From NCBI GenBank assembly GCA_016235745.1, contig JACRJA010000071.1, positions 21,913 through 85,912 of the forward strand: a stretch of 64,000 bases of DNA. The letters are read 5' to 3'. The stretch comes from Rhodocyclales bacterium (GTDB lineage Bacteria; Pseudomonadota; Gammaproteobacteria; Burkholderiales; Rhodocyclaceae). A program made the position numbers and the translations under genes. The notes under the pieces are model-generated. The model saw only the letters and a program-made list of their open reading frames with translations, was not told where the DNA came from and made no database searches. Below are positions 1-64,000 of this stretch, piece after piece (position 1 is the stretch's first letter; each line of letters begins with the position of its first letter).

Positions 1-820
1 TGGTGACGATATCGGGCACGATCCCGGCTTCCTCGAAACTGAAGAAAGTACCGGTACGCCCGCAGCCGGACTGGATGTCGTCGACGATGAGCAGCGCTCC
101 GTGACGCTTGGCCAGATCGGCGATTTTGCGCAGCCATGTGGCCGAGGCGGCGTTCAGGCCGCCTTCCCCTTGCACGGTCTCCACGAGGATGGCGGCCGGG
201 GCATCGAGGCCGCTCGATCCGTCGGACAGACGGCGTTCGAGGAGCTCGGCGGTATCGATGTCCGGGCCGTAATAGCCGTCGTAGGCTTCGTGCTCGACGT
301 GGTCGAGCGGCACGCCGGCGCCACGGCGCTTGGCGGAATTGCCGGTGCAGGCAAGCGAGCCCAGAGTCATGCCGTGGAAGCCGTTGGTAAAGGAGATCAC
401 CAGGTCGCGTCCCGTGACTTTGCGCGCGAGCTTGAGGGCGGCTTCGACCGCATTGGTCCCGGTCGGCCCGGGAAACATCACCACGTAGTCGAGCCCGCGC
501 GGCTCAAGGATCAGTTCTTCGAAGGTGCGCAGCAACTCGGCCTTGGGCCGCGTGTGCAGATCGAGCCCGTGGGTGATGCCATCGCTTTGAATGTACTCGA
601 TGAGCGCCTGCTTGAGCACGGGGTGGTTGTGACCGTAGTTGAGCGTGGCGCAGCCGCTCAGGAAGTCGAGATAGCGGCCGCCCTGATCGTCGTACATCCA
701 AGGCCCCAAGGCCTTGACGAACTGGCGCGGCATGGCGCGGCAGTAACTGCGTACCTTGGATTCGCGCCGCTCGTAAATCGAGCGATCGGGCAGAGTGCGG
801 GAAGGTTCAGGCCTGTTCAT
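1..820 (-). CDS. ectB: diaminobutyrate--2-oxoglutarate transaminase EctB (N-terminal ~273 codons; C-terminus beyond window edge)
   Basis: The reverse frame is open from the window edge to the ATG at 820-818. My translation starts MNRPEPSRTLPDRSIYERRESKVRSYCR and ends ...LIVDDIQSGCGRTGTFFSFEEAGIVPDIVT, a class-III aminotransferase signature. It overlaps the ectA stop by 14 nt. It is absent from the ORF track because it is open-ended. Confidence 0.85.
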   Translation of the reverse strand, partial: MNRPEPSRTLPDRSIYERRESKVRSYCRAMPRQFVKALGPWMYDDQGGRYLDFLSGCATLNYGHNHPVLKQALIEYIQSDGITHGLDLHTRPKAELLRTFEELILEPRGLDYVVMFPGPTGTNAVEAALKLARKVTGRDLVISFTNGFHGMTLGSLACTGNSAKRRGAGVPLDHVEHEAYDGYYGPDIDTAELLERRLSDGSSGLDAPAAILVETVQGEGGLNAASATWLRKIADLAKRHGALLIVDDIQSGCGRTGTFFSFEEAGIVPDIVT

Positions 821-1382
821 GCTGTTGTCCTCCTTCAGGGATGGAGTGGACGGCAGACAGGGGACCGATCGTCAATTCCCATTCGGTCTCGTGTCGGCCG
901 GCGAAATGGCGTTCTTTCTCGAACAGCGGCCGTTCGGAAATCAAGTAGCCGTGCCGGGCGGCGAAGCCACGAAAAAACGCCCAGGAAGCGTCATTGTCTG
1001 GTGTGATGGTGGTGACGAGGTAGCGCACGCCGTGCAAGCCAGGTCTGGCGAGCAGACGCTCGAGCATTTTCCCGGCAAGCCCCTTTCCTCTGGCCGACGG
1101 GGTCACGGCAACTTGCCACAGGAACAGTTTGTCGGGGGATTCGGGAATGAGGTAAGCGGAGATCCAGCCGAGCAGCGCTGCCTCTCCCTCGCGTTCGGCC
1201 AGGATGCACGTGGCGGCGAAATGCGTGCATTGCAGCAGGTTGCAATAGGCCGAGTTGGGGTCGAGCGGCGGGCAGTCGGCGATGAGCCGCGTGACGCGCG
1301 GCCCGTCTTCCGGCCGCGGAGCCCGCAACGTCAGCGCGGCCTGCATGAGGGGGGAGGAAAGTGGTGTTGATGTTTTTGACAT
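807..1382 (-). CDS. ectA: L-2,4-diaminobutyrate acetyltransferase EctA
   Basis: 191-aa GNAT-type ORF with EctA-like stretches (DPNSAYCNLLQCTHFAATCILAE, LFLWQVAV, ARGKGLAGKML). It lies immediately upstream of ectB, the canonical ectAB order. Confidence 0.85.
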   Translation of the reverse strand: MSKTSTPLSSPLMQAALTLRAPRPEDGPRVTRLIADCPPLDPNSAYCNLLQCTHFAATCILAEREGEAALLGWISAYLIPESPDKLFLWQVAVTPSARGKGLAGKMLERLLARPGLHGVRYLVTTITPDNDASWAFFRGFAARHGYLISERPLFEKERHFAGRHETEWELTIGPLSAVHSIPEGGQQHEQA

Positions 1383-1652
1383 AATACTTATGGATTTAAC
1401 CTTGTTTGCTGCTGAATAAATTCAGATATATTTCAATGTGAAGAGATGCAAGTCAAGTCTTTTGTAATATTTTCTTTTTTTACCGTATCACGCCATACCT
1501 GCGCAGTCAACCTTTTTTACAGAAGGGTTTTTGGGTGAGAGCATCTCCAGAAGCACTGGTATTTATATGATATATAAATATATATTTCGATTTTTTAGTG
1601 TGCTCGCCCCGACTGCGTCGGTGGGAGAGGGGGAAGAGCGCGGGCGGCGGAT
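1383..1652 (-). promoter_or_regulatory. AT-rich upstream region of ectA with candidate sigma-70 -35 (TTGACT, complement of 1451-1456) and a perfect 14-bp palindrome CTGAATAAATTCAG (1412-1425)
   Basis: A 270-bp tract of TA-rich sequence (e.g. tatatgatatataaatatatattt) in an otherwise GC-rich window. It sits between the ectA start and the ClC stop. The palindrome lies between the candidate promoter and the ectA ATG. Confidence 0.4.
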
Positions 1653-3065
1653 TCAGGCTTCGGGCGCCGCGCCGCGGGCTTGCTTTTGCCGTTTGAGGTG
1701 TTCGCTCGCCGCGCGCAGCGCGTCGCGCGCGAGGGCGTGGTAGAGCGGGGTGCGCACCAGGGTGCGGGAGACGGCGAAGGCGATGAGGGAGGTGGTCATG
1801 AGCGGCAGCAGCATTTCGTGGTTTGCCGTCATTTCCATCACGATCACGAAGGCGGTGATCGGCGTCTGGGTCATGGCGCAGAGAAAGCCCACCATGCCGA
1901 GAACGAGGAAAACGTTCGGGGCCTGGCCCGGGAACGCCGCACTCAGGAGCGAGCCCAGGCCAGCGCCCACGGCGAGCGCCGGTGCGAACATCCCGCCCGG
2001 GATGCGGCTGACGAAAGCCAAGGTGATGGCCGCCATCTTGGCGAGGAAAAAATACCAGGGCAGCACGCCCTCGCCCTCCAGGGCCGATTTGACTTGCTGG
2101 TAACCCGTGCCGTAGGTGTCCCCGCCGGTGAGTAGCCCCAGCACGGCGGTGGCCAGGCCACACAGCGCCGCCAGGCCCACCGGGTGCCGCCTGGCCCACT
2201 GACCGGCGCGCCCGGGAAACCCGTGGTGCGATAGGGCGATGAGCGCGCGGGCATAGAGGCTGCCGAGGACGCCGCAGGCGAGGCCCATCGTGAGCACGAC
2301 CTTCCCCCCGTCGGCCAGGCCCATGGCGAGGTCGGTGCGACCGAAGTAGGTATAGTTGCCCAGCAAGAGCAGAGAGACGATGCCGGAGAAGATCACGGCG
2401 GTCAGTAACGTCCCGTTCGCCTGGAAGGCGCGGCGGTGGGACATCTCTTCGATCGCAAAGAGGATGCCTCCCAGCGGGGTATTGAAGGCGGCCGCCACCC
2501 CTGCGCCGCCGCCGGCGACGATCAGGGCCTGACTGGAGGCGAGACGCCGCCGCTTGCGCTTGCCGGCCAAGGCGTACATCAGCGACGAGGCTACCTGAAC
2601 CGTGGGTCCTTCGCGGCCGATCGAGGCGCCGCACAGCAGGCCGAGCGCGGTGAGCACGATTTTTCCCAGAGCGAGGGGGATGGACAGCAGCGTGCGGCGC
2701 AACCGCCCGTCGGTGCTCAGGCTGGCGGCGATCGACTGGGGAATGCCACTGCCGGCGGCGAAGGGAAAGAAGCGCAGGGTGATCCAGGCGATGGCCGCAA
2801 ACCCGAGGGGGGACAGAACCAGCCCGAGCCAGGGGCGGCCGGCGAGCAGGGAGGAATGATAGGCGATGGCCCATTCTGCGGCGAGCGCAAAGCCGACGGA
2901 GAGCAGGCCGACGAGGCAGGCGGCAAGCACCATGCTCAGCTGCTCTTCCCAGCGGCGCAAAGACAGCGTCAGGCGCAGCAGGCGAGGCCAATGATGGGGG
3001 CGCAGGAAAGGAGCTCTCCTGGGTGTCCTGATGTGCGCAGGTGGAGGACGTTCGTCTTCGGACAT
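1653..3065 (-). CDS. ClC family voltage-gated chloride channel / H+-Cl- exchanger
   Basis: 470-aa polytopic membrane ORF carrying the ClC selectivity motifs GSGIPQ, GREGPTVQ and GGMFAPALAVG. Confidence 0.85.
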   Translation of the reverse strand: MSEDERPPPAHIRTPRRAPFLRPHHWPRLLRLTLSLRRWEEQLSMVLAACLVGLLSVGFALAAEWAIAYHSSLLAGRPWLGLVLSPLGFAAIAWITLRFFPFAAGSGIPQSIAASLSTDGRLRRTLLSIPLALGKIVLTALGLLCGASIGREGPTVQVASSLMYALAGKRKRRRLASSQALIVAGGGAGVAAAFNTPLGGILFAIEEMSHRRAFQANGTLLTAVIFSGIVSLLLLGNYTYFGRTDLAMGLADGGKVVLTMGLACGVLGSLYARALIALSHHGFPGRAGQWARRHPVGLAALCGLATAVLGLLTGGDTYGTGYQQVKSALEGEGVLPWYFFLAKMAAITLAFVSRIPGGMFAPALAVGAGLGSLLSAAFPGQAPNVFLVLGMVGFLCAMTQTPITAFVIVMEMTANHEMLLPLMTTSLIAFAVSRTLVRTPLYHALARDALRAASEHLKRQKQARGAAPEA

Positions 3066-3209
3066 AAAAAGATTTTAGTCCAAACTTGCATGAGCCGGAT
3101 GTTTGGTTCTATCATGATTCTCGATCGTTGAGCGGGCGTGTCACCGCTCGTCACGTTTGCAGGCTGCGTGCCAGGAGATCGTTGAATCCGGCACAAGGGG
3201 GAAGACGAG

Positions 3210-4019
3210 ATGGCAGAGACGGGCGAATCCGGGCAAGAAGAAACCCCGGTCCGCTACGCGGTGCAGGCGGGTGTGGCCGAGCTCGCCTTCAACCGTCCGC
3301 ATCGACTCAATGCGGTCAATGAGGCGGTCTACGCCGCGTTGCGCGAGGCGCTGCGCCGTGCCGAGGAAGACGAGGCCGTGCGGGTGGTGCTGCTGCGCGG
3401 CGAAGGGCGGGCGTTTTGCGTGGGGGCCGACCTGAAAGCGCATGGCAGCGGCGAGCGCACGCCCTATCAGCGGCGTCGTTACCTGGAAGGGGAACAGGAA
3501 GTGTGCCGGTGCATCATGCACCTGTCCAAGCCCGTGGTGGCGGCGGTGCACGGCTACGCCCTCGGGGCCGGGGCCGAGATGGCGCTGGCGGCCGACTTCC
3601 TTTTGATGAGCAGAAGCGCCAAGATTGGTTTCCCGGAGCTGTCGATCGGCAATTTCCTCGGCGGCGGGGTCACCTGGCTGCTGCCGCGGCTGGTGGGGCT
3701 GGCGCGGGCGCGCGAGCTGCTCTTCTTCGGTGAGCGCATCGACGGCGCGCAGGCCGAAGGCATGGGTCTGGCCAACCGCGCCCTCGACGACGAGGGCTTC
3801 CTCGAGGCCGCGCGTCTGTATGCGCGTACCTTGGCCGAGAAGGCGCCCATCTCCATGGAATTGGCCAAGCGCACGCTGTTACTGGCCGCGGGTAACTCGC
3901 TCGAGGCTGCGCTCGCCGCCGAACTGGAAGGAATGACTTTCGTGGCCACTACCGAGGATTGGCGCGAGGGGGTGGAGGCGTTCGCCGAGAAACGGGCACC
4001 GAAGTTTCACGGGAGGTGA
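3210..4019 (+). CDS. enoyl-CoA hydratase/isomerase (crotonase) family protein
   Basis: 269-aa ORF with a crotonase-fold pattern (AFNRPHRLNA, VVLLRGEGRAFCVGADL, AAVHGYALGAGAEMALAADF). Confidence 0.8.
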   Translation: MAETGESGQEETPVRYAVQAGVAELAFNRPHRLNAVNEAVYAALREALRRAEEDEAVRVVLLRGEGRAFCVGADLKAHGSGERTPYQRRRYLEGEQEVCRCIMHLSKPVVAAVHGYALGAGAEMALAADFLLMSRSAKIGFPELSIGNFLGGGVTWLLPRLVGLARARELLFFGERIDGAQAEGMGLANRALDDEGFLEAARLYARTLAEKAPISMELAKRTLLLAAGNSLEAALAAELEGMTFVATTEDWREGVEAFAEKRAPKFHGR

Positions 4020-4023
4020 ATGG

Positions 4024-6231
4024 ATGAATCAGCCGGAGATGCCGAGCACCGTTCCAGCCGAGATTTCCTCCGATCCGCTCGCTCCCCTGTTTTTTCCCCG
4101 GGCGGTGGCCGTCGTGGGGGCTTCCGCCGTGCCCGGCAAGCGCGGCTATAAGGCCGTACAGGGGCTGATCGAGGCCGGCTATCGGGGCGCCATCTATCCC
4201 ATCCACCCGCGGGAAGAAATGATCCTGGGGCGGCGCTGCTACCGCAGCGTGAGCGAGATTGCGGGCGAGGTCGACCTGGCGATGATCTGCACCCCCGCGG
4301 CCGCCGTTCCCGGCCTGGTGGCCGAGTGCGGGCGCAAGGGTGTCAAAGGGGTGGTGGTAGTGGCCGGTGGCTTTCGCGAGAGCGGCCCCGACGGCGAACG
4401 CCTGGAAGAGGCTTTGCTCGAAGCGGCGCAGCGCCACGCAGTGCGCGTCATCGGCCCCAATACCTCGGGCATGTTCAACCTGAGCATCGGGCTCGATTTG
4501 CTGGGCTTGCGCGGCATTCGTCCGGGGCACGTCGCCTTCATCTCGCAATCGGGCAACATGCTGCTCTCGCTCGTGCTGGAGGCTCAATATCACGGGGAGC
4601 TGGGGTTTTCGATCTACGTCGGGCCGGGCAACCAGACCGACCTGGGGTTCAACGATTACTTGCGTTTCCTTGGCGGTGAGCCCAACACCAGAGTGGTGAC
4701 GATGTACGTCGAGGGCTTTCGCTCCGGCCAGCGCTTCCTCCAGATCGCCCGCGGCGTGTCGCGGCACAAGCCGGTCGTGGTCTACAAATCCGGCGCCACC
4801 GAGGCCGGCAAGGTGGCGGCGCGCTCGCATACCGGGGCGCTGGCGGGCAGCTACGCCATGACGGTCGATCTGTTGCGCCAGGCCGGGGTGTGCTTGGTGC
4901 AGCAATCCGACGAGATCCTGCCCGTGGCCGAGGGGCTGGCGGCGTGGAACGCCGCTCCAGGCGCGCGCGTGGCGGTGCTCTCCGACGGCGGCGGGCAGGC
5001 CACGATCGCCGTCGACCGTCTGGTGGAGGCCGGGCTATCGCTGGCCGATTTGCAGGAGGGCACGCGACGGCGACTGGCGGCCATCCTGCCGCCGCAGGCT
5101 TCGCTGCGCAACCCGATCGATGTGGCCGGCGCATCCGACGACAATCCTTCCATCCTTGCCGAGTGCCTGGCCATTCTCGCTCAGGACGACGGCGTCGATG
5201 CCCTGTTGCTGGTGGGGATGTTCGGCGGCTACGCTTTGCGTTTCGGCGAGCAGCTCATGGGCAACGAGATGCGCTGCGCCGAGACCTTGGCCGAATGGCG
5301 GCTGAAATGGCAGGGCAAGCCTTTGGTGATCCACAGCCTCTACGCGCCCATCAAGCCGCCGGCAGTGCGGCGCCTGCGTGAGGCAGGGGTGCCGGTATAT
5401 ACCTCGATCGAGCATGCGGTGCGGGTGTTACAGGCTTTGGCCGAGCGCGGACAATATCTGCGTCGCTGTGCCGAGCCGGAGGCGGGGGCGGTTTCTCCCC
5501 TGCCCGAGGTGCGGGAGATCTTCCTGCGCGCCGTCCAGGAGGGGCGCAACCCCTATGAGCACGAAGCCAGGGCGGCCCTGGCCGCGCATGGCATCGCGGT
5601 GGACGAGACGCTGCTCATGCGTTCGCCCGAGGACGCAGACGCGGTGCTCGCGCGCTTTGGGGATCGCCCGCTCGCGCTCAAGATCGTCTCGCGTGACATC
5701 CTGCACAAGAGCGAGGCCGGTGGCGTGCGTTTGGGAGTGTGCGGACGCGAGGCCCTGCTCGAGGCGTACGAGGGCATCCTTGTCTCCTGCCGCGCCCATG
5801 CGCCCAAGGCGGATCTGCACGGCGTGCTCGTCACGCCCATGGCCGCCAGGGGAGTGGAAGTGATCATCGGCATGGTACGTGACCCGGTCTTCGGGCCGGT
5901 GCTGATGTTCGGCCTGGGCGGCATCTTCGTCGAGGTGCTCAACGACGTCGCTTTTCGCGCCGTGCCGCTGACGCGCGACGAGGCCGAATCCATGCTGCGC
6001 CAGCTGCGCGGGCACAAGCTGTTGCACGGCGTACGGGGCCTGCCGCGCGTCGACGAGGCCCGGCTGGTGGATCTGTTGCTGCAGGTGGCCGATTTCGTGC
6101 ACGCCTATCCCGAGATTTCCGAGCTCGACCTCAACCCGGTGATCGTGCACGAGCGGGATTACGTGATCGCCGATGCGCGCTTCCTGCTCAATCCGAACAT
6201 GCTGCCGCTCGAAGGGGAAGGGGACGGCTGA
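4024..6231 (+). CDS. ADP-forming acyl-CoA synthetase (acetate--CoA ligase family; CoA-binding + succinyl-CoA-ligase-like + ATP-grasp domains)
   Basis: 735-aa ORF. The N-terminal CoA-binding region (AVVGASAVPGKRGYKA ... ISQSGN) and the C-terminal ATP-grasp region (LKIVSRDILHKSEAGGV) are typical of NDP-forming acyl-CoA synthetases. Confidence 0.8.
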   Translation: MNQPEMPSTVPAEISSDPLAPLFFPRAVAVVGASAVPGKRGYKAVQGLIEAGYRGAIYPIHPREEMILGRRCYRSVSEIAGEVDLAMICTPAAAVPGLVAECGRKGVKGVVVVAGGFRESGPDGERLEEALLEAAQRHAVRVIGPNTSGMFNLSIGLDLLGLRGIRPGHVAFISQSGNMLLSLVLEAQYHGELGFSIYVGPGNQTDLGFNDYLRFLGGEPNTRVVTMYVEGFRSGQRFLQIARGVSRHKPVVVYKSGATEAGKVAARSHTGALAGSYAMTVDLLRQAGVCLVQQSDEILPVAEGLAAWNAAPGARVAVLSDGGGQATIAVDRLVEAGLSLADLQEGTRRRLAAILPPQASLRNPIDVAGASDDNPSILAECLAILAQDDGVDALLLVGMFGGYALRFGEQLMGNEMRCAETLAEWRLKWQGKPLVIHSLYAPIKPPAVRRLREAGVPVYTSIEHAVRVLQALAERGQYLRRCAEPEAGAVSPLPEVREIFLRAVQEGRNPYEHEARAALAAHGIAVDETLLMRSPEDADAVLARFGDRPLALKIVSRDILHKSEAGGVRLGVCGREALLEAYEGILVSCRAHAPKADLHGVLVTPMAARGVEVIIGMVRDPVFGPVLMFGLGGIFVEVLNDVAFRAVPLTRDEAESMLRQLRGHKLLHGVRGLPRVDEARLVDLLLQVADFVHAYPEISELDLNPVIVHERDYVIADARFLLNPNMLPLEGEGDG

Positions 6232-6334
6232 CCCGCGGGCGGGGGGGGTTCGTGCGGGTTTTCCCGAACTGGCGCTTCGTGCGTCTGTGCCCTAGACTCG
6301 ATGAAACGAGGATCATCCACTGGAGGAGTTCACC

Positions 6335-7309
6335 ATGAAATACATCAAGACGCTGAGCGCTGCGCTGGCGCTGGGTCTGGCCACCCTGAGTGCGCCGACG
6401 GCCATGGCGCAGCAGAAGTTCGTCACCATCGGCACCGGCGGGGTCACCGGGGTGTACTATGCCGCTGGCGGGGCGGTGTGCCGTTTGATGAACAAGGATC
6501 GGGCGCAACACGGATTGCGCTGTTCGGTCGAGAGCACCGGCGGCTCGGTGTATAACGTCAATACCATCCGCTCTGGGGAGCTGGATTTCGGCGTGGTGCA
6601 GTCCGACTGGCAGTACCACGCCTACAACGGCACGAGCTCCTTCAAGGACGCCGGGCCGTTCAAGGATCTGCGCGCGGTGTTCTCGCTGCATCCCGAGCCG
6701 CTCACGCTGGTGGTACGTCCCGAGCTCGATGCGAAGAAGGGCCTGGAAACCATCAAGGGCAAGCGCGTCAACATCGGCAACCCCGGCTCGGGGCAGCGCG
6801 CCACGGTCGACGTGCTGCTTCAGGCTCTGGGGTGGTCGCATGCCGATTTTTCCCTCGTCTCGGAGCTCAAGCCGGACGAGCACGGCCCGGCACTGTGCGA
6901 CAACAAGATCGATGCCTTCTTCTTCGTCGTCGGGCACCCCAGCGCCAACATCCAGGATCCCATCGCCACCTGTAACGCGAAACTGGCTCAGGTCAGCGGC
7001 CCGGCGGTCGACAAGCTCGTGGCCGATTCGCCCTATTATGCCAAGGTGGAAATCCCGGGCGGGCTGTATCCCAATCACCCCGATCCCGTGCCGACGTACG
7101 GGGTGCTCGCCACGCTCGTGACCTCGGCCAAGGTGCCCGACGAGGTGGTCTATACCCTGGTGAAGACGGTGTTCGACAACTTCGAAGAATTCAAGAAACT
7201 GCACCCGGCTTTCGGGCATCTCGACCCGCAGCACATGGTCAAGGATGGCCTGTCGGCGCCTTTGCATCCGGGGGCGCTGAAGTACTACCGCGAAAAAGGC
7301 TGGCTCTGA
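6335..7309 (+). CDS. TAXI family TRAP transporter solute-binding subunit
   Basis: 324-aa ORF with a signal peptide (…LSAPTAMA) and the TAXI hallmark [12 protein letters not shown]. It is followed by a fused TRAP permease. Confidence 0.8.
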
Positions 7310-7325
7310 GCGGAGGCGGGGCGAC

Positions 7326-9941
7326 ATGACCCGGACTGGCGAGGAGGGCGGGCTGCGGCCTGGCGGGGATGAGCCCGGGCTGCCGGACGAGGCGCTGCGC
7401 GAGCTCGTCGCCGAGGCCGACACCGGCCGGCGGCAGCCGGGGGGCTGGCAAGGCGGGGTGCTCACGCTGCTGGCGGTCGCGTGGTCGCTGTTCCAGCTGT
7501 GGTATGCCTCGCCTTTGCCTTTTTGGTTCGAGTTCGGCATCTTCAACGACACCGAGGCGCGCTCCATCCACCTCGCCTTCGCCCTGGCGTTGGCCTTTCT
7601 GGCCTATCCGGCCTCGAGGCGTTCGCCGCGCGATCGCATCGCCTCTTTCGACTGGGCCTTGGGACTGGCCGGCATGGCTTGCGCCGGCTACATCGCGCTC
7701 TTCTACCGTGAGCTGTCTACGCGGCCGGGCTTGCCCACGTCGCTGGATCTGGCCGCGGCCCTCATCGGTCTGGGGCTGCTGCTGGAGGCGACGCGCCGTA
7801 CCCTCGGTTGGCCGCTGGCCGTGCTCGCGCTCGTCTTTCTCGGCTACGTCTTCCTCGGACCTCATATGCCCGATGCGATCGCGCACCGGGGGGCTTCGCT
7901 TGCCAAGGGGATGAGCCACTTCTGGCTCACCACCGAAGGGGTGTTCGGCGTGGCCCTGGGGGTGTCGACCAGTTTCATCTTTCTCTTCGTGCTCTTTGGC
8001 GCCATGCTGGAGACGGCCGGTGCCGGGGGTTATTTCATCGCCGCGGCCATTTCCTTGTTGGGCCGATTCCGCGGCGGGCCGGCCAAGGCGGCGGTGGTGG
8101 CTTCGGCGGCCACCGGCGTCATCTCGGGCTCGTCCATCGCCAACGTCGTCACGACCGGCACGTTCACCATCCCGCTGATGAAGCGGGTGGGCTATCCGGC
8201 CAAGAAAGCCGCGGCGGTGGAGGTGGCTGCCTCGGTCGATGGGCAGATCATGCCGCCGGTGATGGGCGCGGCGGCCTTCCTCATGACCGAGTACGTCGGC
8301 ATTGCCTACACCGAGGTGCTCAAGCATGCCTTCTTGCCGGCGCTGCTTTCCTACCTCGGCCTTTTCTACATGGTGCACCTGGAGGCGGTGCGCCACGGCA
8401 TCGAGGGGCTGCCGGCGCGTACGCTCACGCCCTGGCAGCAGCGCCTGGCGCGTGCCGTCATGGCGTTCGCCGGGATCGTGATCCTGGCCGGCGCGGTGGT
8501 GTGGGGTCTGGGCTGGATCAAGGCGGTGTGGCCGCAGGCGTCCTTCTGGATCGTTTCGGTGCTGATGTTCTTTCTCTACCTCGCGCTGGTGCGTCTGGCC
8601 GCCCGTATGCCGCCACTGCCTTTCGACGATCCACAGGCGCAGATCACCGAGTTGCCCGAGGCGGGAAAGACCATCCCGGCCGGCTTGCATTACCTGCTGC
8701 CGGTGGCGGTGCTCATCTGGAACCTCATGGTGGAGCGCCTCTCGCCGGGGCTGGCCGCCTTCTGGGCGCTCACCTACCTCGTCTTCATCCTCCTGACGCA
8801 GCGCCCGCTCTATGCCTTCTTTCGCGGGCAGGGCCGGCTGGGGGCGGCCGCCATCCAAGGGCTGCGCGATCTTTGGGCTGCGCTGGTGGGCGGGGCACGC
8901 AACATGGTGCCGATCGCCGTCGCTACGGCCACCGCTGGCATCATCGTGGGCACGGTGACCCTCACCGGCATCGGTCTGGTGCTCACCGAGGTGATCGAGA
9001 TGCTCGCCGGCGGCAATCTGCTCTTGTTGTTGCTGCTGGTGGCCTTCATCTGCGTGATCCTGGGCATGGGGCTGCCCACCACGGCCAATTACATCGTGGT
9101 GTCCACCCTGATGGCGCCGGTGGTGGTCGAGGTGGGAGGGGCAAATGGGCTGGTCGTGCCGCTCGTGGCCGTGCACATGTTCGTGTTCTATTTCGGATTG
9201 ATGGCCGACGTCACCCCGCCCGTCGGGCTGGCCTCGTATGCTGCGGCTGGCATCGCGCGCACCGACCCAATCGCCGTTGGGGTGCAGGCTTTCTTCTATT
9301 CCCTCCGCACGGCCATTCTGCCGTTCATGTTCCTCTTCAACACGCAGTTGCTCTTGATCGGCGTGGGGGGCTGGGGCGGGCTGGTGTTGACGGTGGCGGC
9401 GGGCGTAACGGCGATGATGGCTTTCGTGGCGGCGCTGCAAGGGTGGTTTTTCGCGCGCAACCGTTGGTGGGAGACCGGTGTGCTCCTGCTGGTGGCGTTT
9501 ACCTTGTTGCGCCCGGGGTTCTGGATGGACCGCATCGTGTCGCCGTACATCGAGGTGCCTGCCGCCGAGCTCGAAACGGTGATCCGTCCACTGCCCGCGG
9601 GGGCGCCGCTGCGAGTCTTCGTGGAAGGCTTGAATCTGCAAGGTGAAGAGGTACATCGCGGCGTGGTGCTGCCCTTGGGCGAGCCCACGGGGGGCGCCCG
9701 GGAGCGTTTGCGCTCGGCCGGGGTGCACGTGATGCCTCTGGGAGATCGATGGCAGATCGTGGGCGTGGATTTCGGCTCAGTGGCGGCGAAAATGGGCATC
9801 GAATCCGGATTGAGCATTTCGCATGTGGAGCTGCCCAACCCCGATCGACCCGCCAAGGAGTGGTTTTATCTGCCGGCGTGGGCGCTGATGATGGCGTTGG
9901 CGTGGTGGCAATGGCGCCGAAGCGCGCGTAGATCGGGCTGA
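7326..9941 (+). CDS. TRAP transporter fused (4TM/12TM) permease subunit with C-terminal extension
   Basis: 871-aa highly hydrophobic ORF directly downstream of the TAXI binding protein. Its organisation is typical of TAXI-TRAP fused permeases. Confidence 0.8.
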   Translation: MTRTGEEGGLRPGGDEPGLPDEALRELVAEADTGRRQPGGWQGGVLTLLAVAWSLFQLWYASPLPFWFEFGIFNDTEARSIHLAFALALAFLAYPASRRSPRDRIASFDWALGLAGMACAGYIALFYRELSTRPGLPTSLDLAAALIGLGLLLEATRRTLGWPLAVLALVFLGYVFLGPHMPDAIAHRGASLAKGMSHFWLTTEGVFGVALGVSTSFIFLFVLFGAMLETAGAGGYFIAAAISLLGRFRGGPAKAAVVASAATGVISGSSIANVVTTGTFTIPLMKRVGYPAKKAAAVEVAASVDGQIMPPVMGAAAFLMTEYVGIAYTEVLKHAFLPALLSYLGLFYMVHLEAVRHGIEGLPARTLTPWQQRLARAVMAFAGIVILAGAVVWGLGWIKAVWPQASFWIVSVLMFFLYLALVRLAARMPPLPFDDPQAQITELPEAGKTIPAGLHYLLPVAVLIWNLMVERLSPGLAAFWALTYLVFILLTQRPLYAFFRGQGRLGAAAIQGLRDLWAALVGGARNMVPIAVATATAGIIVGTVTLTGIGLVLTEVIEMLAGGNLLLLLLLVAFICVILGMGLPTTANYIVVSTLMAPVVVEVGGANGLVVPLVAVHMFVFYFGLMADVTPPVGLASYAAAGIARTDPIAVGVQAFFYSLRTAILPFMFLFNTQLLLIGVGGWGGLVLTVAAGVTAMMAFVAALQGWFFARNRWWETGVLLLVAFTLLRPGFWMDRIVSPYIEVPAAELETVIRPLPAGAPLRVFVEGLNLQGEEVHRGVVLPLGEPTGGARERLRSAGVHVMPLGDRWQIVGVDFGSVAAKMGIESGLSISHVELPNPDRPAKEWFYLPAWALMMALAWWQWRRSARRSG

Positions 9942-9963
9942 AGCGGGGGAGTGCGGGGATACG

Positions 9964-9991
9964 GGAAAACGCCGTAGCAAACAACGGCGTT
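9964..9991 (-). terminator. candidate rho-independent terminator downstream of tRNA-Leu
   Basis: On the minus strand an ACGCCGT/ACGGCGT stem is followed by TTTTCCC. It lies about 40 nt 3' of the tRNA. Confidence 0.45.
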
Positions 9992-10032
9992 CGTGCGCGA
10001 ACGCTCCTTCCTTTTGCAGGAAGGCTTTCTCG

Positions 10033-10117
10033 TGGTGCCCAGAAGAGGACTCGAACCTCCACGCCTTGCGGCACTGGTACCTGAAACCAGCGCGTCTACC
10101 AATTCCGCCATCTGGGC
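10033..10117 (-). tRNA. tRNA-Leu (anticodon CAG), CCA encoded
   Basis: Hand-folded cloverleaf. Acceptor GCCCAGA/TCTGGGC, anticodon stem CTGGT/ACCAG with loop TTCAGGT, long variable arm, T-arm GGAGG-TTCGAGT-CCTCT, 3' ACCA. Confidence 0.9.
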
Positions 10118-10130
10118 GACGAGATGCGTT

Positions 10131-10158
10131 ATTATAAGCACGCGGCGCGCGTTGTCAA
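10131..10158 (-). promoter_or_regulatory. consensus sigma-70 promoter for tRNA-Leu (TTGACA-N16-TATAAT)
   Basis: The minus strand reads TTGACA (complement of 10153-10158), a 16-nt spacer, then TATAAT (complement of 10131-10136). It lies 13 nt upstream of the mature tRNA 5' end. Confidence 0.6.
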
Positions 10159-10218
10159 CGCCATGTCGACGTGAGCGGGTGCCGCATCATGAGTATATGC
10201 AAGGACTTCTGATTCTCG

Positions 10219-12600
10219 ATGACCAAAACTTCAAAGAACAAGCCGCGGACTCCTTCCGCTGATCCCGCTCTTCCCTCTTCCCGCCGGCGGCAAACGCCGG
10301 CTTTGCTGTCTGCTCCCGTGGCCGAAGCGCCGGTGTCGGTGCCTGCGGCCACCGCCGAATCCGCAGCCGCGCCGGTGATCGAGGTGAGCGAAGCCCGGCG
10401 GCGCGATCCTTTCTTCGCCCGCGAGGCGGCCAAGTACGGCCATCCCTTGCCCAGCCGGGAGTACATCCTGCAGGTGCTCGCCGAGGCTGGCCGCCCCATG
10501 CCCTGGAGCGAGCTCGTAGAGGCGCTCGACATCGCGCCTCACGAGCACGAGCTCTTCGAGCGGCGCCTGAAGGCGATGGAGCGCGATGGCCAGATCCTGC
10601 GCAACCGCCGCGGCGCCTATCTCCTGCCGGAGAAGGCCGATCTCATCCGCGGCCGCGTGCAGGGTCATCCCGACGGGTTCGGCTTCGTGATCCGCGACGA
10701 CGGCGGCGAGGACATTTTCCTCGGCCCCAAGGAGATGCGCCAGGTACTGCACGGTGACCGGGTAATCGTGCGCATCGCCGGTGCCGATCGCCGCGGCCGG
10801 CCCGAGGGCAAGATCGTGGAGGTGCTCGAGCGCGTCAACCAGAACGTGGTCGGGCGCGTGCTCGTCGAGCACGGCGTCACTTTGGTGGTGCCCGAGGACA
10901 AACGCATCGCCCAGGACATCCTCGTCGCCCCTGGCGGCAAGAAGGTCAAACCGGGGCAGGTGGTGGTGGTCGAGCTCGTCGAGCAGCCCACGAAGTACGC
11001 CCAGCCGATCGGGCGCATCGTCGAGGTGCTGGGCGACTATGACGATCCCGGCATGGAGATCGAGATTGCGCTGCGCAAGTTCGATCTGCCGTTCGAGTGG
11101 CCGCCCGAGGTGCGCGAGGAAGCGCGCCGCCTGCCCGAGGCGGTGCGGCGCAAGGACCTCGCCGGGCGGGTAGACCTGCGCGAATTGCCGCTCGTGACCA
11201 TCGACGGCGAGACGGCCAAGGATTTCGATGACGCCGTCTATTGCAAACCGCAGGGCAAAGGATTCCGGCTGATCGTGGCGATCGCCGACGTGTCGCATTA
11301 CGTCGCGCCCGGCTCGGCGCTCGATGCCGAGGCCTTCAATCGCGGCAACTCGGTCTATTTCCCGCGCCGGGTCATCCCCATGCTGCCGGAGAAGCTGAGC
11401 AACGGCCTGTGTTCGCTCGTGCCGCACGAAGACCGGCTGTGCATGGCCTGCGACATGATCGTGAGCGCTTCGGGCAAGGTGCAGCGCTACCGTTTTTACC
11501 CGGCGGTGATGAATTCCCACGCCCGCCTCACCTACACCGAGGTCGCCGCCGCCCTCTACGAGGGCAAGGAAGAGACGCGGGCGAAGCTCGCCGAGCTCCT
11601 GCCGCATCTGCAGCATCTCGATGCCGTCTTCCGCGCCCTGTTGAAGGCGCGGCGCCAGCGCGGGGCGATCGACTTCGAGACGCTGGAGACGCGCATCGAG
11701 TTCGACGAGAACGGCAAGATCGCGCGCATCGTGCCCGAGGCGCGCACCGACGCGCACCGCCTCATCGAAGAGTGCATGCTGGCGGCCAACGTCTGCGCTT
11801 CCGAATTTCTCGCCGAGCACGATCATCCGACACTCTACCGCGTGCATGAGCCGCCCAATCCGGAGAAAGTGGCGGCGCTGCGCGAGTTTCTCGCCGGCTT
11901 TGGCATCGAGCTGCCGGGCGGCGACGAGCCCACGCCGAAGGACTACGCCAAGGTGCTGGAGCAGATCCAGCAGCGGCCCGATGCGCCCCTGCTGCAGATG
12001 GTGATGCTGCGTTCGCTCAAGCAGGCGGTCTATACGCCGGAGAACCGCGGCCACTTCGGGCTCGCCTACGAGGCGTACGCGCACTTCACCTCCCCCATCC
12101 GCCGCTATCCCGACCTGCTGGTGCATCGCGGCATCAAGGCGGTGCTTGCTGGCGCGCGCTACGAGCCGGGCGACTGGAAGGCGATCGGCGAGCACTGCTC
12201 GATGACCGAGCGGCGCGCCGACGAGGCCACGCGCGAAGTCATCGGCTGGCTCAAGTGCTACTTCATGCAGGACAAGGTGGGCGAGGTCTACACCGGCGTG
12301 GTCACGTCGGTGGTGCCCTTCGGTCTGTTCGTCACGCTCGACGAGCTCTTCGTCGATGGCCTGGTGCACATCTCGGATCTGGGCGACGATTATTTCCTCT
12401 TCGACGAGCGTGTGCACGCCCTGGTGGGTGAGCGCACCGGCGTGCGCCATCGTTTGGCCGACCGCGTGAAGGTGCAGGTGATGCGGGTCGATCTGGCCAC
12501 GCGCAAGATCGACTTCCATCTGCTGGAAAACCTCAGCCCGGCTCCGACCCGGCGCGAGGGCAAGACCGAGCGCACGCGCCGCGCCAAGGGCAAGCGATGA
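10219..12600 (+). CDS. rnr: ribonuclease R
   Basis: 793-aa ORF with cold-shock-like, RNB and S1 regions and a basic C-terminal tail (…[15 protein letters not shown]). It is followed by rlmB, the conserved rnr-rlmB pair. Confidence 0.9.
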
Positions 12601-13367
12601 AGGAAGAAACCAGACAACGGCGCACCGTGCCGGGGTTTCATGCGGTCACGGCGCTGCTGCGCCATCGTCCCGAGGACGTCGCCGAGCTCTACGTCGATCG
12701 GCAGCGGCAGGATGCGCGCATGCGCTCGCTGCTCGAACGCGCGCAGTTGGCCGGCGTGCGCGTCGTGCCGGCGGACTCCACTCGGCTCGATGCGATCGCT
12801 GGCTCAGGGCGGCACCAAGGGGTGGTCGCCTTCGTCGCTGCGGCGACGCGGACGCATTCGCTCGAAGAAGTGCTCGATGCGCTCGATGCGAACCGGCCGG
12901 CGCTCTTCCTCATCCTCGACGGGGTGCAGGACCCGCACAACCTCGGGGCCTGCCTGCGCGTGGCCGACGGGGCCGGCGTGGATGCGGTGATCGTGCCCAA
13001 AGACCGCGCCGCGGGGCTCACCGCCGCCGCGCTCAAGGTTGCCAGCGGCGCTGCCGACACCGTGCCTTACGTGACGGTGACCAACCTCGCCCGGGCACTG
13101 CGCACGCTCAAGGAGGCGGGCGTGTGGGTGGTGGGCGCGGCGGGCGAAGCGCAGAAGTCGCTCTACGAGTGCGATCTTGGCGGGTCCGTGGCCTGGGTGC
13201 TCGGCGCCGAGGGGGAAGGTTTGCGGCGGCTCACGCGTGAGCTGTGCGACGAGCTCGTGCATATCCCCATGCTCGGGGCGGTCGAGAGCCTGAACGTGTC
13301 GGTGGCCGCCGGCGTGTGTCTCTACGAGACGGTACGCCGGCGTCTGACTCAAGCCGCGGGCGGCTGA
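12597..13367 (+). CDS. rlmB: 23S rRNA (guanosine-2'-O-)-methyltransferase RlmB (SpoU family)
   Basis: 256-aa SpoU/TrmH-type ORF ([47 protein letters not shown]). Its start overlaps the rnr stop (ATGA). Confidence 0.85.
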
Positions 13368-16300
13368 GGCGCACCCTGCGCGCCAGGGACGGTCGCCGCG
13401 GCCGGCCAGGCGATGTCGCGAATGTGCAGGTCGCGCTGCGGGAAGGGGATCTCGATGCCGTGCTCCTTGAAGCGGCGCTCGATTTCGCGGTTCAAGCGGC
13501 CAAGGATGCTCAGGCGTTGATCGACGTCGGCCACGATGGCACGCACCTCGAAATCCAGCGAACTTTCGCCGAAACGGGCGAAGACCACACTGGGCGCCGG
13601 ATCGGAGAGCACCCCCGGCGTGGCCTTGACGGCTTCGAGCAAGATCGCTTCGACCTGCTCTGGATCGGTGCCATAGGCCACGCCGATGGTGACGAAGATG
13701 CGCGACAGCGAGTTGCTCAGCGTCCAGTTCGTCACCTGCTCGGTGATGAGCTTCTTGTTCGGGACGAGGATCTCGCGCCGGTCGAAATCCTCGATCACCG
13801 TGGCGCGGATGGTGAGGCGGCGTACGGTGCCGGAATCGCTGCCGATCGTGACCAGGTCGCCCACGCGCACGGGCCGCTCGAACAGGATGATGAGGCCTGA
13901 GACGAAGTTGGCCACGATCTCCTGCAAGCCGAAACCCAGCCCCACGCTCAGGGCGGCCACCAGCCACTGCAGCTTCGACCAGGGCATCCCCAACTGCCCG
14001 AGGATGATGATCAGGCCGAGGGTGAAAATGGTGTAGCGCAGCAGCGTCACCAGGGCGTACTTGCTGCCTGCATCCAGCCGCGAGGTTCGCTGCAGCGCCA
14101 ATTCGAGCAGGCCGGGAAGGTTGCGCGCCGCCATCCACATCACCACCAAACCGATCATGGCGAGAAGGAGATCGGCGAAGGTGACTTGCAGCGTCACCGT
14201 TTCATTGCCCAGCGTCTCGGTGTAGCGCCACAAGACCCATTCGTCGAGGATGCGCGCAGCGGGTAGCAGCGACGACCACAGCTCGAAGAGCACGAAGGCA
14301 AGCCCGAGGACGAGGGCGAGATTGAGCAGGGTCAGCGTCTGGTGGGCGGAAGCATCGATGGGTGCCCCTTCGCCCGTGTCCCCTTCTTGGGGCTGGACGC
14401 GCTGCCGCTCGAAACGGTACATGAAGAAATCGCGTACGGCGTGCTGCAGCAAGGCAAAAGCGAGCAAGACCCACAAGGTAGACATGAACCGGCCGACCAG
14501 GGCCACGGCGGCGTAGAAATAACCGGCGCCGGCGAGCAGCGCGCTCACCAGGGGCAGGCCAGGGCCGCCGATGGCTGCCGTCAGGCGCAGCCAGGTCGGC
14601 TGCTGGGCGAGGGCGAGCAGCCCCCGCTGTGGGCGGAAGATGCGCCAGAGGAAGAATGAGAGCAGCAGCATGGAGACGACGAAAGGCGTACGTCCCAGCT
14701 CGGTAAACGGCGCATCGATCTGGACCTCGTTGAGATAGACGGCGAGGAAGCCCAAGGGCAGTACGCCCCAGGCAAAACCGCGTAGCGTGCGTTCCAGGCG
14801 CTTGAGGATGGAGGGCGGCCAATGGAAGCGGGTGGCGGCAAGCCCTGTGCCGGGGGCGAAGACGCGCTGCCAGAAGGCGACGTTCCAGCCGAAAGGCGCG
14901 ATGCGCACCAGGGCGGTGCCGATGGCGCGGAAATTGTCGGCGAGTGCCTCTCCGGAGGAAAGGATCATCGTGCCGCAGCCGTAGGCGATGAGCGGCAAGG
15001 GGAGCGCCTGGATGGCTTCCAGAAAAAGCAGCAGCAAGGTGTCGAGCAGCCCGGCGTGGCGCGGGTCTTGCTCACCGGCGGCGAGATGCTGGCCGATGAG
15101 CCGGGTCAGCCGTGCGCGCGCAAGAAGCAGGAAGAAGCCCAGAAGGACTGCCAGCCACGCCTGCGGCGGGGACTGGGTGACCGCGAGGCGCCACGAGGTG
15201 AAATCGGCGAAGCCCTGGAAGAGGGTGAGCGAGCCCGTGCCGACGGCGATGAGCTCGGGTAGGGGGTCGCGCGACAGGGTGCGGGTGGAGGCCACCCACA
15301 TGAGATGTTGCTCGGTGAACGCAGCAAATTCTTCGACCACATCCAGATCGCGCAGAAGGACTGCTTCGAGGTCGCTGAGGGCTGCAAGCAGCGCCGGGCG
15401 CAGGGCGTCGATCGTCTCCAGCGTGAGGGAGCGGGCGGTTAGGGCCTCGATCAGGGCATTTTCCAGCTTGCCGTCGGCATCCGCGGCGCCGGGCTGTCCC
15501 AGGATCTGGCGCACCCGCTCGCGGGGATCGGCGATCAGGCGTTTGGCCTGGCGCAGCTCGAGTTCGAGCAGCTGGACTTCTTCGAGCATGCCACGAACCT
15601 GGTTGAGTTCCTGGCGTAGTGCAGAAGGAGAGGGTAGGCGAGCGCGGTATTCGAGGAGGAGGTTGCCTACGGCCGGACTCAGGCCCTGCTGGGCGATGCG
15701 TTTTTTCAAGGATTCGAGCGCTTCCCACCGCTCCTGCGTTTCCCGCTGCAGCTGCGACTGGCGTTCGCGCACGCTTTGAAAGCGCTGGCGCAGGCTTTGC
15801 AGCCGTGCTTCCCATTCGCGGTTGGTCGCCTCTACGCGTGCAAGCCTCGGATCGAGCGCCTCGGCATTGGCCTGGCCGGTTTCCTGGGCGACTTCGGCCG
15901 TCGTGCTCTTTTCTACCGCTTCGCGCAGCTGGCGCAGGCGGGCGAGCTCGACCTCGAGCCGTTCGATACGGCGCGACAGCAACACCCGGGTGTTGGCGGC
16001 AAGGCGGCTCTCGAGCAAGGCGGCACGGCGTTCGGTCTCCTGGGCCTGGCTCGTGACCAAGGTGGCGAGCGTGACGGCCTGTTGCACCAAGGGGTCGTTG
16101 CTGGGTAAGTTTGGCTGTGACGCAGACGCCGGGGCGGCGATGGCCGGGTCGCCGCGTTCCTTGGGTTGTTCAAGATCGGCGAGCTGGGCGCGCAAGGCTT
16201 CCTGTGTCTGACGCCGGGTCCGTTCTTCTTCGAGGATGTGGCGCAGGCGCTCGGCGCGCTCGCTCGGCGGCAGGCTGTCGCTGACCCGCAGGTCAGCAAA

Positions 16301-16606
16301 CTCGCTGGGGCGGCTGGCGGCGAGCTGCTGCAGTTCGCGCTGCGTCTGTTCGATGAGTTGTGCGGCGAGTGAGGCCCGGATCTCTGCTTGCTGTTTGCGG
16401 TTCTGGGCTTCCTGGATGCGGTCGAGCAGCTGCTTGAGTGCGGCGGAGGTGTCGGCCGGCAGGGTGTTGCGCTGCAGTGCGTCCTGAATCAAGGCAAGGC
16501 CCGATTGGATCGGGTCGTCGGGGGTCTCGGCAGCAAGGGCGGGAACGAGCACGACGACGAGGCAGAGGATCAAGAGGCCGTGCAGCCAGCGGACGAAATG
16601 CATCAA
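13349..16606 (-). CDS. MscK/KefA-like mechanosensitive channel (MscS family with long periplasmic coiled-coil N-terminus)
   Basis: 1085-aa ORF with a signal peptide, a long Q/E/R/L-rich region, multiple TM helices and a C-terminal MscS domain (…[37 protein letters not shown]…). Confidence 0.8.
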
Positions 16607-16644
16607 CCTTCCTTGGGACGAGGACGAGAGGTGAGCGGGAAGAG

Positions 16645-16717
16645 TGCCGGCAGTCCGATTCGAACGGACGACCTTCCGCTTACAAGGCGGGTGCTCTACC
16701 AGCTGAGCTATGCCGGC
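16645..16717 (-). tRNA. tRNA-Thr (anticodon UGU), CCA not encoded
   Basis: Hand-folded cloverleaf. Acceptor GCCGGCA/TGCCGGC, D-arm GCTC-AGCTGGTA-GAGC, anticodon loop CTTGTAA, T-arm GTCCG-TTCGAAT-CGGAC, discriminator A. Confidence 0.9.
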
Positions 16718-16792
16718 GCCGAAGCGTCCGCCCTGGAATGGCTTCAGGGCGGACGGAAGAGATTATACCGTTCCCGTTCCGCGAGAAAAATT

Positions 16793-18322
16793 TCAGGCGG
16801 TGACGGGGATCTTGCCGATCTTGATGCGCCACTCGCGCGGGCCGCGCTCGTGCACGTTGTTGCCTTGGCTATCGACGGCCACCGTCACCGGCATGTCGCG
16901 CACCTCGAACTCGTAGATCGCTTCCATGCCCAGATCTTCGAAGGCGAGCACGCGCGCTGCCTTGATCGCCTTGGCCACGAGATAGGCGGCTCCGCCCACG
17001 GCCATGAGGTAGGCGGCACGGTTGTCGCGGATCGCCGCCACCGCTTCGGGGCCGCGCTCGGCCTTGCCGACCATGGCGATGAGCCCGGTTTTTTCCAGCA
17101 TGAGGCGGGTGAACTTGTCCATGCGCGTGGCGGTGGTGGGGCCAGCGGGGCCAACGACTTCGTCGCGCACCGGATCGACCGGGCCGACGTAGTAGATCAC
17201 CCGGTTGGTGAAATCGACGGGAAGCGGTTCGCCGCGGGCGATCATGTCGGCGATGCGCTTGTGCGCGGCGTCGCGTCCGGTAAGGAGCTTGCCGTTCAGA
17301 AGCAGGATGTCGCCGGCTTTCCACGAGGCGACTTCTTCGCGCGTGAGGGTGTCGAGGTTCACGCGCTTGGCTTTCTGGGTGTCGGGCGTCCAGGTGATCT
17401 GCGGCCAGTCTTCGAGGCGCGGTGGTTCGAGCCGGGCCGGGCCGCTGCCGTCGAGGGTGAAGTGCACGTGACGGGTGGCGGCGCAGTTGGGAATCATGGC
17501 CACCGGCAGGCTCGCGGCGTGGGTGGGGTAGTCGAGCACTTTCACGTCGAGCACGGTGGTCAGCCCCCCTAGACCTTGGGCGCCGATGCCGAGCGCGTTG
17601 ACCTTGTCGTAGAGTTCGAGCCGCAGCCGCTCGGCGGTAGTGAGCTCCTCGCCGCGCTCGGCGCGAGCCTGAAGTTCATGGAGGTCGACGGGAGCCATGA
17701 GGGATTTCTTGGCGAGCAGCATGGCTTTTTCCGGCGTGCCGCCGATGCCGACGCCGAGGATGCCGGGCGGACACCAGCCCGCGCCCATGGTGGGCACGGT
17801 CTTGAGCACCCAGTCGACGAGGGAATCCGACGGGTTGAGCATGGCCATCTTGGCCTTGTTTTCCGAGCCGCCGCCCTTGGCCGCGCAGATCACTTCTACC
17901 TTGTCGCCGGGTACGAGCTCGACGTGGACCACGGCCGGGGTGTTGTCGCGCGTGTTCTGCCGCTTGCCGGCCGGGTCGCGCAGCACCGAGGCGCGCAGGG
18001 GGTTGTCCGGGTTGGTGTAGGCGCGGCGCACGCCTTCGTCGATGAGCTCCTGCAGGCTGCGGCGCGTGTCGAAGCGCACGTCCTGGCCGATTTCGAGAAA
18101 GACCGTGGCGATGCCCGTATCTTGGCAGATCGGACGGTGACCCTCGGCGGCCATGCGGGAGTTGGTGAGGATCTGGGCGATGGCGTCTTTCGCCGCGGGG
18201 CTTTGCTCGCGCTCGTAGGCCTCGGCGAGCGCCTGGATGTAATCGAGCGGGTGGTAGTAGCTGATGTACTGGAAGGCGTCGGCGATCGATTCGATCAGGT
18301 CTTCTTCACGGATGGTGGTCAT
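16793..18322 (-). CDS. fumA: class I (Fe-S dependent) fumarate hydratase
   Basis: 509-aa ORF with the length and sequence character of fused alpha/beta class I fumarase (…CQDTGIATVFLEIG…, …GPTTATRMD…). Confidence 0.9.
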   Translation of the reverse strand: MTTIREEDLIESIADAFQYISYYHPLDYIQALAEAYEREQSPAAKDAIAQILTNSRMAAEGHRPICQDTGIATVFLEIGQDVRFDTRRSLQELIDEGVRRAYTNPDNPLRASVLRDPAGKRQNTRDNTPAVVHVELVPGDKVEVICAAKGGGSENKAKMAMLNPSDSLVDWVLKTVPTMGAGWCPPGILGVGIGGTPEKAMLLAKKSLMAPVDLHELQARAERGEELTTAERLRLELYDKVNALGIGAQGLGGLTTVLDVKVLDYPTHAASLPVAMIPNCAATRHVHFTLDGSGPARLEPPRLEDWPQITWTPDTQKAKRVNLDTLTREEVASWKAGDILLLNGKLLTGRDAAHKRIADMIARGEPLPVDFTNRVIYYVGPVDPVRDEVVGPAGPTTATRMDKFTRLMLEKTGLIAMVGKAERGPEAVAAIRDNRAAYLMAVGGAAYLVAKAIKAARVLAFEDLGMEAIYEFEVRDMPVTVAVDSQGNNVHERGPREWRIKIGKIPVTA

Positions 18323-18502
18323 CGCAGGATTCCTCGCAGAGGGCGCTATTCTAACCTAACAGAGGGCATCGCCGGCCAGCAGGGTGCAAGACCGGCGCCG
18401 CAGTAAGTCTGATGTAAGATATAAGCGTTTCAATTCAAAATGTCAGAGGTCGGCGGCTGCGCCGCCCGTTCGGACGCAATCACGCAGAGGGAGGAAAGAC
18501 CC

Positions 18503-20455
<1,953 letters not shown>

Positions 20456-20514
20456 GAGGAGAAGAAGGACGGGCGGCCTCGAGACCGCCCGCCTCATGGG
20501 AGGAGACGAATTAC

Positions 20515-20540
20515 AGCGCCCAAAGAGGCGCTTTTTCTTT
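20515..20540 (+). terminator. candidate rho-independent terminator after acs
   Basis: AGCGCC-caaaga-GGCGCT stem-loop followed by TTTTTCTTT. Confidence 0.55.
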
Positions 20541-20544
20541 GGGG

Positions 20545-20575
20545 AAAAGAAAAAGGCCGTCCGGTTGGGACGGCC
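20545..20575 (-). terminator. candidate rho-independent terminator after rpmG
   Basis: On the minus strand a GGCCGTCC-caac-GGACGGCC stem-loop is followed by TTTTTCTTTT. It lies about 25 nt after the rpmG stop. Confidence 0.55.
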
Positions 20576-20599
20576 TGTGCCGATTCCTTGCGCGGCGGC

Positions 20600-20767
20600 T
20601 TACTTGAGCTTGGTTTCCTTGTAGAGCACGTGCTTGCGCGCCTTGGGGTCGTATTTCATCAGCTCGAGTTTTTCCGGGGTGGTGCGCTTGTTCTTCGAGG
20701 TGGTGTAGAAATGCCCGGTTCCAGCGGTGGACTCGAGCTTGATCTTCTCGCGGGCGGCCTTGGCCAT
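20600..20767 (-). CDS. rpmG: 50S ribosomal protein L33
   Basis: Not in the ORF track because it is under 60 aa. My translation is [55 protein letters not shown]. It is directly downstream of rpmB. Confidence 0.9.
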
Positions 20768-20787
20768 GATGCACTCCTATGCGGAAT

Positions 20788-21024
20788 TCAGATTTTCTCG
20801 CCGCGGGCGCGCAGTTCGGCGAGCACGGCGTCGATGCCTTTCTTGTCGATCGTGCGCAGCGCCGCGTTGGAGACGCGCAGCTTCACCCAGCGCTCTTCGG
20901 CCTCGCTCCAGAAACGGCGATAGTGCAGGTTGGGAAGGAAGCGGCGTTTGGTTTTGTTGTTGGCGTGCGAGACGTTGTTTCCCGTCATCGGACGCTTGCC
21001 GGTCACTTGACAGACGCGGGCCAT
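20788..21024 (-). CDS. rpmB: 50S ribosomal protein L28
   Basis: 78-aa [36 protein letters not shown]…, unmistakably L28. Confidence 0.95.
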
Positions 21025-21124
21025 GAGGGCTCTCCTGGGAATTCTTCAAAGTACGAAACGATAGCATGAAAACGCCGCGGCGGCAAGGGATTGATGCCGC
21101 GTGTGCAGAGGCCACGCGACAGCC

Positions 21125-21520
21125 TCAGCCGCGGCGGGCGAAGGTCCACAGGCGGTTCGCACCATAATGCCAGAAGAAGAGGATCCCCGTGACGAGGATC
21201 TGGGCGAGCAGGTAGGGTAGCTGCAGCCAGTCGAGCGCGAGCGCCATGCCGGCGACGTTGCCGGCAAACCCGGCGGCGGCCACGGCGAGGAACTTGGGCA
21301 AGGCGATGGCGTGGCGCGCGTCGCTGGCAAAGACCCAGCGGCGCGAGCCGAGGTAGTTCGTCACTGCCCCGGCAAGAAAACCCAGCGCCGAGGAGGGGAG
21401 CGGCCCGAGCGTGTCCGTTTCGACCAAGACCACCAGCACGGCATAGTGCACGAGAGTGCCCGAGACGCTCACCAAGGCGAAGCGCGACATGCGCGCGAGT
21501 TCGGCCAGCGGACGCTTCAT
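21125..21520 (-). CDS. GtrA family membrane protein (polyprenol-phosphate-sugar translocation accessory)
   Basis: 131-aa four-TM ORF with a GtrA-like pattern (…FALVSVSGTLVHYAVL…NYLGSRRWVF…FFWHYGANRLWTF). It overlaps the upstream glycosyltransferase stop. Confidence 0.75.
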   Translation of the reverse strand: MKRPLAELARMSRFALVSVSGTLVHYAVLVVLVETDTLGPLPSSALGFLAGAVTNYLGSRRWVFASDARHAIALPKFLAVAAAGFAGNVAGMALALDWLQLPYLLAQILVTGILFFWHYGANRLWTFARRG

Positions 21521-23112
21521 GGCTCGGTAGCCTGGTGGTCGATGATCTTGAGGACGGCAAGTGGCGTACCGAGCCGCTCGATGCGTGCGATCTCCTTGCC
21601 GGGCACCGCCTGGTCGCAGTCATCGTGGGTGGTAGCGAGCAGCAGTTCGGCCTCGTCCCAGGCTTCGGTAAGGTATACCTTCGACGGCAGCCAGGGTTCG
21701 ATCTGGAAACCTTCGGCGCAGTAGGCGAGCGCCCATTCCTTGTCGGCGGGTTGCTTGGCGACCCAGTCGGCGAGCGCCGGCAGCAGCGCCCGGGTGGCAT
21801 CGCTCCAGTAGTCCAGTTCCCAATGATGCTTGGCGCCGGCAAGCCCCCGGGCGAGGCGGTTGTAGTAGAGATGCTGGTAGGGATGCAGGCGCGCCAGGGT
21901 GATGAAGTCATCGGCGGCCGAGAGCGCGAGAAGGATGGCAAGGAGCAGCGCTCCGTGGCGGCGACGCAACGAGACTTCGCTCAGGGGGTGGTGGAGTGCC
22001 GCGAGCGTTTGCTGCCAGCCCCAGCAGGCGAGCAGCACGAACCACGGTACGAGGAAGAGGAAGTGGCGCAGGCCGTTGTAGAGGGGGGGCTTGCCGATCA
22101 CGACGTAGGCGAGCACGAAGGCAAGCGCGAAAAGCAGCGGCCACAGGCGGGGGGATTCCTCGATGCGCCGCCAGTGGGCAAGCGCGAGCACGGTGCCGAG
22201 AAGGATGAACTCGGGCAGGCGCACGAGGAGGTATTTCGGAAGATAGAAGCGGGAGACGTCGGCGGTTTCCACCCGTTCTCCGTCCTCCCAGGTGTAGAGG
22301 TCGAAGGCGAAGTGCGAGAACTTGGTGAGCGCCTGCCAGACGTGGTCCCAGCCCATGACTGACCACGGCCAGAAGAAGGCCATGAGGGCGAGCGCGAGGG
22401 CGATGCCCGGTGCGAGGCGCATGAGAAGGCCGGCCAAGAGCCGTGGCCAGGGGGGCAGGATCCGGCGGCGGGGCCACCAGCAGAGGAGGATGGCTGCGCC
22501 GAGGAAACCGAAAGCGAGCACTCCGCCTACACGCAGCCCTAGCGCCGCCCCGGTGGCGAGCCCCCACAGCAGGATGTGCCGCCAACGCGGCGAGGGAAGC
22601 CCGTCGGCGATGCGGCTCGTGTAGTAGAGCGACCACAGCATGGTCGCGGCAAAGGGGACGTCTTTGGTGTGGGTGAAGATGGCACCGGAGAAGACGCCGC
22701 TGCCCATCGTGGCGGCGAGCGCCGCCGTGCCGAGCCAGGCGCCGCCGAGGAGACGCCCGAAGCGCGCTGCGCCCAAGAAAGCCAGGGCGCCGAAAGCGGC
22801 GGTGAGCAGGTGGCGCAGCGGCCACCAGTCGCTGCCGATGGCCATGGTGATCCAGGCCGCCGGCAGGTCGAAGAGGCCGCCGTAGAGATAGAGGTTGCTG
22901 AAGTCGAGAAAGGTCTTGTCGGCGAGCCCGCTCGTGTAATAAGCCACGATGAGTTGGCCGTAGATGTGCTGTACCCACTCGTCGTTGCTCGGGGCGTGGC
23001 GGTCGTAGCCGTCGAACATGTACCCGGCGAAAACGAGCCACAGCAGCCCGGCGAGGTTGCGCGGGGTGAGCAGGCGCTGGAAGAGGAGGCGCATCGGCAA
23101 GGAACTCGGCAC
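21517..23112 (-). CDS. ArnT/PMT-like (GT39/GT83-type) polytopic membrane glycosyltransferase
   Basis: 531-aa ORF with about 10 or more TM helices in the N-terminal two thirds and a soluble C-terminal domain. It lies between a GT2 polyprenol-phosphate glycosyltransferase and GtrA. Confidence 0.7.
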   Translation of the reverse strand: MPSSLPMRLLFQRLLTPRNLAGLLWLVFAGYMFDGYDRHAPSNDEWVQHIYGQLIVAYYTSGLADKTFLDFSNLYLYGGLFDLPAAWITMAIGSDWWPLRHLLTAAFGALAFLGAARFGRLLGGAWLGTAALAATMGSGVFSGAIFTHTKDVPFAATMLWSLYYTSRIADGLPSPRWRHILLWGLATGAALGLRVGGVLAFGFLGAAILLCWWPRRRILPPWPRLLAGLLMRLAPGIALALALMAFFWPWSVMGWDHVWQALTKFSHFAFDLYTWEDGERVETADVSRFYLPKYLLVRLPEFILLGTVLALAHWRRIEESPRLWPLLFALAFVLAYVVIGKPPLYNGLRHFLFLVPWFVLLACWGWQQTLAALHHPLSEVSLRRRHGALLLAILLALSAADDFITLARLHPYQHLYYNRLARGLAGAKHHWELDYWSDATRALLPALADWVAKQPADKEWALAYCAEGFQIEPWLPSKVYLTEAWDEAELLLATTHDDCDQAVPGKEIARIERLGTPLAVLKIIDHQATEP

Positions 23113-23149
23113 GGAATCGGCGATTCGGAAAGGCGCGCGGACGAAAGGT

Positions 23150-24139
23150 TCAGCGCAGCGGCGAAGGGGGTTCGGCGAGTTCGTCGGGCAGGTTCACGGT
23201 GCGCCCTATGAGGTAGAGCGGCCGGCGCTTGACTTCCTCGAAGACGCGGCCGAGGTATTCGCCGAGCACGCCCAGGCTGACGAGCTGCACCCCCGAGAGA
23301 AAGAGCGTGGCGACCATCAGTGAGGCGTAGCCGGGCACGTCGCGCCCGAAGAGCAGCGTGCGCACCACCAGCCACAGGCCGTAGACGACGGAGGCGAGCG
23401 CCAGGAGCGCTCCGATCGAGGACCAGACGTGCAGGGGAACCGTGGTAAAGGAGGCCATGCCGTCGATGGCGTAGCGCCAGAGCTTGCGCAGCGACCAGCG
23501 CGAGGCGCCGGCATGGCGCTCGGCGGGCCGATAGGGGAGGGTGACCTGCTCGAAGCCCACCCAGTTCGCCAGCCCTTTGAGGAAACGCTTGCGCTCGGGC
23601 AGCAGGTTGAGCGCTGCCACCACGCGCCGGTCGAAGAGGCGGAAGTCGCCCCCGCCCGGCGTGAGCGCAATCTCGGAGATGCCGTGATAGAAGCGGTAGA
23701 ACGCGAGCGAGAGCCAGCGGCGCAAAGGGGAGTCGGTGTCGCGGTCGGTACGCACCGCCGTGACGATGGCCGCTCCGGCGCGCCAGCGCTCGATCATCTG
23801 GGGGATGAGCTCGGGCGGATGCTGTAGGTCGGCGTCCATGATGACGGTCGCGCGGCCGCTGGCGCGGTGCAGCCCTGCGGCCATGGCCGCTTCCTTGCCG
23901 AAGTTGCGCGCGAAGCGCACGCCCTTGACGCGGGGATCGAGCGCACCGAGCCGTTCGATGACGGCAAAGCTTTCGTCACGGCTGCCGTCGTCGACGAGGA
24001 TCAGCTCCCAGGAAAGCTCGAGCGCTTCGAGCACGTCCTTGAGCCGTTCGTACAAAACCGGTAACGAGACCGCCTCGTCATAGACGGGTACAATCACGCT
24101 CAAGTCGACGGAAGTCGGCGGTACAGAGGCGGGGATCAC
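23150..24139 (-). CDS. family 2 glycosyltransferase, ArnC/GtrB-like polyprenol-phosphate glycosyltransferase
   Basis: 329-aa ORF. The GT-A N-terminus (LSVIVPVYDE … LVDDGSRD … DADLQHPPE) plus two C-terminal TM helices is the ArnC/GtrB architecture. Confidence 0.8.
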   Translation of the reverse strand: MIPASVPPTSVDLSVIVPVYDEAVSLPVLYERLKDVLEALELSWELILVDDGSRDESFAVIERLGALDPRVKGVRFARNFGKEAAMAAGLHRASGRATVIMDADLQHPPELIPQMIERWRAGAAIVTAVRTDRDTDSPLRRWLSLAFYRFYHGISEIALTPGGGDFRLFDRRVVAALNLLPERKRFLKGLANWVGFEQVTLPYRPAERHAGASRWSLRKLWRYAIDGMASFTTVPLHVWSSIGALLALASVVYGLWLVVRTLLFGRDVPGYASLMVATLFLSGVQLVSLGVLGEYLGRVFEEVKRRPLYLIGRTVNLPDELAEPPSPLR

Positions 24140-24175
24140 GGCTGTCGGCTCCTGTCGTCAGCGAATCGTAACGGG

Positions 24176-25186
24176 ATGCAAAGCAAGGATCGCATGGACG
24201 TCCATTTCGAAAAATCCGGCGTGTTGGCGGTGGCCGCGCAGCGGGCTCCTGCCTCGGCTTCGGCCGAGATTGCGGTGGATCGGGTCGTTTCGGCCCAGAG
24301 AACCTTCGTTTTGTGCGCCGACGATTATGGTATCGCACCGGGCGTCGATCGTGCCATCGAGCATCTGATCGAACTGCGGCGCGTGACGGCTACGAGCGCC
24401 ATGGTGACCCTGCCGTGCTGGAAGCGCGATGCGCCGGATTTGGCAGCTTTGGCGCGCGCAACCGGTGCCCACGTGGGCTTGCATCTGACGCTCACCGAAC
24501 AGCGCGCCGCAAGCCCGGCGCGCGGCCTGGTCCAGGAGGGCCGTCTGCCGGCGCTGCGCTCACTGCTGTTGCGGGCGCTGGCGCGGCGTCTGCCGGAAGC
24601 GGCGGTGGCCGAGGAGATCCGGGCGCAGTTCGACGCCTTCGAGGACGCCTGGGGGGCGCCGCCGGCCTTCGTCGACGGGCATCAGCACGTGCACCTCCTG
24701 CCGACGGTGCGCGAAGCGCTCGTCGCCGAGATCCTGCGTCGCTACGCGCCAGGAACGCTGTGGGTGCGCGATTGCCGCGAGACGGTGCGGCGCATCCGGG
24801 CGCGCGGCGTGGGCGTGCGCAAGGCGCTCTTTCTGCGCCGCTTGGGGCGCGGACTCAAGGCGGCGCTGCTCGCGCACGGCATCGCCCACAACCAGGGCTT
24901 TTCCGGCCTGCACGATTTCAAGGAGACGCCGCCTTTTCGCGAGAAAATGAGCCGTTTCCTCTCGGCCTTGGGGCCGAAGGCCCTAGTGCACGTACACCCG
25001 GGCCGGGTCGACGCGGCGCTCTTGGCCGTCGATACGCTGACGACCCCGCGCGAGTGGGAATATGAATACCTGGCAAGTGAAGCCTTCGTCATCGACTGCG
25101 CGCGCCTGGGGGTATGGCCGGCCTTGCCTTCGTGGAACGGCGTGCCGTGCAGGGCCGAAGAAAACGCGCTCGTCTGTGTGGCTTGA
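24176..25186 (+). CDS. YdjC/ChbG-family carbohydrate deacetylase
   Basis: 336-aa ORF with YdjC-type motifs (VLCADDYGIAPGVDRAI…, GLHLTLT, VDGHQHVHLLP). It is divergent from the GT2/ArnT-like/GtrA operon. Confidence 0.75.
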   Translation: MQSKDRMDVHFEKSGVLAVAAQRAPASASAEIAVDRVVSAQRTFVLCADDYGIAPGVDRAIEHLIELRRVTATSAMVTLPCWKRDAPDLAALARATGAHVGLHLTLTEQRAASPARGLVQEGRLPALRSLLLRALARRLPEAAVAEEIRAQFDAFEDAWGAPPAFVDGHQHVHLLPTVREALVAEILRRYAPGTLWVRDCRETVRRIRARGVGVRKALFLRRLGRGLKAALLAHGIAHNQGFSGLHDFKETPPFREKMSRFLSALGPKALVHVHPGRVDAALLAVDTLTTPREWEYEYLASEAFVIDCARLGVWPALPSWNGVPCRAEENALVCVA

Positions 25187-25384
25187 ATCTCAGAATAATC
25201 GCATAAAATTCCTTTGTCATGATTCGTGATGAGCCCGAACCATGACGCGCCGCATCGCAATCCCGTCCGATCTCTTTGCTACACAAGAACGTCGCGCCAG
25301 GCTCGATCGGCTGGGCGATTCGCAGCAGGAGACGGGCAAAGAGGTGTCATATCGGCTGCTCCAATCGGGTCGTAGATACTTTTG

Positions 25385-25413
25385 TTGATACTCAAAAGAG
25401 AATCGCCTATACT
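25385..25413 (+). promoter_or_regulatory. near-consensus sigma-70 promoter for mazEF (TTGATA-N17-TATACT), overlapped by the inverted repeat CTTTTG…CAAAAG
   Basis: TTGATA at 25385-25390 and TATACT at 25408-25413. It lies 37 nt upstream of the mazE ATG. The palindromic arms CTTTTG and CAAAAG flank the -35 and could be an autoregulatory operator. Confidence 0.5.
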
Positions 25414-25449
25414 CGATTCCCATCGATATATGCTGCTACGGAGGCAGTC

Positions 25450-25692
25450 ATGGCGCTTCAACGCGTAAAAAAATGGGGTAACAGCCCAGCCATCCGCTTG
25501 CCGGCCGCGGTCATGGAAGCGGCGCATTTGTCGCTCGAACAAGCCGTGGAGGTTCGCGCCGAGAACGGTCGGATCATCATTGAGCCTGCAGCCCCCCTCT
25601 ACGAGCTGGATGACTTGCTGGCTGGGATCACCGCCAAGAATCTGCATCGTGAGCAGGACTTCGGGGTGGCCCAAGGGCGGGAATTGCTCTGA
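25450..25692 (+). CDS. mazE: type II antitoxin MazE/PemI (AbrB/SpoVT fold)
   Basis: 80-aa product MALQRVKKWGNSPAIRLPAAVMEAAHL… with the classic WGNSxAxRxP swapped-hairpin motif. The start is taken at the internal ATG preceded by GGAGG. It overlaps mazF by 1 nt. Confidence 0.8.
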   Translation: MALQRVKKWGNSPAIRLPAAVMEAAHLSLEQAVEVRAENGRIIIEPAAPLYELDDLLAGITAKNLHREQDFGVAQGRELL

Positions 25693-26030
25693 TGACGATG
25701 TACGTTCCGGATGAAGGCGACATCGTCTGGTTGAATTTCACGCCACACAGCGGACACGAGCAGGCCGGTCGCCGGCCGGCTGTCGTCTTGAGCCCGAAGG
25801 CTTACAATCAGCGCTCGGGACTGCTCGTCTGCGTCCCGATCACCAACCAGATCAAGGGTTATCCGTTCGAGGTCGTGCTCAGTGGCAGCGGTGCGACGGG
25901 CGCAGCCTTGGCCGATCAGGTTAAAAGCCTAGACTGGAAATCCCGCCAGGCAGAGCGCAAAGGCCAAGCCACCCCTGGGGAACTTGCCGAGATCAAGGGC
26001 AAGATCAAGGCGCTGCTCAAACTCGCCTGA
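25692..26030 (+). CDS. mazF: type II toxin MazF/PemK endoribonuclease
   Basis: 112-aa ORF with a PemK pattern (YVPDEGDIVWLNF.P..GHEQAGRRPAVVLS…VCVPITNQIKGYPFEV…DQVKSLDW). Confidence 0.85.
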   Translation: MTMYVPDEGDIVWLNFTPHSGHEQAGRRPAVVLSPKAYNQRSGLLVCVPITNQIKGYPFEVVLSGSGATGAALADQVKSLDWKSRQAERKGQATPGELAEIKGKIKALLKLA

Positions 26031-26039
26031 AATCACCCC

Positions 26040-26290
26040 TTACCCCCGCCCATAGACGTCGTCGACGCGCACGATGGCGTCTACTCCCCGCACTGCGCCT
26101 CGATCATCACCAGATCGAACACGCCAGGGTTTTCCAGGCGGTGCTTGCAGCTGGCGGGAATGCGGGCGGACAGGCGGGACATGACCCTGAGCATTTTCGG
26201 GGAATGCGTGTAGCGCCAGCCGTCGCACACCGTCTCTCGAGGGATGTTGGCCTCGGCACGGCGCGCAAAGGCGGCGTCCGTAGCCGAAGC
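26040..26290 (-). pseudogene. decayed, frameshifted type II phosphomannose-isomerase-like cupin domain remnant
   Basis: One reverse frame gives …RRAEANIPRETVCDGW…ARIPASCKHRLENPGVFDLVMIEAQCGE-stop. The adjacent frame continues VDAIVRVDDVYGRG-stop. Together they mirror the ManC/AlgA cupin end (HHRAEHW…CDG…IP…HRLxNPG…IEVQSG…DDIxRxxDxYGR). A 1-nt frame break is present and the metal-binding His residues are lost. Confidence 0.4.
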
Positions 26291-26423
26291 ATCCTGACCG
26301 TCTCCTCTGACACCGTCAGGCGCTTCTTTGACCGAGATTTGCTGCGATTGCCCCGGCCTGAAGCGCGCGGCAGGGCCGGCTCTGCTAGACTTACGGCCTT
26401 GATCTTCTCTATCCGTCCATGTC

Positions 26424-27065
26424 ATGCTCGAAGCTTCGGCGCTCACCTGCATCAAGGGCGATCGCATCCTCTTTCGCGGTCTGACGCACGTCTTCCGCCC
26501 CGGCGTGCTCACGCGCGTGGCCGGCCCCAACGGCGTGGGCAAGACGAGCCTGTTGCGGCTGCTGTGCGGCCTGGCGCAGCCCGATGAGGGGGAAGTGCGC
26601 TGGCAAGGGGCGCCACTGAGGGGGCAAACGGATGTCTGGCATCGGGCGGTATTCTTTCACGGCCATCTGCCGGCGGTGCATGAGCTCCTGAGCCCGCGGG
26701 AGAACTTGCGCAGCCTCGCGGCGGTGCAGGGCCTGCCGCACGACGCAGCGGCGATCGATGCCGCGCTCGGGGAGCTGGGCCTTGCGCGGCAGCGCGATCT
26801 GCCCGTGCGGGTGCTTTCGGCGGGACAGCGGCGGCGGGTGGCGCTCGCGCGGCTCATTCTGGCGCAGGAGCGGCCGGTGTGGATCCTCGACGAGCCCTTC
26901 ACGGCGCTCGATGCCGCCGCGGTGGCTTCGCTCGCGCGCCGCATCGCAGCGCGGGTACGCGACGGGGCTACCGTGGTGCTCACGACGCACCAGGACGTGG
27001 AATTCGCCTGTTCCTGCGAAACCCTGGAGCCGGGGCGATTCGCGCCGCGGCGCAAGGCGGCGTGA
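26424..27065 (+). CDS. ccmA: cytochrome c biogenesis heme-exporting ATPase CcmA
   Basis: 213-aa ABC ATPase (Walker A GPNGVGKTS, signature LSAGQRRR, Walker B VWILDEP). It is the first gene of a ccmABCDEFGHI array. Confidence 0.9.
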   Translation: MLEASALTCIKGDRILFRGLTHVFRPGVLTRVAGPNGVGKTSLLRLLCGLAQPDEGEVRWQGAPLRGQTDVWHRAVFFHGHLPAVHELLSPRENLRSLAAVQGLPHDAAAIDAALGELGLARQRDLPVRVLSAGQRRRVALARLILAQERPVWILDEPFTALDAAAVASLARRIAARVRDGATVVLTTHQDVEFACSCETLEPGRFAPRRKAA

Positions 27066-27733
27066 TGGGCGCGGTATTTGCGGCCATGCTGCGGCGGGAG
27101 ATGGCGCTTGCCTGGCGGGGGCGCACCGAGGTGCTGCTCGCGCTCTCCTTCTTCGTCGTGGTGGTGTGCCTCTTTCCCTTTGGCATCGGGCCGGAAGCGA
27201 ACCAGCTGCGCTCGATCGCCCCGGGCGTGGTCTGGGTGACGGCGCTACTCGCTTCGCTCCTGGCGCTGCCGCGGCTCTTCGAGCACGACTTGCGCGATGG
27301 CACGCTGGAGCAGCTGCTGCTCTCGCCCGAGCCGGCGGTGCTGTGGGTGCTGGCGAAAGTGGCTGTGCATTGGCTGGTGAGCGGGGTGCCGGTGGCGCTT
27401 TTCGCGCCGCTGCTCGCCGGGCTCTACGACCTGCAGCCGGACGTGCTTCCGTTGCTTGCAGGGACGCTGCTCTTGGGCTCCCCCACGCTCACCCTCATCG
27501 GCGCGATCGGGGCGGCGCTCACGCTGGGGGTGCGTTCCGGCGCCGTGCTGCTTGCGCTCTTGGTGCTGCCGCTGGCGGTGCCGGTGCTGATCTTCGGCGC
27601 TGGCGCGGTAGAAGCGGCTTTGGGTGGGGTATCCTACGCCGCGCACCTGGCCTTGCTGGGGGCGGGCATGCTCGCGGCAGTGGCGCTCGCCCCCTGGGCC
27701 TGCGTGGCGGCGCTGCGCCTGGCGGTGCAATGA
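27064..27733 (+). CDS. ccmB: heme exporter protein CcmB
   Basis: The internal ATG (MGAVFAAMLRREMALAWR…) overlaps the ccmA stop (ATGA). It encodes a six-TM CcmB-like protein (…RLFEHDLRDGTLEQLLLSP…). Confidence 0.85.
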
Positions 27734-27745
27734 CGGAGACAAAAG

Positions 27746-28561
27746 ATGAACGCGACGCAGGAAAGACGGCAACGATGGCGGCAGGGATTGGAAGCGCGGC
27801 AGCGTTCCCCGCGCAGCCTGTGGCGATTTGCTGCGCCGCAGCAGTTCTATCCGCTCGCCGGCTGGCTTGCGCCATGGTTTGCCGCGCTCGCCGCCGTGCT
27901 GGCCGTGGTGGGGTTGTATCTGGCGTTTTTCGTCGCGCCTACCGATGCGCAGCAGGGCGAGGTCTATCGCGTCATCTTCATCCACGTGCCGGCGGCGTGG
28001 ATGTCGATGTTCCTCTATCTCGTGATGGCGTTTTGGGGCATCGTCGGCTGGGTGCTCAATACGCGGCTCTCGTTCATGATGGCGCATGCGCTGGCCCCCA
28101 CCGGGGCGATCTGGTGTTTCATCGCCCTGTGGACCGGGGCGCTGTGGGGCAAGCCCACCTGGGGGACGTACTGGGTGTGGGATGCGCGGCTCACCTCGCA
28201 GCTGTTGCTCATGTTCCTCTATCTGGGCTACCTGGCGCTCACGCGGGCCATCGAGGATCCGCGCCGGGCCGATCGCGCCGGGGCCTTGCTGGCCATCGTC
28301 GGTTCGATCAACGTGCCCATCATCTATTTCTCGGTGAAATGGTGGAACACGCTGCATCAGGGGGCGTCGGTGAGCCTGACGCGCGCGCCCTCCATGGCCA
28401 CCATCATGCTGGTGACCATGCTGGTGATGGCGTTCGCCGCCTGGTTCTATTCGATCGCCGTGGCGCTGTGGCGCGTGCGCACGCTCATCCTCGAGCGCGA
28501 GCGGCACACCGACTGGGTGGCCGCCGAGATCGATCGCCTGGCGGCGAAGGAAAAGGAGTGA
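27746..28561 (+). CDS. ccmC: heme ABC exporter / heme-handling protein CcmC
   Basis: 271-aa ORF with the Trp-rich WWD motif WGKPTWGTYWVWDARLTS. Confidence 0.9.
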   Translation: MNATQERRQRWRQGLEARQRSPRSLWRFAAPQQFYPLAGWLAPWFAALAAVLAVVGLYLAFFVAPTDAQQGEVYRVIFIHVPAAWMSMFLYLVMAFWGIVGWVLNTRLSFMMAHALAPTGAIWCFIALWTGALWGKPTWGTYWVWDARLTSQLLLMFLYLGYLALTRAIEDPRRADRAGALLAIVGSINVPIIYFSVKWWNTLHQGASVSLTRAPSMATIMLVTMLVMAFAAWFYSIAVALWRVRTLILERERHTDWVAAEIDRLAAKEKE

Positions 28562-28565
28562 AGGG

Positions 28566-28757
28566 ATGCAGTGGGAATCGTGGTCGGCGTTCTGGGACAT
28601 GGGCGGGCGCGGGTTTTTCGTCTGGGGCAGCTACGGCGTGAGCTTTGCCCTCATCGCCCTCGAACTTTATTTCCTCTATCGTACTCGTAAGGCCGTGATC
28701 CGTCGGCTGCTGCGCTGGCGGGCGGCACGGTTCGAAGACTCAGGAGAAGACGCATGA
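28566..28757 (+). CDS. ccmD: heme exporter protein CcmD
   Basis: 63-aa single-TM ORF (…[25 protein letters not shown]…) between ccmC and ccmE. Confidence 0.8.
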
Positions 28758-29200
28758 CGGCACGCGGCAAACGTTTGACCTTGATCCTCGCGGCGCTCGC
28801 CCTGCTCGGCGGGGCGACGACGCTGGTGCTCTCGGCGATGCGCGACAATCTGGTGTTCTTTCATACGCCCTCCGAAGTGGCCGAGGGCAAGGCGCCGTTC
28901 GGGCGGACTTTCCGCATTGGCGGCATGGTGGTCGAGGATTCGCTCGAGCGGCTGCCCGACGGGGTGACGGTGCGCTTCGCCGTCACCGACACGGCCAAGA
29001 CCATTCCCGTGGTCTATCGCGGGGCGCTGCCCGATCTCTTCAGCGAAGGCAAGGGGGCGGTGGTGCAGGGCAGGCTGGGCTCGGACGGGGTGTTCGTCGC
29101 CAGCGAAGTGCTCGCCAAGCACGACGAGAACTACATGCCAGTGGAGGCGCAGCACGCCGTGGATCAGGCGCAGCGCGCGGCAGCCACCCTCAAACCGTAA
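28754..29200 (+). CDS. ccmE: cytochrome c-type biogenesis heme chaperone CcmE
   Basis: 148-aa ORF with an N-terminal anchor, …[11 protein letters not shown]… and the heme-binding region [11 protein letters not shown]. Confidence 0.9.
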
Positions 29201-29210
29201 GGAAGATGCG

Positions 29211-31208
29211 ATGATTGCCGAGACAGGGCAGTTCGCGCTGGTGCTCGCCTGGGTCCTGGCGCTGGTGCAGGCGGTATTGGGACTGGCCGGGGCGGCGCGC
29301 GGTTCGGCTGGGGCGATGGCGGCGGCGCGGCGCGCGGCGATGGCGCAGTTCGCGGTTTTGCTCCTGGCCTACGCTTGCCTGACGGCGGCGTTCCTGCGCA
29401 TCGACTTCTCGGTGCTCCTGGTGGCTACCAATTCCTCCACGCGCACGCCGTGGTTCTATCGCCTCACCGGCGTGTGGGGCAACCACGAAGGTTCGATGCT
29501 CCTGTGGGCGCTGGCGCTGGCAGGGTGGCAAGCGGCGGTGGCGGGCTTCTCGCGCTCGCTCACGGCGGCCTTTCGCGCGCGCGTGCTCGGGGTGCTGGGG
29601 ACGGTGGCCGTGGGTTTTCTCGCCTTCCTTACCCTCACCTCCAACCCGTTCGAACGCTTGGTGCCCATGCCTCAGGAAGGGCGGGATCTCAACCCCTTGC
29701 TGCAGGATCCGGGCATGATCATCCATCCGCCGCTCCTGTACATGGGCTACGTGGGTATGGCAGTGGCCTTTGCCTTCGCGATCGCGGCCTTGCTCTCGGG
29801 GCGGATGGACGCGGCCTGGGCGCGCTGGTCGCGCCCGTGGACGCTCACCGCCTGGGTCTTCCTCACCTTGGGCATTCTCGTGGGTTCGGCCTGGGCCTAT
29901 TACGAACTGGGCTGGGGTGGCTGGTGGTTCTGGGATCCGGTGGAGAACGCCTCGCTCATGCCCTGGCTCATGGGCACGGCGCTGCTGCATTCGCTCATCG
30001 TCACCGAAAAGCGCGGGGCGTTTCGCAGCTGGACGGTGCTGCTGGCGATCGGGGCGTTCTCGCTCTCGCTGCTGGGCACCTTTCTCGTGCGCTCGGGGGT
30101 GATCACCTCGGTGCACGCCTTTGCCACCGATCCGAGGCGCGGCGTCTTCATCCTCGGCTTGCTCGCGCTCACCGTGGGCGTGTCGCTGCTGCTCTTTGCC
30201 TGGCGCGCGCCGCGGCTCTCCGGCGGGGGAGCGTTCGCGCCGGTGTCGCGAGAGGGGTCGCTGCTGGTCAATAACGTGCTCATGGCGGCGGCTGCCGCGG
30301 CGGTGCTGCTGGGCACGGTCTACCCCTTGATCCTCGATGCGCTCCAAGGGGCCAAGATCTCCGTGGGGCCGCCGTACTTCGAGACCGTGTTCGTGCCGCT
30401 CATGGCGCCGGCGGTGGTGCTGATGGCGCTGGCGCCGTTCCTGCGCTGGAAACGCGATGCGCTCGCGCGGGTGCTGCGCCGGCTGGCGCCCGAGCTTGGC
30501 GGGGCGCTGCTCTTGGCGGCGCTGGGGGTGTGGGCCGCTGGACATGCCACGCCCGGGGCCTTTCTCGGCCTGGCGCTGACGGCTTGGGTGGTGCTTGCTT
30601 CGCTGCGGCTGCTCGGCGAGCGCCTGCGCCAGGGCGCAGCGCCGGGGCTGGCTGCGCGGCTGCGCGGCATTCCTGGCTCGTGGTGGGGGATGTGGCTGTC
30701 CCATCTCGGGGTGGGCGTGTTCATCCTCGGGGTGACGCTGGTGGGGGCGCTGGAGCAGCGGCTCGACGTGAAGATGATGCCGGGGCAGGCGGCGGAACTG
30801 GCCGGTTTCCGCTTCGTGCTGCGCGGCGTGAGCGAGGTGCCGGGGCCGAACTACACGGCCCAGCGTGGCGAGGTGGAGGTGTGGCGCGAGGTGCAGATGC
30901 TCACCGTGCTCGCGCCGGAGAAACGCGCCTACTTCCGCTCGGCCATGCCGATGACCGAGTCGGCGATCGACTGGGGGGTGTTCCGCGATGTCTATGTGTC
31001 GCTGGGCGACCCGACCGGCGATGGCGGCTGGGTGGTGCTGCTCTTCTATAAGCCGTTCATTTCCTGGATCTGGTTCGGGGCGATCCTGATCGCCTTGGGT
31101 GGAATTGCAGCGGCGCTCGATCGGCGTTACCGGCGGCTGGCGCAGCGCAGGGCTTCGGCTGCGGTTCCGGAGAGGAGACCCGAAGCGGTGGCGGAGGCGG
31201 TGCGATGA
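29211..31208 (+). CDS. ccmF: cytochrome c heme lyase subunit CcmF
   Basis: 665-aa polytopic ORF with the WWD motif WGGWWFWDPVENASLMPW. Confidence 0.9.
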   Translation: MIAETGQFALVLAWVLALVQAVLGLAGAARGSAGAMAAARRAAMAQFAVLLLAYACLTAAFLRIDFSVLLVATNSSTRTPWFYRLTGVWGNHEGSMLLWALALAGWQAAVAGFSRSLTAAFRARVLGVLGTVAVGFLAFLTLTSNPFERLVPMPQEGRDLNPLLQDPGMIIHPPLLYMGYVGMAVAFAFAIAALLSGRMDAAWARWSRPWTLTAWVFLTLGILVGSAWAYYELGWGGWWFWDPVENASLMPWLMGTALLHSLIVTEKRGAFRSWTVLLAIGAFSLSLLGTFLVRSGVITSVHAFATDPRRGVFILGLLALTVGVSLLLFAWRAPRLSGGGAFAPVSREGSLLVNNVLMAAAAAAVLLGTVYPLILDALQGAKISVGPPYFETVFVPLMAPAVVLMALAPFLRWKRDALARVLRRLAPELGGALLLAALGVWAAGHATPGAFLGLALTAWVVLASLRLLGERLRQGAAPGLAARLRGIPGSWWGMWLSHLGVGVFILGVTLVGALEQRLDVKMMPGQAAELAGFRFVLRGVSEVPGPNYTAQRGEVEVWREVQMLTVLAPEKRAYFRSAMPMTESAIDWGVFRDVYVSLGDPTGDGGWVVLLFYKPFISWIWFGAILIALGGIAAALDRRYRRLAQRRASAAVPERRPEAVAEAVR

Positions 31209-31801
31209 AACCGAAGTACCTGATTCCGTTCTTCATTTTCGTCGCGCTGGTCGTGCTTTTTGCCTACGCCTTCCGGCTCGATCCGCGCGAAGTGCCTTCG
31301 CCGCTCGTCGGCAAGCCGGCGCCAGCCTTTGCCCTGCCGCGGGTGGATGCGCCGGAGACGCTCGCTGGACCGGCCGATCTGCGCGGCCAGCCGTGGCTGC
31401 TCAACGTCTGGGCCTCGTGGTGCGTGGCCTGCCGCCAGGAGCACGCCATGCTGCTGCGGCTCGCGCGTGAGGCGGGCGTGCCCATCGTGGGGCTCAATTA
31501 CAAAGAGATCCGCGGCGACGCCGAGCTCGACGCTTCCCGCCTCTCGCCGCCGGAAGAGCGCGAGGCGGCGCTGCTGCGGGCGCGCGCCTGGCTTGCCCAA
31601 CACGGCGATCCGTATCGCTTTTCCGTGCTCGATCTAGATGGGCGCGTAGCGATCGACTATGGGGTCTACGGCGTGCCGGAGACCTTCCTCATCGACGCCG
31701 AGGGCGTCATCCGCTACAAGCACATCGGCCCCATCGACGAGCGGGCTTGGCGCGAAGTGCTGCAACCGAAGTGGGCGGCGCTCGGGGGAGGAAAACGATG
31801 A
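31205..31801 (+). CDS. ccmG: thiol:disulfide oxidoreductase DsbE/CcmG
   Basis: 198-aa anchored thioredoxin-fold ORF with WASWCVACRQEH (CxxC) and …GVYGVPETFLID…. Confidence 0.9.
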   Translation: MKPKYLIPFFIFVALVVLFAYAFRLDPREVPSPLVGKPAPAFALPRVDAPETLAGPADLRGQPWLLNVWASWCVACRQEHAMLLRLAREAGVPIVGLNYKEIRGDAELDASRLSPPEEREAALLRARAWLAQHGDPYRFSVLDLDGRVAIDYGVYGVPETFLIDAEGVIRYKHIGPIDERAWREVLQPKWAALGGGKR

Positions 31802-32343
31802 GCCGGACTCTGGGCAGGGGGGCGTCCCCATGGCGAACTGCCGGGGAAAGCCTGTGGGGCCGTATGCGGCGCGGTTTCGCCTGGTTCTTGCTCGCGGCCT
31901 GTTTTGCCGCTGCCTGGGCAGCCGATGAGCCGCCCGCGGCGCAGCCGGTGGGCGATCCGGCGATCGAAGCGCGCGCCCTGAAGCTTGGGCACGAGCTGCG
32001 TTGCCTGGTGTGCCAGAACCAGTCGATCGCCGAATCCAACGCCGAACTGGCCCACGACCTGATGAACCAGGTGCGCGAGCAGCTGGCCGCCGGCAAGAGT
32101 GAGGAGGAGGTGCGCGCTTACCTGGTGGCGCGCTATGGCGAGTTCGTACTCTATCAGCCGCCCTTGAAGGCGAGCACCGTAGCCTTGTGGGCGGGACCGT
32201 TCGCTTTGGCGCTCGCCGGCGTGCTCGCCCTGTGGCGGGTGCTGCGGCGCCGTTCCCGGGAAGAAATGCCTGCGCTCTCGCCCGATGAGGCGGCGCGGGC
32301 CCAGGCGCTGTTGCGTGGCAAAGACGAGGGAGAGCGGTCGTGA
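31798..32343 (+). CDS. ccmH: cytochrome c-type biogenesis protein CcmH
   Basis: Contains the LRCLVCQNQSIAESN motif. The start is set at the ATG overlapping the ccmG stop. A later Met (MRRGFAWF…) is also possible. Confidence 0.8.
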   Translation: MSRTLGRGASPWRTAGESLWGRMRRGFAWFLLAACFAAAWAADEPPAAQPVGDPAIEARALKLGHELRCLVCQNQSIAESNAELAHDLMNQVREQLAAGKSEEEVRAYLVARYGEFVLYQPPLKASTVALWAGPFALALAGVLALWRVLRRRSREEMPALSPDEAARAQALLRGKDEGERS

Positions 32344-33227
32344 TGGGATTCGTGACGGTGGCGGCGCTTCTGGCGCTCGCGGCCACGGGGTGGGTCGTCT
32401 GGCCGCTCGTGCGGCGCCATGAGGGGGCTTCTGACGAGGCGGCCCAAGCGCGGGCGGCGCTGACGGTGCTGCGCGAGGAATTCGCCGCGCTCGAGGCGGC
32501 ATGGGCGGCGGGCGAGCTGGACGAAGCGGCTCACGCGCAGGCCCGGCGCGAGCTGGAGGCGCGGGCGCTGGCCGAGACGCAGGCGCGCGAGGGACGCGCC
32601 CCGGGTCGGGGGATCTCGCCCGTGGCGGCCGCGGTCGTCGCGCTGGGAGTGCCCTTGTTCGCCGCTTTGGGCTATTTGTGGGTGGGATCCCCGCGCTGGG
32701 CGAGCGACGAGGCGGTGCTCGCGGCCACGCGCGAGGCCGAGGCGGCGCAGGCGGCGAGCGCCGCCGGCATCTCGTCCGAGCAGATCAGGGCGATGGTCTC
32801 GCAGCTCGAAGCGCGGCTGGAAAACGAGGGGGGCAACGCTCAGGCTTGGTTGATGCTTGCGCGCTCTTACCGTGTGCTGGGCGATCCGGCACTGGTGGCC
32901 GCTGGCTGGGCGCGGTTGGGGGCGAAGATTCCCCAGGAAGCGGCGGTGCTCACCGAGTGGGCGGAACTCTTGGTTACCGCTCGCGGCGGGTTCGATGTCG
33001 AGTCGACGGCATTGCTGGAGCGCGCTTTGGCGCTTGCCCCCGATGAGCCCAAAGCGCTCGCCATGGGTGGGGCGGCGGCGGCCGCCGCTGGGGAGCATGC
33101 CAAGGCGGTGGAGCGCTGGGAACGATTGCTCGCCCAGGCGCCTGCTGAAGGGGAGTTCACCCAGACGCTGCGTGCGGCGATCGAGGTCGAGCGGCAGAAG
33201 GCGGGCTTGCCGCCGGCGGGGAATTGA
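32340..33227 (+). CDS. ccmI: c-type cytochrome biogenesis protein CcmI (TPR-containing)
   Basis: 295-aa ORF with an N-terminal TM pair followed by TPR-like repeats. It is the last gene of the ccm array. Confidence 0.75.
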   Translation: MMGFVTVAALLALAATGWVVWPLVRRHEGASDEAAQARAALTVLREEFAALEAAWAAGELDEAAHAQARRELEARALAETQAREGRAPGRGISPVAAAVVALGVPLFAALGYLWVGSPRWASDEAVLAATREAEAAQAASAAGISSEQIRAMVSQLEARLENEGGNAQAWLMLARSYRVLGDPALVAAGWARLGAKIPQEAAVLTEWAELLVTARGGFDVESTALLERALALAPDEPKALAMGGAAAAAAGEHAKAVERWERLLAQAPAEGEFTQTLRAAIEVERQKAGLPPAGN

Positions 33228-33230
33228 GCG

Positions 33231-33560
33231 TCAGCGAACGTTCATCGCCGTGCGCTGCTGCGCGATCTCCGCTTCGATCATGTCATCGATCTCGTCTTCC
33301 GTGTAGCCGAGAAATTCGGCCACCGGCCCTCGTGCCTTGTGCCATTCCTTGTCGCGCCCGATGCCGACGGTATCGGCTGCGACGACGTCGGCCATGGCGA
33401 TGAGGCTGACCAGATGCGGCACCTGCGGCGGCAGCGTCGTCTCCTCGAACACCGCGACGTAGTCGTGGTGATGGTTGATGGCCAGCGCCACCGGTTCGGC
33501 CAGGCCCCAGTGCCGGGCGAGGAAGAAACCGACGACGGCGTGGTGGCGAGCCAGCGCATT
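33231..33560 (-). pseudogene. 5'-truncated HDOD-domain gene remnant
   Basis: The stop-to-stop frame encodes only about 109 aa (NALARHHAVVGFFLARHWGLAEPVALAINHHHDY…), which resembles the C-terminal half of an HDOD domain. The frame has no ATG start, only an internal GTG (the ORF-track start at 33491), and an in-frame stop lies immediately upstream. Confidence 0.4.
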
Positions 33561-33696
33561 TCATGGTAGCACATGAACCGGCGGGAAACGGCGACCGTGG
33601 TGAGAGGATCGTGCCCTTCGTGTCCGATCCTTTGCTAAAGTTTTTTCACGAACCGCCGATAAAACCAAAAACCCGAAACCCATGAGGAAGGAAATC

Positions 33697-35718
33697 ATGA
33701 GAGGACAGAGTCTGACACGCCGCATCGCCATGGGGGTGGCGCTCGCCACGCTGTGCTTTATCGCGCTGAGCACGGCGGTGATCGGCAGCCTGGAGTGGCA
33801 GAAGTTGCAGCGGCGCATCGACGAGACGATGATCGCTCAAACGCATAGCGTGCTTTCTGGGTTGCAGATGCTGCATGAGGCGGTCACCGTATCGGCGCGC
33901 GCTCAGCTCGGGATGCTCAAGAGCTTTTTCCCCTATGGCACGCGGGCGGAGCTCGACGAGAAAGAGACCGTGGAGATGGGGCCGGACAAGATGAGGGTAC
34001 CGGTCCTGCGTTTGGGCGGTATGGGGATGAACGAGCGCTTCATCGAAGTCGATCTGCTCACCGAGCAGACCGGATCGGTGGCGACGATCTTCGAGCGCGT
34101 GGGCGACGACTTCCTGCGCATCAGCACGTCACTGAAAAAAGAAGACGGCTCGCGCGCCTTTCTCACCACGCTCGATCGACAGCATCCGGCCTACCAACGT
34201 CTGCTCGCCGGTGAGACCTACATCGGCCCGGCCACCCTCTTCGGCAAGGACTACATGACGATTTACGAGCCGATGAAGACCGATGAGGGACGCGTAGTCG
34301 GGGCGTGGTTCGTTGGCTATCCCCTGGGGACCTTGCTCGATCGTTTCCGTGATTCGGTCAATGCCATGAAGATCGGCAAGACGGGTTATGTGTACATCAT
34401 GGATCGTAACGCCTTCGTGCGCATTCATCCTACGCTTGAGGGCAAGAACGTACGCGAGATGCGCGACGCCACGGGCTACGATTTCGTCGGCGAGATGTTG
34501 GAGAAGAAGAACGGCGTGCTCCGCTATCAGTGGATCGATCCGGGCCAGGACGAAGCGCGCGAGAAGATCGCGGCGTATGCGTATTTCCCCGAGTGGGAGT
34601 GGTTGATCGTTGCTTCAGCCTACGTCGACGAGCTTACGGAGGAGCTCTTCGTCAACATCCTGCGCAACTCGCTGGCGGCGGTGGGCGAGGCGGTACTGCT
34701 GGCGCTGGTGATGATCTGGCTGGTGCGTCGCGCCTTGCGCCCGCTCGATACTTTCGTGCAGGTGACCGAGCGCATGGCTTCGGGCGATCTGAGCGAAACC
34801 CTGCACTACGAGCGCAACGATGAGCTGGGGCGTCTGGCTACGGCGATCAACCACATGCGCTCGGAACTGGCCGGCTTGATCGGCGCCTTGCAGCGCGAGG
34901 CGGGCGACGTAGCTCTGCGGGCCAAGACGATCGAACGGCAGGCCGAGGAGGTACAGCAGCGCATCGCTGCCCAGGCCGACGATACGCAGGCGGTGGCCGC
35001 GGCCATGGAGGAGTTCAGCGTGGCCTTGAACCAGCTCGCGCAGCACATGCGCGAGACGGCGCAGCGGGCGCAGGACTCGATGGCCAAATCGGACGAAGGG
35101 GCGAGCACGATCTCCGCCGCGATCGAGGGGATGAACGAGATCGCCCGCATCGTGGAAACGGCAGCCGAGCGCATCCGCACGCTGGACGGATTCTCACAGC
35201 AGATCTCGACCATCGTGGCCACGATCCGCGAGATCGCCGACCAGACGAATCTTTTGGCGCTCAACGCGGCCATTGAGGCGGCGCGCGCCGGCGAGCAAGG
35301 CCGGGGCTTCGCCGTGGTGGCCGATGAAGTGCGCAAGCTCGCCGAGCGCACCGGCAATGCCACCCAGGAGATCGGCGAGATGATCGCCAAGATCCAGCAT
35401 GCCACTTCCGAGGCGGTTGCCGGGATGGATGAAGGAGTGGACGAGGTGCGCCGCGGCGTGGAGCACGCCCGCCAGGCGCGCAGCGCCATCGATGAAATCC
35501 GGCAGGAATCGGCCGAGACGGCGCGCGCGGTGCAGGAAGTGGATCAGGCGCTGGAGCAGCAGACCGAGGCGGTGCACACGATCGCGCAGCGGGTGGAGCG
35601 CATCGCCGGCAGCGCCGAGGCGTCCGTGGCCTCGGCCAAGGCGAGCGAAGCCGAAGCCAAAGCTCTGCAGGCCGCGGCTTCGACCCTGAGGGAGCGGGCC
35701 GAGCACTTCAAGGTGTGA
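33697..35718 (+). CDS. methyl-accepting chemotaxis protein with periplasmic Cache-type sensor and HAMP domain
   Basis: TM helix, ~270-aa periplasmic region, second TM helix, HAMP, then the highly conserved MA signalling hairpin (…[40 protein letters not shown]…). The start is chosen at the second ATG, which is preceded by GGAAGGAAA. The ATG at 33682 is also possible. Confidence 0.85.
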
Positions 35719-36799
35719 GGGTCGTACCGTGATGGAGGCGATGGACGCGCTTGACGCGGCACAGCAGCTCGTAGGAAATGGTGCCAGCGGCACGGGCGAC
35801 TTCATCCACGGACACGGTCTGCCCCCACAGCTCCACGGGGGCGCCTAGGCCGACGTCTTCCGGCAAAGAGGTGAGGTCGACGGTGAGCATGTCCATCGAA
35901 ACGCGCCCGAGGAGCCGTGTGCGCCAACCGCCCACCGCCACCGGGGTGCCGGTAGGGGCATGCCGCGGATAGCCGTCGGCGTAGCCGATGGCGACCAGGC
36001 CGACGCGGGTCGGCCGTTCGGCGATGAAGGTGGCGCCGTACCCCAGGGCCTCGCCGGGGGCGAGCCAGCGGGTGGCAAAGACCTTGCTCGTGAGGTGCAT
36101 CACCGGCTGCAAGGAGGCAGCTTCGCCAGGATCGGCACCGGCGAGCAGGGGGTTGCCGCCATAGAGCAGGATGCCGGGTCGGGCCCAGTCGCCGCGCGCC
36201 TGCGGCCAGGCGAGAAGGGCGGCCGAATTGGCCAGACTCGTCTCGCCCGGCAGCGCGGCCACGCCGCCGTGGAAGCGCCGGATCTGCTCCAGCGTCATCG
36301 CCGAACTGGGATCGTCGGCACAGGCGAAATGCGTCATCCATACGGGGGGTTCGAGATCGGGGAGCGCCTGCAGGCGCCGCCAGACGTGCGCGGCCTGCTG
36401 GGGAGCGAAACCGGTGCGGTTGATGCCGCTGTTGATCTTGACCCAGACGCGGCGTGGCCGGCGCGGCGCGAATTCGAGCATGCGCAGTTGCGCCTCGTGA
36501 TGTACCACCGGCCAGAGGTCGAGCTCGGCGGCGGCTTCGAGCTCGCCGGGGTCGAAGGCACCTTCGAGGAGCACGATGGGGCTGCGGATGCCGGCCGTGC
36601 GCAGCGGAATCGCCTCTTCGAGGAAGGCGACGGCAAAGCCGTCGGCGAGCGGTTCGAGCGCCTTGGCGCAGGCGATGGCGCCGTGACCATAGGCATCGGC
36701 CTTGACGACGGCCAAGGTATGTCCGTTGGCCAGCCGTTTGGCGAGAAGGTAATTGGCACGCAGGGCGTCGAGATCGATGGTGGCGCAGGAGGGGCGCAT
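35708..36799 (-). CDS. alr: alanine racemase
   Basis: PLP-lysine motif [12 protein letters not shown] and the C-terminal …ELLCRV.KRV. The start is at the internal ATG ([17 protein letters not shown]). Confidence 0.85.
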
Positions 36800-36902
36800 G
36801 GTTAGAAGAAAAAGGAAGTCCGGTGGGCCATGATAGCCCATCCGGACGGGGAAGAAATGTTTCGGGCGGTGTCGCAGCGCCCAAGGGGCGCCGCGTGGGG
36901 AA

Positions 36903-37934
36903 TCACTTGAAGGGATCGGGCCGCGGCGTGTCCGGGCCGGAAGGCGGCAGCAGCGGCAAGGCCATCTGCGGCCGCTCGCCGGTGAGGGTGTTCAGGAACG
37001 CAACGACTTTCTTCAGTTCGTCGTCGGTGAAGGTGCGCCCGAGCTGCAGCCGGCCCATGAGGGTGACGGCATCTTCCAGAGTGGCGGCTTCGCCGTCGTG
37101 GAAGTAGGGGTAGGTGAGCTCGACGTTGCGCAGCGTCGGTACCTTGAAGTACCAGCGGTCTTCGTCCTTCTTGGTGACCGCCGCGCGACCCTCGGCGGGC
37201 GAAGTCGATTTGTACGGTTCGACCACGCCGATTTTCTGGAAGGAGTTGCCGCCGAGGTTGGGTCCGTTGTGGCAGGCGATGCAGCCGCTCTCGTAGAAGA
37301 TCTTGAAGCCTTCGAGCTCGGCGGCGGTGAGCGCCTTGTCATCCCCCTTGAGCCATTTGTCGAAACGGGCGTTGGGCGTGGACAGCGTCTTCTCGAACTC
37401 GGCGATGGCGTCGGTGATGTGTTCGAGGGTGATGGTGTCGCTGCCGTAAATGGTTTTGAAGGTTTCGACGTAGCCCGGAATGGACTGGATCATGGCCACG
37501 GCGAGCGTATGCGGCATGGCCATCTCGACCGGCGCCTGAATGGGCCCGGCGGCCTGTTCTTGCAGGTCGGCGGCGCGCCCGTCCCAGAACTGGGCGATGT
37601 TGAGCGAGGAGTTGAAGACGGTGGGGGCATTCACTGGTCCTGGCTGCCATTTGTGGCCGATGGAGGTCTTGAGGTTATCCACTCCGCCCAGCGACAGGTT
37701 GTGGCAGGTGTTGCAGGAGATGATGCCCGACATGGACAGGCGCGGCTCGAAGAAGAGCTGGCGGCCGAGGTCGACCTTGGCCGGATGCTCGATCTTCGCC
37801 GGTTCGATCGGCTGGATGATGGCCTTGGCTTTTTCGCGCAGCTCGGCCGACGCGCTTGCTTGGGCAGCGTGCACCACGGGGGCGGAAAGGGCGAAGGCGG
37901 CGGCGATGACGGCGAAGAGGGGTTTGCGGATCAT
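36903..37934 (-). CDS. ccpA: di-heme cytochrome c peroxidase
   Basis: 343-aa ORF with a signal peptide and two CxxCH heme sites (CNTCHN, CIACHN), the typical bacterial CCP layout. Confidence 0.85.
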   Translation of the reverse strand: MIRKPLFAVIAAAFALSAPVVHAAQASASAELREKAKAIIQPIEPAKIEHPAKVDLGRQLFFEPRLSMSGIISCNTCHNLSLGGVDNLKTSIGHKWQPGPVNAPTVFNSSLNIAQFWDGRAADLQEQAAGPIQAPVEMAMPHTLAVAMIQSIPGYVETFKTIYGSDTITLEHITDAIAEFEKTLSTPNARFDKWLKGDDKALTAAELEGFKIFYESGCIACHNGPNLGGNSFQKIGVVEPYKSTSPAEGRAAVTKKDEDRWYFKVPTLRNVELTYPYFHDGEAATLEDAVTLMGRLQLGRTFTDDELKKVVAFLNTLTGERPQMALPLLPPSGPDTPRPDPFK

Positions 37935-38033
37935 AAAGGCCTACCTCGAGTATGGAAAAATTCGCAACTTGAGTTTAGTCCAATTCCTCTTCTTCTGCAG
38001 GAAAAGAGCGCCGGAGTTTGCCCTGGATCAAAG

Positions 38034-38174
38034 GGCGCCGCGAACAGCCGTCGCGAGCGGCTGCAGGGCAAGGCTCCCGGAGCGCAGCAGGCGAGACCTA
38101 TCCTGAAGACAGGCGAGCCTGCGAGCACCGCGCAACGCCGCCATGCGGCCGCGCAATAGGGTGTTCGAGGTGCC
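38034..38174 (+). repeat. MITE-like ~141-bp intergenic repeat, copy A
   Basis: Matches the reverse complement of 42085-42226 at roughly 130 of 142 positions by hand alignment. The ends are imperfect inverted repeats (GGCGCCGCGAAC … GTTCGAGGTGCC) and the interior is partly self-complementary. Confidence 0.75.
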
Positions 38175-38224
38175 CCAAAGTTACTGCCGGGGGGCTGCCT
38201 ACCCTCGGCAGTGCCTCTGCCCCT

Positions 38225-38656
38225 TCAGCGCAAGCGCGGCAGAAAAGGAACTTTGATCTCGATCGCATCCAGCGTGTTCTTCACCAGCAGCCCCAATTCG
38301 GTGTCGCCGGAGAGCGCCAGGCGCCGCTGGAAGAAGAGGGTGTCGGCGTCTTCTTCCCGCCGCAGCAGGGCGAGGAAGTCGCGCGCGGTGGCGCGCAGCG
38401 TCAGGCGCGGTGCGACGTGTGCCGGCAGTGGCCGGAATCCTTGCCGGGTGAGCGTGAGGGCGAGCCGAAGCCCAAGGTCGCTCACCTCGATGCGCAGCGG
38501 TTGCTCGAGGAGCGCTTCGAGCTCCATGAGCGGCAGCCGGGGAAAGAGCAGGCGGTCGAGGGCGAAGGCGAGCAAGGCCGCCGGCGGGGTCTGCGGCAGG
38601 CGCGAGACGAAGCGGGCGAGCGCGGCTGGAACCATGAAGCGAGATTCTTTCATCAT
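38225..38656 (-). CDS. ubiT: SCP2 domain protein, UbiT-like accessory factor for O2-independent ubiquinone biosynthesis
   Basis: SCP2-type ORF (…LFFQRRLALSGDTELGLLVKNTLD…) immediately downstream of two U32-family genes. The start is set at MMKES, overlapping the ubiV stop (ATGA). Confidence 0.7.
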   Translation of the reverse strand: MMKESRFMVPAALARFVSRLPQTPPAALLAFALDRLLFPRLPLMELEALLEQPLRIEVSDLGLRLALTLTRQGFRPLPAHVAPRLTLRATARDFLALLRREEDADTLFFQRRLALSGDTELGLLVKNTLDAIEIKVPFLPRLR

Positions 38657-39579
38657 CGGACGGCAAGCGGGGAAGGAGAGGGGGCGCGGTACACGAAGCC
38701 GCTGTCGCCATACCAGAATCCGTTGCATGACTCCGGCTCGGGCGCGGGCCGTTCGCCGAGGCGGCGGGCGCGATCGAGTGCGACGATGCGCTCGAGGGTG
38801 CCTGCGGGGGCGGGCACGAGGCGCAGGGCCTGGGCGAGCGCGGTGGCTTCGTCCAGGCGGTCCATCAAGGACCAGGGGCGGGCGGAGAGCACCTGCACGC
38901 CGTTGAGCACGAGGAAGTCGGCTCCCTCGCGCGTGGCGAGCGGCAGCCCTGCTGGATGATCCAGGCAGCGAAATTCGCAGGCGTCCTTCTGCAGCTGGTA
39001 GTGACGGGCGGTGAAGCAGCGCGCCGAGTGCGCCAGCGCGAGCGGCCCCCGCACGGGCAGTTCAGTCTCGATCGTCCCTCGGTCCAAGGCGGCGAAGCCT
39101 TCCAGCAGGCGCGCGAGCGCCGCGCGGGAGAGTTCCGGCGGCGGCAGCCAGCGGCGGGCGCCGGCCTCGTGCAGCTGCGCCAGCGCATAGGGATTGTAGA
39201 CGTTGAGCGAGGCGCCAGCGACCCAGTCGCGCCGTCCGGCGGCGGCGAGCAGACGCACCGTGCCCATCTCGTTTGCCTCGACGGCGAATTCGTCCTGTTC
39301 CACCAGCCGGCGCACCCATTTGAGATGCGATTCGGATTCGATGAGGGCATAGCCGGCGAGCACGATGCGCTTGCCCGCGGCGGCGAGTTCGCGTCCGAGC
39401 GCGATCCAGTCGGGCAGGCGCAGCTCGGCGCGACGGGCGCAGACGGTCTCGCCGAGCACGACGGTGTCGACGGGCGCCTCGGCGATCGCCTCGTAGAAGG
39501 CGAGGACGCGCTCGCGCGGCCAGAAGTAGGGGATGGGCGCGAGCACCAGTTCGAACGAAAGCGGGTTCATGGAGGTCAT
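38653..39579 (-). CDS. ubiV: U32 family peptidase-like protein UbiV
   Basis: ~308-aa product MTSMNPLSFELVLAPIPYFW… with a Cys cluster (ARCFTARHYQLQKDACEFRC). Its start overlaps the ubiU stop (ATGA). The longer ORF-track version runs into ubiU and is unlikely. Confidence 0.75.
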   Translation of the reverse strand: MTSMNPLSFELVLAPIPYFWPRERVLAFYEAIAEAPVDTVVLGETVCARRAELRLPDWIALGRELAAAGKRIVLAGYALIESESHLKWVRRLVEQDEFAVEANEMGTVRLLAAAGRRDWVAGASLNVYNPYALAQLHEAGARRWLPPPELSRAALARLLEGFAALDRGTIETELPVRGPLALAHSARCFTARHYQLQKDACEFRCLDHPAGLPLATREGADFLVLNGVQVLSARPWSLMDRLDEATALAQALRLVPAPAGTLERIVALDRARRLGERPAPEPESCNGFWYGDSGFVYRAPSPSPLAVR

Positions 39580-40595
39580 TTCCACGGCCGGGAGTAGGCA
39601 CCCAGCGTGTGGCTCGCGCCTTCGCTGACGCGATCGAGCGCGGCGAGCCACTGCGGGCGCGGGGAGAAATCCTGGGGCGCGGCAAGCGCAGCGTCGATTG
39701 CCTCGCGCCACACGCGCGTGACCTGCGCCACGTAGGCCGCGCTGCGCTGCCGGCCCTCGATCTTGATGGCGGCCACGCCGATGTCGATGAGCCGCGGCAG
39801 CAGCTCCAGGGTGTTGAGGCTGGTGGGTTCCTCGATGGCGTAGTAAGTGTGTCCCCTTACGGCGAAGCGGCCCTTGCACAGGGTGGGGTAGCCGGCCGGC
39901 TCATTCGGCGCGTAGCGGTCGATGAGAAAGCCGTTCACGCGCGCTTCCAGCCCGTGCGGCGTTTCCTCCCAGCGCACGAACTTGGCCGGAGAACAGGCGC
40001 CGTGGCAGTTGGGTGATTGGCCGGTGGCGTAGGCCGACAGCGCGCATCGCCCCTCGACCATCACGCACAGCCCGCCGAAGCCGAAGACTTCGACCGCCAC
40101 CGGGCTTTGTCGCACCACGTGCGCCACCTGTTCGAGCGAGAGCACGCGCGGCAGCACGGCGCGCTCGATGCCATAGCGCTCGTGATAGAAAGCGAGCGCC
40201 TCGTAGTTCGTGGCCGAACCCTGCACCGACAGGTGCAGGTGCAGCTCGGGATGGCGCTCGCGCGCATGGGCAAGGAGACCGAGATCGGCGAGGATGAGGG
40301 CGTCGACCCCGAGCGCTGCGGCCCGGTCGACCGCCGCCGTCCAATGGGCCCAGCCGTCGGTCTGGGGATAGGTGTTGAGGGCGAGGAAGACGCGGCAGCC
40401 GTGCGTATGCGCGGTGTCGATCGCCTGCGCGAGGCTGCGTTCGTCGAAATTGAGACCGTTGAAGTTGCGCGCGTTGGTGGCGTCCTTGAAGCCGAGATAG
40501 ACGGCGTCCGCCCCGTGTTCGACCGCGGCCTCGAGCATGGCCGGGTTGCCGGCGGGGCAGACGAGTTCGGGGCGGCGCACGCGAGAAGGATTCAT
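39576..40595 (-). CDS. ubiU: U32 family peptidase-like protein UbiU
   Basis: ~339-aa product from MNPSRVRRPELVCPAGN… with a U32 signature region and a Cys cluster (CVMVEGRCALS…SPNCHGACSP). The start choice is supported by the position of the FNR-type promoter upstream. Confidence 0.8.
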   Translation of the reverse strand: MNPSRVRRPELVCPAGNPAMLEAAVEHGADAVYLGFKDATNARNFNGLNFDERSLAQAIDTAHTHGCRVFLALNTYPQTDGWAHWTAAVDRAAALGVDALILADLGLLAHARERHPELHLHLSVQGSATNYEALAFYHERYGIERAVLPRVLSLEQVAHVVRQSPVAVEVFGFGGLCVMVEGRCALSAYATGQSPNCHGACSPAKFVRWEETPHGLEARVNGFLIDRYAPNEPAGYPTLCKGRFAVRGHTYYAIEEPTSLNTLELLPRLIDIGVAAIKIEGRQRSAAYVAQVTRVWREAIDAALAAPQDFSPRPQWLAALDRVSEGASHTLGAYSRPWK

Positions 40596-40651
40596 GGGCG
40601 CAGGGATCCGGCTCGGAAAGCTTACAGGATAGCGCGCAAGGGCGGCGCCGT

Positions 40652-40669
40652 CCTTGACGGAGGTCAAGG
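40652..40669 (-). promoter_or_regulatory. FNR/CRP-family binding site (CCTTGAC-GGAG-GTCAAGG; core TTGAC-N4-GTCAA) upstream of ubiU
   Basis: Perfect 7-4-7 palindrome matching the TTGA-N6-TCAA core. A TATCCT -10 hexamer (complement of 40626-40631) puts the box centre near -41.5 of the predicted transcription start, which is class II geometry. Confidence 0.55.
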
Positions 40670-40731
40670 TAGAGCCCGGATGGAGAAGATTCAGGGCGCC
40701 GCGCGACGCTGCCGGGCGGCGCGACCGAACA

Positions 40732-42021
40732 TCAGAGCAGGATGAACTTGAGCAGGAACACCGCGGCGATCACGGCTACGGCGAGCGGCAGCTCACGCAC
40801 GCGCCCCGTGAGGAGCTTGAGGGCGGTGTAGGTGATGAAACCGAAGGCGAGCCCATTGGCCACCGAGAAGGTGAAGGGGATGGTGAGGGCGGTGACGGCG
40901 GCTGGGGCCGCTTCGGTGAGATCGTCCCATGGCACCTGCGCCAGCCCGCGCGCCATGAGGATGGCCACGTAGAGGAGCGCCGGCGCCGTGGCATAGGACG
41001 GCACCATGGCCGCGAGCGGCGAGAACACGAGCATGGCGAGGAAAAGGATCGCCACCACCACGGCGGTGAGCCCCGTGCGGCCGCCCACCGAGGCTCCGGC
41101 GGCCGATTCGAGGTAGGTGGTGGTCGAGGAGGTGCCCAGCCCCGCGCCGAGCACGATGGCGGTGGAGTCGGCCATGAGCGCCCGTCCCAGGCGCGGCAAG
41201 CGGCCCTGGGCGTCGAGGAGCTTCGCCCGCTGGGCCACCGCGATCAAGGTGCCGGAGGCGTCGAAGAGTTCCACGAGGAAGAAAGTGAGCACGATGGACA
41301 GAATGCCCGTGTCGATCGCCCCTTTGACATCCATGGCCAGAAAGGTGGGGGCGAGCGAGGGCGGCGGGGCGATGAGGCCCGTGAAAGGGACGAGCCCCAG
41401 GGCCACGGCGGCGAGCGTCACCCCGAGGATGGCGAGCACCACTGCACCGGTGACGCGCCGCGCTTCCAGCGTCAGGATGGCGAGGAATCCGAGTACGGCG
41501 AGCAGCACCGGCAGGTGGTGCAGGTCGCCGAGCGTGACGAAGGTGACGGGGTGCGCCGTCACCAGGCCTGCATTCTTCAGACCGATGAGGGCGAGGAAGA
41601 AGCCTACGCCGGCCGAGATGGCGAACTTGAGGCTCGTGGGAATGGCGTCGATGATCCACTCGCGGATGCGCAGCACGGAGACGACGAGAAAGAGGCAGCC
41701 GGAGATGAAGACGGCCCCCAGCGCTGTCTGCCAGGAATAGCCGAGCGTTCCCACCACGACGAAGGCGAAGTAGGCGTTGAGCCCCATGCCCGGCGCGAGC
41801 GCGATGGGGTAGTTGGCGTACAGCCCCATGATGGCCGAGCCGATCGCCGCCGCCAGGCACGTGGCGGTGAAGACGGCCTCTCGCGGCATGCCGGCCGAGC
41901 CGAGGATCTCGGGATTGACGAAGACGATGTAGGCCATCGTCAGGAACGTGGTGAGCCCCGCGAGCACTTCGGTGCGCACGTCGGTGCCGTGGGCCTGGAG
42001 CTGGAAGAGGCGTTCGAGCAT
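40732..42021 (-). CDS. NCS2 family nucleobase permease (AzgA-type adenine/guanine/hypoxanthine transporter)
   Basis: ~429-aa polytopic ORF beginning MLERLFQLQAHGTDVRTEVLAGLTTFLTMAYIVFVNP, the typical AzgA-family N-terminus. Confidence 0.85.
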   Translation of the reverse strand: MLERLFQLQAHGTDVRTEVLAGLTTFLTMAYIVFVNPEILGSAGMPREAVFTATCLAAAIGSAIMGLYANYPIALAPGMGLNAYFAFVVVGTLGYSWQTALGAVFISGCLFLVVSVLRIREWIIDAIPTSLKFAISAGVGFFLALIGLKNAGLVTAHPVTFVTLGDLHHLPVLLAVLGFLAILTLEARRVTGAVVLAILGVTLAAVALGLVPFTGLIAPPPSLAPTFLAMDVKGAIDTGILSIVLTFFLVELFDASGTLIAVAQRAKLLDAQGRLPRLGRALMADSTAIVLGAGLGTSSTTTYLESAAGASVGGRTGLTAVVVAILFLAMLVFSPLAAMVPSYATAPALLYVAILMARGLAQVPWDDLTEAAPAAVTALTIPFTFSVANGLAFGFITYTALKLLTGRVRELPLAVAVIAAVFLLKFILL

Positions 42022-42084
42022 GGGGAAGGCGTCCAACGAAGACGCTGCATTGTAGGGAAAGAGGGGGAAGGAAGGCAATCGCTG

Positions 42085-42226
42085 GGCGCCTCGAACACCC
42101 TACTGCGCGGCCGCATGGCGGCGTTGCGCGGTGCGCGCAGGCTCGCCTATCTTCAGGATGGGTCTGGCCTGCTGCGCTTACGGGCGCCTTGCCCTGCAGC
42201 CGCTCGCGACGGTCGTTCGCGGCGCC
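42085..42226 (-). repeat. MITE-like ~142-bp intergenic repeat, copy B (inverted relative to copy A)
   Basis: Its reverse complement aligns with 38034-38174 at ~92% identity by hand alignment. Termini are GGCGCCTCGAAC … GTTCGCGGCGCC. Confidence 0.75.
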
Positions 42227-42256
42227 CCGATAATATAATCGCTTCCTGGCATTTGG

Positions 42257-43153
42257 ATGAAAGGAAATGAATTGGGCATGAAGCGGGGAAGACGAGGGCT
42301 GGGACGCTCCGGCGCCGTGGCGCTGCTGGCGCTGTTGCTGCTCTTTGTGTGGCTGTGGACCGGACGCAGCGCCCTGCCGCAGGATTCGCCCGGCGGCTGG
42401 CCGCGCGTGCGCGACCCCGTCGACCAGCTGCTCACCACCGAGCTGGTCAATCCAGGATTCGTCGTGGGGTACTCCGAATGGCATGGGGTGCCGCGCTGGG
42501 TGGCCTATCGTGCCGATCCCCCTCCGAGCCATCGTCTGCAGCGGCGTCCGGCGCAGTTCGAGCCGGACCTACGCACTCTGCGCTGCCGCCTGGGGTGGTA
42601 CTGCGTGCGGCACGAATCCTACCGCGGCTCGGGATTCGATCGCGGGCACATGGCACCGAATTTCCTGATCGGTACGCGCTATGGACCTGAAGCGCAGCGC
42701 GCCACTTTTCTGCTCTCCAACGTCGCGCCGCAGCGCCCGCAGCTCAACCAGGGAAGCTGGCAGCGGCTGGAGGCGGTGGAGGCCGATCGCTTCGCGCCGA
42801 ATTCGCGCGCGCTGTGGGTGGTGGCGGGGCCGGTGTTCGACGAGGATCCGCCGCGGTTCTCGCCGGAATGGATCGCCGTGCCCAAGGCGTTCTTTCGCAT
42901 CTTCTGGGGCGAGGACGAGGAGGGGCGCCGGCGGGTACTCGCTTTTCTCATGCCGCAGGAGACGCCCCCTCAGGCCGACCTGAGGGCGTATCTCACCACG
43001 GTGCGGGCAATCGAAGAGGCTACGAGGGTGAACTTCTTCCCTGATTTGCCCCCAGAGGAACAGGACCGCCTGGAGACGGCCGCCCCGGACCCTGCAGCCT
43101 GGGGGCTCACCGAGGAATGGGCCCGCGCCCCGGGCCGCTACCGGGCCGAATGA
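42257..43153 (+). CDS. DNA/RNA non-specific endonuclease (NucA/EndoG family), membrane-anchored or secreted
   Basis: Active-site motif DRGHMAPN and a hydrophobic N-terminal anchor (AVALLALLLLFVWLW). The true start may be the Met at 42278. Confidence 0.8.
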   Translation: MKGNELGMKRGRRGLGRSGAVALLALLLLFVWLWTGRSALPQDSPGGWPRVRDPVDQLLTTELVNPGFVVGYSEWHGVPRWVAYRADPPPSHRLQRRPAQFEPDLRTLRCRLGWYCVRHESYRGSGFDRGHMAPNFLIGTRYGPEAQRATFLLSNVAPQRPQLNQGSWQRLEAVEADRFAPNSRALWVVAGPVFDEDPPRFSPEWIAVPKAFFRIFWGEDEEGRRRVLAFLMPQETPPQADLRAYLTTVRAIEEATRVNFFPDLPPEEQDRLETAAPDPAAWGLTEEWARAPGRYRAE

Positions 43154-43159
43154 GCGACG

Positions 43160-43813
43160 CTAGACGAGGAAGGGATTGTTCAGGCGTTCTTCGCCAAAGG
43201 TCGACATCGGCCCGTGGCCGGGCACGAAGCGCACGTCGTCACCCAGCGGCAACAGCTTGGAGAGAATGCCGGTGATGAGCTGGCGGTGGTTGCCGCGGGG
43301 AAAATCGGTGCGTCCGATCGAGCCGGCAAAGAGCACGTCGCCGACGAAGGCGAGCCGCTCGTCGGGAGTGAAGTAGACCACGTGCCCGGGGGTGTGGCCA
43401 GGGAGGTGCAGCACCTCCAGCGTGTGCTCTCCGACGCGCACCGTGTCGCCCTCTTCGAGCCATTGGTCGGGCAGGAAGGCTTCGACCTTGCCGAACCCAA
43501 AGGTGCGCGCCTGCTCTGGCAGAGCTTCGAGCCAGAAGCGTTCTTCTTCTTGCGGCCCGAGGATGGGCACGCCGCCCAGGCGCCGGGCGAGCTCGGGGGC
43601 GCCGGCGGCATGGTCGATGTGTCCATGCGTGAGCAAAAGCTGACGTACGTTCAGGTTGCGGCTACGGATCGCCTCTTCGATGCGTTCGGTGTCTCCGCCG
43701 GGATCGATGACGGCGGCTTCGCCCGTGCGGTCGCACCACAGCAGGGAGCAATTCTGCTCGAATGGCGTCACAGGGATGACGAGGACGTGGAGCATGGCGA
43801 GCATCCGCGGCAA
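43160..43813 (-). CDS. MBL-fold metallo-hydrolase (YcbL/glyoxalase II-like)
   Basis: 217-aa ORF with THGHIDH, …HLPGHTPGH… and …VPGHGP… metal-ligand motifs. Confidence 0.8.
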   Translation of the reverse strand: MPRMLAMLHVLVIPVTPFEQNCSLLWCDRTGEAAVIDPGGDTERIEEAIRSRNLNVRQLLLTHGHIDHAAGAPELARRLGGVPILGPQEEERFWLEALPEQARTFGFGKVEAFLPDQWLEEGDTVRVGEHTLEVLHLPGHTPGHVVYFTPDERLAFVGDVLFAGSIGRTDFPRGNHRQLITGILSKLLPLGDDVRFVPGHGPMSTFGEERLNNPFLV

Positions 43814-43844
43814 GGGATGCCGCTATTGTAGCAGCGAGGCCCCC

Positions 43845-45113
43845 TCACGCAGCGCCCGGGTAGAGCCATGAGCAGATGAAGACGGCCGCCGCCACCCCGG
43901 CCAGATCCGCCGTGAGCCCCGCGGCGATGGCATGCCGCATCTTCTTGATGCCGACGGCCCCGAAGTAGACCGCCAGCACGTAGAAGGTGGTCTCGGTCGA
44001 GCCCTGCAGGGTCGAGGCGAGCCAGCCGGCGTAGCTGTCCGGACCCACGCTCGGGTCCTTGAGCAGATCGGCAAGGAGCGCGAAGGCGCCGGACCCGGAT
44101 AGCGGCCGCAGGAGCGCCATGGGCAGCACTTCGGCGGGAAGCCCCAGCGGCTCGGTGATCGGCGCGAGCAGGGCGACGAAGAAAGGAAGAGCGCCGCTTG
44201 CGCGCAAGAGCGCCGTGGCCGCGAGGATGGCCACCAGATAGGGGATGATGCGCAGCGCCACCTGGAAGCCGTCCTTGGCCCCGTCGACGAAGCTCTCATA
44301 GACCGCCACGCCGCGCGCGAGGCCATAGACGATGAATGCCACGATGAGCGAGGGGACGATCCAGGCCGAGACGATCTGGCCGTAGCGGACGCTGGCGGCG
44401 ATGAGGGCGACGAAGGAAAGCGCCGCCGCCCAGCTCACCCAGCGCGGCAAGGGGGCGAGCGCTGCTTCTTCCGCTTGCGCCTGCTCAGGCTGGAGTGTTG
44501 GCGCCGGGACGAGGCGCGGCGCGGGAAAGAAGCGGGCGAAGAGTGGCGTGCAGAACACCGCTACTAGCGTGGCACAGGTGGTGGCAAAGAGGGTGGTGGG
44601 CAGAATGGCGGCCGGATCGCTGCTGCCGGCGGCCGCGCGCAGGGCGATCACGCCGGTGGGCAGCAAGGCGAGGCCCGAGGTGTTGATCGCAAGGAAGCGC
44701 ACCATGGCGTCGGTGGCCGTACCGGGATGGGGATTGAGCCGGTCGAGCTCTTGCATGGCACGGATGCCGAAGGGCGTAGCCGCGTTGCCCAGCCCCAGCA
44801 GGTTCGCCGAGAAGTTCATGATCATGGCGCCCATGGCCGGGTGCTGCGGTGGCACTTCGGGAAAGAGGCGGCGCATGAGCGGGGCGATGAGACGGGCGAT
44901 TCCGGTGAGCAATCCCCCTTGCTCGGCGATCTTCATGAGCCCGAGGAAGAAGGCCATTACGCCCACCAGCCCCAGGGCGAGTTCGACGGCGGCGCGCGAG
45001 GCGTCGATGACTGCCTTGCTCATGGCCATCATCACGCCCGGCGTGCCCGTGAGCTCGCGGCCGGCGCCGGTGGCGAAGGCGATCAGCAGGAAAGCAGCGA
45101 AGATGCGGTTCAT
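43845..45113 (-). CDS. nucleoside-recognition (Gate) domain membrane protein, SpmA/SpmB-like fusion
   Basis: ~422-aa polytopic ORF from MNRIFAAFLLIAF… with two Gate-like halves. The function is unknown. Confidence 0.6.
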   Translation of the reverse strand: MNRIFAAFLLIAFATGAGRELTGTPGVMMAMSKAVIDASRAAVELALGLVGVMAFFLGLMKIAEQGGLLTGIARLIAPLMRRLFPEVPPQHPAMGAMIMNFSANLLGLGNAATPFGIRAMQELDRLNPHPGTATDAMVRFLAINTSGLALLPTGVIALRAAAGSSDPAAILPTTLFATTCATLVAVFCTPLFARFFPAPRLVPAPTLQPEQAQAEEAALAPLPRWVSWAAALSFVALIAASVRYGQIVSAWIVPSLIVAFIVYGLARGVAVYESFVDGAKDGFQVALRIIPYLVAILAATALLRASGALPFFVALLAPITEPLGLPAEVLPMALLRPLSGSGAFALLADLLKDPSVGPDSYAGWLASTLQGSTETTFYVLAVYFGAVGIKKMRHAIAAGLTADLAGVAAAVFICSWLYPGAA

Positions 45114-45126
45114 GCCGAGGAAAAGA

Positions 45127-46230
45127 TCAGGAAGAGGAACCCAGGGTGACGGCAACCTGGCGCCGTTCGGTGCCGCGCAGCACTTCCAGCGTCACGGTGT
45201 CACCGGCCCGATAGCGTTCGAGTATGTCGAGCAGGGTGTCGAGATCGGGCGTCGGCGTGCCGTCGATGGCCACGATCAGGTCACCGACGAGGACGCTGCC
45301 CTCGGTGACCGGCACGAACGGCTTGAGCCCGGCGCGCGCGGCCGCTCCATCGGGGTCGACGCGCAAGATGGCCACTCCGGGCGGCAGGCCCAGCGCCTTG
45401 TTGAAGGCGGGGGAGGCGGCGGCGATGCCGAGCACGGGACGGCGGATGCGCCCCTCGCGAATGAGCCGCGGCACGATGCGGTTGACCTCGTCGACGGGGA
45501 TGGCGAAGCCGATGCCAGCCGAAGCGCCGCTGGGACTGTAGATGGCGGTATTGACGCCGATGAGCCGGCCGGCGCTATCGAGCAGCGGCCCGCCGGAGTT
45601 GCCGGGGTTGATGGCCGCGTCGGTCTGGATGACGCCGCGGATGGTGCGCCCGCTCACGGACTGGATCTCGCGGTTGAGGGCGCTCACTACCCCCGTGGTG
45701 AGGCTCTGATCCAGCCCAAAGGGGTTGCCGATCGCCAGCACTTTCTGCCCCACCTTGAGCCCCTTGCTCTCGCCGATGGGAATGGGGTGCAGGCGTTCTG
45801 CCGGGGCGTCGATGCGCAGCACCGCGAGGTCGCGGTCGGGATAGGCGCCGACGAGCTTGGCGCGCCACGTGCTCTGGTCGGCCAGGGTGACGCGGGCCGC
45901 ATCCGCTCCCTGGATGACGTGGAAATTGGTGACCACATGCCCGGCATCGTCCCAAATGAACCCGCTGCCGGTTCCCTGCGGGATCTCGAGCACGTTGAGG
46001 GTGAAGAGGTTGAGCGCCTGGCGGGCGGTGGTGATATGGACCACCGAAGGGGAAGTGAGGGCGAAGATCTCGACGGTGTTGCGCTCGTCGGCGGTGAGCT
46101 CGCCGCGCGGGGTGATGGCGCGAGGCTGGGAAGGCGCCGTTCCAGCGGTTTTCGCCAGCAGCGTGCCGAGCGAAGCGGCGAGCACGATGAACAGCAGCGA
46201 GAGCAGCGTGAAGCGATGGGCGGAGCGCAT
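45127..46230 (-). CDS. S1C (HtrA/DegS-like) periplasmic serine protease with one PDZ domain
   Basis: Catalytic triad contexts [18 protein letters not shown] and GNSGGPLL, plus a C-terminal PDZ. The start at MRSAHRF… is chosen because the longer ORF would overlap the upstream terminator hairpin. Confidence 0.8.
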   Translation of the reverse strand: MRSAHRFTLLSLLFIVLAASLGTLLAKTAGTAPSQPRAITPRGELTADERNTVEIFALTSPSVVHITTARQALNLFTLNVLEIPQGTGSGFIWDDAGHVVTNFHVIQGADAARVTLADQSTWRAKLVGAYPDRDLAVLRIDAPAERLHPIPIGESKGLKVGQKVLAIGNPFGLDQSLTTGVVSALNREIQSVSGRTIRGVIQTDAAINPGNSGGPLLDSAGRLIGVNTAIYSPSGASAGIGFAIPVDEVNRIVPRLIREGRIRRPVLGIAAASPAFNKALGLPPGVAILRVDPDGAAARAGLKPFVPVTEGSVLVGDLIVAIDGTPTPDLDTLLDILERYRAGDTVTLEVLRGTERRQVAVTLGSSS

Positions 46231-46302
46231 GCGGCGGGCTTCCGGCGGTGCGAAGCGCTCATTGTACGGGAAAGGGCGGGTGCCGGTGCCGGATGGAGCA
46301 GG

Positions 46303-46330
46303 CAAAAACGGCGGCCACCGGGGCCGCCGT
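46303..46330 (-). terminator. candidate rho-independent terminator ending the hsp20 triplet
   Basis: On the minus strand an ACGGCGGCC-ccgg-GGCCGCCGT stem is followed by TTTTTGCC. It lies about 25 nt after the stop of the last hsp20. Confidence 0.55.
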
Positions 46331-46352
46331 CGTGCGCACTAGACGCGAAAGA

Positions 46353-46859
46353 TCAGCCTTGGACGGCGATGCGGCGGGTCTTGGCGGTCTCGGCCTTGGG
46401 CAGCGTGATTTTGAGCACGCCGTCGCGGTATTGCGCCTTGGCCTCTTCGGCCTTGACCGGCACGGGAAGCGCGATCGCGCGCTGGAAGCGGCCGTAGGCG
46501 CACTGCATGAGGCGATACTGCCCCTGCTTTTCCTCGCGCTCGAGCCGTTTTTCGCCGCGGATCAGCAGCTGGCCGTCGAGTACCTCGACTTCGAGATCCT
46601 CGCGCTCGAGACCGGGGATCTCGACGCGGACCTCGAGCGCCTCGTCGGTCTCATAGAGGTCGGCGCCGAGCACCGCCCAGCGTACGCTCCCGGCCGGTGC
46701 CGGCACGTTGCCCGATGGGCTTTGCCCGCCGTCGCGTTCGTGGGGCTGGAAACGGGTGAGCGCTCCAGCAGCCCGTTCCCACAGCTGTCGCCAGCCCTCC
46801 ATCAGATGCTCCCAGCTCTGGCCGAGGCCGGATTTCCATTGTTCCAGTACCGAACCCAT
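46353..46859 (-). CDS. Hsp20/alpha-crystallin family small heat-shock protein (copy 3 of operon)
   Basis: 168-aa ORF with an alpha-crystallin domain (…DLYETDEALEVRVEIPGLERED…AQYRDGVLKITLPK). Confidence 0.85.
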   Translation of the reverse strand: MGSVLEQWKSGLGQSWEHLMEGWRQLWERAAGALTRFQPHERDGGQSPSGNVPAPAGSVRWAVLGADLYETDEALEVRVEIPGLEREDLEVEVLDGQLLIRGEKRLEREEKQGQYRLMQCAYGRFQRAIALPVPVKAEEAKAQYRDGVLKITLPKAETAKTRRIAVQG

Positions 46860-46941
46860 ACTTCGTCCTCCGCTTGGTCAGACGAAGGCCGCCCAAGAAA
46901 GGGCGGCCAAAAAGCCCATTTGCATGCCGGAAATGGGAGAA

Positions 46942-47337
46942 TCAGCCAGCCTGCACCGTGATGCGCTTGGGTTGGGCCTGTTGATGTTTAGGAATGCGCA
47001 GTTCGAGCACTCCCTGGTCGAGCTTGGCCTGGATGGCGTTGGTGTCGAGGTCGCGCGACAGGGTGAAGCTGCGGGCATAGCGCGGCGCGCGCACCTCGGC
47101 GTAGATCGGCTCCATGCCTTCGCCCACCGGAAGCGACACGTTGCCTTCGATGGTCAGGGTGTCCCCCTCGACCTTGATCTCCAGCGCCTCGCGGCTCACG
47201 CCGGGCAGGTCGGCCCACAGGGTGATGCCGGTCTGATCCTCGATGATGTCGACGCGCGGCACCGCCGTCGGGACGCGCTGGGCTTCCTGGGCGGTGACGT
47301 TGGTGCCGGGGCGGGTAGTGACGTTGGTTTCAGCCAT
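46942..47337 (-). CDS. Hsp20/alpha-crystallin family small heat-shock protein (copy 2)
   Basis: 131-aa product MAETNVTT…VDIIEDQTGITLWADLPGVSREALEIKVEGDTLTIEG…AKLDQGVLELRIPK. The start is at the ATG preceded by AGGAGGAA. Confidence 0.85.
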   Translation of the reverse strand: MAETNVTTRPGTNVTAQEAQRVPTAVPRVDIIEDQTGITLWADLPGVSREALEIKVEGDTLTIEGNVSLPVGEGMEPIYAEVRAPRYARSFTLSRDLDTNAIQAKLDQGVLELRIPKHQQAQPKRITVQAG

Positions 47338-47357
47338 GGTCGTTCCTCCTTTCGCGA

Positions 47358-47798
47358 TCATTTGATTTCGATGCGGCGCGGTTGCAGATGGGCCTTGCGC
47401 GCGATGCGCAGGCGCAGTACGCCGTCGCGGTAGGTCGCTTCGACCTTGTCCGGATCGAGATCCTCGGACAGGCTGAGGGTGCGGCGGAACTTGCCGGCGA
47501 AGCGCTCGTTGGCATAGACCGTGACCTGGCCGTTCTCCGGGATCGACGAGGAGCGCTCGCCGGCGATGGTGAGCACGCCTTGCTCGAGCGTGACCTCGAG
47601 TTTGGCCGGATCCACGCCGGGCAGGAAGGCATACACTTCGACCGCTTCCAGCGTGCGGCCAATGTTGATGGTTGGATAGACGGTGTCGAGCGCCACTTCG
47701 CGGATGGCCGCCGGCCAGCCGCTCCACAGGCGGTCGAGTTCGCGCTGCAGCCGGTCGAACTCTTCGAACAGGTTGGTAGGAAAGAGTGTCGTGACCAT
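47358..47798 (-). CDS. Hsp20/alpha-crystallin family small heat-shock protein (copy 1)
   Basis: 146-aa product [25 protein letters not shown]…[27 protein letters not shown]…[14 protein letters not shown]. The start is preceded by AAGGAGG. Confidence 0.85.
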
Positions 47799-47875
47799 CG
47801 TGCTGCCTCCTTGAGATGTTGGCCGGGCGCAGTCGCCCGGCGGTGGGACATAAACGCGTGCGGTTGCGTTTATCG

Positions 47876-47904
47876 ATATGGGTTGTCCCGCTGAGAATTT
47901 CAAG
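47876..47904 (-). promoter_or_regulatory. RpoH (sigma-32)-type promoter for the hsp20 operon: CTTGAAA-N14-ACCCATAT
   Basis: The minus strand reads CTTGAAA (complement of 47898-47904), 14 nt, then ACCCATAT (complement of 47876-47883). The consensus is CTTGAAA-N13-15-CCCCATNT. It lies 78 nt upstream of the first hsp20 ATG. Confidence 0.5.
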
Positions 47905-48043
47905 GGGGGCATCGAGCGCGGTGCTTCACCGCGACGCGCTTGTAATTTCCCATACCGCCTCCAATAATGTAGAGGCCCGGGCGGGGCTGGAGCTGTCGTC
48001 GCCGCCCGGAGCGCACTCATCGGCTGTTCGGAGGCGGTACGGC

Positions 48044-49003
48044 ATGAAGTTTCGCGACTATTACGAGATTCTCGGCGTGCCGCGCACGGCTACGGCGGAG
48101 GAAATCAAGAAGGCCTGGCGCAAGCTCGCGCGCAAGTATCATCCGGACGTGAGCAAGGAAGCCGACGCGGCCGAGCGCATGAAGGAGATCAACGAGGCCT
48201 ACGAGGTGCTTTCCGATCCGGAGAAGCGCGCCGCCTACGATCGCCTGGGCGAGCACTGGCGCCAAGGCGAGGAGTTTTCGCCGCCGCCGGGCTGGGACGC
48301 CGGATTCGAATTCCGCGGCGCGCCGGGTGGCCGCCCGTTCGAAGGGATGGATTTTTCCGAGTTTTTCGAGTCGCTCTTCGGACGCATGCACCGCGGCACG
48401 GCCGGCACACGCCAGCGCCGTACTGGCGGCTTTGCCGTGCGGGGCGAAGACCATCACGCCAAGATCCTCATCGATCTCGAAGACAGCCTGCAGGGCGCCA
48501 CGCGCTCGGTCACCCTGCGCGCGCCCGAGCTCGACGCTTCCGGCCACGTGGTGCTGCGCGAGCGTACCCTCAACGTGCGCATCCCCAAGGGCATCCGGCC
48601 GGGACAGAAGATCCGGCTCGCCGGTCAGGGAGGGCCGGGGGTGAACGGCGGCCCGCCGGGCGATCTCTACCTGGAAGTGGAATTTCGCCCCCATCCGCTC
48701 TATCGCGTCGAGGACAAGGATCTCTACTTGACGGTGCCGGTGGCGCCGTGGGAGGCAGTCCTCGGCGCCAAGATCCAGATCCCGACGCCATACGGACCGG
48801 TGACGCTCACCATTGCGCCGGATTCGCAACACGGTCGCAAGCTGCGCCTGCGCGGCAAGGGACTGCCCAGCGATCCCCCGGGTGATCTCTACGCGGTGCT
48901 CGAGGTGGTCTTGCCCCCGTCGAGCGATCCGAAAGTGCGGGAACATTTCGCGGCGATGGCGCGCGAGGTACAGTTCAATCCCCGCGCGCGCTGGGGCCGG
49001 TGA
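48044..49003 (+). CDS. cbpA: curved-DNA-binding DnaJ-like co-chaperone CbpA
   Basis: J-domain (DYYEILGV…KYHPDVSK…) without a Zn-finger domain, ~319 aa, followed by cbpM. The start is at the internal [15 protein letters not shown]. Confidence 0.85.
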
Positions 49004-49015
49004 GGAGGGGCAGCG

Positions 49016-49342
49016 ATGAAGACGGCGATCGTGGTGCATTGCGAATGGCTGGGCGGCGAGCGCTGGCTCACGCTCGAGGAGTTGGCGCAGGCGGCAGGCG
49101 CCTCGCCTTCCTTCGTGCGCGCCCTGTGGCAGGAGGGCTTGATCGAGGCCGGGCAGGTCGAGGCCGGGGCGCCGCGCTTCGAAGGGGTGGCACTGGAGCG
49201 GGTGCGCCGTATGCGCCGCCTGATGCGCGATTTCGAAGCGAGTTTCACCGCGGCGGCGATGATGATGGAGCTCATCGACGAGATCGAGCGGCTGCGGCGG
49301 CTACTCGATCGCGCTGGCATTCCCTGGCGCGACGAATCCTGA
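49016..49342 (+). CDS. cbpM: chaperone modulatory protein CbpM (MerR-like)
   Basis: 108-aa ORF immediately after cbpA with a MerR-type HTH region (LTLEELAQAAGASPSFVRALWQEGLI). Confidence 0.7.
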   Translation: MKTAIVVHCEWLGGERWLTLEELAQAAGASPSFVRALWQEGLIEAGQVEAGAPRFEGVALERVRRMRRLMRDFEASFTAAAMMMELIDEIERLRRLLDRAGIPWRDES

Positions 49343-49353
49343 AGGGGAAGGGC

Positions 49354-51202
<1,849 letters not shown>

Positions 51203-51210
<8 letters not shown>

Positions 51211-52024
51211 AGCCCTGTGGTACGACGCCCTGGGTGTGCCGCACCGCCGGGTCATGGGCACGGCGCGCATCGTCTCGCTCGTGCCTTCGCTCACCGAGAC
51301 GCTCTTCGCCTTCAGCCTGGGCGAGGCGGTGGTGGGGCGCACCGGGTTTTGCATCCATCCCGCCGAGGTGAAGGGGGTACCGAAGGTGGGAGGAACCAAG
51401 GACGTGCGTCTCGACCGCCTTTTCGCCCTGGAGCCGACGCACGTCATCGCCAACGTCGATGAGAACCGGCGCGAACAGGTGGAGGCGATCGCCGCGGCCG
51501 GCATCGAGGTGATCGTCACCCATCCCTGCCGGCTTGAAGACAACGTCGCGCTCTTTCGCCTGCTCGGCGGCATATTCGACCGCGAGGATGCGGCCGAATA
51601 TGCCGTCGAGGCCTTTACTGGGGCGCTGCTACAGGCACGCTCGATCGCCGCCGAACTGCCGCCCGAGCGCGTGCTCTACCCCATCTGGCGCGAGCCGTGG
51701 ATGACGGTGGCCAGCAGCACCTGGATCTCGGCCATGCTGGAAGCCGTGGGCTGGCAGACTTGGCCCGCGATCGAGGAACCCCGTTATCCCGTCATCGACG
51801 AAGATGCCGTTCGCCAGGCCGGCATCGCGCGCGTGCTGCTGCCTTCCGAGCCCTATCGCTTCACCGAGGCGCACGGCGAAGAGGCACGCCGCCTGCTCGG
51901 GGCCGACGTGCCGGTGACGCTCGTCGATGGCGAAATGGTGTCGTGGTACGGCACCCGCGCCATTTCGGGCCTGTGCTACCTCGCCGCCCTGCGCCAGGAT
52001 TTGGCCGGGCCACGTTCCGCCTGA
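51203..52024 (+). CDS. BtuF/TroA-like (helical-backbone) periplasmic-binding-fold protein, apparently without signal peptide
   Basis: 273-aa ORF (…RIVSLVPSLTETLFAFSLGEAVVGRTGFC…) of the type III binding-protein fold. It overlaps the ftsH stop by 8 nt. The start is uncertain; the Met at 51254 is possible. Confidence 0.6.
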
Positions 52025-52209
52025 TTCTTTTGCTGGAAAGGCTCAGAAGCGATGGTTCAGGCCGAGGTAGAAGAGGTGGGTATCGTCCACCTCGCCGCCG
52101 GCCTGGTGGCCGTTGTAATCCTCGTCCGCCTGGCCGAGTGAGGCGGCCTGATCCCAGCGCGCCGGGGCGTTGGGGGTGATCGTGAGGTTGGCCAGCTGGA
52201 AGAGCCAGT

Positions 52210-52449
52210 TTACGCCGTGCGGTCAGAGGGTTCGGCCCATTCGTAGATCTGAAGGCGTTTCGGGTCGCAGGCGCAGCAGCTTTTGCCGCAGGACGAGCCG
52301 GCGGGAAGGCGGCGCACGCGGCCTTTGCGTTCGAGCGTGGCGAGCATGGCTTCGACCGCCTCGGGGGCGGCCTGAAGCGCCGTGGCCAGGTCGTCGAGGC
52401 TGGCGCGGCGCTGCTGGCGCAGGGTGTGGCTGAGGCGGGAGAGGATCAT
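52210..52449 (-). CDS. feoC: FeoC-like winged-helix protein
   Basis: 79-aa product MILSRLSHTLRQQRRASLDDLATALQAAPEAVEAMLATLERKG…SSCGKSCCACD… with a Cys-rich tail. The start overlaps the feoB stop (ATGA). Confidence 0.65.
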   Translation of the reverse strand: MILSRLSHTLRQQRRASLDDLATALQAAPEAVEAMLATLERKGRVRRLPAGSSCGKSCCACDPKRLQIYEWAEPSDRTA

Positions 52450-54761
52450 GGCGCGAGCCCGTGAGGCAGGGTTTTTGCGGCTTCGCGCGTTGCAAGGGAG
52501 GCGCTTGCACGGCGCATGAGCACGAAGACGAGGGCGAAGAGCACGGCGATGCCCGCGATCCACGCGGCGGAGGCGAGCGGCGCGCGGCTGAAGGTGGCCG
52601 CCTGATAGAAGAGCGTGGCCGCGGCCCAGGCGATGCCGGTCGTCCAGGCGACGACGAAGAGCGTCCAGCGCCGGCCGGATTCCTGGTAGATGGCGGCGGT
52701 AGCGGCGGTGCAGGGGGTATAGAGCAGGATGAAGAGGAGGTAGGCGAAGGCGCCGAGCGCGCCGTCGAAGCGCGCGGCCATGGCGCCGAAGGCGGCCTGC
52801 GAGACTTCCTCGCTGCCTTCTTCGGCCTGGCGCAGCCCCAACGGATCGGCCCAGGCGCCGAGCGCATCGGCGAGATTGTGCGGAATGGTAGCGAACGCCG
52901 CCGCGATCGCATCACTCAGAGAAAACGCTTCTTCCTCTTCTTGCGCGGCGCCGGCGTCTTCGGCGGCGAGCGCCGTGTAGGTGGCGTTCAAGGTGCCGAT
53001 CACGGCTTCCTTGGCGAGCACGCCGGTGAAGATGCCCACCGTGGCGGGCCAGTTCTCTTCGCTGAGCCCCATGGGGGCGAAGACGGGGGAGAGGGTGCGG
53101 CCGACGGCGGCGAGCACGGACTTGTCGCTGTGCTCGTTGCCGTAGCTGCCGTCGGTGCCGATCGCATTGAGGAAGTTGATGACCACGACCATGGGGACGA
53201 TGAGCCGACCGGCGCGCACGATGAAGGTCTTGAGGCGGTCCCAGGTGTGCCGCAGCACGCCGCGCGCGGTGGGCAGGTGGTAGGGCGGCAGCTCCATGAT
53301 GAAGGGCGTGGCCTCGCCCTTGAGCAGGGTGTTTTTCAGCACGAGGCCGGTGAGCACCGCCACGGCGATGCCGATGAGATAGAGGGCGAAGATGACGTTC
53401 TCGCCGCCCGTGGGGAAGAAGGCGGCGGCGAAGAGGGCGTAGACGGGCAGCCGCGCGCCGCAGGACATGAAGGGGGCCATGGCGATGGTCATGAGGCGGT
53501 CGCGGCGGTGCTCCAGCGTGCGCGTGGCCATGATGGCCGGGACGTTGCAGCCGAAGCCGACGATGAGCGGCACGAAGCTCTTGCCCGGCAGCCCCACCCA
53601 GCGCATGAAGCGATCCATGACGAAGGCGGCGCGCGCCATGTAGCCCGAATCCTCGAGCACGGAGAGGAAAAGATAGAGAAAGCCGATCACCGGGATGAAG
53701 GTGGCTACCGTCTGGATGCCGCCGCCCACGCCGTGGGCGAGCAGGCCGGTGAGCCAGTCGGGCGAGCCGAGCGCCGTGAGGGCTTCGTCGAAGGCGTTGA
53801 CGAAGATCGCTTCGGCGAGCTGGTCGAAGAAATCGATGAAGGCCCCGCCCACACGGATGGTGAAGAGGAACATCAGGTACATCGCCGCGAGGAAGATGGG
53901 GATTCCCAGCGCGCGGTTGAGCACGATGCGGTCGATCCGTTCGGTGAGATCGGCCGGGGCTTGGCCGGCAAGGTGCACGGCATGGCGTACGATGTCGTTG
54001 GCGAGGCTATAGCGGGCGTCGGCCACGAGGATGTCGAGTTCGCCGCCGAAACTTTGGGCGAGGGCCTGCGCGCGCTGCGCGAGCGCCTCATCGACGCTCG
54101 AGCGCGCGAGCGCGTCGCCCTCGAGCAGCCGCACCGCAAGCCAGCGCGGGGACCAGCTCTTGGACGCGGCGACCGGTTCGAGCTCGGGCACGAGCTCGGC
54201 GAGCGCCGCTTCCACTTCCGCTCCATAGGGGACGGCGCCCGGTTGCGGGGGCGTGGCGATGGCTTGCCGGATCGCCGCCTTGAGCTCGGCGATGCCGCGG
54301 TTCTCGCTGGCGACGATCGGTACCACCGGGCAGCCGAGCCGCTCGGCGAGCGCCGCCACGTCGATCTTCATGCCTTTCTTTTCGGCGACGTCGACCATGT
54401 TGAGCGCGACGAGCAGCGGCACCTGCATCTCCGCCAGTTGCAGCGTGAGGTAGAGGTTGCGCTCGAGGTTGGCGGCGTCGATCACGTTCACCACGAGGTC
54501 GGCCTCGCCCGAGAGGACGTAGTCGCGGGCGATCCGCTCGTCGAGCGAGATGTCTTCGCTCACGACGTCGAGCGAATAGGTGCCGGGCAGGTCGACGACC
54601 TCGACTTTGTCGTCCTCGAAGCGGTATTCGCCGGTCTTCTTCTCCACGGTGACGCCGGGCCAGTTGCCTACGCGTTGCTTGGCGCCGGTGAGCGCGTTGA
54701 AGAGCGTGGTCTTGCCGCAGTTGGGGTTGCCGACGAGCGCGATGGTGTAGGTGTTTGTCAT
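52446..54761 (-). CDS. feoB: ferrous iron transporter FeoB
   Basis: 771-aa ORF with an N-terminal G-domain (GNPNCGKTTLFN, DLPGTYS) and polytopic Gate domains. Confidence 0.9.
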   Translation of the reverse strand: MTNTYTIALVGNPNCGKTTLFNALTGAKQRVGNWPGVTVEKKTGEYRFEDDKVEVVDLPGTYSLDVVSEDISLDERIARDYVLSGEADLVVNVIDAANLERNLYLTLQLAEMQVPLLVALNMVDVAEKKGMKIDVAALAERLGCPVVPIVASENRGIAELKAAIRQAIATPPQPGAVPYGAEVEAALAELVPELEPVAASKSWSPRWLAVRLLEGDALARSSVDEALAQRAQALAQSFGGELDILVADARYSLANDIVRHAVHLAGQAPADLTERIDRIVLNRALGIPIFLAAMYLMFLFTIRVGGAFIDFFDQLAEAIFVNAFDEALTALGSPDWLTGLLAHGVGGGIQTVATFIPVIGFLYLFLSVLEDSGYMARAAFVMDRFMRWVGLPGKSFVPLIVGFGCNVPAIMATRTLEHRRDRLMTIAMAPFMSCGARLPVYALFAAAFFPTGGENVIFALYLIGIAVAVLTGLVLKNTLLKGEATPFIMELPPYHLPTARGVLRHTWDRLKTFIVRAGRLIVPMVVVINFLNAIGTDGSYGNEHSDKSVLAAVGRTLSPVFAPMGLSEENWPATVGIFTGVLAKEAVIGTLNATYTALAAEDAGAAQEEEEAFSLSDAIAAAFATIPHNLADALGAWADPLGLRQAEEGSEEVSQAAFGAMAARFDGALGAFAYLLFILLYTPCTAATAAIYQESGRRWTLFVVAWTTGIAWAAATLFYQAATFSRAPLASAAWIAGIAVLFALVFVLMRRASASLATREAAKTLPHGLAP

Positions 54762-54994
54762 TGTATTTTTTCCACCTCCACGGCGGCGGCTTCGCTCTTG
54801 CGCAGCGACAGGGAAAAGCCACGGGTGCGGATTTCGATGGGGTCGCCCAAGGGGGCGATGCGGGTGACGACGAGTTCGGCTCCGGGCGTGAGGCCCATCG
54901 CCAGGAGCTTACGGCGGTAGGATTCGCCACCGGCGGCATAGCCGGTGACGCGGGCGCGCTCGCCCACGGCGAGGTCAGGCAGCAGCATGGGCAT
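54758..54994 (-). CDS. feoA: FeoA family protein (proximal copy)
   Basis: 78-aa SH3-like FeoA ORF (…LAVGERARVTGY…LLAMGLTPGAELVVTRIAPLGDPIEI…). It overlaps the feoB start. Confidence 0.8.
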   Translation of the reverse strand: MPMLLPDLAVGERARVTGYAAGGESYRRKLLAMGLTPGAELVVTRIAPLGDPIEIRTRGFSLSLRKSEAAAVEVEKIQ

Positions 54995-55262
54995 CGCGTT
55001 CTGCCTCGAAGTATTCCTGCACCAGGATCTTGTGCGCCATGCCGCCGCCGAGGGCGAAGCGCGTCTCGCCGCGCTTGACGACGAATTTCCCGCCCTCGCG
55101 CTGCTGCAGCACGATTTCGCAGCCGACGTTCAAGCCGAGTTCGGTGAGGCGGCGCGTGAATTCGGCGCCGCCGTGGAGCGCGGCGATGCGCAGGCGGCTG
55201 CCGAGCGGGGCTACGGGAAGGGGGAAGGCTTTGGTGGCGGGAATTGCGGTCTCATGGGCCAT
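54975..55262 (-). CDS. feoA: FeoA family protein (distal copy)
   Basis: 95-aa ORF (…LGSRLRIAALHGG…RLTELGLNVGCEIVLQQ…). It is the first gene of the feo operon. Confidence 0.75.
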   Translation of the reverse strand: MAHETAIPATKAFPLPVAPLGSRLRIAALHGGAEFTRRLTELGLNVGCEIVLQQREGGKFVVKRGETRFALGGGMAHKILVQEYFEAERDAHAAA

Positions 55263-55315
55263 GGCGAGACTCCGAGTGGCGATGGGCAGATGCGATCGGT
55301 TGGATAGGCTTTATT

Positions 55316-55345
55316 GATTATAGTTCTCATTTACTCGCAGGGCAA
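55316..55345 (-). promoter_or_regulatory. feo promoter (TTGCCC-N17-TATAAT) overlapped by a candidate Fur box
   Basis: The minus strand reads TTGCCC (complement of 55340-55345), 17 nt, then TATAAT (complement of 55317-55322). The 19-mer GTAAATGAGAACTATAATC (complement of 55316-55334) matches GATAATGATAATCATTATC at 13 of 19 positions. Confidence 0.5.
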
Positions 55346-55414
55346 GGGCTTTTCCGAAAATTCTGCACCGGATTGCTCTTTTTTGCGCAGTGGACTTGGC
55401 AGCCCGCTCCGGGT

Positions 55415-56089
55415 TCAGAGCAGGCCGAGTTGCGCGAGCGAGACGACGTTGCCGGCCGTGACGATGAAATGGTCGAGCAGGCGCACGTCGACGAGCGCCA
55501 GCGCCTCGCGCAGCGTCCGGGTGATGGCAGTGTCGGCGCGGCTCGGTTCGGCGGCGCCGCTGGGATGATTGTGTGCGACGATGACCGCGCTCGCGTTGGC
55601 GTGAAGCGCCAGCTTGACGAGTTCGCGCGGATGGACGGCCGTCTGGTCGACCGTGCCGCGAAAGAGTTCGTGAGCGGCGAGCAGGCGGTGGCGGTTGTCG
55701 AGCAGCAGGGCGTAGAAGACTTCGTGCTCGAGCCCGGCGAGCCGCAGGCGCAGCCACTGCTTGACCGAGTCGGGGTCCGAGAGAAGGTCGGCTTCGCGGG
55801 CCGTTTCGGCCAGCGCCCGGCGGGCGAGCTCGAAGGCGGCCTGCAACTGGGCGTATTTGGCCAGGCCCACGCCATGCACGGCGGCGAAGGCTTTGGGCCG
55901 GGCGGAGACGAGCGCGCGCACGCCGCCGAAGTGCGTAAGCAGATCGCGTGCGAGATCGACGGCGCTCTTGCCTCGCACGCCGACCCGGAGGAAAATCGCC
56001 AAAAGCTCGGCGTCCGAGAGGGCTGCGGCGCCGCGCTCGAGCAGTTTCTCGCGGGGGCGTTCCTGTTCCGGCCAGTCGGTGATGGGCAT
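55415..56089 (-). CDS. radC: RadC-family JAB/MPN-domain protein
   Basis: ~224-aa product [35 protein letters not shown]… with the JAMM motif HNHPSG. Confidence 0.85.
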
Positions 56090-56169
56090 GGGGGCGCCTG
56101 CGCAACGAACGGGACGAGATGCATTTTCCATGAAGTGCGCCCCGGGCGCAACGGGGAAGAGGAGAAACG

Positions 56170-57411
56170 ATGGAGCGCAATGAAAGCGGGGCGCCGCCCT
56201 TTTTGTTCGGTCGGCGGATCGTGCTGGGCGTGACGGGGGGCGTGGCAGCCTACAAGGCGGCCGAACTCGTGCGCCGGCTCGTCAAGGCCGGGGCGCAGGT
56301 CGACGTGGTGCTCACGCCGGGCGGGGCGCATTTCGTCACGCCCACCACGTTTCAGGCGCTCTCGGGGCGGCCGGTGTGGTGCGACCCCTGGGACGAGCGG
56401 CGCGCCAACGCCATGGCGCACATCGATCTCACGCGCGGGGCGGATCTTCTGCTGGTGGCGCCCTGCACGGCCGATGCCATGGCGCGCTTCGCCCAGGGGC
56501 AGGCCGACGATCTGCTGACCACGCTCGCGCTGGCGCGCGCCTGTCCGATGGCCGTGGCCCCGGCGATGAACCGCCAGATGTGGCTGCATCCGGCCACGCA
56601 GCGCAACCGCGAACGGCTCGTCGCCGACGGGGTGCTCGTCTGGGGGCCGGCCGAGGGCGAGCAGGCCTGTGGCGAGACCGGGCCGGGGCGCATGATCGAG
56701 CCCGAGGAGATCGAGGCGCGGCTGGAAGCCTTCTTCGCGCCGAAGTGGTTCGCGGGCCATGCGGTGCTGGTCACGGCCGGGCCGACTTACGAGCCGCTCG
56801 ACCCGGTGCGCGTGCTCACCAATCTCAGTTCCGGCAAGATGGGCTATGCGCTGGCGCAGGCGTTCGCGCAGGCCGGCGCTGCGGTGACGCTCGTCTCCGG
56901 CCCCGTGAGCCTGCCCACGCCCTTGGGGGTGACGCGGGTGGACGTGACCTCCGCCGAGCAGATGCGCACGGCGGTGCTGGAGCGCGTCGCGGGGCACCGC
57001 ATCTTCGCCTCGGTGGCGGCGGTGGCCGACTACCGCCCGGCGCGGTCCTTGCCGCAGAAGATGAAGAAAGGGGCTGAGCGCCTCACGCTGGAGCTGGTGC
57101 GCAATCCCGACATCCTCGCCGAGGTGGCGGCGCTGCCCGAACCACCCTGGTGCATCGGGTTTGCCGCCGAGAGCGAGAATCTGGACGAATACGCCGAGCG
57201 CAAACGCCGGGAGAAGAGGCTGCAGCTGGTGGTGGGCAATCTGGTGCAGGAGGCGATGGGGCGCGACGAGAACACGGTCGTGCTCTACGACGAGAACGGC
57301 CGCATTCCTTTGCCGACCGCCGACAAGGCCCAGGTCGCCTGGGGCATCGTGCGGCACGTGGCGCAGCGCCTTGGGTTGATCGACACGGCGGTGGAACGGG
57401 GGGAGCTATGA
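56170..57411 (+). CDS. coaBC: bifunctional phosphopantothenoylcysteine decarboxylase / phosphopantothenate--cysteine ligase
   Basis: 413-aa ORF with an N-terminal flavoprotein domain ([14 protein letters not shown]) and a C-terminal DFP domain. It is followed by dut, the conserved coaBC-dut pair. Confidence 0.9.
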
Positions 57412-57875
57412 CGTACGGCAAGGACGAGGTGACGGTGCAGGTGCGCTTTCTCGATAAGCGCATCAAGGCCCACCCGCCGCAGTACGCCACGCCGGGCGCC
57501 GCGGGGATGGACCTGCGCGCGGCGATCGCCGCCGCCTTCGAGCTCGAACCTGGCGCGACGGCGCTCGTGCCCACCGGCATCGCGCTGCATCTGGCCGACC
57601 CGGGCCTTGCGGCCCTGATCCTGCCGCGCTCGGGACTGGGGCACAAGCATGGCATCGTGCTGGGCAACCTGGTCGGGCTGATCGACTCGGACTACCAGGG
57701 CGAGATCCTCGTGTCGCTGTGGAACCGCGGCGAGGAGGCATTCGTGATCGAGCCGCTCGCGCGCATCGCCCAGCTGGTGATCGTGCCGGTGGTCCATGCT
57801 CGCCTCGTCGCGGTGGAATCGTTCGACCCGAGCGAGCGGGGCGCGGGCGGATTCGGCAGCACGGGGCACGCGTGA
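57408..57875 (+). CDS. dut: dUTP diphosphatase
   Basis: 155-aa product with dUTPase motifs ([38 protein letters not shown]). The ATG overlaps the coaBC stop. Confidence 0.9.
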
Positions 57876-57880
57876 GCGCG

Positions 57881-58315
57881 ATGCCGGCGCGGTTCGCCAT
57901 CCCGACTGCGGTGCAGGTGCGCTTGTTCGACGGGCAGGGGCGGGTGCTCTTCCTGCGCCGCGCCGGTACGGGCTTTTTCGACGGGTTCTGGAGTCTGCCG
58001 GGCGGGCACGTGGAAAACGGTGAGAGCCTGCGCCAGGCCGCCGTGCGCGAGCTCGCCGAGGAGCTGGGCATCGTGGTGGCGCAGGAGGCGCTCGCGGCGG
58101 TGGCGGTGGTGCATCGCGCCTCCGATACCAACCGCATCGAGTTCCTCTTCGATGCGCATCGCTGGCAGGGAGAGGCGCGCATCGCCGAGCCGCACCGCTG
58201 CGACGCCTTGCGTTGGGAGGATCCGGCGCGCCCGCCCGAGCCCTTCGCCCCCTACCTCGCGGCGGTGTGGCCGCAGCTGGGGCGGCAATGGCTGCTCGAG
58301 GTGGGATGGGACTAA
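57881..58315 (+). CDS. NUDIX hydrolase
   Basis: Nudix box GGHVENGESLRQAAVRELAEELG. The start is either ATG 57881 or GTG 57872, which overlaps the dut stop. Confidence 0.75.
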   Translation: MPARFAIPTAVQVRLFDGQGRVLFLRRAGTGFFDGFWSLPGGHVENGESLRQAAVRELAEELGIVVAQEALAAVAVVHRASDTNRIEFLFDAHRWQGEARIAEPHRCDALRWEDPARPPEPFAPYLAAVWPQLGRQWLLEVGWD

Positions 58316-58485
58316 CCCCCAGCCGTCCCGAGGGGGCTGGTGTGCCGTGAATCCCCGTGCTTCTTTTGCCGGAGGCAGCAACGGGCGGCATTCGATGAGG
58401 CCGCGGCTTGTGGTCATGCTGGCGCCGCGCCGCGTTAGCCCGTAAAATGGCGCCTTTGCGCCGCCATCGAGCATCCGGACGGACC

Positions 58486-59409
58486 ATGAGCGAAGAAAAA
58501 CCCACGTTTCAGGACCTTATCCTGCGCCTGCAGCGCTACTGGGCCGAGCTGGGCTGCGTGCTGCTGCAGCCCTACGACCTGGAGGTGGGCGCGGGAACCT
58601 CGCATACCGCCACCTTTCTGCGCGCCATCGGCCCCGAGCCGTGGAACGCTGCCTACGTGCAGCCCTCGCGCCGCCCCAAGGATGGGCGCTACGGCGAGAA
58701 CCCCAACCGGCTGCAGCACTACTACCAGTTCCAGGTGGTGCTGAAACCCTCGCCGCTCGACATCCAGGAGCGCTACCTCGCCAGCCTCGTGGCGCTGGGG
58801 ATCGACCCGCGCGAGCACGACGTGCGCTTCGTCGAGGACGACTGGGAAAACCCCACGCTGGGCGCCTGGGGCCTGGGCTGGGAGGTGTGGCTCGATGGTA
58901 TGGAGGTGACGCAATTCACCTATTTCCAGCAGGTGGGGGGGCTGGACTGCCGCCCCGTGCTCGGCGAGATCACCTATGGGCTCGAGCGCCTGGCGATGTA
59001 CCTGCAGGGCGTGGAGAACGTCTATGACCTCATTTGGACGCGCACGGGCGAGGGTCAGGTGGTCACCTACGGCGACGTCTTCCATCAGAACGAGGTGGAG
59101 CAGTCGAAATACAACTTCGAGTATGCCAACGTGCCCCTGCTCTTCGAGCTCTTCGGCCACTTCGAGGCCGAGGCCAAGCGCCTGATCGAGGCGGCGCTGG
59201 TGCTGCCCGCCTACGAGATGGTGCTCAAGGCCGCGCACACCTTCAATCTGCTCGATGCACGCGGGGCGATCTCGGTGACCGAACGCGCCGCCTATATCGG
59301 GCGCATCCGGGCGCTCGCCCGCGCGGTGGCCCAGGCCTATTTCGCCAGCCGCGAGGCGCTGGGCTTTCCCATGCTCGCTGCGACCGCCAAGAAAGGAGCT
59401 AGACTCTAG
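58486..59409 (+). CDS. glyQ: glycine--tRNA ligase alpha subunit
   Basis: 307-aa product [31 protein letters not shown]…[12 protein letters not shown]…, highly conserved GlyQ sequence. Confidence 0.9.
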
Positions 59410-60802
59410 TATTGCAAATAGTGCGCAATAGTAGATTAAAGAATACAAATAGCCATGCACCTAACCCACAAGATCGCCCTTTGTCCGACGCCAGCGCAAG
59501 CCGACTATTTCAAGCGCGCTTGCGGCACGGCCCGCCGTGTCTGGAACTGGGCGCTCGCTGAGTGGAACAAGCAGTACGCGGCAAGCGGCAAACCCAACGC
59601 CATGGCGCTGAAAAAGCAGTTCAACGCCCTCAAGTACAGCGATCCGCAGTGGCTCGACAAGAACGGGCACCCTTGGCTACGCGACATCCATCGTGATGCC
59701 CATGCCCGGCCGTTCGATCATCTCGCCAAGGCATGGAGCCGGTTCTTCGCCGACCTCAAGGCCGGGAAACCCGCGCATGCGCCACAGTTCAAGAAAAAAG
59801 GCCGCTGCCGCGACAGCTTCTACGTCGCCAACGACAAGCTCACGGTCGCAGACAAGACGATCCGCCTTCCCAAGATCGGTTGGGTGCGGATGCTCGAAGC
59901 CTTGCGCTTCGAAGGCAAGATCCTTGGTGCTACCGTTTCGCGCTCGGCGGATCGCTGGTTCGTCGCGATCCAGGTCGAGGTGCCGGACCGCCAGTTTTAT
60001 CTCCCGCGCGCCGCAAATGGCACGGTTGGAGTCGATCTAGGCGTCAAAACTGCGGTCAAGCTCTCGACCGGCGAGGCCATCGACGCGCCCAAGCCGCTCA
60101 AGGCCGCGCTGCGACGGCTCAAAATCCGCAGCCGCCGCCTCAGCCGTAAAGTGAAAGCGGCCAAAGTCGCGGCAGGGTTTGCGCCGAACGCCCGGCTGCC
60201 AAAAGGCACCAAACTCCCGGTATCCAACAACCGTCAGAAGTCCGCTCAGACCTTGGCAAGGCTGCACGCCCGCATTGCCAATATCCGAGCGGACTTCACT
60301 CACAAGCTCACCACTCGGCTCTGCCGTGAAAACCAAGCGGTCGGGATCGAGGACTTGCACGTCAAGGGAATGCTGGCGAACGACAAGCTCGCCCGCGCCC
60401 TCAGCGACGTGGGCTTTGGAAGGTTCCGCGCGCAGATGGAGTATAAGGCCAAGCGCTACGGCACCCGGCTGATCCTCGCCGATCGCTGGTATCCCAGCAG
60501 CCGCTTGTGTTCCGTCTGCAATTGGAAGAACGAGGCGCTGACCTTGAGCGACCGGGAATGGACGTGTCCGGAATGCGGCGCGCACCATGACCGCGACTAC
60601 AACGCGGCGCTCAACCTGCAACGGCTGGCAACCGCAACTGCCCTACCCGAGGCGAGTCCGGCCGGTAACGGCGGCGCTGCGGCAGAGAGGGTCTCTGCCG
60701 TAGCCGGGAAAGTTACGCCTGTCAGAGACGACAGTGGTCCTCAAGACACGTCGGGGCAGGAAGGGAACCGTGCGCACTTTCGCGCACGTTCTTGAGAGCA
60801 GC
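59398..60802 (+). mobile_element. IS200/IS605-family (IS1341-type, tnpA-less) element carrying only tnpB, inserted between glyQ and glyS; ends approximate
   Basis: glyQ and glyS are separated by a 1.4-kb insert. It consists of a 45-bp AT-rich leader, a 446-codon TnpB ORF and a 14-bp tail. No transposase (Y1 or serine) gene is present. The boundaries are inferred from the composition change and from the reading frames of the flanking genes. Confidence 0.6.
59455..60795 (+). CDS. tnpB: TnpB (InsQ) RNA-guided DNA endonuclease, RuvC triad and zinc ribbon intact
   Basis: 446-aa ORF with the typical N-terminus (HKIALCPTPAQADYFKRACGTARRVWNWAL). RuvC motifs are VGVDLGV (D194), GIEDLHVKGM (E299) and HHDRDYNAALNL (D381). 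Zn ribbon is CSVC…CPEC (C352/355/371/374). Confidence 0.85.
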   Translation: MHLTHKIALCPTPAQADYFKRACGTARRVWNWALAEWNKQYAASGKPNAMALKKQFNALKYSDPQWLDKNGHPWLRDIHRDAHARPFDHLAKAWSRFFADLKAGKPAHAPQFKKKGRCRDSFYVANDKLTVADKTIRLPKIGWVRMLEALRFEGKILGATVSRSADRWFVAIQVEVPDRQFYLPRAANGTVGVDLGVKTAVKLSTGEAIDAPKPLKAALRRLKIRSRRLSRKVKAAKVAAGFAPNARLPKGTKLPVSNNRQKSAQTLARLHARIANIRADFTHKLTTRLCRENQAVGIEDLHVKGMLANDKLARALSDVGFGRFRAQMEYKAKRYGTRLILADRWYPSSRLCSVCNWKNEALTLSDREWTCPECGAHHDRDYNAALNLQRLATATALPEASPAGNGGAAAERVSAVAGKVTPVRDDSGPQDTSGQEGNRAHFRARS

Positions 60803-60809
60803 CTGAGTC

Positions 60810-62924
60810 ATGAGCGAACGGGAAACCCTGCTGGTCGAACTCGTCACCGAGGAACTGCCGCCCAAGGCGCTGCCGCGGCTGGGCGAATCTTTTGGGCGCG
60901 GCGTGCTCGAGCGCTTGCAGGCGCGGCGCCTGGCCGAGGCCGATGCTGCCTGGCGCTGGTTCGCCAGCCCCCGGCGGCTGGCGGTGCAGGTGCGCGACGT
61001 GCGCGAGCGTGCCGCAGACGAACCCCGGATCGAGCGCCTCATGCCCGTAGCGGTGGCGTTCGACGCTGCCGGCAAGCCCACGGCCGCGCTGGAAAAGCGC
61101 CTCGCCGCCAAGGGGCTTACGCCGCAGAGCGCCAAGCTCGAGCGCCGGCTCGACGGCAAGCAGGAGATGCTCTACCTGCATACGGTGGAGGCCGGCGCGC
61201 GGCTCGACGAGGTGCTCGCCGCGATCGTGGCCGAGGCGATCCGCGCCCTGCCCATCCCCAAGCTCATGCGCTGGGGTTCGGGCGAGGCGCAGTTCGTGCG
61301 TCCGGTGCATCGCCTGGTGCTGCTGCACGGCGCGCGCGTGGTGCCGGGGCGCGTGCTCGACCTGGACTCGGGCCGCGAGACGCTGGGGCATCGCTTCATG
61401 AGCCGCGGCGCGATCGAGCTCGCGCAGGCCGAGGCCTATGAGCCGACGCTGCGCGCCGAGGGCAAGGTCATCGCCGACTTCGCCGAGCGGCGCGCCGAGA
61501 TCGAGCGTCAGCTGCAGGAAAAGGCCCAAGCCGAAGGGGGCGTTCTCGGCGAGCATGCGGCGCTGCTCGACGAAGTGACCGCCCTCGTCGAGCATCCCAC
61601 CGTCTATGTCGGGCGCTTCGAGGAGGAATTCCTCGCCGTGCCGCCCGAGTGCCTCATCCTGACGATGCAGGCGAACCAGAAGTATTTCCCGTTGTTCGAT
61701 GCGCAGGGGCGACTGACGAACCGCTTCCTCATCGTCTCGAACATGCACCTGTCCGAGCCCAAGCGCCGCAACATCATCGAGGGCAACGAGCGGGTGGTGC
61801 GCCCGCGCCTGGCCGATGCGCGCTTCTTCTACGAGCAGGACCGCAAGGAACGGCTGGAAGCTCGGCTGCCGCGGCTGGAAGCCATTGTCTATCACAACCG
61901 TATTGGCACTTTGGGCGCGCGGGTCGCGCGGCTCGAAGCGCTCTGCGCCTGGCTCGCCGAGCGGCTGGCTGCCGACGTGGCGCTGGCGCAGCGCGCGGCC
62001 CGGCTCGCCAAGTGCGACCTCGTCACCCAGATGGTGGGCGAATTCCCCGAGTTGCAGGGCGTGATGGGGCGCTACTATGCGCTCGCCGACGGCGAGCCGG
62101 AAGCCGTAGCCGAGGCGATCGAGGACCACTACAAGCCGCGCTTCGCCGGCGATGCGCTGCCGCGCCGGCTCACGGGGAAAATCGTGGCGCTCGCCGAGCG
62201 GCTCGATGCGCTTGCCGGGCTCTTTGCCATCGGCGAGATCCCCACCGGCGAGAAAGACCCCTATGGTCTGCGCCGCGCCGCGCTGGGGGTGCTGCGCATC
62301 GTCCTCGAAACGCCGTTGCCGCTCGAGCTCGACGCGGCGATCGAGCGCGCGCTCGCCGAGCAGCCTCCGGCGGTGCGGGCCCAAGCCCCGGCCGACACCG
62401 CCGACAAACTGCGCCGTTTCTTCGACGAGCGCCTGCGCCATTGGCTGCGCGAAGCAGGGCATGCGCTCGACGCGATCGACGCGGTGCTCGCGCTGCGCCC
62501 GAGCCGCATCGACACGGTGCCGGCGCGGCTCGAGGCGGTGGCCGCCTTCCTCGAGGCGCCGGAAGCGCCCACACTCGCCGCGGCCAACAAACGCATCGCC
62601 AACCTGCTCAAGAAAGCGGGCGAGGAAGGCGCGGCGCACGTCGACGTGGCGCTTTTCGCCGAGCCCGAGGAGAAGTCGCTCTTCGAGAAGATGCACGCCG
62701 TGGCCCCCTACGTCGCTTCGCACCTGGAAAACGAGGCCTACGCCCAGGCGCTCCGCACGCTGGTGGCCCTGGCCGCGCCGGTGGACGCCTTCTTCGATCG
62801 CGTGATGGTGCTGTGCGACGAGCCGCTCTTGCGCGCCAACCGCCTGGCGTTGCTGCGCGAGCTGTGGCGGCTCATGAATCAGGTGGCCGACCTGTCGGTG
62901 CTCGCGCGCGAGGCCGGCGGCTAA
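60810..62924 (+). CDS. glyS: glycine--tRNA ligase beta subunit
   Basis: 704-aa ORF beginning [24 protein letters not shown]…, the characteristic GlyS N-terminus. Confidence 0.9.
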
Positions 62925-62934
62925 GGGGGCGGGG

Positions 62935-63474
62935 ATGAAGCTCATCGTGCTGGATCGCGACGGGGTGATCAACGAGCATTCGGAGCAGTTCGTCAAGAGC
63001 CCGGAGGAATGGATCCCCCTTCCCGGTTCGCTCGAGGCGATCGCTCTGCTCACCCACTGGGGCTGGCGCGTGGTGATCGCCACCAACCAGTCGGCGATCG
63101 GTCGCGGCCTCATCGGCATGGATACCTTGAACGCGATCCACGAGACCATGCTGCGGCGCCTGGCCGAGGTCGGCGGGCGCATCCACGCCATCTTCTTCTG
63201 TCCGCACGCCGAGGCGGAAAACTGCGCCTGCCGCAAGCCCAAGCCGGGAATGCTGCTCGAAATCGGCCAGCGCTTCGGCGTCGATCTGAGCAAAGTGCCG
63301 GCGGTGGGCGACGGCATCCGCGACATCCAGGCGGCGGTGGCCGCCGGCTGCCGCCCGTGGCTGGTGCTCAGCGGCAAGGGGCGACAGACGTTGGCAAGCG
63401 GCCTGCTGCCGGAGAACGTGACCATCGCCGAGGATCTGGCCGAAGTCGCCCGCCGGCTCACGGAGGCGCCATGA
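62935..63474 (+). CDS. gmhB: D-glycero-beta-D-manno-heptose 1,7-bisphosphate 7-phosphatase
   Basis: 179-aa HAD phosphatase with DRDGVIN, the Zn-binding CPH…C.CRKPKPGM and VGDGIRD. The glyS-gmhB-plsC order is common. Confidence 0.85.
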   Translation: MKLIVLDRDGVINEHSEQFVKSPEEWIPLPGSLEAIALLTHWGWRVVIATNQSAIGRGLIGMDTLNAIHETMLRRLAEVGGRIHAIFFCPHAEAENCACRKPKPGMLLEIGQRFGVDLSKVPAVGDGIRDIQAAVAAGCRPWLVLSGKGRQTLASGLLPENVTIAEDLAEVARRLTEAP

Positions 63475-64000
63475 GGCCTCGCCGCGCGCCGCTCTCGGCC
63501 TGGATCCGCTCGATCCTCTTCGTCGTGCTCATGACGCTCGTCACCGTGCCCTATTCGCTGGTGACGGTCGCCGTGCGCCCCCTGCCGCCGCTGCCGCGCC
63601 ATCGCATCGTCAGTTTCTGGGCGAAGATCACCGCCTTCCTCATCTGGCACGTGCTCGCCATCCGCTGGCGGGTGGAGGGGCGCGAGCACATCCCTGCGCA
63701 GCCCTGCGTCTTTCTCGCCAAGCATCAGTCGGCCTGGGAGACGCTGGTGCTGGAGGCGATCCTGCCGCGGCTCGTCTTCGTGCTGAAAAAGGAGTTGCTG
63801 CGCATCCCCTTCATCGGCTGGGGGCTGGGGAGCTGCTCGATGATCGCCATCGACCGCAACGACCGGCGCGGCGCGCTGCAGCAGGTGATCGAGCAGGGCA
63901 AGGAACGGCTCGCGCAAGGTTTTTCGGTGCTCATCTTCCCCGAAGGCACCCGGGTGGCGCCGGGGCACACGCGGCGCTACCTCGCCGGCGGGGCGGCGCT
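63471..64000 (+). CDS. plsC: 1-acyl-sn-glycerol-3-phosphate acyltransferase (N-terminal part; continues beyond window)
   Basis: The ATG overlaps the gmhB stop. My translation is MRPRRAPLSAWIRSILFVVLMTL…FLAKHQSAWETLV…LIFPEGTR, carrying acyltransferase blocks I and III. The frame is open at the window edge. Confidence 0.8.
   Translation, partial: MRPRRAPLSAWIRSILFVVLMTLVTVPYSLVTVAVRPLPPLPRHRIVSFWAKITAFLIWHVLAIRWRVEGREHIPAQPCVFLAKHQSAWETLVLEAILPRLVFVLKKELLRIPFIGWGLGSCSMIAIDRNDRRGALQQVIEQGKERLAQGFSVLIFPEGTRVAPGHTRRYLAGGAA

Follow-up and report, generated by a model that had tools for sequence, protein, structure and literature searches.

What separates glyQ from glyS in this genome, and why does it sit exactly between the ribosome-binding site of glyS and its start codon? 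In the window, the 64-kb stretch of DNA analysed here as a whole, three genes follow one another on the + strand in the same orientation (58486-62924). The first, glyQ (58486..59409), encodes the alpha subunit of glycine--tRNA ligase (307 aa; PF02091, E 9.7e-150; TIGR00388), and the last, glyS (60810..62924), encodes an intact beta subunit (704 aa; PF02092, E 1.9e-195; DALR_1; TIGR00211) and shares 93% nucleotide identity with the glyS of an uninterrupted relative, L001. Between them lies tnpB (59455..60795), coding for a predicted RNA-guided endonuclease of 446 aa. This gene is carried by an inserted element of 1,403 bp (59399..60801, + strand), which comprises a left end, tnpB and a guide-RNA scaffold with the right end, lacks tnpA, and has a GC content of 61.6%, versus 66.9% for the window.

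Empty sites define the insertion and its boundaries

Removal of 59399-60801 from the window yielded AAAGGAGCCTGAGTCATG, the exact junction of four uninterrupted Tepidiphilus-type relatives (L001 and L166-L168), which reads aaagaaaggagcctgagtcatgag. In these relatives, GlyQ is 305 aa long and ends with ...AKKGA*, glyS begins 3 nt past the stop codon, AGGAG is retained 8 nt before the glyS ATG, and no bases are duplicated beyond a shared AG. A previous reading of this DNA, made from the sequence alone, had reconstructed the same empty site, with K-G-A-stop, a 3-nt gap and GGAG 8 nt before the ATG, and alignment of the relatives lacking the insert thus bears out the predicted glyQ C-terminus and junction. 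Once the element is removed, the window aligns to L001 and to L166 as a single HSP in each case (92.4% over 4,096 nt and 91.4% over 3,911 nt, respectively). The final 11 nt of the present glyQ (59399-59409) are derived from the element, providing the C of the Ala codon, AGA, CTC and TAG, and hence adding Arg-Leu and a new stop to GlyQ, as the sequence-only reading had proposed; at 307 aa, the window GlyQ is the sole protein that is not 305 aa long among the full-length members listed in its 90% cluster. The reading was also right that glyS has lost its Shine-Dalgarno to the far side of the insert: the upstream neighbour of glyS is now the right end of the element, and the Shine-Dalgarno is displaced 1.4 kb away.

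All sequences quoted in that reading are present where it placed them, including the left junction ...GCCAAGAAAGGAGC|TAGACTCTAG (59399|59400) and the right junction ...TTCTTGAGAGCAGC|CTGAGTCATGAGC (60802|60803). The breakpoints themselves are correct to within 1 nt: in 132 copies, which occupy 118 distinct sites, the right end is conserved up to ...AGCAG and the following base varies, and homology to more than 130 relatives ends at 60801. Because the conserved right end stops at AGCAG in these 118 sites, the element is better written 59399-60801 than 59400-60802; alignment of the other copies placed the right breakpoint at the same position to within 1 nt and showed that the left end is homologous. 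Since AG(C) is common to the left flank and the right end, the boundary is ambiguous and may slide by up to 2 nt to the left or 1 nt to the right, and both versions yield an identical empty site.

The contig belongs to a metagenome-assembled genome, and this exact TnpB is recorded on one contig only, as might be expected if a repeat had been wrongly joined into a glyQS contig during assembly. However, each junction coincides exactly with an end typical of the family (TAM|left end on one side, right end|flank on the other), and taking the element out restores the native junction perfectly and in frame, which a chimera would not do. Such an artefact is therefore extremely improbable, and we conclude that the interruption of the junction by a 1.4-kb element, with its reconstructed empty site, is real.

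The element derives from an IS607-family parent

In full-length relatives with both ends in common, tnpB is directly preceded by a tnpA that encodes an IS607 serine recombinase; in one of them (L023, 1850-2479), TnpA scores 180.6 bits on NF033518 transpos_IS607 (cut-off 110). Related copies measure approximately 2,030 bp with tnpA and 1,399-1,609 bp without it. No tnpA was found in the 64-kb window, so the window copy is a non-autonomous derivative. The same lineage without tnpA (L082-84), its TnpB 88% identical, also sits at a different site, a tadA|elsL-like junction, again at AAAAAGGAG and with an ATG 5 nt after its right end. The termini of the element, CTAGACTC... and ...GAGAGCAG, are not inverted repeats. 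An AG dinucleotide is found at 59397-98 and at 60800-01, as well as in all related copies; the literature describes GG as the dinucleotide shared by IS607 termini.

The left end (59399..59454, + strand; 56 bp, 33% GC) is homologous to those of full-length IS607-family relatives up to the tnpA promoter region, as judged by aligning it with its counterparts in L005, L073, L032 and Chloroflexus and, separately, in L082. It contains TAG-ending repeats at 59400, 59407, 59419, 59429, 59432 and 59450, spaced by 7-18 nt. The two CAAATAG direct repeats picked out by the sequence-only reading (59415-59421 and 59446-59452) belong to this motif series, which is conserved in the left ends of the relatives, and GTGCGC, partly conserved in relatives, occurs in both ends. 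Short direct repeats are known at IS607 ends (PMC6188088), and the TAG-ending and CAAATAG repeats fit repeats of this type, i.e. candidate TnpA binding sites.

Could the element instead be of the IS200/IS605 type, an IS1341-like, TnpB-only element moved as single-stranded DNA by a Y1 transposase acting on subterminal hairpins, and inserted 3' of its TAM? TnpB does score higher on the NCBIfam IS200_TnpB model (316 bits, cut-off 425) than on its IS607 counterpart (254 bits), neither score reaching the cut-off, and its nearest solved natural relative is ISDra2 TnpB. In addition, the right end contains a hairpin, and both ends are linked by the 8-mer AGTGCGCA (59420-59427) and its counterpart TGCGCACT (60771-60778), each present as reported earlier. 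By contrast, every full-length relative examined has the IS607 serine recombinase directly upstream of tnpB, with a homologous left end; no significant hairpin was found in the left end when its fold was compared with shuffles (z = -1.2 and 0.06); a dinucleotide is common to the flank and the right end, which departs from the TAM at -3 alone, as in IS607; and the right-end hairpin is accounted for by the RNA scaffold. The IS200/IS605 assignment was rejected on the serine recombinase and the left end, and this reading, now largely refuted, keeps a small residual probability. Judged from its ends and its full-length relatives, the element is a tnpA-deleted derivative of the IS607 family.

TnpB keeps its catalytic motifs, and its gene overlaps a structured guide-RNA scaffold

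TnpB comprises the Pfam domains HTH_OrfB_IS605, OrfB_IS605 and TNB, and passes NF040570 guided_TnpB with 308 bits (cut-off 100). Among solved natural chains, it matches ISDra2 TnpB (E 4e-57) ahead of the next-ranked 8iaz (E 6e-42). Alignment to ISDra2 TnpB (8bf8/8ex9) placed the RuvC residues at D194, E299 and D381, which are intact, as are two CxxC pairs (352 and 371).

The guide-RNA (omegaRNA/reRNA) scaffold (60627..60801, + strand; approximately 175 nt) overlaps the 3' end of tnpB. It is predicted to fold into eight helices: 60627-30/60639-42, 60646-49/60705-08, 60656-64/60669-75, 60676-88/60692-704, 60718-23/60755-60, 60729-32/60750-53, 60763-67/60789-93 and 60771-75/60782-86. Across 44 diverse copies, compensatory changes were seen in 26 of the 58 predicted pairs, and 95.2% of the cells were paired, versus 36-47% when partners were slid; none of 500 shuffles reached the observed values. 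The predicted structure is thus supported by covariation. The right-end hairpin of the sequence-only reading is indeed present and is now read as the last stem of this scaffold. No Rfam family matched 58000-62000 at E <= 1 or 60500-60850 at E <= 10; the scaffold is without a match, even at E <= 10, to the RAGATH-18 motif reported for IS607 TnpBs of the AGGAG type.

For IS607 TnpBs, the guide is established as lying immediately 3' of the right end. Here, the flank directly after the conserved right end (60802..60821, + strand) would provide the guide CCTGAGTCATGAGCGAACGG, for an assumed length of 20 nt, within which lie the former stop of glyQ, TGA (60804-60806), and the start codon of glyS (60810-60812). 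Since the glyS start region falls within this predicted guide and tnpB is housed in a host operon, TnpB could in principle have been domesticated as a TldR-like, RNA-guided regulator of glyS rather than belonging to a selfish element. However, the RuvC catalytic residues are intact, with neither their loss nor clade-wide conservation of the insertion being seen; elements of the same type occur at over 100 unrelated sites whose flanks all differ; related genomes have no element at the glyQ-glyS locus; and the DNA beside the guide match carries AGCAG rather than a TAM. Domestication is hence barely credible.

The target motif is the core of a Shine-Dalgarno sequence

Of 60 distinct related sites, 54 have GGAG before the left end, and position -5 is an A in 43%. 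The published TAM of 18 of 22 IS607 TnpBs is 5'-AGGAG, and any single mutation in it abolishes cleavage (PMC11061315). Read from the flanks of related copies and from the empty sites, AGGAG at 59394..59398 (+ strand) is the target and the predicted TAM of this element, and it is also the former glyS Shine-Dalgarno. The element sits exactly between the ribosome-binding site of glyS, an essential gene, and its start codon because AGGAG is also the family's target motif; the loss of the Shine-Dalgarno and the co-orientation with glyS are therefore built-in outcomes of the insertion geometry. All copies end with AGCAG on the right, which departs from the TAM by a single mismatch (at -3). In CboIStron, the TAM and the right end (TGGG/TCGG) are likewise nearly identical, with a mismatch at -3 (bioRxiv 10.1101/2023.11.20.567912). 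As in this pair, the predicted TAM coincides with the transposase target, and the near-TAM of the right end would escape cleavage.

Since the TAM is the Shine-Dalgarno core, insertion between Shine-Dalgarno and ATG recurs. The ATG of a real gene lies 4-11 nt past the right end in 27 of 99 distinct related insertions, versus 99 of 1,479 control GGAG sites (6.7%; odds ratio 5.2, p = 2e-9). A Pfam match was found in 19 of the 20 downstream ORFs tested, and in most of them the domain starts within the first ~30 residues. The genes concerned include glyS, pdxJ, hisA/F-type genes, tatC and earP.

Whether this enrichment reflects preference is less certain, as it could also be survivorship, intragenic insertions having been lost. 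The location might then be a neutral accident: any GGAG is used, harmless insertions survive, and the Shine-Dalgarno context, co-orientation and proximity of the stop have no adaptive meaning. Several observations agree with this: (A)GGAG is the sole target requirement seen, 73% of the related sites lie outside such spacers, almost all of the approximately 20 recent copies in Chloroflexus sp. MS-G lie elsewhere, and purifying selection, acting on insertions within genes, would on its own enrich GGAG between genes, often a Shine-Dalgarno. Yet it should be costly to part an essential gene's start codon from its Shine-Dalgarno, and such sites are 5-fold over-represented; moreover, all three frames meet stops in the left end, and every copy has its tnpB stop 6 nt from the right end. 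We give the neutral account a substantial chance, somewhat short of even. It differs from our main explanation in degree, not in the nature of the element.

A model for insertion and for glyS expression

Our proposed account as a whole, in which a non-autonomous IS607-family element without tnpA inserted at the AGGAG of the glyQ-glyS junction, is very probably correct. The host would have been a Tepidiphilus-like betaproteobacterium, in which the AGGAG that was hit lay within the last glyQ codons and doubled as the glyS Shine-Dalgarno. As no tnpA is present in the window, TnpA is assumed to have been supplied in trans. A serine recombinase most likely crossed the AG of the circle junction (...AGC-AG-CTAGAC...) with the AG of AGGAG, the AG at 59397-59398, shared with the right end, being the putative crossover dinucleotide on sequence grounds. 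The TAM is always directly adjacent to the left end, and tnpB points away from it; when the TAM that is hit is a Shine-Dalgarno, tnpB therefore ends up, co-oriented, between that sequence and the start codon. TnpB, the scaffold and the flank-derived guide CCTGAGTCATGAGC... would then cut any empty site (AGGAG plus guide match), and repair from the occupied copy would restore the element. The occupied site would be protected because its right end reads AGCAG instead of AGGAG.

How is glyS expressed in this arrangement? The element yielded no sigma-70-like promoter, and 58300-61000 contains no terminator-like site on the + strand and no promoter-like site. Read-through from glyQ is thus likelier than an element-internal promoter, and glyQ, tnpB and glyS probably form a single transcript. 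The left end closes the upstream frame after two extra codons; more generally, a reading frame that enters it meets a stop within 11 codons, whichever of the three it is. The TGA that ends tnpB (60793-60795) is 6 nt short of the right end and 14 nt upstream of the glyS ATG. We infer that glyS is expressed by read-through and coupling to this stop, its translation probably relying on ribosomes that terminate at the TGA and/or on a weak purine run, GAGAG.

Beyond this locus, the IS607 clade that targets AGGAG may be adapted to existing as an additional cistron in the Shine-Dalgarno-to-start-codon spacers of its hosts, essential genes included, a tentative idea that we regard as possible rather than likely. 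Because the TAM is the Shine-Dalgarno core, co-orientation and host transcription would come with insertion. With the tnpB stop 6 nt from the right end, the displaced host gene could use termination-reinitiation. The closure of the incoming reading frame within 11 codons is a pointer in the same direction. As the guide RNA is the translation-initiation region of the host gene, TnpB binding to the read-through transcript could compete with host translation; if true, this would be a translation-level counterpart of the conflict between intron and guide RNA in IStrons.

Comparison with known systems

The element is otherwise of a known type, and the coincidence of Shine-Dalgarno and TAM is the aspect that most deserves attention. 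Like the IS607 family (IS607, IS1535, ISC1926; CboIStron; ISXfa1), its lineage has a MerR-HTH serine recombinase partner in full-length relatives, no terminal inverted repeats, no target duplication, a putative core dinucleotide at the target and at either junction, short repeats in the ends as candidate TnpA sites, tnpB downstream with a guide RNA at the right end, and a predicted TAM that equals the transposase target and is mimicked, with one mismatch, by the right end. It differs in that this dinucleotide is AG instead of the canonical GG, in having lost tnpA, and in lacking a group I intron. With the RAGATH-18-guided IS607 TnpBs (ISFba1 and others; Ren et al. 2024, PMC11061315), it shares the 5-nt AGGAG motif, read here from flanks as a predicted TAM, and a guide RNA encoded by the 3' end of tnpB and the sequence past it. 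By contrast, its TnpB has 446 aa versus 387 aa in ISFba1 and is nearer to ISDra2 than to 8iaz, and its scaffold has no Rfam RAGATH-18 match.

Like tnpA-less TnpB elements (IS1341-type solo-tnpB) and systems of TnpB-mediated restorative homing, the element carries only tnpB and ends, and its lineage persists while diverging, with 88% identity between the window copy and L082-84, which occupy different sites. Whereas IS1341 is classed with IS200/IS605, the present lineage descends from IS607-type parents by tnpA deletion. Finally, IStrons (a group I intron with IS605/IS607) answer the cost of inserting into expressed host genes, as the present element may do, and in both the TAM lies within a functional host-transcript context. 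Here, however, there is no intron, only 56 bp separating the boundary from the tnpB ATG and no Rfam intron family matching, and any relief of that cost would be translational, through the left-end stops and a tnpB stop close to the host start codon, rather than through splicing.

Relatives without the insertion preserve the empty glyQ-glyS site

The element lies between two genes for glycyl-tRNA synthetase subunits, glyQ (58486-59409, + strand) and glyS (60810-62924, + strand), and carries a full-length tnpB (59455-60795, + strand), all three assigned by Pfam and NCBIfam. TnpB comprises HTH, OrfB_IS605 and zinc-ribbon domains (Pfam, NCBIfam), scores 308 bits against NF040570 (cut-off 100) and keeps residues D194, E299 and D381 together with two CxxC pairs; by sequence, its closest natural solved relative is ISDra2 TnpB. 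The identical protein is on record once, on an 86-kb contig belonging to a MAG named 'Rhodocyclales bacterium'. The window GlyQ falls in a 90% cluster whose other members are Tepidiphilus sequences, and the order coaBC(dfp)-dut-NUDIX-glyQ-[element]-glyS-HAD phosphatase-acyltransferase at 56170-63474 is the same in the Tepidiphilus contigs L001 and L166, supporting a Tepidiphilus-like origin of the MAG labelled Rhodocyclales. P0124, a GlyQ homolog from an ENA contig, equals the window GlyQ over its first ~90 residues and then diverges (~86% overall), which points to recombination in the gene or to chimeric assembly of the metagenome contig.

The cluster representative, P0121, is 305 aa long and ends in ...AAKKGA. 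On its contig, L001, the junction is cgcaaagaaaggagcctgagtcatgagtgaacggg, and 3 nt separate the glyQ stop from the start of glyS. Three further contigs with a Tepidiphilus GlyQ, L166-L168, have a junction identical to it. A sequence-only reading of the locus, whose quoted strings were all found in the window at the positions it gave, had joined the flanks into an empty site and had proposed aligning the junction with that of relatives lacking the insert; in this alignment, the predicted site was found as the real junction of L001 and L166-L168. Removal of 59399-60801 from the window, which leaves the empty junction AAAGGAGCCTGAGTCATG, yields a single HSP against L001 (92.4% over 4,096 nt) and against L166 (91.4% over 3,911 nt). 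Furthermore, the window GlyQ, at 307 aa, is alone in this length among the cluster's full-length members listed, and its extra Arg-Leu and stop codon thus derive from the element, as the same reading had held. The observation and the interpretation of that reading are supported. Hydrogenophilus thermoluteolus was discarded as an empty-site reference, being too distant, with glyQ and glyS overlapping and no AGGAG. Judging from the junctions compared, the AGGAG target is present only in the Tepidiphilus-like lineage, and parsimony favours insertion in the window's lineage over loss in the others.

Copies in other genomes define the element ends

Since a blastn/tblastn self-search of the window detected the element and tnpB only once, the ends were defined from other genomes. 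Scanning species-representative genomes and metagenomes with the protein as guide returned 160 related loci, in essentially all of which nucleotide homology to the window ends at 60801. The right end is conserved as ...TTCTTGATAGCAG and is followed by any of the four bases (A 47, G 28, C 25, T 18 at 118 distinct sites), so that G 60801 is the element's last base and host DNA resumes at C 60802. The left ends of relatives, GGAG followed by C[C/T][A/G][G/T]ACTCTAG..TTGnnn..GTGCGC.., show clear homology to 59399-59440. Aligning copies of the element, as previously proposed, yielded both ends: the breakpoints of the sequence-only reading were located correctly to within 1 nt, and its right end had to be moved 1 nt further left, to 60801, a shift masked by a common C.

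Most relatives encode, upstream of tnpB, a 190-210-aa ORF that is an IS607 family transposase (NCBIfam, 180.6 bits, cut-off 110). Full-length copies measure ~2,030 bp and copies without tnpA 1,399-1,609 bp, the window's 1,403 bp among them; no tnpA was found in the 64-kb window. A look-up of the closest TnpB, P0002 (90%), gave no record, and P0003 (88%) was taken in its place. A sister of the window copy (L082), with an 88% identical TnpB and the same short left end, occupies another site, between genes for a tadA-type deaminase and an ElsL-like L,D-carboxypeptidase, indicating that the tnpA-less form is a lineage that moves and that began to diverge some time ago.

A single Chloroflexus sp. 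MS-G genome (L007-L028, L066, L077) has 20 copies or more, with mutual nucleotide identity of 92-94%. Across this TnpB/IS607 lineage, protein identity between Chloroflexus and Beta/Gammaproteobacteria (such as Tepidiphilus, Hydrogenophilus, Thermomonas and Giesbergeria) is 77-80%, pointing to recent cross-phylum transfer, for the most part between taxa from bioreactors or with a thermophilic lifestyle. A Sulfuricystis multivorans plasmid carries one relative (77.6%) near traD. In Thermomonas hydrothermalis (L036, 2507-2706), an additional ~200-nt piece of right end and guide RNA, with 86% identity to window 60601-60801, sits immediately upstream of a full tnpB; it is a solo guide-RNA remnant or else marks a nested or tandem insertion. 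The window's left end contains an imperfect palindrome (59410-59430), TATTGC-AAATAGTGC-GCAATA, with the conserved GTGCGC at its centre; its fold as a DNA hairpin is not significant. In relatives, its counterpart sits in the tnpA promoter spacer, which makes a role as operator or as binding site for TnpA possible.

The right end differs from the target motif at one position

Of the 60 distinct sites with a locatable left end, 54 have GGAG directly before it, with A at -5 in 43%; the window target is AGGAG (59394-59398). AGGAG is the target-adjacent motif (TAM) measured for 18 of 22 IS607 TnpBs, and a single substitution anywhere in it abolishes cleavage (PMC11061315). The right end, AGCAG, differs from the TAM solely at -3. 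The same arrangement characterizes an IS607-type IStron with a TGGG target and a TCGG right end, in which discrimination at -3 was shown by experiment to protect the occupied site (bioRxiv 10.1101/2023.11.20.567912). Target and right end of the window element have the dinucleotide AG in common, at which we infer that crossover would take place.

The target motif coincides with the Shine-Dalgarno sequence

AGGAG is also the Shine-Dalgarno (SD) core. The host ribosome-binding site is thus the transposon's target motif, which gives a clear reason for the element's position. Because the left end always adjoins the TAM, insertion at an SD necessarily places tnpB, co-oriented, between the SD and the start codon. 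Among 99 distinct related sites with enough flank, 27 have, 4-11 nt past the right end, an ATG that opens an ORF of 100 codons or more, compared with 99 of 1,479 control GGAG sites from the same loci (odds ratio 5.2, p = 2e-9). These criteria (ATG only, a 100-codon minimum for the ORF, spacing 4-11 nt, plus Pfam validation) were used because an earlier control, admitting any start codon and ORFs of at least 80 codons, picked up spurious ORFs in GC-rich DNA and ran too high, with 27% of controls positive. Pfam matched 19 of 20 downstream ORFs tested, the domain mostly starting within the first ~30 residues; validated genes include PdxJ, a His_biosynth protein, TatC, EarP, HemX and an aldehyde dehydrogenase. 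Upstream, the left end closes a complete gene in at least four cases, glyQ in the window, tadA (L082), a phosphoglucosamine-mutase-type gene (L087) and tsaC/sua5 (L105), and within 11 codons it closes each of the three frames with a TAG.

The enrichment may reflect survivorship rather than preference, intragenic insertions having been lost, and the recently expanded Chloroflexus sp. MS-G copies, which lie mostly outside SD-ATG spacers, speak for this explanation of the enrichment. The literature searched contained no statement linking the AGGAG TAM of IS607 TnpBs to the SD core. What is added here is that the identity of TAM and SD explains the position, and that such placement recurs in roughly one related insertion in four.

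Most copies have T at the position 7 nt ahead of the right end (GATAGCAG), where the window has a purine (GAGAGCAG; 60794-60801). Purine variants occur in SD-to-ATG context in 10 of 16 cases versus 19 of 83 for T/C, a difference confounded by phylogeny, on which we therefore make no claim; a right-end purine may act as a weak SD substitute, with phylogeny as a confounder. The window's GAGAG variant as a compensatory SD was not supported, G variants being in SD context in 4 of 8 cases versus 25 of 91 others (p = 0.23).

A covariation-supported guide-RNA scaffold and the probable expression route of the operon

The guide-RNA scaffold takes up ~175 nt at the element's right end (60627-60801) and overlaps tnpB codons 391-446. 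RNAalifold on 44 diverse copies predicted 58 pairs, and compensatory double changes occur in 26 of these. Scaffold cells were paired in 95.2% versus 36-47% with slid partners, double-change cells numbered 210 versus 27-59, and none of 500 shuffles reached any observed measure. The right-end hairpin noted in the sequence-only reading is the scaffold's last stem (60771-75/60782-86). By established TnpB guide-RNA geometry, the predicted guide is the flank CCTGAGTCATGAGCGAACGG, which would cover the former stop codon of glyQ together with the glyS ATG. Even at permissive thresholds, Rfam guide-RNA and intron families, including RAGATH-18, gave no match; the single hit, a snoRNA (E = 4), was attributed to chance. 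Two minus-strand tRNA genes (10036-10117 and 16645-16717) are the sole Rfam gathering-threshold hits in the 64-kb window.

The GlyQ C-terminus, which varies among relatives, gains two residues in the window, and glyS retains 8 nt of its native leader and has lost its SD. Between 58300 and 61000, no promoter-like site was predicted, and the two terminator-like sites are both on the minus strand, with none on the plus strand. At the tnpA promoter position, L005, a related locus, has TTGCCA-16-TATAAT whereas the window has TTGCAA-16-GATTAA, a -10 that does not support an internal promoter. The most economical reading would be one glyQ-tnpB-glyS transcript, with glyS initiated by ribosomes terminating at the tnpB TGA, 14 nt upstream, perhaps aided by GAGAG at 60794-60798.

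Implications and comparison with known systems

The locus documents a selfish RNA-guided-nuclease element inside an essential aminoacyl-tRNA synthetase operon, with its true empty site known. The coincidence of TAM and SD provides a testable model for element expression and limited host harm, and for AGGAG-TAM TnpBs used in bacteria, the natural targets would be translation-initiation regions. An IStron identity was rejected. An IS200/IS605-type identity was likewise discarded, the partner in relatives not being a Y1 transposase and the left end having no supported hairpin (the fold of an IS605-style left-end hairpin was not significant). In its working and by testable membership criteria, the element passes as an IS607 family member, with three reservations: tnpA is missing from this copy, the scaffold is not of the RAGATH-18 type, and the common dinucleotide is AG, whereas the IS607 literature gives GG.

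Follow-up and report, generated by a model that had tools for sequence, protein, structure and literature searches.

The window analysed here, a 64-kb stretch (64,000 nt) of DNA from a Rhodocyclales bacterium, very probably carries a 1.40-kb non-autonomous element of the IS607 family, at approximately 59399-60799 with AG on both flanks, that has had its transposase gene tnpA deleted and retains tnpB together with a homing-type guide. The identity of the element, its boundaries, its empty site, the loss of tnpA, the structure of its RNA and the intact catalytic motifs of its nuclease are established by the observations below. The element lies on the operon strand between glyQ and glyS, and both of these genes have the same orientation as tnpB (Table 1). 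A previous sequence-only reading had described the gene as a solo TnpB. The lack of a partner transposase stands, but the gene is not free-standing, as it sits inside an IS607-family element with both ends.

Table 1. Features of the element and its host operon (window coordinates)
Feature	Position	Strand	Details
glyQ (glycyl-tRNA synthetase alpha)	58486..59409	+	Pfam tRNA-synt_2e, E 1e-149
GGAG	59395..59398	+	Host target motif, putative TAM, original glyS Shine-Dalgarno; AG 59397-59398 is the probable left crossover copy
Left end (LE) of IS607-family element	59399..59432	+	34 nt, CTAGACTCTAGTATTGCAAATAGTGCGCAATAGT; matches LE of relatives
Deletion scar and tnpB leader	59433..59454	+	Place of the missing tnpA (plus a 67-aa ORF in some relatives)
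tnpB	59455..60795	+	446 aa, ATG start, TGA stop
RuvC triad codons of tnpB	D194 60034-60036, E299 60349-60351, D381 60595-60597	+	Alignment to ISDra2 TnpB
Zinc ribbon of tnpB (C352/C355/C371/C374)	60508-60576	+	CxxC motifs at 352-355 and 371-374
Omega (reRNA) scaffold	~60640..60801	+	Overlaps last ~52 tnpB codons and right end; covariation
Right end (RE) terminus	to 60801	+	..CGTTCTTGAGAGCAG; AG 60800-60801 is the right copy of the probable crossover dinucleotide
Predicted guide segment of omega RNA and DNA target	60802..60817	+	CCTGAGTCATGAGCGA, possibly to 60821; spans glyS start codon
glyS (glycyl-tRNA synthetase beta)	60810..62924	+	Pfam tRNA_synt_2f, E 2e-195

The tnpB reading frame encodes a TnpB whose RuvC triad and zinc ribbon are both intact, and these motifs predict nuclease activity. 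Membership of the TnpB/InsQ family, as first read from the sequence, was borne out by profile searches. In Pfam the protein matched HTH_OrfB_IS605 (PF12323; E 2.6e-13, 50 bits), OrfB_IS605 (PF01385; E 5.5e-23, 82 bits) and the zinc ribbon family Cas12f1-like_TNB (PF07282; E 1.9e-23, 83 bits), all above cut-off, and it scored 308 bits with NCBIfam guided_TnpB against a cut-off of 100. In a phmmer search of PDB sequences it matched ISDra2 TnpB (8bf8/8ex9/8h1j; E 4e-57, residues 7-397). Counting residues along this alignment paired GVD194LG with GVD191VG of ISDra2, GIE299DL with GTE278HL and HDRD381YN with HDRD361EN. The three proposed catalytic residues thus occupy conserved RuvC positions, with D191, E278 and D361 as their counterparts, and the alignment confirmed the earlier description of an intact TnpB carrying this triad and a CxxC…CxxC zinc ribbon. 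Compared with 41 relatives, the protein differs from the family consensus at only 4 of 204 columns conserved at 90% or more (G44S, I59L, Q85R and I316L). Such a load of substitutions at conserved columns is typical for family members and gives no hint of decay in the window TnpB. The GC3 of tnpB is 0.76, below the 0.87-0.89 of the flanking synthetase genes, a difference identifying it as foreign DNA.

Both ends of the element are present. In full-length relatives tnpA is immediately preceded by a motif of ~34 nt, GACTCTAGTATTGCAAATAGTGCGCAATAGT, at a distance of 670-870 nt on the 5' side of tnpB; the LE of the window copy matches this motif. A search with an LE profile (nhmmer) gave a single match in the window, at 59395-59432 (E 4.6e-12). 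The sequence kept before the tnpB start codon, ..AAATAGCC, is similar in alignment to the ..GAGTAAGCC of relatives, and on this 5' side coding similarity to relatives starts at the tnpB ATG itself. No Pfam family was found for the 67-aa ORF that some relatives carry upstream of tnpB. On the 3' side, similarity to every relative ends sharply at 60801, after a conserved ..TTGA(T/G)AGCAG, and the flanks beyond are unrelated. The LE motif and the whole RE are thus kept in an element of 1.40 kb, compared with 2.0-2.2 kb for full copies. There are no terminal inverted repeats and no target-site duplication, the only shared sequence being the AG or AGC found at the empty site. Besides the element itself, no further LE or RE and no stand-alone omega-RNA copy was detected in the window by nhmmer, and tblastn found no second tnpB in the 64 kb.

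The empty form of the locus was found in a metagenome contig (L081) with flanks 90-93% identical to those of the window and a gap of 3 nt between glyQ and glyS. Its empty site, AAAGGAG followed directly by CCTGAGTCATG, reads gcaaagaaaGGAGCCTGAgtcATGagtgaacgg. When the left flank of the window (..AAAGGAG, then C) is joined to the right flank (AG, then CCTGAGTCATGAGCGAACGG), the L081 sequence is recovered exactly. At the junction the two window flanks share AG, or ambiguously AGC, and duplication is absent; a shared dinucleotide without duplication is the signature of a serine-recombinase crossover. The presence of GGAG in the empty site of L081 indicates that this motif is host sequence, the Shine-Dalgarno of glyS. 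GGAG is invariant 5' of the LE in ~30 genome-derived and 27 metagenome-derived insertions, and sequence farther upstream is unconserved. The target has GGAG and the RE has ..GCAG, with AG as the dinucleotide in common. The crossover dinucleotide appears to be AG, the alternative being a mismatched GG/GC core. Published IS607 elements have a GG core and TAMs of GGG or TGGG (PMC6188088, PMC10711439, bioRxiv 10.1101/2023.11.20.567912), and an AG crossover would be a minor variant of this core.

Our searches agreed with the earlier observation that no tnpA is present in the element or nearby. Using two family TnpAs as tblastn queries, no serine-recombinase tnpA was found in the 64-kb window, and a Pfam search of 30 window ORFs, including all those in low-GC3 regions, returned no transposase family, Y1_Tnp included. 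The gene is present in relatives with the same ends. In two of these (L004 and L013), a 212-aa protein with MerR-HTH and Resolvase domains is encoded between a matching LE and tnpB, and this tnpA product scores 204 bits with NCBIfam transpos_IS607 against a cut-off of 110. The family layout is LE-tnpA(Ser)-tnpB-RE. Among 73 relatives in which tnpA could be assessed, 38 have a full gene, 15 a remnant and 20 none. The solo state is thus routine, with 35 of the 73 lacking a complete tnpA; a copy on a Sulfuricystis plasmid (77.6% identity) is likewise without the gene. Since the upstream serine-recombinase TnpA expected of IS607 is found in those 38 relatives with the same ends and is missing here, the window element is a non-autonomous derivative and not a complete IS607 member.

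The nature of the family transposase also bears on whether the element could instead be of the IS200/IS605 (Y1) or IS1341 type, which we consider highly improbable. In favour of the former, the protein scores slightly higher with NCBIfam IS200_TnpB than with IS607_TnpB (316 vs 254 bits, both below cut-offs) and is closely similar to the TnpB of ISDra2, itself an IS200/IS605 member. However, the transposase is of the serine type in all 38 relatives with an upstream transposase and of the Y1 type in none. The LE is the end that precedes the serine-recombinase tnpA, and the junction, with a shared dinucleotide and no target duplication, is as for serine recombinases.

The IS607-derived family to which we assign the element is widespread. 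A scan of one genome per species yielded 269 relatives, the best at 79% identity, with hosts including Chloroflexus, Tepidiphilus, Giesbergeria, Simplicispira, Ectothiorhodospira, Thermomonas and Massilia. Chloroflexus sp. MS-G has more than 15 family copies in one genome, and metagenomes contributed at least 534 relatives. Neither the genome collection nor the metagenomes searched yielded a copy above 82% identity, which leaves recent activity of the lineage conjectural, and exact-sequence look-ups with TnpB and GlyS returned no match. The metagenome scan returned no second copy of the glyQ/glyS insertion, and the relatives seen all lie at other loci.

The 3' end of the element encodes a structured RNA. 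RNAalifold on the 3' ends of 49 distinct relatives gave 41 pairs in 9 helices, spanning about 60640-60799, and 26 of the pairs have compensatory changes. In this scaffold 94.7% of cells were paired, compared with 37-47% when partners were slid, and double changes occurred in 210 cells (27-71 in the slid controls). The observed values were not reached in any of 500 shuffles. No Rfam family was found in the element at gathering or permissive thresholds, the only hits being chance miRNA-like matches to an internal hairpin. This hairpin (60237-60297, with 26-nt arms) was dropped as a candidate because covariation was absent across 24 relatives.

Overlap of coding sequence with the omega scaffold accounts for the odd C-terminal tail of TnpB, as had been suggested from its composition. 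In the tail (aa ~391-446) GC3 drops to 0.56, from 0.79 in the body, and the codon-position entropy of 0.55/0.41/1.22 in the body becomes 0.46/0.53/0.71 in the tail, with loss of periodicity. From HDRD to the stop, tnpB of the window has 69 codons. Across the family, the spacing between HDRD and the RE end is divisible by 3 in 62/66 genome copies and 61/66 metagenome copies, which fall into about a dozen length classes. In 57/66 and 56/66 copies, respectively, the tnpB ORF ends inside the invariant TGATAGCAG terminus, leaving 3 or 6 nt to the boundary.

By analogy with characterised systems, the guide is predicted to be the 16-20 nt past 60801 (PMC10711439, bioRxiv 10.1101/2023.11.20.567912). 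The flank past the RE is unrelated in every other copy, and the only exact match of the predicted guide in the window is the segment itself. That this segment overlaps the glyS start codon, and that the element is sense-oriented in a housekeeping operon, might suggest a TnpB domesticated by the host as a regulator or defence nuclease, with its guide aimed at the glyS 5' region. The nuclease-dead TldR repressors (PMC10705468) are similarly TnpB-derived, have no transposase and direct their guide toward the 5' region of a host gene. Nevertheless, we find domestication scarcely credible here. TldRs have lost their RuvC residues and transposon ends and are conserved at their locus, whereas the window element retains the catalytic triad and both ends, and its locus is empty in a relative with closely similar flanks. 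By default the guide of every family copy corresponds to the flank next to it, which holds for homing TnpBs generally, and the locus is shared with none of the relatives seen. The sequence-only reading was thus right that this is not a dead derivative of the TldR type, whilst the host co-option it had raised draws no support from these data.

The most probable account of this non-autonomous homing element is as follows. The tnpA between LE and tnpB has been deleted. Insertion took place by a 2-bp serine-recombinase crossover after the GGAG that served as the glyS Shine-Dalgarno. Read-through from the glyQS promoter presumably provides the transcript of the element. TnpB would process the 3' end of the transcript into omega RNA, with the nucleotides past the RE (CCTGAGTCATGAGCGA...) as guide. 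Excision would restore the joint between GGAG and CCTGAGTC... (GGAG/CCTGAG.., with the slash at the joint), that is, TAM plus target; this would be cut and re-copying of the element favoured. The occupied site has GCAG, not GGAG, before the target, and the proposed retention would follow this logic. Homing and retention, the standard role of TnpB, would by analogy be its role in this element too. Moves to new sites would probably need TnpA acting in trans. In a Clostridium IS607 element ~40 bp of the LE are required for full excision (bioRxiv 10.1101/2023.11.20.567912); with ~34 nt kept, the window element may no longer be mobilisable.

Taken further, this last point leads to the reading that the element is a stranded relic, made immobile by a truncated LE and the lack of TnpA, in which TnpB is intact only because the insertion is recent and which, being neutral or slightly deleterious, will decay. 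We regard this as a serious possibility, although we lean against it. The LE is only 34 nt and tnpA is absent from the window, and the insertion, missing from the closest available relative, is evolutionarily young. On the other hand, retention based on TnpB needs no TnpA, and an autonomous copy may exist elsewhere in the genome, beyond the 64-kb window. Solo TnpBs, found inside transposon ends that match those of transposase-bearing copies, are reported to be mobile, on average at least (PMC10691335). The relic reading also overlaps with that of a non-autonomous homing element, which we prefer, and differs from it only in whether activity remains.

Insertion has left its mark on the host operon. 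The last two codons and stop of glyQ (59401-59409, ..RL-stop) are element-derived, and the C-terminus of GlyQ was changed by the insertion from ..KKGA-stop to ..KKGARL-stop. The closest GlyQ, metagenome protein P0001 (92% identity), ends ..AAKKGA; identity to the protein of Hydrogenophilus thermoluteolus is 88%, which places the host among relatives of the Hydrogenophilaceae. For glyS, the duplex between Shine-Dalgarno and anti-Shine-Dalgarno is -7.9 kcal/mol in the empty site vs -2.7 kcal/mol in the occupied site. The corresponding duplex for tnpB is only -0.9 kcal/mol, indicating that the gene has no Shine-Dalgarno. Its start lies 45 nt past the glyQ stop and its TGA is 14 nt from the glyS ATG. 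Neither a sigma-70-like promoter nor a plus-strand terminator was found in 58300-61000. With no such promoter and no Shine-Dalgarno for tnpB, levels of the TnpB protein may be low.

The position of the insertion relative to glyS is common in the family. In 27 of 66 independent insertions, an ORF of 100 codons or more begins with an ATG 0-13 nt past the RE, mostly at 5-8 nt, against a background of 8.6% when every GGAG site of these loci is counted (p ~1e-12). The metagenome set gave 9/42 (p = 0.008). This ATG-only test is stricter than the ATG/GTG/TTG-within-20-nt test it replaced, in which the background was 23-27% in GC-rich loci. Chloroflexus copies do not show the bias, with 1/13 adjoining a start codon. 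The GGAG-targeted family thus often inserts just upstream of start codons, an observation of modest interest alongside the open frame across the scaffold.

Having lost its ribosome-binding site, glyS may have become dependent on translational coupling to tnpB. A wider version of this idea, which we offer tentatively and judge unlikely overall, is that the IS607 subfamily targets GGAG Shine-Dalgarno sequences and keeps the tnpB frame open through the scaffold. Ribosomes would then stop 3-6 nt short of the element boundary and start afresh on the host gene, leaving essential glyS dependent on tnpB translation. The weakened glyS duplex, the 14-nt spacing, the kept frame with its stops in the terminus and the enrichment of start codons past the RE would all fit such coupling. 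However, ribosome flux into a tnpB that has no Shine-Dalgarno and starts well past the glyQ stop may be low. The Chloroflexus copies keep the open frame, yet rarely adjoin a start codon. The enrichment might be no more than a survival effect favouring insertions outside coding sequence, the tail could have a function in the protein, and the stops may be incidental to a sequence requirement of TnpA or the omega RNA. A literature search found no published description of coupling of this kind.

ISDra2 belongs to the IS200/IS605 family, in which a Y1 TnpA drives ssDNA peel-and-paste transposition, and its TAM is TTGAT. The TnpB-omega RNA system of this Deinococcus radiodurans element resembles that of the window in protein family and domain order, with a one-to-one correspondence of the RuvC triad and zinc ribbon. 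In both, the guide RNA is encoded at the tnpB 3' end and RE, and C-terminal coding sequence overlaps the scaffold. By contrast, relatives of the window element rely on a serine recombinase and insert at GGAG, and the tail of the window TnpB is ~20 codons longer.

Studied IS607 TnpB elements include ISXfa1 of Xylella (PMC10711439), the Clostridium botulinum IStron (bioRxiv 10.1101/2023.11.20.567912), and IS607 and IS1535 (PMC6188088). Shared with these are the LE-tnpA(Ser)-tnpB-RE organisation, the absence of terminal inverted repeats and target duplication, and crossover at a short dinucleotide. In addition, the TAM, putative for the window element, is the transposase target motif and the invariant flanking nucleotides belong to the RNA scaffold. 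The differences are that the studied elements have GG cores with GGG/TGGG TAMs, whereas here the invariant motif is GGAG at the left end and ..GCAG at the right end, and that the window copy has neither tnpA nor a group I intron. With IS1341-type or solo tnpB elements, which are common and presumed to be mobilised in trans, it has in common a tnpB alone between ends matching those of transposase-bearing relatives (PMC10691335). IS1341 is, however, classed in IS200/IS605, whereas the window element comes from an IS607-type parent.

Non-autonomous TnpB elements are a very large and already known class, to which the window copy adds one. The main value of the finding lies in correct annotation, as an IS607-derived element with defined ends, an empty site, a predicted guide and a probable GGAG TAM. 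A possible use of the element is as a compact candidate nuclease originating in a probable thermophile lineage. Three testable observations, namely GGAG/Shine-Dalgarno targeting, a reading frame that stays open as far as the transposon boundary and an essential gene stripped of its ribosome-binding site, could reveal how OMEGA elements keep down the cost of inserting into operons. If translational coupling is true, the dependence of glyS on tnpB would protect this tnpA-less element from decay via purifying selection on the open frame.

Some relatives of the tnpA-less IS607-family element carry a conserved 67-aa ORF between tnpA, the serine recombinase gene, and tnpB, whose ATG in these relatives lies 3 nt after the ORF's stop codon. 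Besides the two tabulated copies, the ORF was found in related loci L009, L017 and L018, and frameshifted in L013. A Pfam search assigned it to no family (top match DUF905, E 0.14). The bases immediately ahead of the window tnpB ATG are possibly a remnant of this ORF's end, the sole part kept.

Feature coordinates in the window and in related loci (L-numbers)
Feature	Location	Position	Strand	Detail
67-aa ORF	L011	3791-3994		MTYRIESGYPLESDW...VVWRSTEERYE
67-aa ORF	L083 (plasmid)	2294-2497
Putative ORF remnant	Window	59446-59454		..AAATAGCC
Inverted repeat	Window	60237-60297		26-nt arms, 85% complementary, 9-nt loop
Miniature copy	L035	3826-4206		385 nt
Target motif	Window	59395-59398		GGAG
Right end	Window	60796-60801		..GCAG
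MazE/PemK-MazF	Window	25246-26030		antitoxin/toxin pair
Two Hsp20/alpha-crystallin ORFs	Window	46942-48089	-	side by side

An inverted repeat lies within the tnpB coding sequence. Its Rfam miRNA matches were weak, at chance level, and covariation support was absent across 24 relatives. In Thermomonas hydrothermalis, a miniature family copy lacks tnpB and comprises the left end plus the omega-RNA/right-end region. Directly adjoining it are a 3' fragment of tnpA and a complete tnpB copy. This miniature resembles either a nested insertion or an omega-RNA element that stands on its own.

Elsewhere in the window, the MazE/PemK-MazF patch is the GC minimum (0.59 against ~0.67), and the pair is probably another module gained horizontally. 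GC3 is lower around the Hsp20/alpha-crystallin ORFs.

Across all related loci, the GGAG preceding the insertion is invariant and the right end reads ..GCAG. Together, these sequences imply that the family would recombine at an AG crossover dinucleotide, or at a mismatched GG/GC core, rather than at the GG canonical for IS607.

Follow-up and report, generated by a model that had tools for sequence, protein, structure and literature searches.

The glyQ-glyS operon, which encodes the two subunits of glycyl-tRNA synthetase, is interrupted by an inserted element in the window analysed here (i.e., the whole 64-kb stretch of DNA). The element lies in sense orientation inside the operon. Its 1,403 bp (59399-60801) very probably represent an IS607-family insertion sequence that lacks tnpA and encodes TnpB together with an omega-RNA, whose guide would be provided by the start of glyS. 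The genes and features of the locus are the following:

58486-59409, + strand: glyQ, alpha subunit (Pfam tRNA-synt_2e; junction comparison)
59394-59398, + strand: AGGAG, the original glyS Shine-Dalgarno sequence, at present the target motif in the left flank and a candidate TAM (from the empty site)
59399-60801, + strand: inserted element, an IS607-family derivative without tnpA, 1,403 bp (both junctions aligned with L081 and L082)
59397-59434, + strand: conserved left-end terminus AGCTAGACTCTAGTATTGCAAATAGTGCGCAATAGT (92-95% identity to the full-length L013:2127 and L016:366)
59435-59454, + strand: remnant of the tnpA 3' end and tnpA-tnpB junction (resembling ...GAGAAATATGAGTAAGCC-ATG of L013)
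59455-60795, + strand: tnpB, full length, 446 aa (Pfam, NCBIfam, alignment with ISDra2)
60627-60801, + strand: scaffold of the probable omega-RNA (reRNA), at least 175 nt (41-copy alignment, RNAalifold, pair counts with controls)
60794-60801, + strand: 3' tail of the scaffold and right-end terminus GAGAGCAG (...T[G/C]NNAGCAG, invariant in ~55 copies)
60802-60821, + strand: predicted guide template CCTGAGTCATGAGCGAACGG (first flank past the conserved right end)
60810-62924, + strand: glyS, glycyl-tRNA synthetase beta subunit (Pfam tRNA_synt_2f and DALR_1; ORF intact)

The insertion is defined by comparison with an empty site. Neither the TnpB nor the GlyS of the window has an exact protein record in the assembly collection, and the empty site was therefore reached through a relative with a GlyS 94% identical to that of the window. 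L081 and L082 carry an uninterrupted glyQ-glyS junction, with which both window junctions were compared. The empty site reads AAAGGAG followed by CCTGAGTCATG, and the observed and the reconstructed empty site agree in AGGAG plus CCTGAGTCATG. The insertion point thus lies directly 3' of AGGAG. No target duplication is seen in the junction alignment, where the empty site holds a single AGC. The occurrence of AGC at both junctions (59397-59399 and 60800-60802) leaves up to 3 nt of ambiguity in the boundary. The GC content of the element is 61.6%, compared to 66.9% for the window. The left-end terminus is shared with more than 12 further loci and provides glyQ with a new stop codon (TAG, 59407-59409), so that GlyQ now ends in ...KKGARL, formerly ...KKGA. 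A conserved right end at a different point among homologues had been named as evidence that would speak against use of the flank as a guide. This check was passed: homology among ~55 copies stops at 60801, and the flanks beyond are unrelated. The right end is located 6 nt past the tnpB stop (TGA, 60793-60795) and 8 nt ahead of the glyS ATG (60810), which agrees with the 14 nt reported earlier between the two codons.

The window copy is a non-autonomous derivative of an IS607-family element, as TnpA has been lost here and is present in full-length relatives, which encode an IS607 serine recombinase. In L013, a 212-aa IS607 transposase (NF033518, 163 bits, cut-off 110) is found between the left end and tnpB. 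The remainder of tnpA (~640 bp) is deleted in the window copy. A serine-recombinase TnpA with a MerR-type HTH and a resolvase domain is absent from the copy, and neither tnpA nor a second copy of the element occurs within the 64-kb window. Loss of tnpA is common among family members, with at least 12 of ~44 left ends belonging to such derivatives. With no transposase gene in the copy, excision, against which the guide would be directed, is impossible unless TnpA comes from elsewhere. The tnpA-deletion junction has 0 exact matches in metagenomes, and there is thus no sign that the window derivative itself has moved. The last two bases of AGGAG are a candidate for the crossover dinucleotide: both junctions carry AG, compared to GG in canonical IS607 elements, and GG is found here just 5' of AG, in the target. 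A GG core was ruled out because the base following the right end varies among copies (A 53, G 31, T 27, C 16).

The product of tnpB is apparently an active RuvC nuclease. The ORF encodes the Pfam domains HTH_OrfB_IS605, OrfB_IS605 and Cas12f1-like_TNB, each above its cut-off, and matches the NCBIfam model guided_TnpB with 308 bits (cut-off 100). Alignment with ISDra2 TnpB (8exa, 8h1j; E = 4e-57), the closest natural solved protein, brings the motifs GVD, IED and HDRD into register. The RuvC residues D194, E299 and D381 are intact and the zinc-finger residues C352, C355, C371 and C374 are present. ISDra2 TnpB scores higher (197 bits) than chain 8iaz (147 bits), which is labelled only "Transposase" in the database and which we take to be ISFba1 TnpB. 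As the window TnpB is nearer to ISDra2 than to 8iaz, the TAM was read from insertion sites rather than from an assay.

The 3' end of tnpB overlaps what is, judging from the alignment of homologues, a conserved structured RNA of ~175 nt (60627-60801). This stretch lies inside the tnpB ORF except for its final 6 nt. The consensus consists of 44 pairs in six helices, all on the + strand:

60627-30/60639-42, +: helix A
60646-49/60705-08, +: helix B
60662-64/60669-71, +: helix C, with a GNRA-type loop
60677-87/60693-703, +: helix D
60718-23/60755-60 plus 60729-32/60750-53, +: helix E
60763-67/60789-93 plus 60769-75/60782-88, +: helix F

Pairs were counted on 41 non-redundant homologous right ends. 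The structure is 92.1% paired, compared to 40-45% after sliding the partners 1-3 columns, and 200 cells are changed on both sides, compared to 21-56 in the slid controls. None of 500 shuffles attains the observed value by any measure. Compensatory change is found at 20 pairs, and the window copy has standard pairs at all 44. Only the + strand tolerates G-U pairs. The sequence-only reading had proposed an omega-RNA scaffold overlapping the tnpB 3' end, and the conserved, covarying structure of the 41 copies bears this out. The three stem-loops drawn at the time are all present in the sequence, and covariation among homologues supports the first and the third. Stem 1 (CGGCAGAGA-ggg-TCTCTGCCG, 60680-60700) grows to 11 bp (60677-60703), with compensatory change in 9 of 11 pairs. 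Stem 3 (GTGCGC-actttc-GCGCAC, 60770-60787, followed by GTTCTT at 60788-60793) belongs to a longer helix of 12 bp (60763-60793), and 5 of the pairs in this helix covary. Stem 2 (CTGTC-agagac-GACAG, 60719-60734) was rejected as a conserved helix, being 54.6% paired with no compensatory change. The 5' arm of stem 2, CCTGTC (60718-60723), pairs in the family with GGCAGG (60755-60760).

Folding and a covariance-model search had been suggested as checks. Single-sequence folding of 60560-60830 is no more stable than expected from shuffles (z = -1.18; 27 of 200 shuffles equally stable). A search of 59000-61300 with cmscan against all 4,227 families of Rfam 15 at E <= 10 returned no known omega-RNA family, including RAGATH-18 and IS605-orfB, and gave only chance miRNA-like matches on an internal hairpin. 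No family-wide consensus structure was found for the internal hairpin at 60237-60297. The gathering-threshold scan of the whole window detected two tRNAs only and no omega-RNA family. The lack of an Rfam match indicates that the scaffold is not of the RAGATH-18 type that accompanies IS607 TnpBs with a measured AGGAG TAM.

In characterized systems, the scaffold ends at the right end of the element and the flank serves as guide (PMC10711439), with the omega-RNA produced through processing by TnpB of its own mRNA (PMC10278001). The flank from 60802 onward was already proposed as guide template, and it consists of an 8-nt leader, the glyS ATG and codons 2-4. The predicted guide is CCTGAGTCATGAGCGA(ACGG), 60802-60817(21), if its length is 16-20 nt as assumed from ISDra2 and ISFba1 (PMC11061315); 16 nt reach 60817. 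The claim that the guide covers the ribosome-binding site and first codons of glyS holds for the ATG and codons 2-4. With the right end at 60801, the guide spans the start codon and leaves out the Shine-Dalgarno sequence at 59394-59398. AGGAG would be the TAM of the window TnpB as read from insertion sites: GG directly precedes AG-CT... at all ~44 genome left ends and at 22 of 22 metagenome left ends. AGGAG is also the measured TAM in 18 of 22 tested IS607 TnpB strains (PMC11061315). The right end shows GCAG and differs from the GGAG of the TAM at position -3, which would allow for discrimination between self and non-self. Discrimination at this TAM position and restorative homing have been described for IS607 elements (bioRxiv 10.1101/2023.11.20.567912).

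We suggest that readthrough from glyQ or tnpB into glyS would yield an RNA, presumably processed by TnpB, that carries the 3' extension CCTGAGTCATGAGCGA(ACGG) as guide. No sigma-70-like promoter was predicted in 58300-61100. The TnpB-RNA complex would then recognize AGGAG plus a guide-matching sequence, a combination expected only in the restored, element-free glyQ-glyS junction. Within the window, the guide matches perfectly at its template site alone, with no other target bearing a TAM. The resident copy would be spared because its right end presents GCAG, not GGAG, beside the guide-matching DNA. Cutting of the empty junction might be followed by recombination with a sister copy, which would reinstate the element through restorative homing. 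Given the missing transposase gene, the system would have nothing to act on unless IS607 TnpA is given in trans. A chromosomal double-strand break that is left unrepaired is generally lethal, in essential and non-essential genes alike. The addiction-like arrangement that had been proposed is not peculiar to glyQS: it equals the restorative homing by TnpB already published (bioRxiv 10.1101/2023.11.20.567912; review PMC13565253), and the window lacks tnpA. As a separate observation, a complex of TnpB and RNA carrying the guide would occupy the glyS start codon of the same transcript, and the amount of usable guide RNA may thus be limited.

The conservation of the scaffold stretch could reflect coding constraint on the C-terminal tail of TnpB alone, with the stems being incidental. 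In 56 of 58 copies, the ORF remains open across the scaffold and ends 1-18 nt ahead of the right end, and the peptide motifs GKVTPVR and SGQE recur. On the side of the RNA, third-codon-position conservation increases to 0.68-0.80 in the last 60 codons, compared to 0.50-0.68 across most of tnpB, although a stretch far ahead of the scaffold, codons 281-300, reaches 0.76 as well. We consider coding constraint a very unlikely explanation, since it cannot yield compensatory double changes at 20 pairs or the collapse of pairing upon a slide by one column. Codon periodicity is also weaker in the scaffold stretch, PDB alignments to solved TnpBs stop at residue 397, ahead of the tail, and the RNA sequence is kept in L034 despite a stop 114 nt ahead of the right end. 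The stem-loops might alternatively act at the level of DNA or transcription, either as transposase binding or recombination sites or as a terminator formed by helix F and a T-rich run. IS607 ends hold repeat units for TnpA (review PMC13565253), and TTTCTT follows helix F in most relatives. However, the strand-specific G-U pairs indicate an RNA of the + strand, the structured region of ~175 nt far exceeds the size of a terminator, and no + strand terminator was called in 58300-61100. A strong terminator would moreover end transcription of the essential glyS. Serine recombinases work on duplex DNA and have no need for hairpins, and signals of this kind are a most improbable source of the structure.

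A role of TnpB and its RNA as a domesticated, TldR-like regulator would involve binding near the glyS start to tune expression, with no cutting. The guide matches the glyS start region and TnpB-derived repressors are known (bioRxiv 10.1101/2025.07.22.666180). Such a role is exceedingly unlikely though, as the protein is full length with an intact RuvC triad and zinc finger, unlike nuclease-dead TldRs. Within the window, the guide matches no DNA other than its own template, which is located beside GCAG and not a TAM. The arrangement results automatically from the insertion, and the same element family is found at many unrelated sites. A more serious alternative, to which we give somewhat less than an even chance, is that the element is a stranded relic, structurally intact and functionally idle. 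No donor-joint target would be made, and TnpB and the RNA would do nothing. The element would persist since precise removal is improbable and imprecise removal harms glyQS. The absence of tnpA and of a second copy in the 64-kb window favors this alternative, as do the lack of any sibling of the deletion derivative by exact metagenome search, the missing records for the window TnpB and GlyS in the assembly collection, and the frequency of tnpA-less derivatives. Conversely, the undamaged tnpB ORF, the catalytic residues and the 44 scaffold pairs point to recent activity or continued selection, and TnpA might act in trans from outside the 64-kb window. A relic is compatible with the identification of the sequence as a tnpA-less IS607-family element with TnpB and omega-RNA, and departs from it only over present activity.

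The former glyS Shine-Dalgarno sequence is now 1.4 kb away, left of the element and in the TAM position. That AGGAG is a ribosome-binding site raises the question of how translation of the downstream gene is maintained, and further that of a conflict between guide-RNA production and host gene expression, similar to one described for IStrons. Across the family, 22% of 127 independent insertions, including the window copy, are located precisely in the gap between a Shine-Dalgarno sequence and the following start codon. An IS607 subfamily might hence use (A)GGAG as both integration target and TAM and enter between ribosome-binding site and start codon, with glyS coupled to the tnpB stop and competing with the guide RNA. 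We put this forward tentatively and regard it as rather unlikely. If true, transcription of the sense-oriented element would come from the host operon (here the essential glyQS), and translation of the downstream gene would rely on termination at a tnpB stop 8-17 nt ahead of it, followed by reinitiation. Substitutions by purines in the tail of the right end (GAGAG, GAAAG) would have arisen as partial replacements of the Shine-Dalgarno sequence. Guide-RNA production and glyS translation would compete for one transcript, and silencing of the element by the host would starve the host of GlyS.

The locus is an ordinary TnpB guide-RNA locus of a known class, with the twist of having landed on the glyS ribosome-binding site. 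It yields an annotatable scaffold with no Rfam match, exact element boundaries, and a predicted guide and TAM. The element resembles ISFba1-type IS607 systems (PMC11061315) in the IS607 serine-recombinase partner of its full-length relatives, in the insertion directly 3' of (A)GGAG, in the guide taken from the right flank, and in the compact nuclease with a RuvC domain and a zinc finger. However, the reRNA of ISFba1-type systems has a RAGATH-18 core and lies wholly downstream of the ORF, whereas the scaffold is located within the ORF here. The window TnpB is also longer than reported for IS607 TnpBs (446 aa compared to 330-433 aa; PMC11061315). In ISDra2, the omega-RNA likewise overlaps the tnpB 3' end and stops at the right end, with the flank as guide. 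ISDra2 belongs to IS200/IS605, though, and moves by a Y1 HUH transposase via single-stranded DNA with the TAM TTGAT. The window element differs in its serine-recombinase partner, the GGAG motif and the candidate AG crossover dinucleotide. An ISDra2-like TnpB with an ORF-embedded scaffold can thus occur together with a serine recombinase of the IS607 family and a target of the AGGAG type.

The C. botulinum IStron (bioRxiv 10.1101/2023.11.20.567912) and ISXfa1 (PMC10711439) provide the remaining parallels. In these systems, the target of the transposase is the TAM and the scaffold finishes with the core dinucleotide, and homing is restorative, as proposed here. There, too, making the guide RNA conflicts with expressing the host transcript that the insertion interrupts. 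The right end resembles the TAM at all positions but -3, with TGGG and TCGG in the IStron and GGAG and GCAG in the window element. IStron and ISXfa1 have a GG core and the TAM TGGG or GGG, whereas the core of the window element would be AG. Unlike the IStron, the window element also has no group I intron by which it could be spliced out of the host mRNA.

The predicted TnpB guide-RNA locus between glyQ and glyS belongs to an already known class. The central proposal of the sequence-only reading, an omega-RNA scaffold at the 3' end of tnpB with a flank-derived guide from the glyS start, is borne out by sequence comparison. The corrections concern the guide start, a target motif (TAM) that would coincide with the glyS Shine-Dalgarno motif, a stem that does not hold up and the missing transposase. 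The genes at the locus are as follows:

58486-59409, + strand: glyQ, glycyl-tRNA synthetase alpha subunit (Pfam)
59455-60795, + strand: tnpB ORF, Pfam HTH_OrfB_IS605, OrfB_IS605 and Cas12f1-like TNB
60810-62924, + strand: glyS, glycyl-tRNA synthetase beta subunit (Pfam)

The 14 nt claimed between the tnpB stop (60793-60795) and the glyS ATG were confirmed from the sequence. TnpB is full length, and D194, E299, D381 and the CxxC...CxxC zinc finger align with ISDra2 TnpB (E = 4e-57). Its score against ISDra2 TnpB exceeds that against chain 8iaz (database name "Transposase"), which we take to be ISFba1 TnpB.

Scanning a single genome per species yielded 80 loci with TnpB relatives of 44-80% amino-acid identity. 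A flank-templated guide had been made dependent on a conserved right end, and nucleotide homology stops at 60801 in about 55 copies (BLASTN, 59300-60950 against the 80 loci), in keeping with use of the flank as guide template. All copies terminate ...T[G/C]NNAGCAG, and the flanking sequence beyond is unrelated among copies. At the other side, 59395-59432 matches the left ends of full-length copies at 92-95%, 0.7-0.9 kb 5' of their tnpB. Left ends all start GG-AG-CT(N)GACTCTAG, with unrelated sequence 5' of the GG. The protein collection holds a single close GlyS relative (94% identity), whose contigs share the gene order and carry an uninterrupted junction (...GCAAAGAAAGGAGCCTGAGTCATGAGT...). 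From the right end, the left end and this empty site, the inserted element measures 1,403 bp and spans 59399-60801. The junctions show no target duplication relative to the empty site; the trinucleotide AGC is found at both junctions but once in the empty site. The insertion separates the glyS Shine-Dalgarno AGGAG (59394-59398) from the start codon and removes the original glyQ stop (TGA inside CCTGAGTC). The left end (59399-59409) provides an in-frame TAG, making GlyQ just two residues longer (...KKGARL versus ...KKGA), and the insertion is nearly neutral for glyQ.

Full-length relatives encode a 212-aa protein between left end and tnpB that matches the NCBIfam IS607 transposase (163 bits, cut-off 110). 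In the window, all that is left of tnpA is about 20 nt from its 3' end (59435-59454), and neither tnpA nor a second element copy was found anywhere in the 64 kb. Loss of tnpA is frequent in this family: distances of 58-390 nt from left end to tnpB point to it in at least 12 of the roughly 44 copies. In Thermomonas hydrothermalis (locus L035, 2947-3206), an orphan second scaffold and right end lie directly 5' of a neighboring element's tnpA fragment (DLMTIVHCFS...), which suggests a nested or rearranged insertion. Chloroflexus sp. MS-G carries the same element at about 17 of the fetched loci (TnpB identity about 78-80%). It also occurs in Betaproteobacteria, Gammaproteobacteria, a Nitrospirae MAG and Deinococcota MAGs, and thermal habitats are the source of many. 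Such a distribution implies transfer across phyla; it contrasts loci L006-L008, L014, L015, L019-L022, L024, L026, L027, L065, L067 and L076 with L001-L005, L011 and L012.

Alignment A2 covers the final 260 nt of 41 non-redundant copies. Nucleotide conservation is strong from 60627 on, and RNAalifold predicts several helices there. The refined structure comprises 44 pairs, and the window copy forms a standard pair at every one. Across the alignment, 92.1% of cells are standard pairs, compared to 39.8-45.1% with partners slid by 1-3 columns. Both sides are changed in 200 cells, versus 21-56 in the slid controls, and 20 pairs, versus 5-12, show compensatory change. None of 500 shuffles reached the observed value on any measure. 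The three stem-loops proposed earlier were located exactly where claimed. The stems at 60680-60700 and 60770-60787 form the cores of longer helices, the first of 11 bp (60677-60703, with covariation in 9 pairs) and the second of 12 bp (60763-60793). The CTGTC/GACAG stem (60719-60734) is 54.6% paired with zero compensatory change and was rejected as drawn; the partner of its 5' arm is GGCAGG (60755-60760). The + strand of the aligned copies has many G-U pairs, which the opposite strand would show as C-A mismatches, and this assigns the structure to an RNA with the orientation of tnpB. In 56 of 58 copies, the tnpB ORF reads through the whole scaffold without interruption, its stop lying 1-18 nt short of the right end. 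Third-codon-position conservation is 0.68-0.80 in the last 60 codons versus 0.50-0.68 across most of tnpB, a modest signal because upstream codons 281-300 also reach 0.76. Rfam 15 holds no matching family, RAGATH-18 included, and the single-sequence fold is unremarkable, hence the evidence for the RNA is purely comparative.

Other structured segments were noted. A2 columns 109-132 (between 60634 and 60635) hold an extra 15-24-nt hairpin in the helix A loop in the Massilia subgroup and locus L023, an expansion segment absent from the window copy. Inside tnpB, 60237-60297 forms a long imperfect hairpin (GAAGTCCGCTCAGACCTTGGCAAGG...ATTGCCAATATCCGAGCGGACTTC) that produces chance miRNA-like Rfam matches. 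It is retained in closer relatives and not in the Massilia subgroup, and a search for a family-wide consensus structure of this segment found none. At the gathering threshold, Rfam matches nothing in the whole window but two tRNA genes (10036-10117 and 16645-16717, - strand).

Since the scaffold ends at 60801, the predicted guide template starts at 60802 and reads CCTGAGTCATGAGCGA(ACGG), 60802-60817(21), spanning 8 leader nucleotides, the glyS ATG and the codons after it. The claimed coverage of the ATG and first codons thus holds, but the Shine-Dalgarno, also placed under the guide, lies left of the element. The full target, AGGAG followed by CCTGAGTC..., is present in the empty site only; within the window, the sole perfect guide match is the template itself, preceded by GCAG. 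From the insertion sites, we infer that the TAM is the glyS Shine-Dalgarno motif. This agrees with published work, in which AGGAG was measured as TAM in 18 of 22 tested IS607 TnpB strains (PMC11061315).

Insertion between ribosome-binding site and start codon is recurrent. A site in the right flanks (L001-L080 and L085-L204) was counted when an ATG located 4-13 nt past the right end starts an ORF of 100 codons or longer, which applied to 21 of 56 genome loci and 14 of 85 independent metagenome loci. Pooled unique sites gave 28/127 (22%), compared to 136/1,807 (7.5%) for the remaining GGAG sites of these loci (odds ratio 3.5, p = 8e-7). With the Shine-Dalgarno core as their target motif, insertions of the family often fall exactly between a GGAG Shine-Dalgarno and the start codon of a gene in the same orientation, as in the window (59394-60812). 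The enrichment could stem from purifying selection against intragenic insertions, rather than target preference. Proteobacterial copies show a strong association and Chloroflexus copies a weak one. Some right-end tails carry a purine at -6, GAGAGCAG (window, 60794-60801) or GAAAGCAG instead of GATAGCAG, and these are start-adjacent in 10/17 cases versus 18/110 for others (p = 4e-4, phylogeny ignored). Such tails may compensate for the displaced ribosome-binding site or represent a lineage effect. Separated from its Shine-Dalgarno, glyS might be translated by coupling to the tnpB stop, which lies 14 nt before its ATG.

The proposed addiction-like arrangement corresponds to restorative homing, known from published IS607 TnpB work, and is independent of glyQS essentiality. 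In the C. botulinum IS607 IStron, TnpB favors element retention after TnpA-mediated excision, TGGG is both transposase target and TAM, and the right end is TCGG with discrimination at position -3 (bioRxiv 10.1101/2023.11.20.567912). The pair here is GGAG at the target and GCAG at the right end, sharing AG where GG is usual. Without TnpA, there would be no excision for TnpB to counteract. The scaffold of ISXfa1, an IS607 element, extends to the junction (PMC10711439). In described IS607 systems the scaffold lies downstream of the ORF, whereas the window scaffold lies inside it and, unlike theirs, has no RAGATH-18 match. These differences, like the higher score against ISDra2 TnpB, are variations within a known kind.
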